Shown: positions 1 to 64,000 of the stretch, one piece after another
How positions within the stretch are numbered: position 1 is the first letter of the stretch
Layout: every line of letters starts with the position of its first letter
Origin: Eledone cirrhosa
Lineage: Eukaryota
Assembly (NCBI GenBank): GCA_964016885.1
Contig: OZ024741.1
Span: 75,082,001-75,146,000, forward strand
DNA length: 64,000 nt
Reading direction: 5' to 3'
Position numbers and translations under genes: made by a program
Notes under the pieces: model-generated
Told to the model about the DNA's origin: nothing
Seen by the model: only the letters and a program-made list of their open reading frames with translations
The model's database searches: none

Positions 1-44
1 AAGATGCTTTATCTCCTGTTGCTTTTTATGATAGGACTGGGGAT

Positions 45-660
45 CATCATCATCATCATCATCAACGTTTAACGTCCGTGTTCCACGCTTGCATGGGTTT
101 GGACGGGGGTTTTCCCACTTGAGGCAAGAGTGATTGTGTTGCTCGCATAGGACTGTCTGGCGGGTTTTCTACAGTTGGATGCCCTTCCTAACACCAACCA
201 CATTTACAGTGTGGGGCTGGGAGGTTTTTACCGTGTTACCTACACGGCCACATTACAGCGTGGACTGTGTGTTTTTTGTCGTGACACCTACACGATCTCA
301 TTTGTTTCGGCCTGGATGGTGTGGCACCAACATAACTTTACATAGAAGGGGGCGGTGTGGATGGGGTGGGGGTGGTGGGATGGGGGTGTATTTTGTTAGA
401 GATGCCTACTGACTGTAGTAGGTTTTACTTTGTATTTAGGTAAGGTGGGTCTTCTCTATTACTGAGTACCGCCAAAGGTCTCGGTCCAGTGACATTGTCT
501 TGGAGAGGTGTAAGTGTGTGAGGTCGGAATTTATCAGCTCGTCCCAGGTTTTTCTGGGTCTGCCTATTCCGTGGCTACCGTCTATCTTTATTGCCCTGCA
601 CTTTGTTATACAGCTATCGTCTTTCATGCGCATCACGTGACCATACCAACGTAGCCTTCT
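45..660 (-). mobile_element. 5'-truncated RTE-clade LINE 3' end (ORF C-terminus, 3' UTR, (ATG)n tail)
   Basis: ORF 436..636 matches the C-terminus of the 33467..34687 RTE protein ([15 protein letters not shown]...). The 3' UTR and (CAT)n run are shared with copies at 30408, 32960, 42584, 48489 and 51194. Confidence 0.9.
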
Positions 661-922
661 CGTACTATTAAAACACTATAAGATGTAATGTAGGAGCTAA
701 ACCTGCATAGGTTTGAGCTAAACATTTTTATTTGCAGCATGTATATAAATAAAATGTGAATGTATGTTTGTGTACATCTGTGTGTGCATATGTATATTGG
801 TGAAAGATCTAAGCATTGATGTGAAAATAAATGGTAAGGTGGCACAAGCTAGTCATCCACACTGACAGTAATGTAACTTACCTATAATTGGTATTGCTTG
901 AAACCAGGGACCAATGAACTGC

Positions 923-1109
923 AAAATAAAATAAAATAAAATAAAATAAAATAAAATAAAATAAAATAAAATAAAATAAAATAAAATAAAATAAAATAAA
1001 ATAAAATAAAATAAAATAAAATAAAATAAAAATAAAATAAAATAAAATAAAATAAAATAAAATAAAATAAAATAAAATAAAATAAAATAAAATAAAATAA
1101 AATAAAATA
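923..1109. repeat. (AAAAT)n pentanucleotide microsatellite
   Basis: Directly visible. It explains the spurious FILFY ORF. Confidence 0.97.
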
Positions 1110-1119
1110 GATAGGTTTA

Positions 1120-1267
1120 GGCATGGCAGTTTGATTAAGGAGTTTGTTTCATAGGCATAGAATTTCCAGTTCAGACCTACTGCATGGTACCTTGGGCAAC
1201 TGTCATTTGTACTATAGCCTCAGGTTGATCAATGCCTTGTGAATGAAGTTTGGTGGGTGGAAACTGT
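1120..1267 (+). mobile_element. Degenerate tRNA-derived SINE with CORE-like segment
   Basis: Reads ggcatggc...ccttgggcaa...tatagcctcagg...gccttgtgaatgaa...ggaaactg. Related decayed copies lie at ~39170-39310, 53695-53850, 20735-20840(-) and 49175-49300(-). Confidence 0.6.
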
Positions 1268-1672
1268 ATTATATTCACAGGGGAAAAATAGAGATAAATA
1301 TATATGTTTATATGTTTTCACAAATAGCTTTATGCTTGAGTGCTGTCTTAGTGCTACCGTCAATTAAATCTATGTATATATTTAAATTTTTATTTTTTTT
1401 ATTTTATACATAATAAACAGCATAATATAATTATTCCATTACCAAAGGTTTCATGAAACTAGACCATCTTAACAGAAACGTCCAGCACGGCCATCTAATT
1501 GTGTTGTTTATTATGTAATCTAATCAAATAGCTCTGTACTATACACAGAGCACTCTTCTTTTCTTTACTTTTCTCCGGAAATACATATAAATATCGCTTT
1601 TTCTACCCGCTGAAATGCGATTCTCACTGAATTTATATTTATATATATATGTATATATTTATACATATATAT

Positions 1673-2057
1673 ATATTGTTATGCTTTGGGAGGGTCATGT
1701 TGCCAATAAGAAACACATGCACCAGTTGCTTTCACTCCAATTTATTATAAATTAAATTTATAAATTTAAAAATTTATCAATTTCCGGTTGGTTGATTGGT
1801 TCCATAACCGGACGGTTGTTCATATATTGTCAAAGTTCTTTTGTCACACATTCTGTGACCTCTTCAGTGACTGGGGATTCTTTTCTTGGTTTTTGTGCCT
1901 CTCCTTTGTTCTGTCCTACGGCATGAAGATGGCGTAGGACAGAACGTAGGACAAAGTCTGTTTCTTACTGGCAACATGACGCTCCCAAAGCATAACAATA
2001 TCGGTTTCAACACACGTTTTCAGATAAAGAATCTTGCTAAACAAATTCAGAAACGAC
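1673..2057 (-). mobile_element. Penelope-like terminal (pLTR) fragment with hammerhead motif and inverted repeat
   Basis: 42-bp inverted repeat (1673-1714 vs 1960-2001, 2 mismatches). Minus-strand hammerhead core at 1829-1871. The gggagggtca terminus is shared with the Penelope end at 3032. Flanked by (TA)n. Confidence 0.65.
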
Positions 2058-2101
2058 ATATATATATATTTATACATATATACATATATTTATACATATA
2101 T

Positions 2102-2181
<80 letters not shown>

Positions 2182-2214
2182 ACATACATATATTTATATA
2201 TATATATATATATA

Positions 2215-2956
2215 TTGAAAGGTGCAGCAGTATTCTCATAAACACTTTTGTCTTAGCTAGGTTCACTCTCAGTCCTCTTGTTTCCAACTGCTGTTTCCAT
2301 ACCCATTTATTCTCTAGCTCCTCTACTGATTCTGCTATAAGAACCAGATCGTCAGCATAGAGAAGTTCCCATGGACAGCCAGTCTTAAACTCCTCTGTTA
2401 TGGCTTGGAGGACAGAACCCTGATGTACTCCTACTTGTATCTGGAATTTCTCACTAAACTCCATTCCTACCCTAACTTTACTGACAGCGCCCCTGTACAA
2501 AGATTGCACTGTCCTCACAAGCCATTCCTCAACACCTAGTTTCCTTAGAGACCACCAGATGACAGATCGGGGTACCCTATCAAGGGCCTTCTCTAGGTTA
2601 ACAAAAGCTAAGTATAGTGGCTTATTGCTCTCTAAGAACCTCTCTTGTAATTGTCTCACCAAGAAGAGGGCATCTGTTGTACTTTCTTGAGGCACAAAAC
2701 CAAACTGCATCTCATCTAGTTTGACCCTTTATCTAATTAGTTGTGCTAATATCCTTTCTGCCACTTTCGTGACCTGATCCTTCAGTTTTATACCCCTATA
2801 ATTGCTCCTCTCCAGAGCATCCCCTTTATCTTTGTAGCAATTTATGAGAATACTGCTGCACCAGTCTTTGGGTATGACACCGCCATATATAGCTTAATTG
2901 ATGATGCGTGCAACCAGTTTAGTACCTACGTCCCCTGATGCCTTCAGCATCTCAGC

Positions 2957-2960
<4 letters not shown>
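2215..2960 (-). mobile_element. RTE LINE internal RT fragment between two (TA)n tracts
   Basis: ORF 2090..2710 has [26 protein letters not shown] and LLYADDL. Confidence 0.9.
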
Positions 2961-3014
<54 letters not shown>

Positions 3015-3029
3015 TTATAAATATATATA

Positions 3030-5772
<2,743 letters not shown>

Positions 5773-5928
5773 GTAATCTGAGTTTTTCGAATATTAATAA
5801 TAACATTTGATTCGTTTCCAACTATGCAAACAAGCCTCAATTTTATAGCCATGTCAGTAGCTACATTGTGTATTTTTGAAAATAGCATATATTTTCACCA
5901 GCTCTGACAGTTTGGCAGGTGAACAGTG

Positions 5929-5976
5929 AGCTGTACTGATGAAGGGTAATACCCAGAAACATTAGTGTCTGCAGTT
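5929..5976 (+). ncRNA. Type-I hammerhead ribozyme motif
   Basis: agctgta-CTGATGA-a-gggt(aat)accc-a-GAAAC-a(ttag)t-GTC-tgcagtt. Stems I (7 bp including GU), II and III all pair, and the cleavage triplet is GUC. There is an extra A on each side of stem II. Confidence 0.65.
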
Positions 5977-8900
5977 CTTTTTATGCAGCTGTCATCCTTC
6001 ATACGCATCACATGTCCATACCAACGCAACCGCCTCTCCTGCACACAGCATTTGATTCCTCTTATGCTCAGTCTCTCTCTCAATTCATTTATGCTTTGTC
6101 GTTCGCGTATATTACTGTTACACATCCATCGGAGCATGCAGGCTTCGTTTCTCTCTAATCTACGTAAGTCTTCCACCTCAGCGCCCAGGTCTCACTACCA
6201 TGCAACATCGCTGTTCGGATACACGCATCATACAGTCTGCCTTTCATTTTGAGGGAGAAGCCTTTTGCAGCTAGCAGTGGTAGTAGTTCCCTAAACTTCT
6301 TCCATCCCGTTCTTACCCTAGTTATTGTACTTTCTGAGCACCCACCTCCGCTGCTAATTCGGTCACCTAGGTAGCAGAAGCTGTCTACTATTTCTACACA
6401 GCCCACCCTGAGATTGGTGGTACTTGTTTCCTGTGGCTGTTTGCTGCTTGCTGTCCCAGCACAGCTGCTGCATGTGAAGCCTACATTCTTAATTAAGCTT
6501 CCTGAGATCCCGCTACATCTCTTGTGTACCCATTGTTTGCATTTGGGGCAGAGAATGGAGTTCCTACCTACACCTTTCCTACATACTGAGCAAGGCCATT
6601 TCCTGAGGGGATCTGGGTTCTGTTTTCTCGTCTACTTACAAGGACCTTAGTCTTTGTCATGTTGACTTTGAGACCCTTTCTTTCTAGTCATGGCTTCCAA
6701 GTTTGGAATTTCTTCTCTAGTTCTACCATAGATTCAGCTATAAGTGCGAGGTCATCAGCATACAGGAGTTCCCATGGGCATCCGGTCTTAAACTCCTCCG
6801 TTATTGCCTGCAGGACTATGATGAACAGGAGGGGGCTAAGAACAGAGCCCTAGTGGACCACAACCTGTACGCTAAATTCCTCGCTATACTCATTGCTAAT
6901 CCTAACTTTGCTGACTGCTCCCCTATACATGGCTTGTACCGCTTTCACAAGCCATTCATCTACTCCTAGTTTTCTAAGAGCCCACCAGATTACAGCACGT
7001 GGAACTCTGTCAAAGGCTTTCTCAAGATCGACAAATCCTGGTAGAGTGGCTTACTTTTAGCTAGGTACTTTTCCTGTAACTGCCTGACAAGGGAGAGGGC
7101 ATCAGTGGTGCCTCTTCCTGGTACAAACCCAAATTGGATCTCGTCTAGTTTCACCCGGTCCCTAATCAACTGTGCTATAACTCTTTCTGTTACTTTCATG
7201 ACCTGGTCCATCAGCATTATACCTCTATAGTTTCCTCTATCTAGTGTATCACCTTTACCTTTGTAGCAGTTGACAATGATGCTACTGCACCAATCTTTTG
7301 GTATGACACCTTCTAGTATTACCTGGTTAACAATACGTGTGGTTATAGTGTGACCTACAGACCCAGATGCCTTCAATATCTCGGCAGCTATACCCGATGG
7401 ACCGGTTGCCTTCCCCACCTTCATATCTTTGATTGCCTTATTTACTACGCTGCTGCTGACTTGTACTGCTGGCCCCTCTATAGGGTCTACTTGGGGTAGG
7501 GTCTCTTCTTCCCATGCATTCTCCTCATTTAGTAATCTATCATACTCATTTAGTAATCTATCATGACTCTTCCATGCATCTTTCTTCTCAGCACTTGTGA
7601 GGGCAAGCTCACCTTTATCATTCCGGATACACTTCTCTCCAATGACATCACAATTCTCTCTGACACACTGCCTCGCAATCTTGAACACCTCCTGTTTCTG
7701 GTCCTCACGTTGCAAAACATGCTTGAATTTTCTATCCTCTGCTTACCTCCTAGCTAAGTATACTTGTCGCCTAGCTTCCCTCTTGGTCTCTATGTAATGT
7801 ACCCTGCTCCCCCCGTTCTTCCATTCTTTCCATGCCTGTCTCTTGGCCTTAACTGCCTCATCTACCTTATTGTTCCACCATCAAGTCACTCTCCTCCTGC
7901 TTGTGGTCTTACTCCAGCCACAAACCTCATCCGTCGCCTCTAGTAAGTTATTTTTTAGGAACTCCCAGTTCTCTTCTACATTGAATGTCTTTATCTGTTC
8001 TTCTTTACTGTCGTAGGCATTGAGTAAAATATCTTTAAATCTGTTACTGGTTGAGGGGTCTTTCAGCTTCCAGATCTTTCTTCTCCAGGTTGGCCTGTTT
8101 CCAGGTTCATCTAGTTCTGACTGTGAGGTCGCTGACAACTAAGCTATGTTGGGATGTACATTCCTCACTAGGGAAGGCTTTTCTGTTTATGACCGTCCAT
8201 CTGTCACGTCCTCTGATGAGGATACAATCTATCTGACTAGAATGCTCTCCTGATCTATAGGTGATCAGGTGGTTGTCGGGTTTTTTGAAGTTTGTGTTAC
8301 ATATCGACATTTCATTGGCCTCACAGAATTCTAGAAGTCTGAATCCTTCCTCATTTCTTGTGCCAATCCCATGGCTTCCATGGACTCTATTGAAGCCGTC
8401 GCAGTGTTTACCTACGTGTCCGTTAAAATCTCCTGCGATTATTAGGAAGTCATTGTCGTTTGTTAGAGCAGTAGTATGCATTAGGGACTCGTAAAACCTA
8501 TCCTTAAGTTCGTCTGGCAACCCCGATTGGGGTGCGTAAGCTGATATTATTGTGGTAATTGTTTTATTCAGGACTAGTCTGAGTTTAATGATTCTTGCAG
8601 TTCCCCTGTACACTGATATTACTTTATCTACCCACTTGTCAGCTAGTAGTATACCTACACCACCCATCCCATCGTCATTTTCCACCCAGAAAAATTTGTA
8701 GCACCGACTTTTTCCTACAAGGACTCTAGCAGACTCTCCCCTCCATCTAGTCTCTTGCACACAGCATACATCAATTTCCTTTCGCTCTAGCATTTCTACG
8801 ATTTCTCCTGCTTTTCCTTTCATTGTGCTTACATTGATGGTACCAACTCGGAGTTTTGGGCATTTGTCGACCCTCGTAGGGAAGGGTCTCTGGATTGGCG

Positions 8901-9790
8901 CTTCACATGGGTGCTTGGTAGCTCGCGAATTCATATTTCATCTATTAATTCAGAGTTGCTCAAATTTATTCTCAGCTCATCCATCCATAACGGTAGGAAA
9001 ATTCAGGGCTAGAAGAACAGTGGTGGTGGAATAATGGCAGGGTGTGTTGGGCTGGGACAGGGGAGGAGAGAGTTAGTTAGGTAGTAGTAGCAGAAGAAAT
9101 GGCATGCTGAGGTTTGATTGGTCGAATAGGCTATGGTGGTGGGAGGGAAATTGTGAGGTAGAGAGAGGGTCGCCGTCAAGATGGATGACTGGAACGAAGC
9201 TAAATCAACTCTAGTGATTCCTTTTAGCCTTTCATAATACAGTGTCTTATCTCTTCAATAGCTTCAAGATGAGTGAGGTGGAAAGGGTGAAGAGGGAACG
9301 GGCGGTAATGGGTGGCTTAGAGATAGATAGAGAGAGGGTAGCCATCATAGAGAGAGGGTCGCCGCATGGCAAAGTAGCCGATAGAATACATCAACAATAA
9401 TATTAATAATTGTTTCTACTTTTGGCACAAGGCCAGCAATTAATCCAGTGTATTACTGGTACTTTATTTTATCGACCCCGTAAGGATGAAAGGCAAAGTC
9501 AACCTCGGCGCGATTTGAACTCAGTCCGTAAAGGGACGTAACTGTGCTGAAAAGCATGGCGTCCGACCCTCTACCGATACTGCCAATCCATCGCCCTAAC
9601 AATAATATTAATAATAATAGCCAGTCATGGCCTGTAGCCTTTGATGGAAAAATAGACAGAGACAGAGTCAGCATGGTAGGAGAATAACAAAGTAAATGTG
9701 TTGTGGTAGCTGAGATACCTTCATAAAATTTGTATGTATGGATGGATGACTGGAACGAAGCTAAATCAACTCTAGTAATTCATTTTTGAT
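5977..9790 (-). mobile_element. Near full-length but decayed RTE LINE (APE endonuclease + RT + PHD-like finger), 3' end missing
   Basis: ORF 8107..8934 encodes an APE (GTINVSTM, CVQETRW, SAYAPQ, AGDFNGH, SQIDCIL, SQH). RT pieces are at 6990..7715, 6155..6406 and 5895..6176, with stops and frameshifts. Putative 5' region 8935-9790 is interrupted by a SINE; its 5' boundary is approximate. Confidence 0.9.
9411..9597 (-). mobile_element. tRNA-derived SINE (family A, ATT tail) with 18-bp TSD
   Basis: A-box-like tggcagtatcgg and B-box gagttcaaatc on the minus strand. TSD aacaataatattaataat at 9393-9410 and 9598-9615. Confidence 0.9.
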
Positions 9791-9822
<32 letters not shown>

Positions 9823-10019
9823 TATATATATACACATGCATATATATGTATGTATATATAAATATATATACATACATACATTTACATATAAAATTAAAAC
9901 TATGTATGCCTCAAACCAAGCAAACACCAACCACAATCCAATAATCAATCCTACTCTACACACCATACTGCATTAGCTTTAAATTAAATTCTTCAAAACA
10001 ATACTCCAGCCTTCTCAGT

Positions 10020-10740
10020 AAAATGAAAACCAGCCTGCATCAATTATTGTCTTTTTGATTCTTTCTTTCTTGACACATTTTAACTACATGCCCATAATAT
10101 CGGACCTGTGATCTCTCAATTTGGAGATGTAGCAGCTCTACTGGAAGCAACTCTCTGATCTCTGAGCTACACACTCTATTGAGTAATATTATTTCATAGA
10201 CTCTGAAAGAACCCCATTTCAATTGCTTGTATTCCTGATCATATTCTTATGGTCATTACCCAAGTTTCATGACCATATGTAAGGGTTGGCACAAATATCG
10301 AATTGAAGATAACGAGTTTGGCTTTTACACCTTTTGATTGATGAATGCTGAAGCTGGGACACTACTGCATCAACTCCTGCAATTCTTGCACTTAACTCAG
10401 CCTCCTGCCTTCCTTCACCCATGAACACAGCCCCGAGATACATGAATTTTCCCACCTGCTTCAGTGGAACTCCATTCACATGTAGAGTACACTGTACAGT
10501 CTTCATTGAGAGGAAAAATCTCAGCACTGATTTTCATTTCAGTCATGCAGCTCTCAGCATCAAACCTATCAAGTGCAAATAGGAGATCACCTTCTGTCAA
10601 GTTAAGCAATACCATGTCATCTACATATTCCAGTCGACTGATTTTCCACCTGCCAGATGCGATACCAGTTCCAACCCGGCTGTGCATGTCAATCCTATCC
10701 ATGAAGATTATGAACAGGATATGCTTGATATGCTTGCTTA
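10020..10740 (-). mobile_element. Old RTE-clade LINE fragment (second family)
   Basis: Motifs RLEYVDDMVLL, KFMYLG and IERSQVRYYGHV. A related plus-strand 3' fragment lies at ~22760-23260. Confidence 0.75.
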
Positions 10741-10841
10741 CCCCCCCCCCCCCCAAAAAAAAAGACACTGTTCCAGCATGGCTGCAGTTTAATCACTAAA
10801 AGATTAAAAGAATAGGTAACAGAAAGCTGTCATTAATATAA

Positions 10842-11230
10842 TAATAATTATTTCTACTTTTGGCTCAAGGGGAGCAATAAACTTTATTTTATCGACCCCG
10901 TAAGGATGAAAGGCAAAGTTAACCGTGACGGGATTTGAATTCAGACCGTAAAGGGCTGTAACTCTATGCTGCAAAGCATGGCGTCCAACTCTCTACTGAT
11001 ACTGCCAATCCACTGCCCTCATGCCAATCCATGGCCCATAATATAATAATAATTGTTTCTACTTTTGGCACAAGACCAGCAATTATCCAGTGCATTACTG
11101 GTACTTTATTTTATCGACCCCGTAAGGATGAAAGGCAAAGTTAACCTCGGTGGGATTTGATCTCAGAATGGCAAGGACCATAACTCTATGCGTCAAAACA
11201 TGGTGGCCGACCCTCTACCGATACTGCCAA
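10842..11230 (-). mobile_element. Two tandem family-A SINE copies
   Basis: Both contain actttattttatcgaccccgtaaggatgaaaggcaaagtt, with AAT-rich flanks. Confidence 0.85.
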
Positions 11231-13069
11231 AATAATAATAGATAGTTGGTAGCAGCAGCATCATGTTTTATTAATCCATCATGGCTAATATTCTATCTAT
11301 TGCCATTCACAAAGTGGATCTCATATTTTCCTCTTGTCCCCACAAAGTGGATATTCTTTACAGATTTTTTATATCGGATTCCTTTCACTAACAACATAAT
11401 TTGTATTACATACTTCTCATGATTAACTATCAGAAGACTTGTTTTGTTTTTATTCTCCTCAAATCTCTTCTCCAAATCTATTTACAGTATTTATTCATCT
11501 TAAGCTTATTTACATCTGTTTATGACATGGCATTTCGCCAAATTCTCTCTTTCTAAAATGTTCTTTTATTTCTGCCTTCTAAAATGTTCCTTCTATCTCT
11601 ATTATCTTAGTTGGCATCAGACACTACATACAACAAGTTAGTAGAGTAAATATTCTCCATTATTTGTAAATATAAGGCTATCTTCTTTCTTACTTTAAAA
11701 GCATCGTTACCTCATCTCCCATTCCTCTATATGTAACTTACATGTTTGTTCAATCAACATGAAAATTTAGTGTTATTATTTTTGTCACACTTCAAGATGA
11801 ATGAATTGGTGCAATCGGTAGAGCATCAGACAAAATGCATTGTAATATTTTGGAAAATAATAATGATGAGTTGAAGATGTACCTGTTATTTTTCTATATA
11901 TATGCAAATTTTCAGTACATAATGAAAAGAAATTAGTTTATACAAAATAGATTATAGATTATATGTTTTTTTAATGGGAGGTTTGCAAAAATAATCATGG
12001 TTATCTAGTTGCTTTTTGTATGGAATGGTCTCAGTTATTCGGTAGCTTTTCAAAGTTTCATTTTCAAAGTTGAATTTGGTATTGTGTACTTTTTCGTATG
12101 TGTCATTATGTGCTGCTTACATATTTTCTCAGACAAGGGATGTAGCTGGTTAATCCATGCAGCCACTTATATTGTCATAACAATGGACACAACTCTGGTT
12201 TCAATATGAATGGGGTTTAGTATCATATGTTAGCTGAAGTACAGAACAACAATGTATCAGCAAGGAAATATATTTTATAACTCAATACAAACCAATATTA
12301 AACCTGCAGCAACAGTGTAGTGTCAGTTATATAATTAGAAATTATATAATATTCTCTACTTTGGTACTGAGCACTTTTCTCTTGTTTACAAACCCAAATG
12401 TAGAGATATGTTTGCACACACATACTCACACACACATACACACACAATGGGCTCTTTTGTGATAAATGCCTAACTAAAATTATGATTATGAATGCTTTTA
12501 TATTTAATTTCGTACAGAATTAAACTATGTTAGTGAACACTTTCCATACAAAAATAGTGAATTAAAAATTAAGATTACAAAAGGTCTTTTTGATTCACCC
12601 ATTCAAATTCTGTATGTGGATGTTTTAGTCTGTTACATGTCTAGCTTTTATATTCATTTGGTTTCACTATACAGGTGGTGATATTTATTTTATGCCCCTT
12701 AATAATTTGATGATTTATATAAGTTCACACTTTTCTGTTAATAATATAAATTAAGACAAAACATGGAAACAAAATTATAACTCAAAAGCAAATATTTTCT
12801 TTCTCTTTATTTATTCTTGTATTTACTGTACAAGCATTGCATTATTTTTATTATATACATTTAATTTTATTCATAATTTGTGTTTTATAAATTTTAAGAA
12901 GGATGTGCTAGATGTAAATTTTCAGTATTGTTTGAGGTTTTGGACTGATTTGTTTGTAAATTGTTTATATTTTAATTGATGTGGCAGTGAACTTTAATGG
13001 TAACAACCGAGTTTCTGGAATCAATTAGATTTTTTTACCTAAGGGTCCACTGCATATCATCATCTACCA

Positions 13070-14338
13070 CATCATCATCGTTTAATGTCAATTTTCCATG
13101 CAGTGTATGGGTTAGACAGGTTGTCATGAAATGATTCAAGTCAGATCAGGTGACCACATCTTGCTCATCGGATCTGTATTTTGGCTTTGTTTCTATGGCT
13201 GGATATCCTTCCTAACACTTCCCATGTTATAGTGTGGACTGGGTACTTTTTATTGTGGAACCAGACCACCATTCAGGGTGAACTTGGTTTTTTATTTGTA
13301 TGCATGGTTTGGCAGCAGAGGTGTATCAGGTAAGTTCAACATGGGTGAGGTGTATGAGTCATTTAGCTGGTGTAGGGTTAAGAGCAGAAGATTAGTGCAG
13401 TCTAGTGTCTTCTACAAGTTTGTTTTATCCTGTGCACATGGGAAGGTGGGTCTTTTGCAGTACAGCATAATACCAGAGATCTCAATCCAGTGTCATTTCC
13501 TTTGTGAGGTTTAATTGGGCTTTTATCACTTCATCCCAAACTTTTCTAGTTCTTCTTTTTCCATAATTTCCATCAACTCTGAGCTCCGTGCACCTTTTCA
13601 CACAGCTGTCACTCTCCATATGCATCACATGTCCCAACCATCGCAGTTTCCTCTCCTGCACACTGTATCTGACACCTCTTAAGCCTAAATTCTTGGTTCA
13701 CTGACGCTTCACCATTCATGCACAATTCTATTACACATCCATCGAAGCAGGCAATCTTAATTTCTTTCCAAACTTTGTAGTTCCTCTGTACACAGTGCCT
13801 AGGTCTCACTTCCATGCAGCATTGCTGTTTATACATAAGCCACATACAATCTGCCTTTCATTTTGAAGGGAAACCCTTTGCAGCGGTAGTAGCTCACTGA
13901 ACCTTTTACCAATCCATTCTCATTCAGGCTACTATGCTTTCAGAACACCCACCTCTACTGCTAATTCAGTCATCCAGTTAACAGAAGCTATCAACTACTT
14001 CTACAGAACCTTCTGAACATTTAAAAGAGCTTGTTTCCTGTGAGATCTTGCTGCTTACTGCTCCTGTACATCAACCACATACAAAACCTATGTTCTTTGC
14101 TAGCCTGCCTAAGATCCCACTGCCTAAGATCTTATGTAGTCATAATTTGCATTTGGAACATAGGATGGAATTCTACTACTCTTTTTCTGCACACTGAGCA
14201 AGGCCATTTCCCAGAAGGGATATGGACCCTGTTTTCGTTTCTATTTACTCGAGCTTTAGTCTTTGCTAATTTGACTTTAAGATCTTTTGATTCCAAGCTA
14301 TGCTTTCGGATCAGAATTTTTTTCTCTAATTCTATCAT
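13070..14338 (-). mobile_element. Decayed 5'-truncated RTE LINE
   Basis: LESKDLKVKLAKTK...[12 protein letters not shown], plus 3' UTR motifs and a (CAT)n tail at ~13070. Confidence 0.85.
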
Positions 14339-14656
14339 ATATGTATGGATATATGGCATTCGTTGGTTAAAAGGGACAAAGGAGTTTATTTGCCCAAAAT
14401 CTTTGCACACACACAAAAAAGGAAAGAAATTCACTGGATACTGGAACCTTTACCTAAAATATTAAAATGATATTTCAGTTTCTAAATATCAAGCAGCACG
14501 TGTTAAGTTATATGTAGGTGCCTGCAGTTTATCTGATAACAAGTTGCCTGTATGAAACATTATCTGTGTTCAAGAGGAGGTGCTGACAGCTACTGAAATA
14601 TAATCAGTTAGCATTTTAATGAGCAAACAGCAGCTTTTAGAAAGTATAAAGGCAAT

Positions 14657-14968
<312 letters not shown>

Positions 14969-15200
14969 TTGGTCGTCAAGTATGAAATTTGTAGAAATTT
15001 ATAGAAAAAAAACAAATTTCTACAAATTTCATACTTGACCCAAAATATATATCGAGGGAGTGTAACGTGAAGTTACTGTAGGTTCACCCAGGTGAGCACT
15101 CAATGCTTAGGTTCACGTCAGTGGCAAGGTGTAGAGCTAAATAGAGTGTAATATAATAATACAAGGACGATTTGTTAAGCCTTCATTACGTTTATTGATT

Positions 15201-15285
15201 GATGACGCGCGTTTCGCTATTGATCAGCTCAAGGTTTGATCTGTATTGATCGGGCCCGACTCTGGAATCAAAAGCTCATCAGACC
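15201..15285 (-). ncRNA. Hammerhead ribozyme motif with long stem-II loop (probably PLE-derived)
   Basis: Minus strand reads ggt-CTGATGA-gct...(~55 nt)...agc-GAAAC-gcgc-GTC-atc, with a palindromic stem III. Confidence 0.6.
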
Positions 15286-16279
15286 TCTGCTGTTGTAATG
15301 ACAGAATGAACATATAAAGCATAGAAATGTCTGTAACGTTTTGCATTCATATGGTGGTCAGTTTATGTTGTTTTGATTAAAACATGTTTGTAGAATACAC
15401 CTTTACTTTTTTTCTTTTACTTTGATCATAAGTAAACATTATGGTTAGTATTATTTCACATAATCATGCAACCAAATAAACTCAAGTTATATATGTATAA
15501 AGCAAAAAATATGTGAGAAGACATGCACAGTCTATAACACACCACAAGGGGCGTTAACAGGGCCTTTTGAGGCCCCAAGCACTTACAAGATTAGGGTGTG
15601 CTCCATATAAAAAGTCTGCAAAAAAACAACAGTTTTTGTAGAATGTTAAATACAATTAATATGAATGAAATGGCGCCACTCTTCCCTTGGTGACCTAAGT
15701 ATGTGGTTATTTTGCTTAATCATTAATCCAGCCTTGATCACATCATATTACATTATATTTAGGGCCAGATTATGTACTTTTGAAGCTCTAAGCATCAACT
15801 AGATTATGGTGCTCCCCATAGATAAAGCCTACAATCTTTTGGTGGTGGGTTAAATTAGTACCCCTCTTCTCTTAATGCCCTAAGCATGTGCTTATTTTAC
15901 AAAATATTTTGATTATTTTGATTAATCCAGCCCTGGGTTTTGGAGTTTCCCTCTAATCTAACGAGTTGGTAAAATAACTGAATACGAATGCTCATCGTCA
16001 AAATTGTTGAAGGATCCATCATTTTTTTCTTTTCTGTCTTCCACAATGTGTTCTATTCAGAGATGCAAGTCACTCACTAATAAAGTTGTGCTGGAAGTAA
16101 ATGCTTGAAAGTTTTTCATATGTCAACGACATGGATCGCTGGAGACAACAGAGGTTTAATGAGCATGACAAGCTGGCTGCCATTTTACATGGAAGCAATG
16201 CAAACATTACAGAAATAAAGAAAGCAAAATAATGAGAATGAAACGAATTTTTCTCACAAATTAAAACAAACAACTGTGG

Positions 16280-16705
16280 CTGCTTCAACAACAACATTTT
16301 AAATTTCAACAACAATGCCAACAACATTTTAAATGACAAAAACAACAGTTCAAATGACAACAGTGATGCCAACAACTATAGCAATGATGATGATAACAAC
16401 AACAATACATATTACAACACTAACAACAACAGCAACAACAATGACAGCAGTAACAACAAGTTCAACAACAACAATAACATTTTAAATAACGACAACAACA
16501 ATATCAATATCAATAAGATTTTTAATGACAACAAATATCACAAAGACTACAAAGAATAGCAACAGCAATAGCAGCACCAACAACAGCAGCAACATCAGTT
16601 AACACATATAACAAGAACAAAAACGAACACCATAAAAAACAGCATGAAAAACAGCAAACTTCAACATATAAAATTAAAAACCAACTAAACAAACATCAAC
16701 AACCA
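16280..16705. repeat. Degenerate (AAC)n-rich low-complexity tract
   Basis: Directly visible. Confidence 0.85.
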
Positions 16706-17735
16706 CAAGTCCAACTTGGCAGTCTACTTCAACTTTGCTGTAGAAATAAAGTTCAGTCACACATTAATAATTAATTGAATCAGCTTTAACTGAAATTTAA
16801 ATCGTAAACAACCATGTTTTTTTCGTGACATTAGTGACGAAGCTGTCAAAACAGCTTAATGAAAAACGGATTCCATTCTGAATATTATCTAAATGTTTAT
16901 TGTTGTTGATGTTGTTGTTGTTGTCATTTAGTCCCAGGTCAGCTCTAATTGAACATAAGCCAAGACATATTGCCCTTTTCTTTTTTGTGATATACTCAGA
17001 ACCAACACTCCACTCAGACACTCATACCAACTAAAGCAACAAAGCTCATAGGGGTGCATTACTGCATTTTAAAGAGTAAGATTAGACTGTATAGTAGAAA
17101 ATGCAGATTTTGTAATCTTCTTAGTGTGGTCAGAGCAAGAAGTGTCCAGAACTTGACTCGTCAGCTTATCAACTTATAAGTTATAGTTATTTTATTTGGG
17201 AGAAGCGGTTGAACATTGCATGACTAACCTCAAGCACTGAATGTCCAAGTGTTAGTTTTGGATACATTGTATCTAGGATGACATTTTCAACTCAAATGTG
17301 TCCTTCCTTGTTACTTGTGGACACTGCTCCAGATCACCCACCTAATATAGAATACCCGACAGATAATGTTTAGATAATGCTCTTTCCCACACTCTCAGTG
17401 CTTCGGTAAAGGTGAAGGTAACTACACCTATAGCTGACTGGTATAAAATGCTAAAATGAGAAAAATGATCAGCAAACTACTTTTTTCAGCTTGTGACATT
17501 TAGATGTTTGGTAGAGTTGGGCAGTTGACAATGAGGATTGTGTCATTGTTGGCAGCTTACCTTATTGGTATATCAGGTGATGTCCATAAGGGTGCTTAGT
17601 TATTCCAGTCTTAGCTTTGCTCTCACTTGTGACATTGTTGAAAGTTTGTTGGCTTACCTATTTTAAAGGGTAAGTTCAGCTCTCCTTTAATATTTTAATG
17701 ATGAAATAGTAATTCTTAACATAAATATGATCTTG

Positions 17736-17922
17736 TGGATTGGCAGTATCGGTAGAGAGTCGGACGCCATGCTTTCCAGTATAGTTATGTCCCTTTACAG
17801 TCTGAGTTAAAATCCCGCCGAGGTTAACTTTGCCTTTCATCCTTATGGGGTTGATAAAATAAAGTACCAGTAATGTACTGGATAATTGCTGGCCTTGTGC
17901 CAAAAGTAGAAACAATTATTAA
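17736..17922 (+). mobile_element. Family-A SINE
   Basis: Near-identical to 23618-23802 and ends aaagtagaaacaattattaa. Confidence 0.9.
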
Positions 17923-18914
17923 TTGCATATCTGATTGATTTTTATTGCTATGTTTAACTAGCATTTCTGCCTCCAAACACAATGGATTATTCTCACATTC
18001 AAAATCTACTGCTTTATGGCACACCTTTAAGCAATTGATTAAGTGTTTAGATTGTGAAACTGAAAGAAAGGAGCCAATTTTCAATACCAGTTTGGTCAAA
18101 ATAGATGCTGGTCTCTAATTGGTTAATTTCTCTTTGCTTGACCACCACAAAAAAAAAAAAAAATGAAGATAAATGAAGAACCAATCAGTGGCTGGTGTAA
18201 TGGATAGTTTTACAAGCAGCTACTAATTTATGTTACATGCTCTCTTTCAACAATCCTCTCCTGCTGTCTCTTGACTTTCAAAGCCCCTCATGAGACCCAC
18301 TTTGGGAATAACTGATTTACTATTATAACAACAACCCTGCTGATTCTTAACCCTATTGGTATCAAACTACCTGAATCTGCCCTTGGTTCTATAATAGAAC
18401 ACTTTATTTAAGGTGTTTACATTTATCTAAAAACCTTCCATCATAATTTTATGTAAGAATTTAATTAATGAGAAAGTTAGTTATATTACTAAAACCCTCC
18501 ATTTTTTATCATTATTTTCAAAATGATTTGAAAATCAAAAGCAGTGTCTTTTATTAGAAATATGATAATGAAAAGGTTAATCTCTTTCTACTACTATATA
18601 TAGCATAGTTATCTTGCTTTATAGTGTATATTTTGTTTGTTAATATTAGCAATAATTAAATACAGTAATGATATATAATAAACTTAGTGAAATGAATGAA
18701 TAACAGCAAAAGATAAATAAACAGATAAAAACAAACAAAAACAAGTCTTATTATTACAAACAGACGTTGGGAGCATGTTGTTCATAAAACATATCAGAAA
18801 GGATCTCGCATATTTACGGAATAACATCAAGTCATCTTTCAGAAATATATTGCATCGTTAATAGAACATTAGATTACATGAGATAGCAGGGTAAAAAATG
18901 AGCAGAAATCATAA

Positions 18915-18954
<40 letters not shown>

Positions 18955-20199
18955 ACTCTCTCACTCTCACTCCCACTCTTGCTCTCTCTCTTTCACTCCC
19001 GCTCTCCTTCACTCCCATTTTCCTTCTCTTTCACTCCTGCTCTCCCTTGCTCTCTCACTCCAGTTCTCTCTCTCTCACACATAAATTTATGGATGCAATA
19101 AAACAGAGACACACATATTTGTGAATGCAATAAAATACTTACACACACACACAAACAGAAACACAGATTTATGAAACATAAACCTACATATAAACACACT
19201 AACACACACATTTATAAATGCAATAAAGCACACAAACATACACACACACCCATATCCATCCACCCATCCATCCACTACACATACATACTGTAGCCTTTTC
19301 TATCACACACACATACACGTTTCTCTCTAATTCTTTCTTTTTATAGGCACACATGCAATCAACCATAAACACATACATGGATACATATAAATGACCAATA
19401 TGACATATACATCACCATCATCATCATTTAATGTCTGTTTTCTCTGCTAGCAAGAGTTGGACAGGTCAGCACAGGCCAAGTTACAATTAAATTGATGCTA
19501 CTGACCTCTGAGATTGGTCGAAGTGAGGATGGGGTGTACCTCACTTATGTATGTCTCCATACTCTATAGAGTCTACTCGGTGCATTTATCTTAGCAACAC
19601 CTCTAGGGAGGCTGTCAAAGCTTTGACACAACTGAAGAGTCCTCTTGACTCTTTATTAGGCATTGTTTCTACAGCTGGATACTCCCCATATTGCCAATCA
19701 CCTAACAGGGAGTACTGGGTGTATTTTTTTTTTGTAGCACCAGCCCTAGAGAGGTTGTAGTGTCATGACTGAAGGGTCTTCTTAACCCCTTTTGGCATGG
19801 TTTCTACAACAGGGACACGTTTCTAATTCAAACCAATTTACAGTGTTTATTGTGTGCATTTTATCATGGCTCCAACACTAAAAGGTTGCTGATCCTTGAC
19901 TTGGTGAAAGAGCTCTACTGAGACAGTTTTTTATTGACATACAACCACAGACTGGTAAACATCAGAATGTACTGCAGATGATCAATGTGATATACAAAGT
20001 TCAATGCAAACATGAAAGTTGTAAACTTCATGACTAAAACTGTTATATTGGTCACACAAGCATGATACTTTCCCACTGGTTAACTATTCACTTACAACAA
20101 TGAGCCATCTCAACATATTTTCTTACAACAAAAACAAGATTTTAAGGTCATTTTCTCTGCTAAAGCAGGAGTTAGGCTTGCAGGTTCCATGACTAACTT

Positions 20200-20700
20200 C
20201 ACCACTTTTCCATATTGCCTGCATCTTCCACTCCACCAACATACTGATTATTATTTCCTCCTCCGTCATTTTTAGTCATGTCTTTCTTGATCTTCTACTT
20301 CCTCTAGTTCCTTTCACACTCATTTCTATCACTTCTCTCATTCAATCACTTTCATCCTTCCTCAACACATGATCCAACCATCTCACTACATTTTTCTCCA
20401 TAATCATCACTGATTCTATTCCCATCATCCTCTGTCTTCCTTTCTCTGTGATATTCCATACATCCATTGGCCCATTCTCATTTCTTTCCTTATCAACTTT
20501 CTCTGTTGATTCATGTTTATTCCCCCACGTCTTACTTCCATAAACTATGGCCTTTCTCAAACATATAGCCTACATCTATTGCAGAGTTTCATCCCTCTTC
20601 TCTATTCAACATGTTTTCAATGTATGAAAACGTTTTCACAGTTTCCATCTTCATTCCATTCCCAAGATTCAGCCCAACATTCTCTGCATACAAACTAATA
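20200..20700 (-). mobile_element. Highly decayed RTE 3' ORF fragment
   Basis: RKAIVYGSKTWG and RWLDHVLRKDE motifs. Confidence 0.6.
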
Positions 20701-21530
20701 CACATATCTGATGCACTTTTGCAGTTTCCGTTTACCAAATTTCACTTACAAGATATTGAACAATCTGAGGCTATCTTAGAAGATACTTGCCCAATGTGCC
20801 ATGCAGTAGGAAGTGAAATCCTTACCCAGGCAGCCATGCCTTCACCTATATTCATATTTGCTGCCTTCCAGGAATTCATCGATATTGCACACCTTGAATA
20901 CTTTATTGAAAATAAAAAAAAGAGTAAAAGCTTTTAATCTTTTAAACGATAACAAGCTCAGCCTTAGATTTCATCTGTTAAATAAAGTGTAGCATTCTTT
21001 TTGTCGTGATAAAGCCAGTCAAATAATGAATGTTGTTGGATTTGTCAGTCAATTTTCTGTAGCGTTCAGAATAGTTTTTATTCTCCTGATGAATAAATAA
21101 TTCATTGATGGAAGTAATTAAAGCTGTGGATAATGGGATAAGGATAAAAATGAAGAAAACAGAGTTTATCTCCACCTCGGTCTCTGTATTTCTCTCACTA
21201 TCTATCTATCTATCTTGAGTCCCGTACACACACACTCTCTCTAAATTGTCAGTTTCTGAGTACCTTATTATCTCTCCCCAGCCTGCCCTCTACCTATCTA
21301 TTTATCTATAAGTTCCTTATTCTCTCTCTTTCTACCTCTCTATCTATCTATCTCAGAGTCCCTTTCTCCACTTCTCTCTCCATAAATACTACATACATAC
21401 GGTTTGTATAACAATGGCCAAGATGCTATTGTTATGGTTTGGCGCTCCCTTTTTGTCATCAATGTAAGTTTTTATGAACATAGCAAATATATGATGTTTA
21501 GTATTGGTCATGCAACATTACTGCAGTTCA

Positions 21531-21586
<56 letters not shown>

Positions 21587-21684
21587 GGTGTGGTTTCATC
21601 ATAACCATGAGCAGCTGCTTTTCATCTTGTTCAACAGTATTAGACATAAACATCACAATGAATAATTGATGATGGATCATTCAC

Positions 21685-22195
21685 CGGTTTCAATGATGAG
21701 TGTTCCAGTTGTCCCACCAACTGGAATGCCAGTTTGAGAAATTAATGAGTGAGTGGTAATTCCATAGCCACATGTGTACCCTTAGTATATATTTTCAGGA
21801 AGATTCAGTATGGTATTTTATGACAAGGCTAGCCAGTTGAAATATAGGTAGAAGTCCATCTAACCATCTTCTTCCAAACATTTTCCATCTGTCTCTGAAT
21901 TGCACACTGAAATTGAAAGTGAGACATCACAGATTTCATTCTGCTGCTAGGCACCTTGGAGAAGTGTCGTTTATCATAGCTTTGAGTCAACCCAAACCCT
22001 GTGAGTGAAATTGGAGAGACCAATGGAAAATGTTTGGAAAAAGCTGGTTAGATGGTCTTTACCTATATTTCAACCAAATCTTCCTAAAAAATATGTTAAA
22101 GATACACGTGTTTATGGAATGGCCCTGCACTCATTAATTTCCCAAGTTAGCTGTTCAGTTGGTGGAAAAAATGGAATAATCATGGAAACTAATGA
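21685..22195. repeat. Two decayed copies of an interspersed repeat (SINE body) in inverted orientation
   Basis: 21836-21888 is approximately the reverse complement of 22023-22075, and looser similarity extends outward on both sides. Confidence 0.6.
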
Positions 22196-23617
22196 AGGTC
22201 CACCCATTTTATTATAGGTATAATTTAAGACACAACTATAGAAACCACATTTTAACCTGTTTTGTCAAATACACACAATAGACAAGATTAATAGTATAGT
22301 CATCTTCAAGGAGAAAAGGATTATTGATGTATGTCAGTGTCTAACAGATGGATTATGAGTCTTGGGATTAACAGCAACATTTTTAAAGTTTCAAAGGAAA
22401 ATAACTGTTGTTGTAACAAGACTGTCTTCCCTTCTCTATTCAAGATGAAATCTTTTAAACTTTTTGTGATTATATTTCTAGTGAAACATTCTATTTCAAT
22501 TATTTAATGAAGAACTTAGTAAAATTATTATTTCATTACTAAGATAAATAATGCAACATATGGGTCATATATAGAATTATGTTGGAAGATTTTAATTTAA
22601 ATAAGAACCCTTTAACATTATCATAACTGTATTTCATGTGAGATACACTCTTTTTCAATTAATTAATAAATTTTAAAGCATTTACTAAAATTATTAATCA
22701 TTTATTTACTAAGGTAGTAACTGAACATATGGTTCTTATGTAAAATTATGTTGGAAGAGGCGGTTATCAAAAGGTAGGTGTAAAAGCCAAACTCGCTATC
22801 TTCAATTTGATATTCATGCCAACCCTCACTTACGGTAAAAAATCTTAGGCAACGACCAAAATAATATGATCATGAATACAAGTGGCCAAAATGAGTTCTT
22901 CTAATGGATATTTGGTATAAAATTACTCAATAGAATGCATAGCTAAGAGATCAGAGAGTCAGTCCATGTAGAGCCACTACTTCTCCAAATTGATAGATCA
23001 CAACTCCAATACTACAGTCATGTGGTTAAAGTATCTATGGAAGCAATTGCTGGACAGATTTTATGGGCAAAAACCAAATAGCAGGAGACTCACATGTAGA
23101 CCCTGAGCAAGATAGTTGGATAACATCCATGAGCTTGGCTGTCTCGCTTGGGGATCCAGTTAGATTAATTGGAGACAGTTGCTTCTGGCAGGACCCACTG
23201 GAAGGCGTGCTTGAAGACTCTTCTTCAATGATCCCCCCAGGAATAAGTAGGTGAAAAAGATTTTAATTTAAATATTAATCTTTTAAAATTGGTAGTTCTA
23301 ATTCATAGAAATTGAACTGATTTTGTTTGGGTTGGTGACAAAAGTATCAAATGAAATAATTTGTAGTGATCATTATTACTCTCATAGTGTCTATCATGTG
23401 AGTCCATGCAAATGACCATAATAATAGTCGATCCATCATGCATTCCTATAATGGAATCCAAGAGATGTAGGGCTCGGTTCTTTACAAGTGACTCTGCCAC
23501 TTTTTCCATTTACATTGATGCTTTAGCTGATCTTCTTATATTTAGTGATCAACTATTATTCTGGTCATTTGTGTAAGTATGCACACAATTCAAATTTCAT
23601 TATTAATTACTAAGATT

Positions 23618-23802
23618 GGGCGGTGGATTGGCAGTATCGGTAGAGGGTCGGACGCCATGCTTTCCAGCATAGTTACGTCCCTTTACGATCTGAGTTCAAA
23701 TCCCGCCGAGGTTGACTTTGCCTTTCATCCTTACGGGGTCGATAAAATAAAGTACCAGTAATGCACTGGGTAATTGCTGGCCTTGTGCCTAAAGTAGAAA
23801 CA
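23618..23802 (+). mobile_element. Family-A SINE with 18-bp TSD
   Basis: TSD attattaattactaagat at 23599-23616 and 23803-23820; Pol III A/B-box-like motifs. Confidence 0.92.
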
Positions 23803-24344
23803 ATTATTAATTACTAAGATAGACACTTGACATATGATTCCTGTACAAAATTTTGTTGGAAGATTTTAATTTAAAAAGGACCCCATTAAGTGCGTGGTTT
23901 TGTTTCATAGGACCTGAGCCAATTTTGTTTGGGTTGGTAAAAAGGAGTTAAATGGAAAATAATTTGTAGTGATTATTATTGCCCTCATAGTGGTCTCAAT
24001 GCTGCACCCCAACAGATCAATAAAAAAAAGAATACAATATTATGAAGAATTGCTTTCAATTTTAAATACTGTTTAAGGCAGCAAATTTATAGAGTTTTTA
24101 GAGTAATACATTAAATGCCTCAGTATTTGTTTAGCTCTCTGCACTCCATCTACCAAGAGTTGTGATTGGTAGATAGTAGCAGTAATGGAAATAGAGTTTC
24201 ATTGTTCCAATCTGACAACTGATTCCTTTCAGATTTTATGACACAAAACTGTTTACTTTAAAGTGTTGATTCTATTAAACACATTCCATCATAATTTTAT
24301 GGAAGATCCTTTGTTAAGTTATGCTCCAAACTTCAACTTACTGA

Positions 24345-27155
24345 TGTACTTGAATATAAGGCAAGGAATATGTGACCAAAAAAATCGATGGTATTTTTCT
24401 GCAATATACGTATGACCATGTCAACACTGCTACTTGGAGTCCTTTACTGTCCCCCAAATTACCATCAGGACACTCAACTTTGTGATATCCTCAGAGCTGC
24501 TGCCATGAAAACAGCCACTTATGTTTTCATTGCAGGGGACTTCAATCACCCTGAGATTGACTGGGAAACCTTTTGCTGGCTGCAAAGTGCAAATGATTTC
24601 CTTGAGCTAGTGCTGGACTCAAACTGGTCCCATGTAGTCACCTCCCCAACAAGCGGTGACAACACCTTGGATCTACTCTTCACCACTACTCCTGAAACAG
24701 TTATTAGTGTTACTACTGAGGAACCTTTGGGTGACTCTGATCATACTACGATCATTGCCAATCTGTCCCTCATGGGCAGTAACAAAAACCACAACCATCT
24801 CCAAACTGCTCACTTTGACTGGAATAAAGCAGACTGGAACTGTTACTGCACGAAGCTGCAACATTCAAACTGGCTTGAGTTTTACGACTCTGGAGATGTC
24901 AACACTGTACTCCAGGACATCTTGAACTCAATATGGACAGCATGTGCAGCATCGGTGCCACGTAAGCAGAAAAAACATCCCGAAAGTGCAATTTGGGAGA
25001 CTGCAGCAGTCCGTCTTGCCAGGAAAGAATGTCGTAATGCTGAACGTGAGTACAAACTGCACAAATCAGATATCAATAGGAAAAAGCAAAATAAATCATC
25101 CAACCATCTCAAGCAGGTGACAAAAAAGGCAGCGCTTCAACTTGAGTAGCACATAGCAACCAGCCCTGACAGTAAGGTGTTCTGGAAGTATGTTCACTCA
25201 AAGCAGAGGTCTCACTCTCCAGTTGGTCCTCTTCACAATCCCCACAAAAGCCAGGTTACTGACGACCCCAAGGAATGCGCAGAACTCATTGCTGAATGCT
25301 ATGCAGGCATTTTCATTGTTGAAGACCAGAGTGTACCATCTCCACCACCTCTGACATCGGATTCTATTACAACTATGGAATTTACACCTGCAATGCTGTG
25401 ACATCACCTTAAAAATAAATGCAACCATGCCTCTCTTGGTCTTAATGGTGTTATGTACCTGCTTCTCAAACATGGTAGGTACTTCCTTCTGCACCAGCTA
25501 TCACACTTCTTCCAATTCTGTCTGAATAACGGTGCTACTCCAGAGCAGTGGAAAACTGCCAGTGTCATTCCTCTGTTCAAAAAGGGTGACTTCACATAAC
25601 CTGTCAACTATCATCCAGTCAGTCTTACTAACTGCATTGCCAAACTGATGGAATCTTGTGTCAGAGAAGCATTACTGTCAGCAGCAATTTGCGTTGGACA
25701 AAGCACGTCTCTAAAATTGTCAAGAAGGCCGAGGGTGTCTTAGCATCACTCAGTAAGACCTTTGTCAGTCGCTCTCCAGCTATCTATTTAAAGCTGTATA
25801 TAGCTATGGTGTGGCCACACTTACAATTTGCATCACCAGTCTGAAACCCCTATCTTGCTCAGATACATTGATCGCCTTGAAACTGTTCAGAGATGTGTAA
25901 CCAAGCGAATACCCTCCATCAGGCATCTACCATACTCTGAACGCCTTGCTTTTCTGGGCATGGATACATTGAAGCTCGCACATCTGGCAACTGACTTGGT
26001 AAACAACCACAAAATTATTAACCATCTTGCCAACAACAACCCTGAGCACCTTTTTGATTTCCAAGTGTCTAACAAAGTCAGAAAACAGCACAGCTCCCAT
26101 GACTTTCAGAAACATTTTTTCATGCTCAGAGTTGCTGATGCATGAAACAAACTACCTGCATCAGTTATTAGCTGTCGAGACACTGCATCCTTTAAAACCT
26201 CCAAGCTTTCTGAGATTTGCCAACACTACACCTGATGTCCGCCCTCCATACACACGCACACATGTATTTCATGACTCATACACTGTTCACTTTCCTGACA
26301 TTTGTACATTATTCTATGTACTATACATGCAACTTTGATGAGTTGTAGTGCACCTGAGCACTGTACACAATAATTTCATTATTATTATTATTATTAGAAT
26401 GGGAGGGGGATTGGCTTATATTTGAGGTCAATATTTTGACAATTTTCACCAACTTCAAATTTTATGTAAATAAGGTGCTAAAATATCTGGAGTGATTATT
26501 TTACCATGAAGTACCGTTTTTCAACATTTACTACATCATTGTTGGTGTTATTTTGGCATTCACTTGAAAATATTTCCAACAAATTTTTATAATTTGAACT
26601 TTCTAATACATAAATATTCCATACACATACACACATACATACAAACACACACATACACATGTATACACACACATACATGTTTTCTCTGACAATGCTTTTT
26701 CTTTCAATCTTGCTTTTGATTTTATTTTATTGCTCTTGCTCTCTCTTTCCTCACTCTGCCTCCCCTCACTCTCACTTGCTGTCTCTCCCTCTTCTCAATA
26801 CTAAGCTGTCTCTCCCTCTTCTCAATAAATCGCTGTACTAAGTTCTCTTATTCGATCTTTTGTTTTCAACTACTCCTAGCTTGTGAGTTCCTGGAAGTAA
26901 ACAAAAATTCCAGAAACTTGTTGAAAGTGAAACAAAAACTATATTCTAAATGACACTTAAAACAATTTAAACATCAAAATATTAAAACTTCATAAATATA
27001 TTTTATACTCATGGGAATTTCAAATCCACACTATCTAAACATAATGTGTTGAATAACTGCTGGGGCTTATAAACAGGGTTTGGAAGTTTGCCTATTCCTC
27101 ACACATAAAATAGGGGTCACGTTATATATGGATTGACTTATATTTGACTTTATAC
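24345..27155. mobile_element. pogo/Tigger-like non-autonomous DNA element (MITE) interrupted by a CR1
   Basis: Left end tacttgaatataag...atatgtgacc...aatcgatggt and right end ...ataggggtc...gacttatatttga... match the uninterrupted copy at ~35172-35542 and the partial copy at 62295-62725. The superfamily assignment comes from resemblance of the ends only. Confidence 0.55.
24395..26395 (+). mobile_element. CR1-clade LINE, 5'-truncated and internally deleted, with (ATT)n tail
   Basis: APE motifs YCPPN, IAGDFNHPEIDW, NTLDLLFT and LGDSDH; FWKYV; RT start WKTASVIPLFKKG...PVSLT; C-terminal LYIAMVWPHLQFASPV and LETVQRCVTK; ATT tail at 26378-26395. Confidence 0.88.
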
Positions 27156-28740
27156 ATCATCATCACCGTTTAATGTCCATTTTCCCACTGCATAGTTTAG
27201 ACGAGTTGTCCTGTTGGGAGAAATGCTGGGTCAGGTCATCATGTCTTGCTCATACAGAACTGATTATGACTTGGTTTCTTCAGCTGGATGCCCTTCCTAA
27301 TGCCAATCACATTTACTGTGAGTAGTGGGTGCCTTTTTGTAATGACACCTACACAACCACTTTATAGTGTTAGGTTGTGGGAGTGTTAGGTTGTGGGAGG
27401 TAAGTGGGAGGAGGTGTAGTTGAGTACACTAGATGTATACTTCAGCATGTTCTCATGGGAGGTGTATGGAAGAGTGGGTTGGAGGTGAAGGTGGTGTATA
27501 CTATATATATGCTTCAGCCTGTGCTCATGGGAAAGTAGGTCTTCTGTATTATTGCATAACAACAGAGATTTCGGTCCTGTTTCATCACCTTTGTGAGGTG
27601 CAATTGGGCAAGGTCATCTTTTATCACCTCATCCCAAGTCTTCCTGGGTCTCCCTACTCCAAGGTTTCCATTCACTTTTTATATAGCTGTCATCCTTCAT
27701 ACACATCACATGTTCATACCAACACAATCTCCTCTCCTGCACACAGCATTTGATTCCTCTCATGCCTAGTTTCTCTCTCAGTTTGTTTTTGCGTTCACAT
27801 ATATTACTATTACACTTCCATTGGAGCATGCAAGCTTCATTTCTTTCTAATCTTCGCAAGTCTTCTGCACACAGCGCCCATGTCTCACTATCATGCAACA
27901 TTGTTGTTTGTATGCATGCATAATACAATCTGCCCTTCATTTTGAGGGAAAAGCCTTTTGTAGTGAGCAGTGATAGTAGCTCCCTGAACTTCTTCTATCC
28001 CGATCTCACTCTGGCTACTGTACTTTCGGAACACCTACCTCCATTGCTAATTTGGTCACCCAGGTAGCAGAAGCTGTCAACCAAACCTTCCCAGAATTTG
28101 ATAGCGCTTGTTTCCTGTGATTATTTGCTTCTTACTGCTCTGGTGCAACTGCTACATGTAAAACCTATGTTCTTAACTAAGAACCAACTACATCTCTTGT
28201 GTACTCATAGTTTGCATTTGGGACACAGGATGGAATTTTTACCTACACCTTTATTACACATTGAGCAATGGTATTTCTCTGAGGAGATCAGGGCTCTGTT
28301 TCCCCTTCTATTTACTAGGACCATAGTCTTTGTAATGTTGACTTTAAGACCTTTTGTTTCTAGGTCTTACTCCCAGGTTTGGAATTTTTTCTCCAATTCT
28401 GCCATAGGCTCAGCTATGAGTGTAAGATCATCTACATACAGCAGTTCCCATGGCAGTCGATCTTAAACTCCTCTGTTATAGCCTGCAGTATGATAATAAA
28501 CAGGAGAGGACTAAGAACAGAGCCTTGGTGGATGCCAACCTGCATGCTAAATAACTCATTATAGTTGTTATTAATCCTAACTTTGCTGACTGCTCCCATA
28601 TACATGGCTTGTATAGCCTTCACAAGCCACTCATCTACACCTAGTTTTCTAAGAGCCCACCAGATTATGGCACAGGGGACTCTGTCTAAAGGCTTCTCCA
28701 AATCAACAAATGCTAGGTAGAGTGACTTACTTTTAGTAAG
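27156..28740 (-). mobile_element. Decayed 5'-truncated RTE LINE
   Basis: ORFs 28432..28701 and 27629..27940, plus 3' UTR and CAT tail. Confidence 0.88.
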
Positions 28741-29148
28741 TAATGAATTAATCAGTTATATTACTAAATCCTTCCAAATTCTTGATTATTTTCAAAATTA
28801 TTTGAAAATAAGAGGTAGTGTCTTTCATGAGTAATATATAATGGTAATAACGACCATATGTAACATAAAATAGTAATGAAAAGGTTAAATACAGTTAACA
28901 AACTATTAACTTTCTGTGAAACCTTGTATGATCATTATTTTATAATATTTTTAGTCATACCATTTATTTTTTCTTGTTAGCATTGCACAAACTCTCTTGT
29001 GTTAGTTTTTCTACATATTTACAATCAAATTTTCCCTTCCATTTTTCTTTCTTCTTAATCTTTCTAGTTTTTGTTGTTTAGTCTGATACACCTAGAGTTA
29101 TCTCGCACTCCCTCTCTATGTATCTATCTATCTATTTGTCTGTATATC

Positions 29149-29152
<4 letters not shown>

Positions 29153-29230
<78 letters not shown>
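29153..29230. repeat. (CA)n microsatellite
   Basis: Directly visible. Other dinucleotide runs: (GT)n 30058-30114, (GA)n 21535-21583, (CT)n 5668-5704 and 18917-18950. Confidence 0.97.
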
Positions 29231-29232
<2 letters not shown>

Positions 29233-30054
29233 CACACATATGTCCAACCCATGTAAGTGTGGAAAAGTGGATGTAAAAACGCTGAGGATATATATATATA
29301 TATGTATGTATGTATGAATGTGAGTATGTGTGTATATGTCTATGTATGTGTGTATGTATATATAAATGTATGTATGCACACAGAGAATAAAAGAATACCA
29401 ACTGGCAGACTGCATTCACTAGACTTCAACAATAAACAGCAGGTGGATGTGATACATTTCAGAAGAAAAAATACAAAAGACAAGCACCATTTGTTATCCT
29501 TGATTTTCAAAATTGTGTCAATTGATTGGTTGATTCTATAGCAAAATGGTAAACCAAACAATTCTATAAATTCTATAAATGAACCCTGATCAGTTAACTT
29601 GTGTTTCTATTTTGAGAATATGTATGTATATGTGTGCATTTATGTATATATATATATATATGAAGTCTACAGTGCTGAGACTGGTTTTGCTATTGGATTT
29701 TACTTTCCTTTCTCTCTTTCTCTCTCTAATTGTGTGTATGTATGTGTGTGTCTATATATATATATGCAATTGGAAAACATATGTAAAATCATGATGATTA
29801 TATATATCCATACATACACACAAGTTATCCCAAAATAGAACTTGTATATATGTATGTGTATGTATATATATATGTGTGCCTGTGTGTATAAATCAGTCTG
29901 TATGCATGTTAGTGAATTGAGATGACATTTTACTTATTTATTGATTTATAGTGAAAATGGATATTGTTAACACTAGCAGTCTGTCAGATATCCTTCTCAC
30001 TTTCTGGTTTTGTCTCTCTATATGTATCAATCTGTCTCTCCCTCTCTCCATATA

Positions 30055-30117
<63 letters not shown>

Positions 30118-30338
30118 AAGTGTGTTTTTTTCTCTCCCCAATTTTTTTTTTTACATTTTCCCCGTTCCTTCCTCTTATCACCCTTTCCTTTCTATTTATT
30201 TTCTATTTTTAACTCTATTTTCTGATGAAGGAATAGTGTCCGAAACACTAAGACTCACTTCCTGCTATTTCAAATTTTAAACTAATATATTTCTTCCATG
30301 TACTGTGCCGTTTGTTTTGTTATTTTTGTTTACCTTTT

Positions 30339-30378
<40 letters not shown>

Positions 30379-30407
30379 GTATATATATATATATATATAT
30401 CTGTATA

Positions 30408-32300
30408 TCATCATCATCATCATCGTTTAACGTCCATATTCCACGCTTGCATGGGTTTGGACAGGAGTTTTCCCACTTGAGGCAAGAGTGGTTGTCTTGC
30501 TCGTATACGACTGTCTGGCGGGTTTTCTATGGTTGGATGCCCTTCCTAACACCAACCACGTTTACAGTGTGGACTGGGAGGTTTTTACCGTGTTACCTAC
30601 ACGGCCACATTACAGCGTGGACTGTGTGATTTTTTGTCGTGACACCTACACGACCTCATTTGTTTCGGCCTGGATGTTGTGGTACCAACATAACTTTACA
30701 TTGAAAGGGGCGGTGTGGATGGGGTGGGGGTAGTGGGACGGGGGTGTATTTTATTAGAGGTACCTACTGACTGTAGTAGGTTTTACTTTGTATTTAGGTA
30801 AGGCGGGTCTTCTCTATTACTGAGTACTGCCAAAGATCTCGGTCCAGTGACATTGTCTTGGAGAGGTGTAAGTGTGTGAGGTCGGAATTTATCAAGTCGT
30901 CCCAGGTTTTTCTGGGTCTGTCTACTCCATGGCTACCGTCTATTTTTATTGCCCTGCACTTTTTTATACAGCTGTCGTCTTTCATGCGCATCACGTGATC
31001 ATACCAACGTAGCCTTCTCTTGAGTAAACAACATCTGATCCCTCTTATTTCTAATTTTTCCCTTAGTTCGTTAATGCTTTGCCGTTCACGTATATTACTA
31101 TTACACATCCAGTGGAGCATGCAAGCTTCGATCCTCTCTAGTCTGCGTATATCATCTGCACACAATGCCCAGGTCTCACTGCCATGCAACATTGCTGTTC
31201 GTATGCAGGCATCATACAGCCTGCTTTCGTTTTTAGGGAGAACCCTTTAGCGCCTAATAGTGGTATAAGCTCTCTGAACTTTTTCCATCCAGTTCTGACT
31301 CTAACTACTGTACTTTCAGAGCACCCTCCCCCACTGCTGATTTTGTCACCCAGGTAACGGAAGCTGTCCACTATTTCTATAGAACCCTCTGTGCAATTGA
31401 AAGAGCTAGTATTTTGTGGGACTTGCTGCTACTTATTGCACCAGAGCACCGGCCACATGTAAAATTTATGTTCTTAGTTAGCTTACCTGTGATCCCACTA
31501 CATCTTTTATGCACCCATACTTTGCATTTGGGACATAAAATGGAGTTTCTACCTACGCCTTTCCTACACACTGGGCATGGCCATTTCCTTCCTACAAACT
31601 AGAACTTTAGTCTTAGCCAGGTTAATTTTAAGGCCTTTTGATTCTAGGCCGTGCTTCCATGTTTGGAATTTCTTCTCTAGTTCGGCCATTGATTCAGCTA
31701 TGAGCATTAGATCATCTGCGTATAGGAGTTCCCATGGGCAGCCGGTCTTGAACTCCACTGTTATAGCCTGAAGGGCAATAATAAATAGTAGGGGGCTAAG
31801 AACGGAGCCCTGGTGAACACCAACTTTTACGCTAAACTCTTCACTATATTCGTTGTTAATTCTAACCTTGCTGACTGTTTCTTTATACATGGCTTGTATA
31901 GCTCTCAGAAGCCATTCATCAACACCTAGTTTTCTAACAGCCCACCAGATAATGGAACGGGGGACTCTGTCGAAGGCTTTCTCCAAGTCGACAAAAGCTA
32001 AGTATAGGGGTTTACTTTTAGCTAGGTACTTCTCCTGTAGTTGTCGTACAATGAAAAGAGCGTCTGTGGTACTTTTGCCTGACACAGACCCGAACTGCAT
32101 TTCATCTAGATCAATTCTCTCTCTGATTAGTTGCGCTATTACTTTTTCCGTGACCTTCATGACCTGGTCGATTAATTTAATGCCTCTATAGTTACTCCTA
32201 TCTAGGGCATCTCCTTTACCCTTGTAACAGTTAATGATGATGCTGCTACGCCAGTCCTTCGGAACAACCCCATTCTGTATGACTTGGTTTACTATCCGGG
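30408..32300 (-). mobile_element. Young 5'-truncated RTE LINE (frameshifted)
   Basis: ORFs 31564..32160 (RT, YADD), 31377..31571, 31138..31371 and 30794..31192. Both ends abut TA repeats. Confidence 0.93.
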
Positions 32301-32334
32301 TGTATATATATGTATATATATCATAAATGAATTG

Positions 32335-32902
32335 ATAGAGAGACTGAGCATAAGAGGAATGCTGTGTGCAGGAGAGGCGGTTGCGTTAGTATGGACATGT
32401 GATGCGTATGAAGGATGACAGCTGCATAAAAAGGTGCAGAGCACTAGAAGTCAATGGAAACCGCGGAGTGGGGAGACCCAAGAAGACCTGGGATGAGGTG
32501 ATAAAAGCCGACCTTACCGAATTACACCTCTCAAAGGCGATGACACACGACCGTGATATCTGGCGTCACGCAATAATACAGAGTACCCGACCTCCCATGG
32601 GTACAAGCTGAAGCATATAGACAATATGTCCCCACACCCTCCCACTGCAATGTGGTCGTGGAGGTGCCACAGCAAAAAAGCACCCAGCCACACTGTAAAG
32701 TGGACATGTAGGCGCCACGGAAAAAGCACCCAGCACTCACTGTAAATGAGGTTGGTGTTAGGAAGGGCATCCAGCTGTAGAAATCAAGCCAAAATCAGTT
32801 CCTGTATGAGCAAGGCATGGTCAGCCGACCAGCTACTGCCCACAACAGGACAACCCGTCTAACCCATGCTAGCGTGGAAGAACGGACGTAAAACGGTGAT
32901 GA
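32335..32902 (+). mobile_element. RTE LINE 3' fragment (subfamily B), tail-to-tail with the next copy
   Basis: ORF 32399..32611 (GRPKKTWDEVI); the 3' UTR ends acgtaaaacggtgatga before (TA)n. Confidence 0.88.
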
Positions 32903-32959
32903 TATATATGTGTATATATATATATCTATATATATACATATTTATATATATATATATAT

Positions 32960-34700
32960 CATCATCATCATCATCATCATCAGGTTTAGCGTCCGTGTTC
33001 CACGCTTGCATGGGTTTGGACGGGGGTTTTCCCACTTGAGGCAAGAGTGGTTGTCTTGCTCGCATAGGACTGTCTGGCGGGTTTTCTACAGTTGGATGCC
33101 CTTCCTAACACCAACCACATTTACAGTGTGGGGCTGGGAGGTTTTTACCGTGTTGCCTACACGGCCACATTACAGCGTGGACTGTCTGGCTGGTTTTCTA
33201 CAGCTGGATGCCCTTCCTAACACCAACCACATTTACAGTGTGGGGCTGGGAGGTTTTTACCGTGTTGCCTACACGGCCACATTTACAGCGTGGACTGTGT
33301 GTTTTTTGTCGTGACACCTACACGATCTCATTTGTTTCGGCCTGGATGTTGTGGGACCAACATAACTTTACATTGAAAGGGGCGGTGTGGGTGGGGTGGA
33401 GGTGGTGGGACGGGGGTGTGTTTTGATAGAGGTGCCTACTGACTGTAGTAGGTTTTTACTTTGTATTTAGATAAGGCGGGTCTTCTCTATTACTGAGTAC
33501 CGCCAAAGGTCTCGGTCCAGTGACATTGTCTTGGAGAGGTGTAAGCGTGTGAGGTCGGAATTTATCAGCTCGTCCCATGTTTTTCTGGGTCTGCCTACTC
33601 CGTGGCTACCGTCTATCTTTATTGCCCTGCACTTTGTTATACAGCTGTCGTCTTTCATGCGCATCACGTGACCGTACCAACGTAGCCTTCTCTCGAGTAA
33701 ACAACATCTGATCCCTCTTATTTCTAATTTTTTCCTTAGTTCGTTTATGCTTTGCCGTTCACGTATATTACTATTGCACATCCAGCGGAGCATGCAAGCT
33801 TCGTTCCTCTCTAGTCTGCGTATATCCTCTGCACACAATGCCCAGGTCTCACTGCCATGCAGCATTGCTGTTCGTATGCAGGCATCGTATAACCTGCCTT
33901 TCATTTTTAGGGAGAACCCTCTAGCGGCTAATAGTGGTATAAGCTCTCTGAACTTTTTCCATCCAGTTCTGACTCTAGCTACTGTACTTTCAGAGCACCC
34001 TCCCCCACTGCTGATTTTGTCACCCAGATAACGGAAGCTGTCCACTATTTCTATAGAACCCTCTGCGCAGTTGAAGGAGCTAGTATTTTGTGGGCACTTG
34101 CTGCTACTTATTGCACCAGAGCACCGGCCACATGTAAAATCTATGTTCTTAGTTAGCTTACCTGTGATCCCACTACATCTTTTATGCACCCATACTTTGC
34201 ATTTGGGACATAAAATGGAGTTTCTACCTACGCCTTTCCTACACACTGAGCATGGCCATTTCCCCGATGGGACCGCCGCCTTATTTTCTTTCCTACAAAC
34301 TAGAACTTTAGTCTTAGCCAGGTTAATTTTAAGGCCTTTTGATTCTAGGCCGTGCTTCCACGTTTGGAATTTCTTCTCTAGTTCGGTCATTGATTCAGCT
34401 ATGAGCGTTAGATCATCTGCGTATAGGAGTTCCCATGGGCAGCCGGTCTTGAACTCCTCTGTTATAGCCTGAAGGGCAATAATAAATAGTAGGGGGCTAA
34501 GTACAGAGCCCTGATGGACACCAACTTTTACGCTAAACTCTTCACTATATTCGTTGTTAATTCTAACCTTACTGACTGTTTCTTTATACATGGCTTGTAT
34601 AGCTCTCACAAGCCATTCGTCAACACCTAGTTTTCTAAGAGACCACCAGATAATGGAACGGGGGACTCTGTCGAAGGCTTTCTCCAAGTCGACAAAAGCT
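32960..34700 (-). mobile_element. Young 5'-truncated RTE LINE with uninterrupted 3' ORF
   Basis: Open 406-aa frame, tandem duplication in the 3' UTR, (CAT)n tail, and (TA)n on both flanks. Confidence 0.95.
33467..34687 (-). CDS. RTE ORF C-terminal part: reverse transcriptase with inserted PHD-type finger (partial, no true start)
   Basis: [31 protein letters not shown], then CSVC-x10-CPKC-x4-H-x2-C-x14-CGRC, then FRYLG, HGSETW and RWYGHV. Confidence 0.85.
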
Positions 34701-35171
34701 ATATATATATATATGTATATGTATATATATATATGTATATATATCTATATATATGTATATGTATATATATATGTATATATATATATATATATATGTATAT
34801 GTATATATGCCCTCATTATCATCATTAACGTCCACTTTTCCTGCTAACAAGGGTTGGACAGGTTTTCACAGACTGCGTCTATACTAATGTGGGGATACTG
34901 ATTTCCCTGATAGGCTGGGGATTTGCATATAGTTACTTACATATAGTTTCACATTCTACCAAGTGTATTTTATCGTGACACTAACACTAGAGAAGTTGTG
35001 ATGTCATTGACACAACTGGAGGGTTTTCCCAACCTTGTGTTTCACAAACTTTTTACAGCCAGATGCCCTTTCGAACATCAACCACTTTACATCATGTACT
35101 GGGTAAATTTATCATGTAGATCACCAACTCTAGAGAGGTTGTTGTGCCACTGACACAACTGAGGGGATCTC

Positions 35172-35542
35172 ATATATAAGACGGAGAAATATGTGACAAA
35201 AATCGATGGTAAAATGGGGAGTCAACTTGTATTTGTGGTGAATATTACACCTATTTCACTTTCAATGTGAAATTTGTATTTTCTATCGCTTTTGATGTTT
35301 TGAATGAATATGGTCACCAAAACGATCAGAATTTGGTAAAATATTATTACATACTCTAAATGTCATTTTTTGAATATAAATGTATTAAAACTTTCTAAAT
35401 ACATTCTCCAGTCACAAGAATTTCAAAACAGCACCATCTAAATATAATGTTTTGATTACCTGCCTTGGCTTATAAATGGGGTTTGGAGTTTTGCCTATTT
35501 CTCAGACATAATATAGGGTGTCGGTTTATATTTTAGTATATA
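35172..35542. mobile_element. pogo/Tigger-like MITE copy
   Basis: Homologous to both halves flanking the CR1 at 24345-27155 and to 62295-62725. Confidence 0.55.
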
Positions 35543-35859
35543 CACTATGTCTGTGTTTGTGTGTGTTTTTATACACACAAACAAACTCATATCATCATCA
35601 TCATTTAATATCCATTTTCCATGCTGGCAGAATAGATAGATTGTCACAAACCATGTTAATATTTAATCGAAGATCCTGTTCTGTCAGATGTGCCAGGAGC
35701 TACATCTCCATTACATATGTTCTGGTTTTGGTATGGCTTCTACAGATGAATGCCAATCCCATCAGAGAGGGTACAACTTAATGCCACTGAAACTAGGTTA
35801 ATCTCTGGCCTGCTAAGCCTTCAGACTTTGAACAGGCTTTAACCTATAATATATATATA

Positions 35860-36260
35860 TATATGCCTGCATACAAACTACAATGCTTTGTGGAAATGAG
35901 ATGAGCGCCTTAACTGTGGAAGACTTGTAAAGGCTAGAAAGAAAGGAAGTATGCTCTAATGGATGTGTAATGTTAATTTGCATGAACAACGTAGCATAAG
36001 TGAGCTGAGAGAAAAACTTGGTATAATAAGAATTGGATGTAGTGAGTAAGAAGACTGCATTGGTATGGGCAAATGATGTATATATGGAAGATGACAGCTA
36101 TATAAAGAAGTGCAGAAAAATCTCAGTGGAAAGGACACATGTAAGAGGCAGGATAAGAGCAAACTTAGGAAGCTGAACCTCATGATGGGGATGACAAAGG
36201 ACCGTGAGAATTGTTGACATGTTACCTGTGAAGACCTGCCTACAAGCATAAAGGATGTGA
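35860..36260 (+). mobile_element. Decayed RTE 3' fragment
   Basis: Remnants of ctagaaagaaa...tggatgtgtaatg...gaagactgcattggtatgg. Similar fragments lie at 49620-49950 and 63400-64000. Confidence 0.7.
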
Positions 36261-38774
36261 CTTGAGCCATGCCTCCACACCACTTTCACCATCGCTGTAC
36301 ACTCCACCCTAACTCTATCAATGATCACAACCATTCCTCTGTTCTAATCACTGTACCCACCCCCATGCTACCTGTGATCACTTCCCCCTTCTCACCCTAT
36401 TAAATCCTACCACATACTTTCTCTCTTCTCCTACATGACATACACCCATGTCACCATACTTATCTTTTTTATCTCCCCCTTACCTGAGCTTCCACCCCTT
36501 CCAAAGGCTAGAATGGGTTCTTAAGTTTAAGCAATGACTAACAACCTCTCTTATATTGGTGCTATGAAAAATGTCCCCAGAACACCCCGAGGGTCAAGGT
36601 ATATCCTTAGTTGTACCTCAATAAAATGCACCTGGTGAATTCTGTAGAGTGTACAAATTTATATAAGCAAGAGGGTATCCTCATCTATCATCTTCAGCCA
36701 TGTTTTCCTCTTCCTCTACTTTGTTCCACATTTATTTCCATTACAAGTCTCGCCCAGTCATTTTCATCATTCTTCAAAACTGGACCCAGTCATCTCATTC
36801 CATTTCTCTTCACATCATACATCACTAAATACTTTTTCCTCCATCATTGTCTTCAATTCATTGTTTGGTCCTTCTCTTCACTGGCCCATTCTCATTTCTG
36901 TACTTTCCAGCCTTATTTACTGCTTTATGTATGATGCAATCAAATACAATGAAGGATATTTTTCAGACAACATACAGAATCAGCCATCGAAAGAGTACAA
37001 CACATGACAATAGTGTAATGTTATAAAGAACATAGCAGGTGTTTCCAGTTTTGCATAACAAACCTGATGTAATTCTAGCCAGCTTCATTATGCTTTCTTT
37101 TTCAATTTTTCGTACTAACATCAATATTCTGTTCATGATTCATCTAATTATGGCTGAATATTATAGTTTGTTAGTTTCAGATCGTTTCACACTGCTAATT
37201 CCAATGAAAAAAATTACAGAAAAGAAAAAAAATAGCAAATTCTTTCTCATCCCCTGTATTGCTATTCTCCATAATTATTTATGTAATTGAGAAGAAAGGA
37301 TATATAAAAAAAACAAGTTAATTGTAGGAAGCCATTGTAAATCTCATTACTTAGGGATGTGGTAAGTCTCTCTAGACAAGCTTTAGATTCCAGCAATGGA
37401 TAATTGAAGAACATTTTTTATTACAATATAAAGTATATATATTTAATAATATTTACAATTAAAAAATAATAATATTTAAATGAAACAAAAAGAAAGAGGA
37501 AAGGGAAAAAATCAGAATTAAGCAATGAAAGTATCACCAAAAAGTGATATCTAGTTTACTTCAAAGAGGGAGATGTATTATGTGTGTGCGTGTGTGAATA
37601 TGCCTCATATGGGACAACTCGTCTAACCCATGCTAGCATGGAAAATAGATGTTAAATGATGATGATGATGATATATATATATAAATACAAATTCAAAAGA
37701 TGGTGGGCAAAGACAGATGAAACACAGGACAGCCCCATCTCATCAGTCGACCTCTGGAGGTCCTTATGATTTCAGTGCATTAAGGTTGATATCACTAACT
37801 ATGGTGCACATGGGATAGTAACAAATGGATACAGCACAAGACAACTGGTATATAACATCTACTATATATATATACCATTGAAGATAGACATTAATCGACA
37901 ATGATGATATATATATATGATGAAGATGATGCTGATGATATATATATATGCTGCTGAAATGGCTAAAAACACTCAGTCCAACATGTTATGTGCTCATGTT
38001 GGTGTCATAACAAAAGATCACCAAGTTCTTTCTGTAAAGTAATATGACAAATGAGCACCTAACCCTCCCTGCAAAGTGGTCATGCTGATGACATGACAAA
38101 TAAGCACCCAGTCCACCCTGTCAGGTGTTTATATTGGGGACATGACAGAAGGCACCCAGTTGACACTGTAAAGTTGTTGTGCTGGTGGCACAACAAAAGG
38201 TGCCCTGTCTACCCTGTGAATTGGTCGGATTGGTGACGTGACAAAAAGCACCCAGTCACTTCCTTCTTCTATCTCTCCATCTCTATCCATTCCTCCCTCA
38301 TTCTTTGTTCTTACTACTGTCCTATGTACAACCTTTTTCCATGATACCAAAACGACCACTTTACATGTTGAACTGGGTGCTTTTGTCATGTCACTATATG
38401 ACCACTTTGTGGAGTTCACTGGGTGTTTATTGTCATATCATGTCACTAACAATAATTTTATTATGGTCTGATAAATTGATTTTTTCTTAATTCTTTCATT
38501 GAGCAAAATTAGTATTGATTGGACTCACTCTTATATATGTCTATACTTGTGTATAAATTTATATATTTATATATCTTCAATTAATTTGTTTAGATATCAT
38601 CATCATCATCGTTTAACGTCCATTTTCCATGCTAACATATGTATATATATATATATATATATATATTTATAGATATAGATATATATGTATATAATATATA
38701 TATTTTTATAGATATAGATACATGTGTATATAATATATATATATTTTTATATATATAATATATATATGTATAAA

Positions 38775-38805
<31 letters not shown>

Positions 38806-41800
38806 TGGTGGAAGTGGTCAACACGTACAGTGCATTAACTTGTTCTTCTAGAAACATCTATATTCAAGCTATATTATTATTTAGTGTACACACGATATAT
38901 ATATTTAACTTGTAATGCTCTGTATAAAGTAGTGTCCAAAGTTGAATGTACTGTAAAAATAGCCTTAAACAAAGAAGTACTAATTAAAGCATTTTGTATT
39001 TGGTTAAATGAAGAGACTGTCTGAATCATTATCGTATTTATCATGTTCATCATGTATGATAAAAATGATGTTGTTTGGTTCAATCCAGTAAAACAGCATC
39101 AGAAAAAGTTATTTTGGTTGTCAATATCCTCGACAGTATTGTATTTGAAGAAAAGAGAAAGGTATAGGTGAATGACTAAGAAGTTTGGTGTGGTAAATGA
39201 GGTTCCAGTTTCAATCTGAGTGCATGGTGTCTTGGGTAGGTGTTTTTAACGTAGCACCAAGACAACTGACCCAAGCCTTTGAGTGAAGTTGGGTAGATGG
39301 AAATTGTTTGGAAGCCAGCTTATTGGTTGCATTGTACCTTTAATTCAAATATCCAGCCTTGTCACATATTGCATCATGCTATTTGGCTTAGGAATTACAT
39401 TAATGGTACACATTTATGAGGAATACTCAAACACTCTACAATACCAGACAGACTGTGCCTATAATTCAAGTGTCCAATATATTGTGTCATACTGATTCTG
39501 TAGATATGTCAGTGGAGTAGTGAAACACTTACATTTTAAGATGAATTGTGTCTATAATTGAAGGTTCAGCATTGTCAAATTTATCTGGTTTGGGAATTAC
39601 AATATTAAGTATACACATGTCTATGGAATACTCAACCAATTAAACGTTAATTAAGGAGTTAGACAAACAATTGATTGAAAAACATGATCACTGACAAAAC
39701 CAGTGGGAGATCCATCATTTAGAAAATTCATCACTCTTTCAAGATAAATAGCACTGATCAACATACATTCTGCTACCTAAGAGGTTATGAATACTTTTGG
39801 ATATTTGGGGGCATGGAATCCAAATATACTATTAGTTTTGTCACATCAGTTCTAGAGTTTGATGTACAGCATACTCTTATATATGATGTAAATTAATGGG
39901 ACAAATCTGATGCTATTTTAAAAATCAAGTTCCAAAAATAAATCCTAATTCTGATTGCAATGTGCTTCAGGGTTTCTAATTGCATGGGTTGATACATTAG
40001 ATTTTAAAGGGGCATGTTGTAAAGAGGTGATAGAACAAAACTGTGGGTATATTTGGAATGAATGTCCAAAATATACTCCAGAATTGGTCTAATCTCCAAG
40101 GTCAATGTAATCAACTAGTAAAATCTTTCATTATCAATATGAAACATTTAATGGCAAACTCTGTTGATAAAACAGAGATATAGTTGGTTGTATATATATA
40201 TATATATCCTTTCGAAAGGTATCCATATACTAGCAGACCTAAAGTTTATTATTTTTGTTAACCTACTATGTTTAAATAGAATTTGTGAAATACCTGAAAG
40301 GAATGGAAAAAAAGAAAAACAAGGCAGGGATAAACTCATCATTTTGGGCTGAATGGTATATTTCAGTTCAATTACGGACAAGATGGTGAAAGCATTGCCA
40401 CAGAAAACAATCAACAATACTTACTGCATCAGCCATCCCAGCTTTTATGGGCTCCTTCCACAGACATGATGACTGTATCCCAATTTGGTAGAAGAAAATG
40501 GTAGTCATTTGACAGAGGATACCTGAGGCTTCAAGTGCAATCAGCAGCATAAAAAGGAATTGGTATGCCAATACCTAAGGAATTAAGCAATGATACTCAC
40601 AGAAATATGGCACAAGTAAGCCAAATATAGAGGTTGATGATGTGATTGTATTACTAATAATTTTATCAATAATGAGTTTCTCATTATCTTTCTTATTGAT
40701 CTTTAACCCTTTTATGACCATATTTCTAATAAAACCCTCTGTGTTTTTCAATTCATTTTGAAACAAATCAACATTTTGGAGGAATTTGATAAAATTGTTA
40801 ATATTTTCATTGGAAAATTGATATTTAGAACAATACTTAACACAAATTTCTTAAATAAAATTATGATAGAAGGTTTTGATAAAAACATAAACATTTAAAA
40901 AGGAGTAGTTTTTTATCACAAATCCAGGGCAGTTTCAGACAGCTTGGTATCAGAAGTGTGATGGATTGAAAAATAATTAGATCATTGAAAAGAAAATTCT
41001 TTGCAGTACTTTTTCTGACTTCAAATGCTACCAAGGTTAACTTTGCCTTTCATCAATATAGGGTGGATAAAATAAAATACCAGTCAAGTGGTAAGGTCAA
41101 TACAATCCATTACACTTCTGCCCTGAAATTGCTGGTCTTGTGCCTAAATTAGAAACCATTATTTGAGAAACTAATAGTTTTGACATCATTTCAATGTTTC
41201 ATGTAAATATTTCCTGCAACAATAAGTGAGCCTCAGTGTTTCTGAGATGTATGTACAAAGCTGGGTCAAATCATTTTGAGGCCCTCAGCCCTTAAAACAT
41301 CATGTTTTAAGTGCTTAGGGCCTCAAAATCATTCAATCAGATTGTGTAGAACCTTTGAGCAATTGTCTTCTAGAAAGGCCTCAGGTAGACCAGTGTCTTG
41401 TAAGTGAAATTTGGTACATGAAAATTGTGTGAAAGGCGTATAATACAGAGGTGTAGAAGATATCCAAATACCAGGACTTGACTAACAACTTTTTTGTGCC
41501 AACTGCCATTAAGATCTATGTTGTCTTCAGTCCCCGGACAGACATTTTAATTCATAAAATTAAGTGCATCCTGCCTGGAAAAGCACCCTCATGATGTGGA
41601 ATGACTGGTGCAGCATGTGTTGTTAGCTGTTCTCTGTGGAAATTCTTTAACCACTTTGTCCTTGGGGTGCCGCTGAAATATGACACCCAAACAAGGATCT
41701 AGAGTTTGCCCCCTTCCTGTTTTTTCATTATTTAATTTTTTCTCCTCTTTTTTTTTTTTTATAATTCTTATCCTATAAACGAAAGTTGTTTCTGGATATT

Positions 41801-42583
41801 AAAAAAACACAAAAAACAAAAAAGCACAATGGAATATTAAAACTATGAAAGCAGAGAAGAGAAACAAGACTTGAAACAATTGAATTTTCCAAAGAAATTC
41901 CTGTTTAGTTTATATGTTTAATTCTCTCTCAATGTAAAAATGGCATCATGGATCAACAAGCAATCTGTTCAGTGGCAGTTTGGTTGTGTATTTTTTTTTT
42001 TATTATTTGAAATGTTACTACCTGCTGTTTTTCTATGACACAAGTCTTAGGTTTCTATTGTTACATATTTTTTCTGGGGGAAAAGAAAAACACAAGGCAC
42101 ATTAAAATAAAATGTTTTGTAGTGGTAGTCGTCGTTGTGGTGGTGATGTTTCTCAAGCAAAAACTATGATTAACAACATAGTAAAGGAGCTTTAGATTTA
42201 ATTAAATCTTTCAGTAGAGCCTCACTGACAGATCAATCTAACATCACCTTCGCTATCCTGAGGGGTCAATGCATTCATAATTCTGGCTGCTGGGCCCAAT
42301 AAGTAACCTCCACCTGAGGCACTTCAAACAGACAAGACAGCTGAACAAAAGAACATAATCTAGTAGAAATACATTGAATGTAAGCAAGCATAAAGAGATT
42401 AATTTGTTTCTATACTGTAGCAATGTTGGGACATTACCATTGATTTAGGCCATCATATTGACCCCAAAACGTATTTTTTAAAAGTATGATATTTATTTTA
42501 TTGATCTCTTTTTTGTCAAACCAGTAAGTTAGGAATATAAACAGATGCATAGACATGGGCTCACACACATGCTACTCACACAA

Positions 42584-43563
42584 TCATCATCATCATCATC
42601 GTTTAAAGTCCATCTTCCACGCTTGCATGGGTTTGGACGGGCGTTTTCCCACTTGAGGCAAGATTGGTTGTCCTGCTCGTATAGGACTGTCTGGCGGGTT
42701 TTCTACGGCTGGATGCCCTTCCTAACACCAACCACGTTTACAGTGTGGACTGGGAGGTTTTTACCGTGTTACCTACACGACCACATTACAGCGTGGACTG
42801 TGTGTTTTTTTGTTGTGACACCTACACGTCTGGCGGGTTTTCTACGGCTGGGTGACCTTCCCAACACCAACCACGTTTACAGTGTGTACTGGGAGGTTTT
42901 TACCATGTTACCTACATGGCCACATTACAGCGTGGACTGTGTGTTTTTTTTGTCATGACACCTACACAACCTCATTTGTTTCGGACTGGATGTTGTGGTA
43001 CCAACATAACTTCACATTTAAGGGGGTGGTGTGGATGGGGTGGGGGTAGTGGGACGGGGGTGTATTTTGTTAGAGGTGCCTACTGACTGTAGGTTTCGCT
43101 TTGTACTTAGGCAAGGCAGGTCTTCTGTATAACTGTGTAGCGCCAAAGATCTCGGTCCAATGACATTGTCTTGGAGAGGTGTAAGTGTGTGAGGTCAGAA
43201 TTTATTAAGTCGTCCTAGGTTTTTCTGGGTCTGCCTACTCCGTGGCTACTGTCTATTTTTATCGCCCTGCACATTTTTATACAGCTGTTGTCTTTCATGC
43301 GCATCATGTGATCGTACCAACGGTAAACAACATCTGATCCCTCTTATTCCTAATTTCTCCCTTAGTTTGTTTAAGCTTTGCCGTTCATGTATATTACTAT
43401 TACACATCCAGCGGAGCATGCAAGCTTCGTTCCTCTCCAGTCTGGGTATATCCTCTGCACACAATGCCCAGGTCTCACTGCCATGTAACATTGCTGTTCG
43501 TATGCAGGCATCATACAGCCTGCCTTTCATTTTTAGAGAGAACCCTTTAGCAGCCAATAGTGG
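42584..43563 (-). mobile_element. 5'-truncated RTE LINE with duplicated 3' UTR segment
   Basis: ORF 43246..43557, (CAT)n tail, and a 5' junction into (TA)n. Confidence 0.92.
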
Positions 43564-44109
43564 ATATATATATATATCTAATTAAGAAAAGTTTTCCAAA
43601 GATTAATGGAAGGGAATTTCAGTGAAATGAGATATCCAAGAATAGATAAGATACATATATATATCATATAGAAATGACATCTACAGATTAGCACATTTCA
43701 TTCATTTGAATGAAACAGTTCTTGTTGCGTAGAAGTCATTTCTATAATATATATATATAACTGGCCAGACCTCCCTCGTAATGGGACCACCCAGTTCCCA
43801 AATTATGGTTCTGATATAAGCAGGGTATGGCACAGCCAACTGGCCAGACCCTTCTCAACGGTGTTACCTAGTTTTACACTGTAAACATGGTTGGTGTTAG
43901 GAAGTGTTTCGATTTGTGCAAGGCAGAGCGCAGCCATCTGTCCAGACTAATCTCATAATAGTACCACCCAGCTCCACATAGTAAACTTGGTTGGTGTCGG
44001 AAAGGCATCCAGCTGTAAAAATCCCAGCCAAAATACAGTCCTGTTTGAGCAAGGTATGATGCAGCCAATTGGCCAGAATAGTTTCACAACCCTTTATGTG
44101 ACATTCATA

Positions 44110-44720
44110 CCCTGGTCAATCAACTTGATGCCTCTATAGTTTATCTGTCAAAAGCATCTCCTTTGCCCTTGTAGCAGGTGATGATGCTGCTATGCCAGTC
44201 ATTGGGTATGACACCATTTTTTAAAAAATTATTTGGTTTATAATATGGGAGGCTAGGGTGTCACCCACTATCCCAGATGCTATCAGCATCTCGGCAATTA
44301 CTTCTGAAGGTCCAGCTGCTTTGCCTGACTTCATATCCTTGTTTGCCTTACTTAATATCCTACAGCTGATTCATACACCCAGTCCTTCTGTTGCATTTAT
44401 CTGGGGAAAACTATCTTCTTCCTATGCATTCTCCTCATTCTTTCATAGAAAGATTTCCATGCTACCTTCTTTTCAGCATTAGTGAGTGCAAGTACACTAT
44501 TATCATCTCAGACACACTTCTCTCAGTCAACATCACAATTTTTCCTGACACACTGTCTTGCAATCCTAAACACCTCACGTCTTTGGTACTCGTGTTGCAA
44601 AACATGTTTAAATTTCTCATTTTCTGCTTCCCTTCTTGCAAAGTATATCTGTTGCTTAGCTTCTCTGCTAGCAGCCTGACAGTGCTCTCTACTTCCCCAT
44701 TCTTTTCATGCCTGTCTTTT

Positions 44721-44722
<2 letters not shown>
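44110..44722 (-). mobile_element. Decayed RTE fragment (EN-RT linker)
   Basis: Colinear with 7200-7840. RTE 3' UTR remnants also lie at 43760-44080. Confidence 0.8.
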
Positions 44723-44794
<72 letters not shown>

Positions 44795-45172
44795 AAAAGA
44801 CAGGCATATATATATATATATATATATATGCAGAGAGACAGACAGAGAGAGAGAGAATGCTGACTGTGATGCCAAGCAATTTCGCTTGTGTTCATATATA
44901 TGATATGTAGGTTCCTGAGTTGTATCAGGGGGTAACTACTTTACTCAATACATTGGTAGAGTATAAGCATCATTATTATATATATAGAAATGACTTCTAC
45001 AGCATTAGAACGGTTTCATTCATATGAAATCATCAGGAATGTTCTGATAATTTCATATGAATGAAACAGTTCTAGTCCAGTAGAAGTCTTTTCTCTCTAT
45101 AATATATGTATATATATATAATATGTGTCTATATGTATATATATATATGTATATATATATGTGTGTGTGTGT

Positions 45173-45456
45173 GTAGGCACGTGGCCTAGTGGTAAGAGTG
45201 TTGGACTTACGATCATAATGTCGTGGGTTCGATTCCTGAGCTGTGTGTTGTGTTCTTGAGCAAAACACTTCATTTCACATTGCTCCAGTATACTCAACTG
45301 AAAATGAGTACCAGCAATAGCTGGAGGTTTAACCCTGCGATGGACTGGCACCCTGTCCAGGGGGGGAGTCTTGTACTCTCAGTCGCTTCACGCCGTGAAA
45401 CCGGGATAAGCACCGGCCAAATGAGCCTTCTGGCTTAAGACAGACTTTACACTTTA
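45173..45456 (+). mobile_element. tRNA-derived SINE (family C)
   Basis: A box tggcctagtgg and B box ggttcgattcc, a CORE-like ttcttgagcaaaacactt, and a central ccctgcgatggactggcaccctgtccagggg that resembles the V-SINE domain from memory. Confidence 0.8.
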
Positions 45457-45851
45457 GATATATATATATATGTATGTATATGGAAGTATATGAAAAGAAA
45501 ATTGAAAAGAAATACAATGGATGATGAAGTACAATAAAAAATATATATTAGTTTTATGCTTAATATAGTAGGAAATGTCATAGTGTTTTGGATGCTAGTC
45601 CTTCATCAGAAAATAAAATGAGAAATTAAAAAAGAAATAGAAAGTTAGAGGAGAATGAGCAGGAGCAGAAACCAAACAAATTTTTTTCAAGAAAAAGCAG
45701 ATCTGTTCATTCTCCATTTTTTTTAAAAACTGTTGATAGAAGTGTTCATCGTGTAGGAAGTTAAGTTGCCCTTTTTTTGAAAGGCAAAAGGTCAAAAGCA
45801 TCTATATCATGCTGAAAAGGAAAAAATCCTTTTGCATTTAGAGTGGATATG

Positions 45852-46038
45852 TATGAGGGTCAGCTGAAAAGTTCATAGGCTGACCATGGAATGTACCCAA
45901 ATAAAATTTATTTTTTAACATAGTCCTCTTGCGATCCACACACTTTTTCCATCGGTGTTGCAGTACTTGGATTTCCATTGGTGAAGAAGCTATCCTCCTG
46001 TTGATAAAAAAAAGTATTCAACAGTAGATATGATGTCA
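45852..46038 (-). mobile_element. Tc1/mariner terminal fragment
   Basis: TA + tgagggtcagctgaaaagtt TIR-like end. The minus strand encodes IQVLQHRWKKCVD, matching the mariner C-terminal motif L..RW.KCV. Confidence 0.7.
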
Positions 46039-46059
46039 TGCCAAGTTCATTGTGCAGAA

Positions 46060-47170
46060 TATTCTCAAATAAACTTTCCCAAAGTTGGTCATATCATACA
46101 GTCAGTGCTAATAGCTTAAATTTCTACAGTTTCAAGGTAAAATTACACATTCTTTACTTTTTTAGAAAAAATTATTATTTCAGGTCAAGTCCTCAATCAG
46201 TCCCAATCAGAAGCATAGTCTCCAACTGATCCGGCTAGATCCCCAAGGGAGACTAGGCACAATATCTGTCAAATGCCCCTTTAACTACTGCTAAAGCTTC
46301 ATTAACCAAAATAGCTACTTGTCTATTCATGAACTTACTAACTCCATGGCATTTTGTGCAACTTTGGTACCTAGAAGACTCTAGGAACACACATATTCAC
46401 CTCCTTCAACTGGCAACCACTCAGATCCTCTACTTCACATCTCAGCTTTACTATCAGATGATTAATATTCCCTGGACTCAGCTTATAGGTTCCATTCCAT
46501 TAAAGTTATAATTAACATCACATCCTAGCTCCCTTGCTAAAACTGACAAGTAGTATATTTTGCTTATTATAATGAAATTACCTGCTGCTTTATTCACTGG
46601 TGCTATATATACCTACAGCAAATTTTATCCAAAAATTGCTTCACCCTGGACCTATTAAGCATAGACGGTTCCTGCATCATCATGCCCAACCCTCATAACC
46701 TACTCTTTACGAAGCTAACAACCCTATCCTTCCAGTTCCTGAACATCTCAAAAGTAAAACCAAATTTCAGGTCTAACTTAACTATGAAATCATTGATTGA
46801 TTCTAACACCAACTTACCTACTGTGTACCTGTTTGTCCTTACAGATTCCTTTAATTTAGTTTCCTTCATCATAAGCCACCTAAGATCCTTGTTCTCAACT
46901 ATACTCAGACCACCAGTAATTATGTGCCCTACTTCCTCGTAGCAAAACCTAGAACTTCACAATTGCATAACCCACTGCAAGCCTTCTTGTATTCCTCAGT
47001 ACTAATATTTGCTAAACACTTATTGTAGTTAAATAAAGTCCTCCCGATCATAGGTCGATATGAATAACTGACACAAATTCTCCTCACCCTTACTTCCTCG
47101 GGCAAGCATCCATGTTCCTTCCTATTTCTAAAAATAAAATTGAAACAATGCAAGTTAAGAAATACGAGGA
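46060..47170 (-). mobile_element. Decayed Penelope-like RT N-terminal fragment
   Basis: Minus-strand remnants APVNKAAGNFIII and VPKLHKMP correspond to the PLE DK..N and PKLHK.P motifs. Confidence 0.6.
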
Positions 47171-47442
47171 CCCTTGAGGCGGAACTAGTGAATACATTGA
47201 AGAGGGTGGGCAAATCTGCTTTAGAAACAATGAGATTTTCAAAGTTAACGAAAGCATGAATTGCAAAACAAAAACTTAATTTATTGTGCAACCTGCCTAC
47301 AATGTAAAAAATACTACATTCGAGAAACCAGAACAAGTCTACATGACAGGGATTGGGTCCATAAACAACAAATTAAAGACCCCTCTGTTAGGAACACCAC
47401 ATGCAGCAAACACTTCGCATCATGCGAGAAGGGAAAATTTAA
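47170..47442 (+). mobile_element. Penelope-like GIY-YIG fragment
   Basis: NLIYCATCLQCKKYYIRETRTSLHDR.WVHKQQI...SKHF. Confidence 0.8.
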
Positions 47443-47444
47443 AG

Positions 47445-47860
47445 CATGGCTTGGATGCTGCTGGCTTCCCCTCCCAGCTCGAGCCAGTGGGGTTGGACTG
47501 AGGGGATGGCAAAAGGCCAGACAGCATGACCATCGTCTGGGATGCCACATGCAGTGACACGTTTTCCAGCGGCAACCTGGTGTAGTCAGCAACTAACCCA
47601 GGCTCTGCTGCACTTCGGGCTGAGGAGGGTAAAATCTCCAAGTATTGGTTGCTCTCCCACAGGTTTGCAGTCAAGCCACTAGTAGTGGAGACTTCTGGTG
47701 TGCTTGACCTTAGGGCTACCTCCCTACACACCACTATAGATGCTAAGCTGGCTAGCAGCAGCTGTGAGCCTCGCAAGATTGAATGGCTCTTCCAGTGCAT
47801 CTCCCTCAGCATTCTCCGGGTAAATGTCTTCTCTATTCTGTCTGCTGGGGCTGTGGGGTG
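47445..47860 (+). mobile_element. CRE-clade-like non-LTR 3' fragment (restriction-like endonuclease)
   Basis: LEPVGLD*GDGKRPD, WDATCSDT, AEEGKISKY, PLVVETSG and WLFQCISLSILRVN, the PD-(D/E)xK RLE pattern. Confidence 0.75.
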
Positions 47861-48485
47861 GCCAGCGCATGGGACCCCATTTGCTCATAATAGTTAGAGA
47901 TGGGGAGGGTGAGAGAGACGTAGGCGATGACAGTGGGAGTTTGGTTCCTCTATGTTCGGACCTGGTGTACGTGCGTGTCTGTTTACTTCTATTCACCAGA
48001 CACTAACTGACTGTTTTCTTTTTACAAGACTCACTATTTTGCCTTATCACTCATTAACTTTGCTTTATACTTTGATTCTTTTCTTATTCCTTTACCAAAG
48101 ATATCTTAGGGAGTAAATCTGACCATCCAGCTCCCTCACCTCTAACACCTCCCAACTTCACTCTCAATCAATCTTATTGTTTTTACTATTGTCTTTTATG
48201 TTTTTGTATATAGATTTTTTAATTCATTTAGATTTTCATCAACACTGCTTTACTTCCATTCTCATTAACACTCCCCAGACACACCCACATCCCTTATATA
48301 TACAGCAACACATTTCAACCGTAGATCAATTTGACAATCGCCACTGACAAATGCAAGAAAGTTCTCCAGAAAGTTAACCAGGATTTTTAAGAAAAACTTT
48401 CCACCGAAATTGTAAAAGTGTAAAATTATAAAATTAAATTGTTTAGAACACCAACTACAAGTGAAGTCATTCTTTTCTTTTTTTC

Positions 48486-48488
<3 letters not shown>

Positions 48489-48517
<29 letters not shown>

Positions 48518-48862
48518 GTTTAACGTCTATCTTCCATGCTTGCATGGGTTTGGACGGGAGTTTTCCCACTTGAGGCAAGAGTGGTTGTCATGCTCGCATA
48601 GGACTGTCTGGCGGGTTTTCTACGGCTGGATGCCCTTCTTAACACCAACCACGTTTACAGTGTGGCACTGGGAGGTTTTTACCGTGTTACCTACACGGCC
48701 ACATTACAGCGTGGACTGTGTTTTTTTGTCGTGACACCTACACGACCTCATTTGTTTCGGACTGGATGTTGTGGTACCAACATAACTTTACATTGAAGGG
48801 GGTGGTGTGGATGGGGTGGAGGTAGTGGGGCGGGGGTGTATTTTGTTAGAGGTGCCTACTGA
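48489..48862 (-). mobile_element. RTE 3' UTR-only copy
   Basis: Matches the UTR at 45-411 and has a (CAT)n tail. Confidence 0.9.
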
Positions 48863-50489
48863 CTTTTACTCTTTTACCTGTTCCAGCCATCTGGCTGAGG
48901 CCATGCTGGGGCACCGCCCTTGTTATATACATATATATATCTTTATGTATATGTATGTATGTATATATATGTATATATATATATATATGTGTGTGTGTAT
49001 ATATACATGTGTGTGCATGTGTGTGTCTGTGTAGACATTCATTTACACAACTCTAGGATCAATTTGGTTATCAATCAGATGCAATGAAGATTAATATCGA
49101 AATATGACCATCTCTGTTTCAAATACTATTTGTAGTAATTAGTATTACTTATCAAATGACGACAATGTGTTTCTGCAGTTTCTGTCTACTAAATTTCATT
49201 CATCTGGCATTGGTCAAGCTGTAGTTATAGTAGAAGACACTTGCTCTGTAACAGGACGGTATGCAGAACCATAGACAAGCTCTCAACTACACAGCAATGC
49301 CTGCATCTACATTCTATTTTTTCTTTCTTGTTCTAATTCCAATATTTAATTCTTAATTCTTGGAGATAATAAGTTTCTAAGCAGTAGCACATGTATATAT
49401 ATACACATGTACTTTAGCATATCCAACACAACGCATAAACATACATGTGTCCAGCACAACACACACAACACACACACACATCTCTCAAACATATTAGTAT
49501 TATGCATTCACACATACTGTTAAATGGAGCAACACAATGATGATATAAATATGAAAGGCATGATTATATACTTATCAACAATTACTTATACTGGCACATA
49601 TTTACATTGCTATGTTATGTTATTGTGCAGGAAAAACATGCGCAAGTGACTGAGAGAAAAGTTAAGAATAAGTGCAATTGAATGCTCTGTGCAAGAAAGA
49701 CCATTGCACTGGTATAGGCATGTGATGTGTAAGGAGAACTAGGGAGGTATACAAATTGCTGAGTGCTTAAAGGGGTTGTAACATGTGGAAGAATGAGACC
49801 TAGGAAGATATGGGATGCAGTTGTGATGAATGACCTAAAAAAACTGAACTTCATGAAGGAAATGACACAGGACAGAGCAGCCTGTTGATATGCTATAATA
49901 CAAAAGACCCATTCACCTGTACAAGCACTGCAACACTAGATGTAAACATGGTGAGAGGCCAGAGGCTATAGTGTTCAGAGATTGACCATTGATGACATAA
50001 GGTCTACGAGAACTGTTCAGTTAGGACAAGCATGTGACAACCTTTTTAGTATTAGTGCCATGATAAAATGCCCCCAGTGCACACTGTAAGGTGATAGTGT
50101 TTGTTCCTCAATAAAATGCATGCAGTCCCCTCAGTATGTGGTAGTGTAGTGCCATGATAAAACACTCAGTGCACTCAGTACAGTGGTAGCACTGGTGCCA
50201 CAAAAAATATACCCAATATACCATGTAAGGAGGCTCCTGTTAAGAGGTTAATCCAGCAAAAGAAACATGCAAAAATATGGAACATAAGAATGCTTGTTAT
50301 TGTTGGTGCATGTTTGTGTGTATGTGTGTGTGAGTGTACCTTTATATAGTAATTACACAGAACACATTCTATATATAAGAGCATATATCAATATGTCATG
50401 CAAATAATTATCTTTGCAAATAATAATTTTAAGAGTGATGTGTGTATATATATATAGAGAGAGAGATAGATAGATATATACATATATAT

Positions 50490-50955
50490 AAAGCCAGTAC
50501 AACATGGTAGAAAAATACAAAGGGGAAATGATGACAAATAAAGCAGAACAAAGTAATGTTTTACCTAGTGTATTTCAACATGATATTTCAGGGCTATTAC
50601 CCTCTTTTCAAATGTGGGGCTGAAACCGTTCAAAGCAATAGAATTAGAAACTTTCGCCATAAATTGACTTTAGAAAATATTCCTTTATTAGAGAAAATTA
50701 GCCCCCCCCCCCTCCCCATAACAGAAAAAAAGGGTATAAGCATGCCTGGGAATCAAACCAACAGCTCTTATTTTCAGGATAAGTATGCTGACTGATTACA
50801 CCAACACATTGGTTAGCATACATGTCACAAAATGGGCAGACTGGGTTCGATTCCCCTGTATGCTAATGTCCATTCTTTTCTGTTGTGGGCGTTTATATGA
50901 CCTAATATAGGAGTATTTTCTATAGTCAATATATGGTGAAAGCTTCTAATTCAAT
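50490..50955. mobile_element. Head-to-head pair of a tRNA-headed repeat; the left arm has a decayed hammerhead
   Basis: The reverse complement of 50640-50807 aligns to 50808-50952. B boxes are ggtttgattccc and ggttcgattccc. Confidence 0.6.
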
Positions 50956-51193
50956 TTTTAAAATATTCAAACAACACCGAATTCTAACTTATATGTGGTA
51001 TATAATCATCATCATCACCGGTTTACGTCCATTTTTCCATGCTAGTATGAGTTAGACAAGTTGTCTTGCTGTGGGCAATGCTAGGTCAGGTGAACATGTC
51101 TTGCTTATAAAGAACTGATTGGGTATATATATATATATATATATATACATATATATTTATATGTGTGTGTGTATAAGTGAATGTATGTGCATA

Positions 51194-52662
51194 TCATCAT
51201 CATCATCATCATCATCAACGTTTAACGTCCGTGTTCCACGCTTGCATGGGTTTGGACGGGGGTAGTCCCACTTGAGGCAAGAGTGATTGTCTTGCTCGCA
51301 TAGGACTGTCTGGCAGGTTTTCTACAGTTGGATGCCCTTCCTAACACCAACCACATTTACAGTGTGGCTCTGGGAGGTTATTACCGTGTTGCCTACACGG
51401 CCACATTACAGCGTGGACTGTGTGTTTTTTTGTCGTGACACCTACACGATCTCATTTGTTTCGGTCTCGATGGCGCGGCACCAACATAACTTTACATAGA
51501 ACGGGGTGGTGTGGATGGGGTGGGGGTGGTGGTGGTGGGACGGGGTGTATTTTGTTAGAGATGCCTACTGGCTGGAGTAGGTTTTACTATATATTTAGGT
51601 AAGGCGGGTCTTCTCTGTTACTGAGTACCGCCAAAGGTCTCGGTCCAGTGACATTGTCTTGGAGAGGTGTAAGTGTGTGATGTCGGAGTTTATCAACTCA
51701 TCCCAGGTTTTTCTAGGTCTGCCTATTCCGTGACTACCGTCTATCTTTATTGCCCTGCACTTTGTTATACAGCTATCGACTTTCATGCGCATCACGTGTC
51801 CATACCAACGTAGCCTTCTCTCGAGTAAACAACATCTGATCCCTCTTATCTCTAATTTTTTCCTTAGTTCGTTTATGCTTTGCCGTTCACGTATATTACT
51901 GTTACACATCCAGCGGAGCATGCAAGCTTCGTTCCTCTCTAGTCTGCGTATATCCTCTGCACACAATGCCCAGGTCTCACTGCCATGCAGCATTGCTGTT
52001 CGTATGCAGGCATCGTACAAGCTGCCTTTCATTTTTAGTGAGAACCCTTTAGCAGCTAATAGTGGTATAAGCTCTCTGAACTTTTTCCAACCAGTTCTGA
52101 CTCTAGCTACAGTACTTTCAGAGCACCCTCTCCCACTGCTGATTTTATCGCCCAGGTAACGGAAGCTGTCCACTATTTCTATGGAACCCTCTGCGCAATT
52201 GAAAGAGCTAGTATTTTGTGGGCACTTGCTGCTACTTATTGCACCAGAGCACCGGCCACATGTAAAATCTATGTTCTTAGTTAGCTTACCTGTGATCCCA
52301 CTACATCTTTTATGCACCCATACTTTGCATTTAGGACATAAAATGGAGTTTCTACCTACGCCTTTCCTACACACCGAGCACGACCATTTCCCAGAAGGGA
52401 CCGCCGCCTTGTTTTCTTTCCTACAAACTAGTACTTTGGTCTTAGCCAGGTTAATTTTAAGTCCTTTTGACTCTAGGCCGTGCTTCCATGTTTGGAATTT
52501 CTTCTCTAGCTCGGCCATTGATTCCGCTATGAGTGTCAGGTCGTCTGCGTATAGGAGTTCCCATGGGCAGCCTGTCTTGAACACCTCTGTTATAGCCTGA
52601 AGGGCAATAATAAATAGTAGTGGGCTGAGAACAGAGCCCTGATGGACGCCAACTTTTACGCT
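51194..52662 (-). mobile_element. Young 5'-truncated RTE LINE with open 3' ORF
   Basis: ORF 51595..52716 is nearly identical to 33467..34687 after its first 18 flank-derived residues. Confidence 0.95.
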
Positions 52663-53049
52663 ATGAAGAAATATATATATCTTTACACAAGTGTAGATAC
52701 ATACAAAGGTGTCCAACCGACACTAAGTTTTGCTCTATGAAAGAATTAACAAAGATCAACCCAATCAGACTGCTTTTTCTAGTTGAACGCAACCTGCCAA
52801 TGTCCACCTTACTACCCTCGTGTTGATTGCATATCATGTGATAGTTCTTCTATTTGAAATTTTCACTGATAGCAAAGAAGAAGGAATTTTTCTGTCTTGA
52901 ATTTTCTTTCTTGACTGAGAAAGTCTCCTGATGATTTGAGATTTCTTGCAATACTCTACTGGGAGTATCGTTATTTTCTCAATGAAACTGTAGTAGGGAC
53001 ATTAAAAGTAAGTAAATATTTTTTTTTATCTTGTTTGTTTTTCCCAGAT

Positions 53050-53403
53050 ATCATCATCATCATCATCATTATCATTTTACATCCGCTTTTCCCTGCTTGC
53101 AAGGGTGGGACGGGAACTGATTCTGGCTTGATTTCTACAGCTTGATTCACTTCCTAACACCAACCTCATTTACAGTGAGTGCTGGGTGCTTTTTTTCCGT
53201 GGCACCTCCACGACCACTTTGCAGTGGAATGATAGGGACTGGGACCTCAGTCACTATCATCTCATTTCTACAGCTGAGTAAACTGGAGCAATGTGAAATA
53301 AAATGTCTTGCTCAAGGAAACAACACATCACCCAGTCTGAGAATTGAACTCACAACCTTTCGATTGCAAGGCCAATGCTCTAACCACTAAGCCATGTGCC
53401 TCC
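53050..53403 (-). mobile_element. tRNA-derived SINE with RTE-derived tail (family B), internally shortened
   Basis: Reverse-complement homologue of 61378-61818, with a (CAT)n tail. Confidence 0.85.
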
Positions 53404-54907
53404 ATATATATATGCATACATATGATTATATATATGCATATGTGTGTGTGTATATATATATGTATACATATTATCAAAACAAATATTTGAGATCATCTGA
53501 AATAATTATACTAAATAAATGTCATCACTAAATAGTGAAACATATAAATAAAATACGAATAACAGCCATTTTAATCCACTCACATTCATGGCTGTAATTA
53601 GTGAAAATTACCAAAATATAATTAATGATCAGATTTTATTTCCTGGTGATGTCTGTAGTTTTACTGTGGGTGACACTAAATATATCCATATGGGTACAGA
53701 CATGGCTGTGTGGTTAAGAAGATTACTTTGCAATCATGAGGTCTTGAGCTCGATCCCACTGTGTGGTATCTTGAGCAAATGCCTTTATCATAGCTTCAGA
53801 TTGACCCAAGCCTTGTAAGTGAAATTGGGTAGACAAAATCTGCATGGAAACCATTGGATGAATTGTACAGGGAATTGAAAAATCTAATTTTGCCTTATCA
53901 TATATTGTATCATGCTGATTTGGCTTGGGCGTTATCTACTATTTCTCATCTATCCATCTATCGATCCATATGTCTATCTACCTATCAATGTACCTACCTA
54001 TCTATCTATATGTCCATATTCCTTCCTACGTACATATCTGTGTATCTATCTATTTATCTACTTGTTCATCTCTATGTTTAGATCATATTGTTCTGCCTAT
54101 ATGCATTAAACATCATATGCTGAATTTCCAGCTTATTGAACTGTTCTCTTTAAATGTAAATCAACAAATTTAGATACAATTTGACATATGAGATTTTAAA
54201 ACTGCTTTCCTTACTATGTTTATAAACTATGTATACGTTATTTCAGGACATTCAGGCCTCATCATTTGAAATTCTAAATTTGCATTTCCTAGCCAGAATC
54301 AATTTAGTTATTGATTGTAGCAATAGTAGAAGTGGTGGTGGTGGAGGCAACAACAGCAGAAACATTTTACATAAAATTTTATGACATTAGTTAGTTACAT
54401 GAAATGAAACAGCAAACTGAATTAACAACAACAACAACAACAACAACAATAATAACAAAAGCAATGGTAATAATAATAATATGCAAAGATCTATAAGAGA
54501 ACTATAAAATAATTACGAGTTTCTAATAACCTTTAAATTTAATGAAATTGCAAACGGTGGCTGAAAATAAAATGCATTCATTTTATGAAAACATTTGTTT
54601 TCATGTCAACGTAAATTAGTTTAACCCCCTCCCCCCCTTTTCTATTGATTTATTTAACAGTATTTAGCGGAAACTGATTTAATTAATGCAATTCTACAGA
54701 CGATGTCTTTCTATTGATACAGGGGTTTTTTTGTTTTTTTTTGCTTTCTCAGTGTATTTTGTTGGAAGGAAATTTCGGGAGGAAATTTAATATTTCCATT
54801 TGTGCTCCATGACAGAATAATATAATTCTCATAATTCACATTCTTCATGTCCGGTCCTTGACACTCTCAAATTTATGCGATCATTTATTTCTCTGTGTTA
54901 TTATTAA

Positions 54908-55103
54908 ATTGGCAGTATCGGTAGAAGGTCGGACGCCATGCTTTGACGCATAGAGTTATGGCCCTTGCCATTCTGAGTTCAAATCCCGCCGAGGTTAACT
55001 TTGCCTTTCATCTTTACGGGGTCGATAAAATGAAGTACCAGTAATGCACTGGGTAATTGCTGGCCTTGTGCCAAAAGTAGAAACAATTATTATTATTATT
55101 ATT
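54908..55103 (+). mobile_element. Family-A SINE with (ATT)n tail
   Basis: Homologous to 23618-23802. Confidence 0.9.
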
Positions 55104-55230
55104 TCTTTTTATTACATCCTCTGTTTTTTGTTATTTTTACACGCAGAAATGCCCATTTGTACCGTCCTGTATTGTCCTGTACTGTCCTTAATGTCTACTT
55201 TGTGTAAACCCTTGTGGTTAATAAAGAAAG

Positions 55231-55263
<33 letters not shown>
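55104..55263 (+). mobile_element. Extremely 5'-truncated copy of the Tx1-like element (3' UTR + ATT tail)
   Basis: Aligns to ~61193-61350 (acatcctctg...acacgcagaaatgcccatttgtaccgtcctg...taaacccttgtggttaataaagaa). Confidence 0.92.
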
Positions 55264-55584
55264 TGTTGTTATTCCTTGAATCTCAGTCATTGATGTTGGT
55301 TAACTGGAAAGTCCGTTGGAATGAATATCAAGCCACTACCTGCAGCCTCAGATATTCAGGACGTATCGGAGGGTTCTTGCTGTTCCAAGCAAGCATGCCT
55401 TTTGAAGCATTCCAAAAAGCGTGAAGGGGCCGATTTTCTTTAACCATCCCTGGAAACTTTTGGAGATAGTCCCCAGTGCGCCTATGACAATCGGGATCAC
55501 TTTGACTTCATGGCAGTTCCAAATCCTTTTCACCTCCCACTTTAGGTCCTGGTATCGGTTAATTTTCTCCCTCTCCTTCTTTCG
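55264..55584 (-). mobile_element. R4/Dong-clade non-LTR 3' fragment (RLE C-terminus)
   Basis: KEREKINRYQDLKWEVKRIW...VIPIVIGALGTI...LQKACLLGTARTLRYVL, with the stop ending at 55348. Short UTR, and (TAA)n on both sides. Confidence 0.8.
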
Positions 55585-55824
55585 ATTATTATTATTATTA
55601 TTATTATTATTGAATGCCATGGTTGACGGAGGCTCGGCTCTGTAAGGTATAGTAATTTTTGACCGTTGAAACAATTGTAAATTGTTTAAAACTTGAACCA
55701 AATTGTTGATAAAGACACCCTCCTCCTCGTGAGAGGGGTCTTTCTGTCCGTTATTTGGCCCTTCGGGGTTGAATAACCAGTTATTGGGGTTTTGTACCCA
55801 AAATTTCATTTTAAACAAAAAAAC

Positions 55825-57600
55825 ATGGCTACGAAAAAGAAATTTCATACGTCACTCCCACTCATTCCGTCTTCTTCTTCCTCAATCATCACTACAGCAG
55901 AGAGAAGATTGTCTCTCTCCCTCCCTTCTTTAAATGTGTCTCTCTCCCTCCCTTCTCTTTCGCAAGCGACGAAAGAAAAGAAAAGTCTCGTGCAAAGCGT
56001 GCAAGGTTTCTCCACGACGACGACGACAGCGACGAAACAGGTGTGCGGGAAATACGAAAACCCAGTTCATTCGTCTGACGTCAGGAATAATAGCAGTAGC
56101 AGCCGTAATAACAACAGCAACAGTGACAATGAAAACAACAGTAGCAGCCGCAACAGCATCACCAGCAGCATAAACAACAACAGCATTAGCAGCAGCAACA
56201 CCAACAACAACCACAGCAACAGCGGCGGAGGCAGTAGTCGTAGTACCTGCAGCAACAACAAAAGTACCAGCAGCTCTGACGATAACAACAACAGCAGAGA
56301 AAAACCAATCTCATTTGCAGGTATTGCGAAAAACTTGGAAACAATCCTCATAACAAATGAGGAATTAGAGGAAGCGAAGAAGATGGTGACAAAGAACGGA
56401 CACCGAGCAATCTGCAAGGCAGCGAAAAATTTTTTCGAAACCCAAGAGCACTGTACGGTCACGTACCGTACAGTAAGTACAAAATCCCGTAGGGTGGAAA
56501 GAGCCACAGAGGCCCAAATACAAAAAGCCTTGGGGTCTGTGTGGCAGAGGAAAACGCACATCACCCGAGGCAAAAAATACGCCACCGTAGACGTACTTTT
56601 TGCCACACCCCAGGAGGCAAAGGCCCAATCAGTAGTGACCCTAAGGAGCGAGGAAATGGTGTTGGTGCCCTCCTACTGCGGGCAAAAAATTGTGAGGGTC
56701 AAACTGACCCACGTCCCCCCCGGAATGACCCCTTCTTGGCTGGCCGCGTCTGTCCTCGTCGGAATCGAGGACAAAACAACTGTACTGCAAGTACAGAAAA
56801 AAGTAAGAGAAGATTGGGTCGGCTCCTCCATTGAGATGCTAATCCAAACCAACCAGGAGTGCATCGAAGCTATCCCGGATGTGATAGACTTCGATAACGG
56901 CACTCAACTGCCCATAAGTGTTGAGGGCAAACGCCCGAAATGCTTTCGCTGTGGATCGAAGACTCACCTCAGGGCCTTCTGCAACGAGAAGACCTGAGAA
57001 AGGAGAAAACCCCCCTCCTTCCGAATCCGGCTCCACGGCTACCAGCAACAGGACAAGCGGCAACCAGGAACGATAGGTCCGTGGCACCCATACCCACTCC
57101 ACGGAAATCAAAGACAGCAGCAGCAGTGGAAATATTAACAACAACAACAGCAATACCAAATGCAGCTGCAACAGAGACTCCAGTGCAAACATCACCAACA
57201 ACAACAAGTGAAAGAGTGGAGCTGGTACCCCTCCCCGACCTTACAGAATCAGACATGGAGTGTGAGGTGGGAGAGGGATGGCAAAAGGTCGCAAGAAGGC
57301 ACAAACGCAGAAGCAGACATTTCACAACAGGACTACATAATACCAGCACCAATCAAAACGCCAACTAACATAAGACTGCTAAAAATAGCACAGAAACAAT
57401 ACACAAACATTAAAACGAAATTTCCCAACGCAGTTGGTGATTTCAGGGACCTAGGAGGAACCATTAATCGAAGAGTATATTCAGACATTCTCTTAGAAGA
57501 GCCGACGACCAGCCGAAGGGACGATTCAACGGTCCCTTCACCAGACGATCAAGTGAAAAGGGATGTAAAAACCATCCCTCCTCTACCAAAAATACGGTAA
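55825..57600 (+). CDS. Tx1-like ORF1 (nucleic-acid-binding, zinc knuckle); reading frame broken after 56997
   Basis: ATG at 55825, an N/S-rich tract and CFRCGSKTHLRAFC (CX2CX4HX4C). Probable continuation in frames 56940..57368 (WQKVARRHKRR) and 57160..57600. Confidence 0.75.
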
Positions 57601-57635
57601 GTGGTCTTTCCCATCTTTTCCACTCTATTTTAAAC

Positions 57636-60600
57636 ATGACCTCACTCAGAATAGGCAGCATAAATGCGCGTGGCTTGGGGTCGTCATGGAAGCAGGGTCA
57701 CCTGCTCAACGACCTCAGGTCACTAAACATAGATGTAGTGGCCATCAGCGAGACCAGAATCTCCGAAGCACGGGCCTTCGCACCGATCTTCGGCGGCTAC
57801 GATGTGTACGCATCTCCCAGCCGTCCTGGATCCGGTGGAGGAGTTGCTGTACTTTTTCGGAGAGGTTTGGATCTCGCCATACGGGCCATCTTCCTGGACC
57901 CAGAGGGTAAGCTGGTGGTGCTGGACGTGACCAGCGGAGACGGGCAAGCTTTCAGGCTAGTGGCCGTCTATGCCCCGACAGGAGCAGGGCGGCCTGATTT
58001 CTTCCGGCGTCTGGAGACCTTTCTTGGAACGTCCCGCTCTTTAGTGTTAGTGGGCGACTGGAACGGGATCTTAGATGCACGCTGGGACTGTGTGGGATTA
58101 GCGGATAGGGGTGGAGGGTGCAAGAGCCTCACCAACCTGCTCAGGCGTTTTGAACTGTCTGACAGGTACCGATTGGATTTCCCGAATGTGCCAATGTGGA
58201 CTTGGACAAACCGCATAGGGTCATCCAGATCATATCTAGATAGAGTATTTTGTAGGGAAATAGATAGGTCTAGCATAGGCTGTCCACAATTCAAGATAGT
58301 CAGCTACACGGACCACAAATTCGTGATCTGTGTGCTTGACTTAGATAGGCTTCATAGACGAGGACCCGGCTACTGGAAGCTAAACGCGTCCTTACCAGCG
58401 CGCAAGGCCTACAGAGACCGGATTAGCGAACTAGTTAAGCGGGCGTTGACGGGGGCCATCGTCAACAACAAGTGGTGGTTTGCTCTGAAAAGAGCGATTA
58501 GAATAGAATCGATTAGGTTTAGTAAGGCTTTAGCAATAGAGAAAAATAGAGCAGAGGGAGAACTAGTTAGAAAATTAGACGAGGCGCTTAGCAAAGGCAT
58601 TGCGACCGACGTGCTTGCGGCGAAATTGGCCCTTGACCAATTCTTCAATGCAAAGCACGAAGGCTGCGTTGTCAGAGCTAGGGTGCGTGCTCTCAGACAC
58701 GAGGGGACGAAAGCCGTTCAATGGGCCCGAGTGGCGGAGGCGCGTCGTGGCAACAAAGCCACGATCCGGTCTTTGGTGGACCACGACGGGCGCATGCTAC
58801 TCGATCCCGGGCAAATGTGTGAAACTTTTCAGCGACACTTCGCTCAGCTGTTCGGGGGCAGCGGGGGGCCGGGTAGAGGGATGGACTTTAGTGTCTACCT
58901 CGACGGGCTGCCGCGGCTCTCGGCCACTGAGGCGAGGTGTTGCGAAAAGCCGATAACAGCCGCTGAAGTACGGGAGGCAATGACTGGCTGCACAAGGGGT
59001 AAATCGCCTGGTTTGGATGGTCTGCCCTATGAACTTTACGTACAGATGCCAGACTTGTTCGGAGGCCTCTTGGCGGACGTCTACTGCAACTGGCAACAGA
59101 ACGGGAGAATTCCCAGTTCTGTGAGCCGAGGAGCGGTGGCACTGCTGAGAAAGGATCCGAACAAGGGGGATAACATAGACAATTTCCGGCCCATAACTCT
59201 GCTAAACACAGAGTTTAAGATTTTGGCCAAGGTGCTAGCAAAGAGGTTGGCGCTTGTCGTTGGTGGTCTGGTGGGAGAGGCGCAGACATGCGCCATTCCC
59301 GACAGATCCATCCACGACAACCTCCACCTCATGCGATACATCGTAGAGAGGGTAGCTAGGGAACCTGGCACGGGTGGGTCCTTGATCAATTTAGATCAGT
59401 CGAAAGCTTTCGATAGGGTCGACCATCGTTACCTAGCGGCAGTCCTGAGGGCGGCTGGCTTTGGGCCCGTCTTCAGAGGCTGGATCGCTGCCATGCACAG
59501 CGACATCTGCTCTGTGGTGAGAGTGAACGGTCACCTGTCGGAACCGTTCAACATCATGCGCTCGGTCCGCCAAGGATGTCCCCTCTCGTCCCTCTTGTAC
59601 GTATTGACTCTCGAGCCATTACTGCACAAACTGGAGACGTTGAGGGGAGTCCCGCGCGAACTAGGATGCGGAAGATCCGTGTCAGCATATGCGGACGATG
59701 TCACCGTAGTGGTGTCGAACGCCAAACACATCGAGGCGATCGGCACTACACTAAGAGAATACGAAGCGGTGACAGGAGCAATGATCAACCAGGAAAAGTC
59801 AGTGGGCCTGCAGCTCGGCACCTGGAGAGGCAGGTCCATGCCGTCCAACAGCGTCGTCGGGCGCTGGACGGACGGACCGGTTAAATTGCTAGGGGTCTGG
59901 TTCGGTCCGGACCTCCAGACGGACAAAAACTGGGACGAGGTGACGAGCAGGGTGGCTTCTCTCACCCAGAAATGGGCGGAGAGGAAGCTATCCCTGAAAG
60001 GTCGAGCGGAGGTGGCTAACGCGTACATCGCGTCTGTCATCTGCTACCGCCTAACCGTCGTACCTTGTCCTAAGCCTCGCCTGACTGCGCTGGAGCGTTT
60101 ACTCTTTCGCTTTTTGTGGAAGGGACGTGCTCCGATGGTCAGGCGGTCCATCTGTTGTCAACACCCGCTACGTGGAGGGCTGGGCATGCCGTGGCTGATG
60201 ATGCGCAGGCACGCGCTCAGGCTACGACATCTCCACCTCTTCCTCGACGGTGATCAGGTGTGGTCGCCGTTTGCTAGACGCGTTTTTCCCCAGCTCGTTT
60301 CCTTGACGGAGCTGCAGTCCTGGGTCAAGCGAAGACCGAGAGGGAGCGCCTGGAGACTGGAATGTCTTCAGGCGCTCACAGCCCTCGACCAATCGGGCAA
60401 TGTGATCGGTGGAAACTCCACCTCGGCGTTCTATAGAGGATTAGTGGAGGGGAAGAGCGACGACGTACTTGGGGAAACTCTAGGCGTCGACGAAAATCAA
60501 CTAGCCAATCTCTTCGGAAGAACTTTCGGGCCAGGGCCTATGGACAACTTCCAGAAATCTCTGGCCTGGCAGTGCTACCGAGGAGCCTTGCCAGTTCGGG

Positions 60601-61055
60601 ATAAACTCTACAGGCATGGAGGTGCCGTCAGCCGGGCATGTCCGAGATGCGCGCAGGGCGACGAAACCGTCCTGCACGCACTCGTCCAGTGTCCGAAAAT
60701 TGCTGACTTGTGGGTTTATGTCGAACACCTGCTGTCGCGTTTAGGACGGATCCAGCTATCATCTGAGTCCATCGTGAGGATTGCCCCGCCCTCCTCCTTT
60801 AGCCGGGAAGGGCAGGCAGTTTTTATCTGTCTGGTGGCCATGGCGAAAGAGATAGTATGGTGGACACGTTTGAAAGGGCTGAAGACGAGCACTTACCTCT
60901 TCGGTGATGCTCTGATTGACTTTTTCAAATTTCATTTGAAAAGGAAAATCAGAGTAGAGAGGGAAGTGCTCTCTTCCCAGCATTTTGTTGAAAGATGGGT
61001 GAGAGAAGCAAGAATGGCCCGAGTGAATGGGCCGACTCTGAGTATATATCTGTAA
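57636..61055 (+). CDS. ORF2: APE endonuclease + reverse transcriptase + C-terminal zinc finger, 1139 aa, intact
   Basis: EN motifs SINARGL, ISETR, VYAP, VGDWN, SYLDRVF and TDH; GPGYWKLN; KSPGLDGL; FRPITLLN; LDQSKAFDRVDH; RQGCPLS; AYADD; GGLG; CPRC-x5-ETVLHALVQC. Confidence 0.96.
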   Translation: MTSLRIGSINARGLGSSWKQGHLLNDLRSLNIDVVAISETRISEARAFAPIFGGYDVYASPSRPGSGGGVAVLFRRGLDLAIRAIFLDPEGKLVVLDVTSGDGQAFRLVAVYAPTGAGRPDFFRRLETFLGTSRSLVLVGDWNGILDARWDCVGLADRGGGCKSLTNLLRRFELSDRYRLDFPNVPMWTWTNRIGSSRSYLDRVFCREIDRSSIGCPQFKIVSYTDHKFVICVLDLDRLHRRGPGYWKLNASLPARKAYRDRISELVKRALTGAIVNNKWWFALKRAIRIESIRFSKALAIEKNRAEGELVRKLDEALSKGIATDVLAAKLALDQFFNAKHEGCVVRARVRALRHEGTKAVQWARVAEARRGNKATIRSLVDHDGRMLLDPGQMCETFQRHFAQLFGGSGGPGRGMDFSVYLDGLPRLSATEARCCEKPITAAEVREAMTGCTRGKSPGLDGLPYELYVQMPDLFGGLLADVYCNWQQNGRIPSSVSRGAVALLRKDPNKGDNIDNFRPITLLNTEFKILAKVLAKRLALVVGGLVGEAQTCAIPDRSIHDNLHLMRYIVERVAREPGTGGSLINLDQSKAFDRVDHRYLAAVLRAAGFGPVFRGWIAAMHSDICSVVRVNGHLSEPFNIMRSVRQGCPLSSLLYVLTLEPLLHKLETLRGVPRELGCGRSVSAYADDVTVVVSNAKHIEAIGTTLREYEAVTGAMINQEKSVGLQLGTWRGRSMPSNSVVGRWTDGPVKLLGVWFGPDLQTDKNWDEVTSRVASLTQKWAERKLSLKGRAEVANAYIASVICYRLTVVPCPKPRLTALERLLFRFLWKGRAPMVRRSICCQHPLRGGLGMPWLMMRRHALRLRHLHLFLDGDQVWSPFARRVFPQLVSLTELQSWVKRRPRGSAWRLECLQALTALDQSGNVIGGNSTSAFYRGLVEGKSDDVLGETLGVDENQLANLFGRTFGPGPMDNFQKSLAWQCYRGALPVRDKLYRHGGAVSRACPRCAQGDETVLHALVQCPKIADLWVYVEHLLSRLGRIQLSSESIVRIAPPSSFSREGQAVFICLVAMAKEIVWWTRLKGLKTSTYLFGDALIDFFKFHLKRKIRVEREVLSSQHFVERWVREARMARVNGPTLSIYL

Positions 61056-61315
61056 ACTAAAGGTGGAAAACTGGGAGAGGGCACTTGCCTTGGTGGTCAG
61101 GGTCATTGTGGCTTTTTACTGGGCTTTCTCCACAAATGTCCCTCCGAAGTCTCCCCCCTATTGGGGAATTTTTCATTGTTATTTTCATTGTTATTTTTGT
61201 TACATCCTCTGTTTTTGTTTTTTTACACGCAGAAATGCCCATTTGTACCGTCCTGCATTGTCCTGCACTGTCCTTAATGTCTACTTTATGTAAACCCTTG
61301 TGGTTAATAAAGAAA

Positions 61316-61373
<58 letters not shown>

Positions 61374-61377
61374 GTGA

Positions 61378-61818
61378 AGGCACATGGCTTAGTGGTTAGA
61401 GCATTGGGCTTGAAATCGAAAGGTTGTGAGTTCAATTCTCGAACCAGGTGATGTATTGTTTCCTTGTGCAAGACACTTTATTTCACATTGCTCCAGTTTA
61501 CTCAGCTGTAGAAATGAGATGATAGATCTGGAGTCCCTATCATTCCACTGCAAAGTGGTCGTGGAAGTGCCACGGCAAGAAAGCACCCAGCCCACACTGT
61601 AAAGTGGATGTGTAGGTGCCATGGAAAAAAAGCACCCAGCACTCACTGTAAATGAGGTTGGTGTTAGGAAGGGTATCCAGCTGTAGAAATCAAGCCAGAA
61701 TCAGTTCCTGTATGAGCAAGACAAGGTCAGTCGACCGGACATTGCCTACAACAGGACAACCCATCTAACCCATGCTAGCGTGGAAGGACGGACGTAAAAC
61801 GGTGATGATGATGATGAT
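61378..61818 (+). mobile_element. tRNA-derived SINE with RTE-derived 3' half (family B)
   Basis: A box tggcttagtgg and B box gagttcaattc. Segment 61545-61810 matches the RTE 3' UTR at 32642-32902, and it ends in an (ATG)n tail. Confidence 0.88.
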
Positions 61819-61835
61819 TACTATTATTATTATCA

Positions 61836-61947
61836 TTACTGACTATATTACATTGGAAGCACCAGTTCTTGTCTGATCACTAAAGTTAAGTAATGTTGAA
61901 CTTAGTACTTAGATGGTGACCTCTTGGGAGACCTAAGTGCTTTAAGC
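61836..61947 (+). pseudogene. Degenerate 5S rRNA-derived sequence
   Basis: gcaccagttcttgtctgatcactaaagttaag...ttagtacttagatggtgacc...tggga...gtgct matches the eukaryotic 5S layout (A, intermediate and C boxes), with CpG-type decay and small deletions. Confidence 0.75.
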
Positions 61948-61984
61948 AAAAGAAAGGGTGAGGAATTATCAAAATTGTTATTGC

Positions 61985-62280
61985 CCTTTAAATTCTGATT
62001 TCAAACCCTGCTGAGGTTAACTTTGCTTTTCAGCCTTCTGGGGTCAATAAAATAAACTACCAATCATGTACTGGGGTCAACGTAATTAGTTTTCCCTTCC
62101 CTGAAAATCGTTAGCCTTGTGCCTAAAGTGAGAGTTGATAGAGCATCAGACTAATCCTTAGTGTTATTTCTTCTTACTATTTACATTCTGAGTTCAAATC
62201 CTGCTGAGGTCAGTTTTGACTTTTATCCTTCAGTGGTCCATAAAATAAAGGAGCAGTTATGAACTTGGTCGATATAATCG
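61985..62280 (+). mobile_element. Two decayed family-A-related SINEs
   Basis: ttcaaa.cctgctgaggt...ttt...cctt core occurs twice; a similar copy lies at 41020-41160. Confidence 0.65.
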
Positions 62281-63399
62281 TTTTTTTCCTTCCATATATT
62301 TGAGGTCAATATTTTGCTGCTTTTCACCAACTGCCAAATTCTATGTGAATGAGGTGCTAAAATATTTCCACTTTGGAGGTGAATATTATACTGGTTTCAC
62401 TTTGGATGAGAAATTCATATTTCCTATTGTTTTTGATATTTTTTTAATTAATACGGCCTTCAAAATGGTCAGGCATTGGTAAAAAATCATTATATAATTG
62501 AGTTGTGAAACAAAAACTATACTCTTGATGTCACTTAAAATATATTAAATATCAAAATATATCCATAAATATATTCTCCATGCATGAGAATTTCAAAACT
62601 GCTCCATCTAAACATAATGTGTCAATTACTTACCTCAGCTTATAAATGGGGTTTGGATTTTTGCCCATTTCTCAGACATAATATAGGGACCTGGCTTATA
62701 TTCAGATTGGCTTATATTCGAGTATAATTTAGACTATATATAGTCTAAATTACTTGACTTTTTTGTTACTATATTTTGAATGAGAGTCACTACATGTGAT
62801 TTTCAAATATTTTTGAAAATAATCAAGAATTTGCAAAGATTTAGTTATTTAATAAACTTTCTCATTATTAAGCTGGTGTTTGGAATATAACTTAACAAAA
62901 ATTCTTACATAGAATTTTGATAGAAGGATTTTGGATAAATATAAACAGTTTAAAACAAACAGCTTTGCAAAATAGAACCAGAGGCAGTTAGTTATCAAAA
63001 CTGTTGAATCACTTCTTACACCATCATTCAATTTCCCCAATCGCCATAAATCTGATATAATTTGTCTATATCATAAAGTTCTGAGTTATTGTTTTTACAT
63101 TCATTTTTTTCCATACTTGGAACTTATTTTGGTTTCATGAGCATTAAACAACTGAGTGTACCAGGCTATCCAGTGGACACCAGTCCATTGCAGAACTAAC
63201 TCCCAGCTGCTACTGTTGGTTCTCATTTTTAGTTGAGTGAACTAGATATGTTAAAAATCAGTGTAATTCATGATCTTAATCTTGATTTACAGGCTGTGTA
63301 ATGTTGAATGACATCAGGTAGGAATCCATGGTAAACATGGAGGCTATGGACTTGGGTGTTAGAAAGGAAAAGAGAGTAAAGCTTTGAAAGTTTGGTGAC

Positions 63400-64000
63400 G
63401 TAAATAACACAAATTTCCGGAACTAGCCAGCCTCTAATACCATCAGATAAATGGCCATGCTCAATGTATCATAAAGGAGTAGGTAGAAGCTCCCTATAGG
63501 GCTCCCAGTGTGGACAGTAGATACATAAGAGATGTAGCAGGATCACAAGTAGGCTGACAGAGGTGGTGAAATTCATATGTGGCAGATGCACTGGAGTAAT
63601 CAAGGGAAAATGTACAAAAAAAAATAAACTCGCTCAAATATTCAGAAGGTTCACTGGAAGTGGTAGAAATCTTCTATCTAGGGGATTTCAGTAGTGGAGA
63701 TGGATGTAGTGAAAGTGTTGTGCCAGAGTGAAAACTGGGTGGAAGAAGTTCAGGCTTCTCTCACAGAGATATGATGCATGTCTTTGAAATGCAATGCTGC
63801 ATGGCAGTGAGGCATGGGCATTAAGTACAGAAGATTTGCAGTGGCTAAAAAGAAATGAGGCAAGCATGCTTTGCTGGATATGTAATGTTAGTGTGCATGA
63901 ACAACAGAGGACAAGTGAATAGAAAAGTTGAGTATAAGAGGAATTGAATAGAGCATGCAAGATGTATGATTGTACTAGTATGGCCAGTGATATATATGAA
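63400..64000 (+). mobile_element. Decayed RTE 3' ORF fragment
   Basis: Remnants of KWPCS, FICGRC, RVKTGWKKF, MLHGSEAW and LKRNEASMLCW. Confidence 0.8.

What the first reader, a model, noticed from the sequence alone, without database searches (positions are those of the whole stretch)
54898..61373. Four retroelement insertions of three classes stacked in one (ATT/TAA)n array
Seen in order: SINE-A, (ATT)n, Tx1 3' fragment, (ATT)n, Dong/R4 fragment on the opposite strand, (ATT)n, full Tx1, (ATT)n. The whole block is bounded by ttattattaa at both ends (54898-54907 and 61364-61373), a possible low-complexity TSD of the founding SINE. Known: Dong (R4 clade, RLE nuclease) inserts in TAA repeats. 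Inference: an APE-type and an RLE-type enzyme converge on one target from opposite strands, and each tail regenerates the target, making a self-renewing safe-harbour hotspot.
Basis: partly seen in the sequence, partly recalled or inferred. Interest (0 to 1): 0.7.

Follow-up and report, generated by a model that had tools for sequence, protein, structure and literature searches.

The report
Two retrotransposon clades share ATT repeats
Four jumping-gene pieces sit in a row, separated by ATT repeats, and 1,600 of 1,687 intact starts of one kind in this genome follow such a repeat; two unrelated kinds likely cut opposite strands of the same repeat, a habit known from other repeats that appears undescribed for this pair.

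Summary
The block is real as described: SINE, (ATT)6, Tx1-type 3' stub, (ATT)10, reversed Dong stub, (ATT)9, Tx1-type LINE, (ATT)18. It is one of very many such stacks. Genome-wide, 1,600 of 1,687 exact starts of this LINE follow (ATT)5 in register. All 49 Dong 3' ends and 20 Dong 5' ends examined touch the repeat on the other strand. On part of contig C1, 8 of 100 LINE tails abut a Dong tail (0.014 expected). Sharing one target is enough to explain Dong as a neighbour (14 of 36 against 7 of 36 random arrays, p=0.12).

Corrections: the 'full' LINE has a broken ORF1 (1-nt and 320-nt deletions). The SINE adds almost no ATT tail and is not array-specific. The 10-nt TSD fits but proves little. 'Founding SINE' is doubtful, and 'safe harbour' was not tested. 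Opposite-strand nicking is inferred from the standard mechanism.

Precedents exist (Dong in TAA; Kibi/Koshi; TRAS/SART). I found no ATT-targeting Tx1 in the papers searched. This scan has already noted the same pattern at least seven times on other DNA of this genome; the genome-wide counts are added here.

The parts
54898..54907 (+). TTATTATTAA, candidate 5' copy of the SINE-A target-site duplication (weak)
   Evidence: Only two + strand occurrences in the window; fits the SINE-A TSD pattern; 54898-54906 is also matched by a contig of another organism
54908..55085 (+). SINE-A, tRNA-type head (type recalled), about 9 nt short at the 5' end; older than the two LINE copies
   Evidence: Nearest of 73 fetched copies 96.6%, median 89%; last 22 nt match the Tx1 end at 14 positions
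55086..55103 (+). (ATT)6
55104..55231 (+). 5'-truncated Tx1-type 3'-UTR stub, joined at an ATT-like stretch of the UTR
   Evidence: 91.7% to the window LINE; nearest of 97 fetched copies 96.8%
55232..55270 (+). (ATT)10 plus the degenerate end of the Dong tail; Tx1 tail meets Dong tail
55271..55580 (-). 5'-truncated Dong-type (RLE) stub: last 77 codons of the ORF and the 3' UTR; young
   Evidence: Nearest copy 99.7%; full family member L184 is 4.57 kb with one 1141-aa ORF holding RT, CCHC and PD..D..K motifs
55585..55611 (+). (ATT)9 between the Dong 5' end and the LINE 5' start (head to head)
   Evidence: the same junction type at 14 of 36 other copies
55612..61317 (+). Tx1-type LINE (family called Tx1-A here), both ends present, 5.7 kb against about 6.03 kb in other copies; young
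   Evidence: About 99% to 39 fetched copies; nearest 99.8% over the 3' part
55825..56997 (+). ORF1, broken in this copy (1-nt deletion at 56992, 320-nt deletion at 57313)
57636..61055 (+). ORF2, open, 1139 aa: APE endonuclease, RT, C-terminal zinc knuckle
   Evidence: Pfam PF03372, PF00078, PF13966; best PDB hits are LINE-1 ORF2 endonucleases
61318..61373 (+). (ATT)18 and candidate 3' copy of the TSD (61364-61373)
61373..61818 (+).
   Evidence: Other copies start with (A)GTGAAGGC or TGGAGGC and mostly follow (TA)n

Best explanation
The block is a stack of four retroelement pieces separated by (ATT)n; a young Tx1-type LINE family and a young Dong-type LINE family both sit in this repeat genome-wide in opposite orientations, likely because each nicks a different strand and primes reverse transcription from it. 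Shown: Tx1-A reads (ATT)n on its sense strand at both ends, Dong-A reads (AAT)n at both ends, and they neighbour each other across arrays. Inferred from target-primed reverse transcription: the Tx1 APE would nick the AAT strand and pair it with an (AUU)n tail, and the Dong RLE would nick the ATT strand and pair it with a (UAA)n tail. Each LINE insertion would split one array into two and add tail and duplicated units, so targets multiply and stacks grow. SINE-A is likely carried by the ATT-type Tx1 enzymes: same polarity, 10-20-nt TSDs mostly starting with ATTA, and a shared 3' end. It needs only a short ATTA site, so the enzyme probably reads a short motif while the LINE's own repeat-bearing RNA ends favour true arrays (inferred, about 50%). 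Likely order here: SINE-A and Tx1 stub first, then the Dong stub, then the long LINE (from identities and array lengths; weak).
For: 1,600 of 1,687 exact Tx1-A starts follow (ATT)5 in register. 36 of 36 fetched copies scored have 6-19 units at the 5' end; 33 of 33 with a located 3' end have an array there. 24 of the first 30 listed 3' ends have 4 or more units. Dong-A: 49 of 49 3' ends (3-34 units) and 20 of 20 5' ends (5-37 units; 12 of the 20 truncated) touch the repeat. Neighbours across the array: Tx1-A 5' side Dong 14, Tx1 11, SINE-A 1, none 10 of 36; Dong 3' side Dong 20, Tx1 10, SINE-A 6, none 13 of 49. In 0.79 Mb of evenly spaced samples all 19 LINE ends beside 36 arrays had the expected polarity. 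On C1 to 57.8 Mb, 8 of 100 Tx1 tails abut a Dong tail (0.014 expected), 27 of 100 have a Dong end within 10 kb (3.2 expected), and 35 of 37 such pairs have the expected polarity. Only 1 of 34 long copies shows a duplication of 8 nt or more outside the ATT run, and that one is a (TTC)n flank, so the arrays pre-existed. SINE-A: TSD of 10 nt or more in 35 of 71 copies against 3.0 on shuffled pairing; 14 of 22 end-anchored matches to the Tx1 end, shuffle p=0.0002, against 6 of 22 for Dong.
Against: No nicking or transposition assay; strand choice is inferred. 5'-truncated Tx1 copies are much less strict: 5 of 13 have an ATT run upstream, 2 sit after (TTC)n, 1 in (ACT)n, and 2 are units of one satellite. 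Polarity exceptions exist: L096, L218 and 2 of 37 pairs. Dong beside Tx1-A is not significantly more common than beside a random array (14/36 against 7/36, p=0.12), although any element is (26/36 against 14/36, p=0.009); 6 of the 36 random arrays come from one stack. The SINE-Tx1 tail match is marginal as a free local alignment (p about 0.06). One of the 13 'Tx1' calls on the 3' side (L090) is a low-complexity false match. No long read spans this block.
Confidence: 0.82

Rival explanations
1. The LINE is only loosely ATTA-specific and carries ATT units at both ends of its RNA, so the flanking arrays are mostly made by the element and not chosen by it.
For: SINE-A and many truncated Tx1 copies sit at short ATTA sites. 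The 5' junction of full-length copies is unusually exact (1,600 of 1,687), as for R2 elements whose RNA includes upstream target (PMC3774820, Discussion part 1 read).
Against: With a loose target, non-ATT flanks should be duplicated around long copies; 1 of 34 shows this. About 70% of 5' neighbours are other elements' ATT/AAT ends. Dong 5' ends touch arrays even when truncated.
Confidence: 0.1
2. Stacks arise after insertion, by unequal exchange or tandem duplication between ATT arrays, or by better survival in neutral regions, and not by repeated targeting.
For: Head-to-tail runs of near-identical Tx1-A with about 6.05-kb period exist (L091-L093; listings). 29 of 30 close same-family pairs share a strand.
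Against: Neighbours are often different families and ages, each with its own truncation point. Survival alone gives neither register nor polarity. Solitary copies are also flanked by arrays.
Confidence: 0.05
3. This block is an assembly mis-join across microsatellites.
For: Internal junctions cross ATT runs that short-read contigs cannot bridge; no listed record spans the block.
Against: The same junction types recur genome-wide with fixed polarity. Contigs of three runs of one sample run from the unique flank 27 nt into SINE-A (under the tool's 31-nt rule for bridging, and possibly the assembled sample). The two ends carry a compatible duplication.
Confidence: 0.03

Closest known systems
Dong (R4 clade): Bombyx Dong, DongAg, snail DongBg
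   Same: TAA microsatellite target (PMC3812793, passages; that review lists Dong under APE-type elements, whereas PMC4640811 and PMC3774820 passages place R4/Dong among RLE elements). Single ORF with RT, CCHC and PD..D..K here. Young Dong-R4 families are reported in Octopus vulgaris (PMC13282606, passages).
   Different: Here at least two Dong-type families share the target with Tx1-type families. No named Dong sequence was available for a tree.
Kibi (TC)n, Koshi (TTC)n and crocodilian Tx1 families in (TTCC)n/(TTTC)n
   Same: Tx1-clade APE LINEs that insert into microsatellites (PMC4494074, passages).
   Different: Target here is (ATT)n, not listed in those passages; a sister family here lies in (CTAT)n. 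The target is shared with an RLE element.
TRAS and SART in Bombyx telomeric repeats
   Same: Two families insert into one repeat in opposite orientation and form arrays (PMC10088271, passages).
   Different: Both are R1-clade elements with one nuclease type and a telomeric target. Here the nucleases are unrelated and the arrays are dispersed.
R1 and R2 in 28S rDNA (recalled, no call)
   Same: An APE and an RLE element converge on one multicopy target.
   Different: They use separate sites in the same orientation, and insertion does not create new targets.
SINEU carried by Tx1-Mar in crocodilians
   Same: A SINE inferred to be moved by a Tx1 family from shared target preference (PMC4494074, passages).
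   Different: SINE-A has a tRNA-type head (recalled) and a much looser target than its likely carrier.

Membership tests
Tx1 clade (L1 group) | Two ORFs; ORF2 with N-terminal APE, RT and C-terminal zinc knuckle | tested here: met
   ORF1 about 698 aa in most other copies, broken in the window copy
Tx1 clade (L1 group) | RT phylogeny groups with named Tx1, Keno, Kibi or Koshi | tested here: inconclusive
   Of 65 homologues only one bears a name, a Ciona pol-like protein (Q76IK4, 27% identity). No tree was built. The label 'Tx1' rests on architecture, target habit and recall; L1-group membership is firmer than Tx1 membership.
Tx1 clade (L1 group) | Target preference (over 20% of flanks, the criterion in PMC4494074) | tested here: met
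   1,600 of 1,687 starts
Dong / R4 clade | Single ORF with RT, CCHC knuckle and C-terminal PD..D..K nuclease, no APE | tested here: met
   L184, 1141 aa; the window stub holds the end of this domain
Dong / R4 clade | Insertion in TAA repeats on the sense strand | tested here: met
   49 of 49 3' ends, 20 of 20 5' ends
Dong / R4 clade | RT phylogeny with named Dong or R4 | tested here: inconclusive
   None of the 120 listed homologues (of 1,473) is named as Dong or R4
Dong / R4 clade | HDV-like ribozyme at the 5' end | not tested
   Shown for Bombyx Dong in PMC3774820 (passages); the window stub lacks the 5' end
SINE mobilised by the ATT-type Tx1 | Shared 3' end with the LINE | tested here: inconclusive
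   14 of 22 end-anchored (p=0.0002) but marginal as a local alignment (p about 0.06)
SINE mobilised by the ATT-type Tx1 | Shared target polarity and TSD | tested here: met
   TSD of 10 nt or more in 35 of 71, mostly starting with ATTA; beside arrays, SINE-A has Tx1 polarity in 8 of 9 calls in the random sample
Safe-harbour hotspot | Depletion from genes or lower fitness cost | not tested
   No gene annotation or population data were used

The most novel reading that the evidence does not exclude
A radiation of Tx1-type LINEs in this genome has retargeted between microsatellites (ATT, CTAT) through the repeat carried on the RNA ends, on top of an endonuclease that reads only a short motif. The ATT branch nicks the A-rich strand, opposite to Dong and to mammalian L1, and drives an abundant SINE. 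Together with Dong it is the main source of long ATT arrays, so the two clades breed each other's targets.
Probability: 0.3. Interest if true: 0.68.

Novelty: new variant of a known kind. Interest (0 to 1): 0.45.

Why it matters
It gives a large natural data set (6,573 and 7,540 exact 3'-end matches for the two families, many copies near 99% alike) for asking whether the nuclease or the RNA tail picks a microsatellite target, using sister LINEs with different targets and a SINE with a looser one. It names a likely carrier for a SINE covering about 1.9% of the sampled DNA. It also suggests that long ATT microsatellites in this genome are mostly LINE junctions, which matters for marker design and assembly. 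The single locus is ordinary within this genome.

Tried and rejected
DNA searches of the own genome with the Tx1 3' UTR and the ORF2 end returned nothing because common words are skipped; an exact pattern worked. A genome-wide count of Tx1-tail/Dong-tail junctions was not obtained; adjacency was counted on the first 100 Tx1 and 94 Dong places listed for C1. Short-read contigs could not bridge the internal junctions; two RAD runs did not cover the unique flank. Homologue searches gave almost no named elements, so no clade tree was built. Kojima and Fujiwara 2004 and Xiong and Eickbush 1993 were not held; I know them only through citing papers. PMC9115989 was seen only as a search listing. Rejected: Tx1 inserting inside intact Dong bodies (Dong does not continue on the far side in the 14 cases); the SINE tail as a source of arrays; a special hotspot at this locus.

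Full report
Observation. Four of the six ATT/AAT runs of 4 or more units in the window lie here. The genome is 3.0 Gb. Its SINEs look octopod to me (recalled, not tested).

The long LINE. ORF2 (57636-61055, 1139 aa) has APE, RT and zinc-knuckle domains, and its N-terminus matches LINE-1 endonucleases. Against copy L062 the window copy lacks 1 nt at 56992 and 320 nt at 57313, so ORF1 is broken. It is full-span, not intact.

The Dong stub. A full member (L184) is 4.57 kb with one 1141-aa ORF holding RT, CCHC and PD..D..K motifs. Neither family could be placed on a tree with named elements: 1 of 65 homologues of the Tx1-type ORF2 is named, a Ciona pol-like protein, and none of the 120 listed Dong homologues is named as Dong or R4.

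Target specificity. 1,600 of 1,687 exact Tx1-A starts directly follow (ATT)5. I fetched 39 stretches with long copies and scored 36, leaving out three stretches of one tandem array. All 36 have 6-19 units at the 5' end. The 33 with a located 3' end all have an array there. The 3' 28-mer occurs 6,573 times (control 0), and 24 of the first 30 are followed by 4 or more units. The Dong-A 3' 26-mer occurs 7,540 times. 49 of 49 3' ends and 20 of 20 5' ends, 12 of them truncated, touch the repeat on the other strand. Only 1 of 34 long Tx1-A copies has a non-ATT duplication of 8 nt or more around it, in a (TTC)n flank, so these copies landed in existing arrays. Against this, 5'-truncated copies are looser: 5 of 13 have an ATT run upstream.

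Co-occurrence. Across the 5' array of Tx1-A lie Dong 14, Tx1 11, SINE-A 1 and nothing recognised 10 of 36. Across the 3' array lie Tx1 13 (one a false low-complexity match), Dong 5, SINE-A 1, reversed Tx1 1 and nothing 13 of 33. For Dong-A the counts are 20, 10, 6, 13 of 49 (Dong, Tx1, SINE-A, none) on the 3' side and 6, 6, 1, 7 of 20 on the 5' side. Background came from 79 evenly spaced 10-kb stretches: Dong covers 1.0%, all Tx1-like families 5.4% and SINE-A 1.9%. All 19 LINE ends beside the 36 arrays of 5 or more units had the expected polarity. On C1 to 57.8 Mb, 8 of 100 Tx1 tails abut a Dong tail (0.014 expected under uniform placement), 27 have a Dong end within 10 kb (3.2 expected), and 35 of 37 such pairs have the expected polarity. 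Against random arrays the Dong excess is not significant (14/36 against 7/36, p=0.12), while any element is (26/36 against 14/36, p=0.009). The random set is small and 6 arrays come from one stack. A shared target, perhaps weighted by array length, is enough.

Self-renewal. 7 of 7 random arrays of 8 or more units touch a LINE, against 6 of 29 shorter ones (p=0.0002; 3 of the 7 from one stack). Tx1-A has median 8 units at its 5' end and 15 at its 3' end. Dong-A has median 9 at its 3' end and 19 at its 5' end. So for both, the longer array lies on the same side of the ATT strand, which I cannot fully explain. SINE-A does not renew arrays by its tail: 41 of 45 copies have 0-2 units.

The SINE. 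35 of 71 copies have a TSD of 10 nt or more (3.0 on shuffled pairing), mostly starting with ATTA. Its last 22 nt match the Tx1 end at 14 positions (p=0.0002; Dong 6), although a free local alignment is marginal. It is likely carried by the ATT-type Tx1 enzymes.

This locus. TTATTATTAA fits the SINE-A TSD pattern, but the 3' copy is part of an ATT run and its last A may be the first base of SINE-B. A contig of another organism (run X1) matches the left flank to 54906 with 30 differences and 6 gap letters over about 410 nt, then has 19 letters that do not fit this SINE head. The letters were not shown. A longer TTA run there would fit the place where the contig ends (inference), in which case the array is older than the SINE. 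Nearest fetched copies are 96.6% for SINE-A, 96.8% for the Tx1 stub, 99.7% for the Dong stub and 99.8% for the LINE, which puts the first two earlier. A mis-join is unlikely but not excluded: contigs of one sample run 27 nt from the flank into the SINE, and nothing spans the block.

Mechanism. Shown: flanks, polarity, register, neighbours and domain content. Inferred from target-primed reverse transcription (established knowledge): Tx1-A primes on the AAT strand and Dong on the ATT strand, and each insertion leaves two arrays. The exact Tx1-A 5' junction may come from pairing between ATT units at the cDNA end and the target, as proposed for R2 (PMC3774820, Discussion part 1 read); this is untested.

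Known systems. Dong in TAA repeats, including a snail element (PMC3812793, passages). Kibi, Koshi and crocodilian Tx1 in pyrimidine-rich microsatellites, and a Tx1-carried SINE (PMC4494074, passages). TRAS and SART in opposite orientation in telomeric repeats (PMC10088271, passages). Young Dong-R4 and L1-Tx1 families are counted in Octopus vulgaris, with no occurrence of the word 'target' in the main text (PMC13282606, passages). PMC4640811 and PMC3747384 were read as passages. Seven searches showed no ATT-targeting Tx1 and no Tx1-Dong sharing. Repbase, subscription journals, the 2004 Kojima paper and all supplements were not seen and may hold such a note.

Verdict. Real, genome-wide, and a new variant of a known habit. 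This scan has noted it repeatedly on other DNA of this genome (7 of the 8 notes shown concern ATT). Interest 0.45.

Noticed in passing
L104, L113, L160, L166, L171: A sister Tx1-type family (about 60-70% protein identity to ORF2) has nearly the same 3' end but ends in and sits within (CTAT)n instead of (ATT)n.
   Followed up: partly
L066:8059-10000 (oriented), L124: A second family (Tx1-B) shares about 95% of the 3' 3.7 kb with Tx1-A but has a different 5' UTR and a diverged ORF1, a 5'-end swap; it also follows (ATT)n.
   Followed up: partly
upstream flanks of L067, L075, L077, L079, L080, L088: A second young Dong-type family (Dong-B) with the same target and polarity.
   Followed up: partly
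L091-L093; G000:C1 near 55.43 Mb and 114.80 Mb: Head-to-tail runs of near-identical Tx1-A at about 6.05-kb period.
   Followed up: no
arrays beside Tx1-A and Dong-A copies: For both families the array on the right of the element, read on the ATT strand, is longer (medians 15 and 19 against 8 and 9), even for truncated Dong 5' ends. Unexplained.
   Followed up: partly
window 26318-26395; L116, L134, L061: Another repeat family whose end is followed by (ATT)5-7; not identified.
   Followed up: no
L227, L228: A Tx1 3' stub with a non-array TSD has become part of a tandem satellite unit.
   Followed up: no
L218, L096: Two polarity exceptions: a Tx1 stub directly after a sense-strand Dong tail, and a reversed Tx1-like piece after an ATT array.
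   Followed up: no
window 51595-52722, minus strand: RT fragment of an RTE-like LINE (label recalled) with a PHD-finger match inside the RT region.
   Followed up: no
L152: A randomly sampled 10-kb stretch holds a stack of several Dong pieces of two families and a SINE-A in six arrays.
   Followed up: partly

Follow-up and report, generated by a model that had tools for sequence, protein, structure and literature searches.

A young Tx1-type retrotransposon family associated with ATT microsatellites in the genome of Eledone cirrhosa

We analysed a stretch of 64,000 nucleotides of the Eledone cirrhosa genome (contig OZ024741.1, positions 75,082,001 to 75,146,000; hereafter the window) that contains a damaged copy of a young, high-copy Tx1-type non-LTR retrotransposon family. 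Members of the family lie in ATT repeats. We consider it probable that they do so because the endonuclease encoded by the second open reading frame (ORF2) nicks the AAT strand at ATAAT and the element RNA is copied from the nick. The features discussed are collected in Table 1.

Table 1. Features of the repeat cluster, by position in the window, and the joints found at other loci
Feature	Position	Strand	Remarks
High-copy SINE	54908..55085	+	Copies insert at ATTAT; possible non-autonomous passenger
Separate 5'-truncated copy, same Tx1-type family	~55104..55231	+	AAAGC-ending subtype; between ATT runs 55086-55103 and 55232-55273
Dong/R4-type element, 3' end	55274..55584	-	Antisense, 5'-truncated, (TAA)n either side
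(ATT)9	55585..55611	+	5' flank of the Tx1 element; also the 5'-truncation point of the Dong/R4-type piece
Tx1-type non-LTR retrotransposon, type A, 5706 bp	55612..61317	+	Both ends present, ORF1 damaged
ORF1 region	55825..57600	+	Three pieces: 55825-56997, 56940-57368, 57160-57600
ORF2, 1139 aa	57636..61055	+	APE endonuclease, reverse transcriptase, C-terminal zinc-binding region
3' UTR	61056..61317	+	AATAAA near its end, without poly(A)
(ATT)18	61318..61372	+	3' flank of the Tx1 element; a tRNA-like SINE head (61385-61442) comes next
Tx1-Dong/R4 head-to-head joints			L096, L127, L133, L135, L197, L205, L220

The window copy has the 5' and 3' ends common to its siblings of ~6025 bp. As the first-pass annotation had described, it starts directly after (ATT)9 and ends in about (ATT)18 with no poly(A), despite an AATAAA. 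The description of ORF2 as uninterrupted and carrying the APE and reverse transcriptase (RT) catalytic motifs also held: the frame is open over all 1139 aa, with the domains Exo_endo_phos, RVT_1 and zf-RVT and the motifs SETR (residue 38), GDWN (140), YLDR (200), TDH (225), QGCPLS (646) and YADD (685). ORF1, which has 697 aa in intact copies, matched no Pfam family above the cut-off, and a C-x2-C-x4-H-x4-C knuckle can be read off its sequence. A 25-mer from the 3' UTR has 6715 exact matches across the genome.

The elements of the cluster follow the order SINE, ATT, truncated copy, ATT, antisense Dong/R4-type 3' end, ATT, long copy, ATT and tRNA-like SINE. The short copy had been proposed to be an independent truncated copy bounded by ATT on both sides, and it is real: it shares 91.7% identity with the 3' end of the long copy across the aligned stretch and has the terminal subtype AAAGC, where the long copy has AAATC. 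Two features of these flanks had been overlooked. The ATT run at 55086-55103 sits after a SINE tail, and the antisense piece is itself flanked by (ATT)9 on one side and by the run at 55232-55273 on the other. We take this piece to be of the Dong/R4 type on the basis of its motifs and of RT-bearing frames at other loci; its minus-strand frame (55348-55848) matches the C-termini of longer frames of this kind. Elsewhere in the window there are a 5S rRNA-like match at 61835-61947 and weak tRNA-like matches at 53333-53396 and 61385-61442, all of which are likely SINE heads or pseudogenes.

We compared the window copy with its relatives. Natural siblings encode an ORF1 of ~697 aa and an ORF2 of 1139 aa, and both frames were whole in 11 of the 26 type-A full-length copies sampled on contig C1 and in 4 of the 6 best hits, which had been fetched deliberately. 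Against one intact natural copy (L152), the window copy is 99.4% identical (32 mismatches in 5703 columns), with 5 amino acid differences in ORF2. It has lost one base at ~56992, which shifts the ORF1 frame after 390 aa, and 320 bases at ~57313. The first-pass annotation had called this copy full-length and possibly active; that view is not borne out, as ORF1 carries both the frameshift and the 320-bp deletion and the two frames are thus not both intact. The extra base at 56992 is present in contigs from all four runs consulted, one with the species label of the window and three with other labels, and the single-base loss could be an assembly slip. The deletion hardly is one. In two of the four runs one contig crosses the deletion point with ~318 additional bases, and in the other two the listed pieces end there. 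The window copy is probably non-autonomous.

The family itself is young. The aligned intact-length copies are 96-99.8% identical to L152, most of them >99%, and a 257-aa RT stretch is identical and free of stops in each of its 148 best-scoring matches, which represent the best candidates only. There are two types of copy. In type B, a diverged ORF1 with a 5' end unrelated to that of type A is joined to an ORF2 region ~96% identical to the type-A one; the type is an ORF1 swap with an unchanged target. In type-B copies (L063, L064, L071, L109 and others) the 5' UTR and ORF1 differ and the junction lies ~85 bases before the ORF2 start; the endonuclease regions of the two types differ by 14 synonymous and 7 non-synonymous codon changes. 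We counted 4840 5' ends and 9315 3' ends in the genome, and the share of full-length copies is unusually high. Many copies stand head to tail in tandem arrays with an ATT spacer and a period of ~6.05 kb. Additional related families in the genome are 69-79% identical in RT.

The association of insertions with ATT/AAT, which had been proposed from the window, is genome-wide. We counted ends as exact pattern matches over the animal's own 3.0-Gb genome. The 5' ends stand directly after TATTATT in 2436 of 2509 type-A cases (97.1%) and in 2210 of 2331 type-B cases (94.8%), and three listed exceptions that we fetched are ATT runs bearing one changed base. The 3' end is fixed, reading ...AGAAA(T/A/G)C and then ATT: ATTA comes next at 8635 of 9315 3' ends (93%) and is missing from the other 680. 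Reversed-pattern controls gave 0 matches. Copies for inspection were chosen by exact 25-30-mers, all within the first 117 Mb of contig C1; choosing by such matches favours young copies. Among these, full-length copies followed (ATT)3 in 60 of 60 cases in the first sample and in 26 of 28 in the second, and the two misses are ATT runs with one substitution. The window holds 38 (AT)n runs versus 6 ATT runs, yet among the junctions inspected none was an insertion into (AT)n alone.

Truncated copies are decisive, because 5'-truncated copies carry no leader. The first sample consisted of the initial 100 C1 matches to a 3' anchor and the second of 44 of 69 further type-A anchors, the other 25 being paired with a 5' end by position. 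A strict test required an 8-base ATT run within 15 bases of the junction. Before any row was dropped, 18 of 40 and 9 of 16 apparent truncations passed, against a background of 0.5-0.6% of window positions, so that truncated copies are enriched ~100-fold at ATT. The first-pass annotation had named non-ATT 5' flanks in most copies as the outcome contrary to its proposal. That outcome did not occur: 97.1% of type-A and 94.8% of type-B 5' ends stand after TATTATT, and 27 of 56 apparent truncations pass the strict test. We then removed 11 rows that were not truncations (L070, L072, L079, L089, L100, L102, L115, L130, L132, L143 and L206), owing to SINE or other insertions, inversion, internal deletion or duplication, and chimeras with related families, and three duplicates (L088, L126_7190 and L212). 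After this, 42 truncation junctions remained. An ATT run precedes 24 of them (23 recognised by script and L125 by eye) and is missing before the other 18; ATT targeting is therefore strong but not absolute. The 18 comprise seven that adjoin 5'-truncated antisense Dong/R4 pieces, two after (CTT)n, one after an ACT/ACC array, two with only a duplication beginning ATTA (L050 and L087), and six without explanation (L034, L056, L118, L131, L214 and L236). Six copies border (CTT)n or ACT/ACC arrays (L058, L082, L028, L106, L050 and L200), hinting at relaxed specificity or compound repeats. A published criterion calls a family target-specific if >20% of its flanks have one common sequence type (PMC4494074); here the shared flank is found at 95-97% of 5' ends, 93% of 3' ends and 57% of truncation junctions.

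Target-site duplications place the ATT in the target. Duplications with non-repeat letters in truncated copies are 16 bp in L092, 13 bp in L031 and 11 bp in L050, and each begins ATTA directly after the last C of the element; the target itself therefore supplied ATT. Such duplications are few: only 10 of the 120 copies tested have one with a non-repeat letter, most of them in tandem arrays or a minisatellite. The perfect 3' run is down to 3-6 bases in L106, L065, L050, L087 and L092, and a long ATT tail is therefore no fixed part of the element. These observations bear on the proposal that the element inserts at random with an ATT tail of its own encoding and is afterwards selected for, or passively accumulates, in repeats. 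Self-encoded triplet tails do exist, the I element ending in TAA (PMC3747384), but copies that are ~99% identical already have ATT on both sides. Together with the enrichment of truncated copies and the ATTA that the duplications put in the target, this leaves the proposal scarcely credible.

The neighbouring SINE, whose tail 28-mer has 133,053 exact matches, offers a view of the site in unique DNA. Among its first 30 copies (L242-L271), the tail is followed directly by an exact duplication of ≥9 bp in 20, against 35 of 870 in the control. The duplications are 11-21 bp long, with one longer within an array, and four of them are situated in ATT runs; 19 of 20 begin ATTAT, and 19 of 20 are preceded by C or T. 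The downstream run is ≤11 bases in 29 of the 30 copies, so the sites are mostly single ATTATs. The SINE thus displays the ATTAT signature of the Tx1 element in unique DNA, and the core motif looks like ATTAT, with arrays preferred and not required. The SINE tail is colinear with the end of the Tx1 element. Its likeness to the ends of types A and B is not significant, as internal windows equal the terminal score of 16 in 74 of 595 and 71 of 583 cases. For L029, an older relative, the terminal window ranks first among 133, a lead only. The Tx1 family may mobilise the SINE. SINE copies also lie inside three type-B elements (L079, L130 and L132), two of them at about one place in ORF1.

If single sites suffice, the element might build the arrays itself. 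Its RNA would then carry AUU repeats at both ends, and copying and slippage would make the microsatellite. In keeping with this, full-length 5' ends have the fixed phase ATT|G in both types, upstream runs are at least 18 bases long in 59 of 60 full-length copies while 8 of 57 downstream runs are shorter, and the SINE is found mostly at single sites. In L198 the ATT units in both flanks exceed what simple duplication accounts for, so some units come from element copying or from slippage at a later time. The contigs of the four runs contained no empty site. However, many truncated copies, which have no leader, follow runs longer than any duplication seen (L060, L105, L113, L204, L211 and L213), and the long element seldom has the clean duplications in unique DNA that the SINE commonly shows. 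On balance we regard array building by the element as unlikely to be the main explanation.

The Dong/R4 partners raise a different alternative. Seven truncated Tx1 copies each meet a 5'-truncated antisense Dong/R4 piece head to head, without intervening ATT, and six of the seven adjoining pieces end in (TAA)n inside an ATT array. The joints could reflect one event primed from both break ends, deletion during a second insertion, or later deletion. Dong/R4-type elements in this genome fall into two or more families that differ in their 3' ends (L037, L119, L197 and L220 versus L035, L042 and L127), all ending in (TAA)n. Such joints would be expected if the ORF2 endonuclease were unspecific, or if breaks were made by others, such as the Dong/R4 nuclease or the fragility of the repeat, and only AAT ends could prime on the AUU tail. 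We think this improbable. A specific staggered cut agrees with duplications of 11-21 bp that share their opening motif and mostly follow C or T, as in the SINE; the catalytic motifs of the endonuclease are intact; and the Tx1L endonuclease is sequence-specific in vitro (PMC1950540).

We therefore return to nicking by the ORF2 endonuclease, whose specificity for ATT we infer from sequence patterns. APE elements nick DNA and copy their RNA from the nick (PMC1950540, PMC4494074). In the case considered here, the bottom strand would be cut 3' of ATAAT, at a pyrimidine-purine step. The transcript would read past AATAAA into the downstream repeat and so carry AUU units, and these could pair with the freed AAT-3'OH, with priming starting within the repeat. 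Priming inside the repeat would explain the lack of a copied poly(A). The duplication would result from a second nick 10-20 bases further on. Arrays may be favoured because they offer many sites and longer pairing. Each insertion would leave ATT at both ends, so that arrays could stack the Tx1 element, its relatives, Dong/R4 elements on the opposite strand and SINEs.

We assessed the placement of the family among known elements, and the assignment to the Tx1 clade made in the first-pass annotation is supported by phmmer scores. The architecture is that of the clade, with two ORFs and an ORF2 made of APE, RT and a C-terminal zinc motif. For ORF2 the scores were 470 and 381 bits with two U2-flanked metagenome elements (Keno-type) and 261-328 bits with TX1-named and pol-like fish proteins, versus 183 bits with human L1 and ≤79 with R2; it is thus closer to the Tx1 references than to L1 or R2. 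Architecture and score together support a Tx1-type element. Among named proteins, one from Argonauta hians comes closest, at 73% in the RT region; an unnamed group follows at 50-54%. We built a quick tree of 56 rows and another of 28 rows and 858 columns, both made up without mammalian L1, Tx1L, Dewa or Mutsu and without a true L1 outgroup. In the trees the window family groups with Argonauta (support 100) and then with the unnamed group (100), outside a fish/turtle group (100), and deep nodes have support of 16-71. The fish/turtle group holds Q76IM4_TAKRU, Q76IM5_TETNG and a Danio pol-like protein, which we take to be deposits of the Kibi/Koshi study. Membership in the Kibi/Koshi lineage was rejected on this assumption, given that the fish/turtle group excludes the window family, so microsatellite targeting may have arisen separately. 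The Kibi/Koshi target, (TC)n or (TTC)n, does not fit either: the target here is ATT, with only the two truncation junctions after (CTT)n.

A scan of metagenomes yielded only distant relatives and no close one with informative flanks. Three of the distant ones are followed by snRNA sequences, U2 in two and U1 in one (L161 4675-4885, L162 5815-5977 and L164 9079-9233), and the U1-flanked relative may be a U1-targeting Tx1. A protein cluster search returned generic RT clusters only.

Several known systems resemble the window family in part. Kibi at (TC)n, Koshi at (TTC)n and crocodilian Tx1 families at (TTCC)n/(TTTC)n are likewise Tx1-type two-ORF APE/RT elements in microsatellites (PMC4494074, PMC3812793); the window family differs in its target unit, ATT. 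The U2-flanked elements score best among relatives with a visible target, but Keno targets U2 snRNA and the window family a microsatellite. Xenopus Tx1L and human L1 ORF2p share the APE-RT-zinc architecture and target-primed copying with the window family. L1 nicks TTTT/AA (PMC1950540), and the window family, unlike human L1, ends in ATT and not in poly(A). Dong, of the R4 clade, uses the same microsatellite and in this genome the same arrays. It has a single ORF, unlike the Tx1 family, and lies mostly on the opposite strand. Dong carries a restriction-like nuclease, a class that differs from APE; two classes of enzyme have thus arrived at this one repeat. Its specificity for (TAA)n has been described, and TAA is given as a target for Dong only in the relevant part of that paper (PMC3812793).

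We compared the ATT target with published accounts. The Tx1 targets reported include TC, TTC, TTCC/TTTC, U2, U5, 5S, satellites and transposons (PMC4494074). Neither 'ATT' nor 'TAA' occurs in the main text of that study, figure and supplementary target lists aside, and the portions available of five further papers mention no ATT-targeting Tx1 (PMC3747384, PMC4640811, PMC4758252, PMC5786205 and PMC8869645). L1-Tx1 and Dong-R4 elements have expanded in coleoids (PMC8967140), and Octopus vulgaris has 13 recently active L1-Tx1 and 5 Dong-R4 families (PMC13282606); the word 'target' does not occur in the available portion of the latter paper. Microsatellite targeting is an established habit of Tx1 elements, and the ATT target is new relative to the literature searched in these portions, Repbase and Dfam lying outside that search. 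Our guess is that there is a minor but real chance that the family or its target is already catalogued.

How elements choose microsatellites is described as not well understood (PMC3812793). Few APE retrotransposons are specific for microsatellites, and the family extends the set of their targets by one. In one genome, an APE element and a Dong/R4 element converge on one repeat from opposite strands. Many intact copies of 99% identity, a single ORF2 shared by two different 5' halves, and a SINE that exposes the cut site in unique DNA make the choice of a microsatellite, by nuclease preference versus RNA pairing, directly testable. More tentatively, and as a wider picture that we hold possible but do not favour, an independently evolved ATTAT-specific APE integrase lineage may drive much of the repeat turnover here. 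It would mobilise the SINE of >133,000 copies in trans, lay down and lengthen ATT microsatellites, share arrays with Dong/R4 elements of the opposite strand, and sometimes prime both break ends to give head-to-head Tx1-Dong hybrids. For the genome of this animal, the finding means that ATT loci are insertion hot spots and unstable markers.
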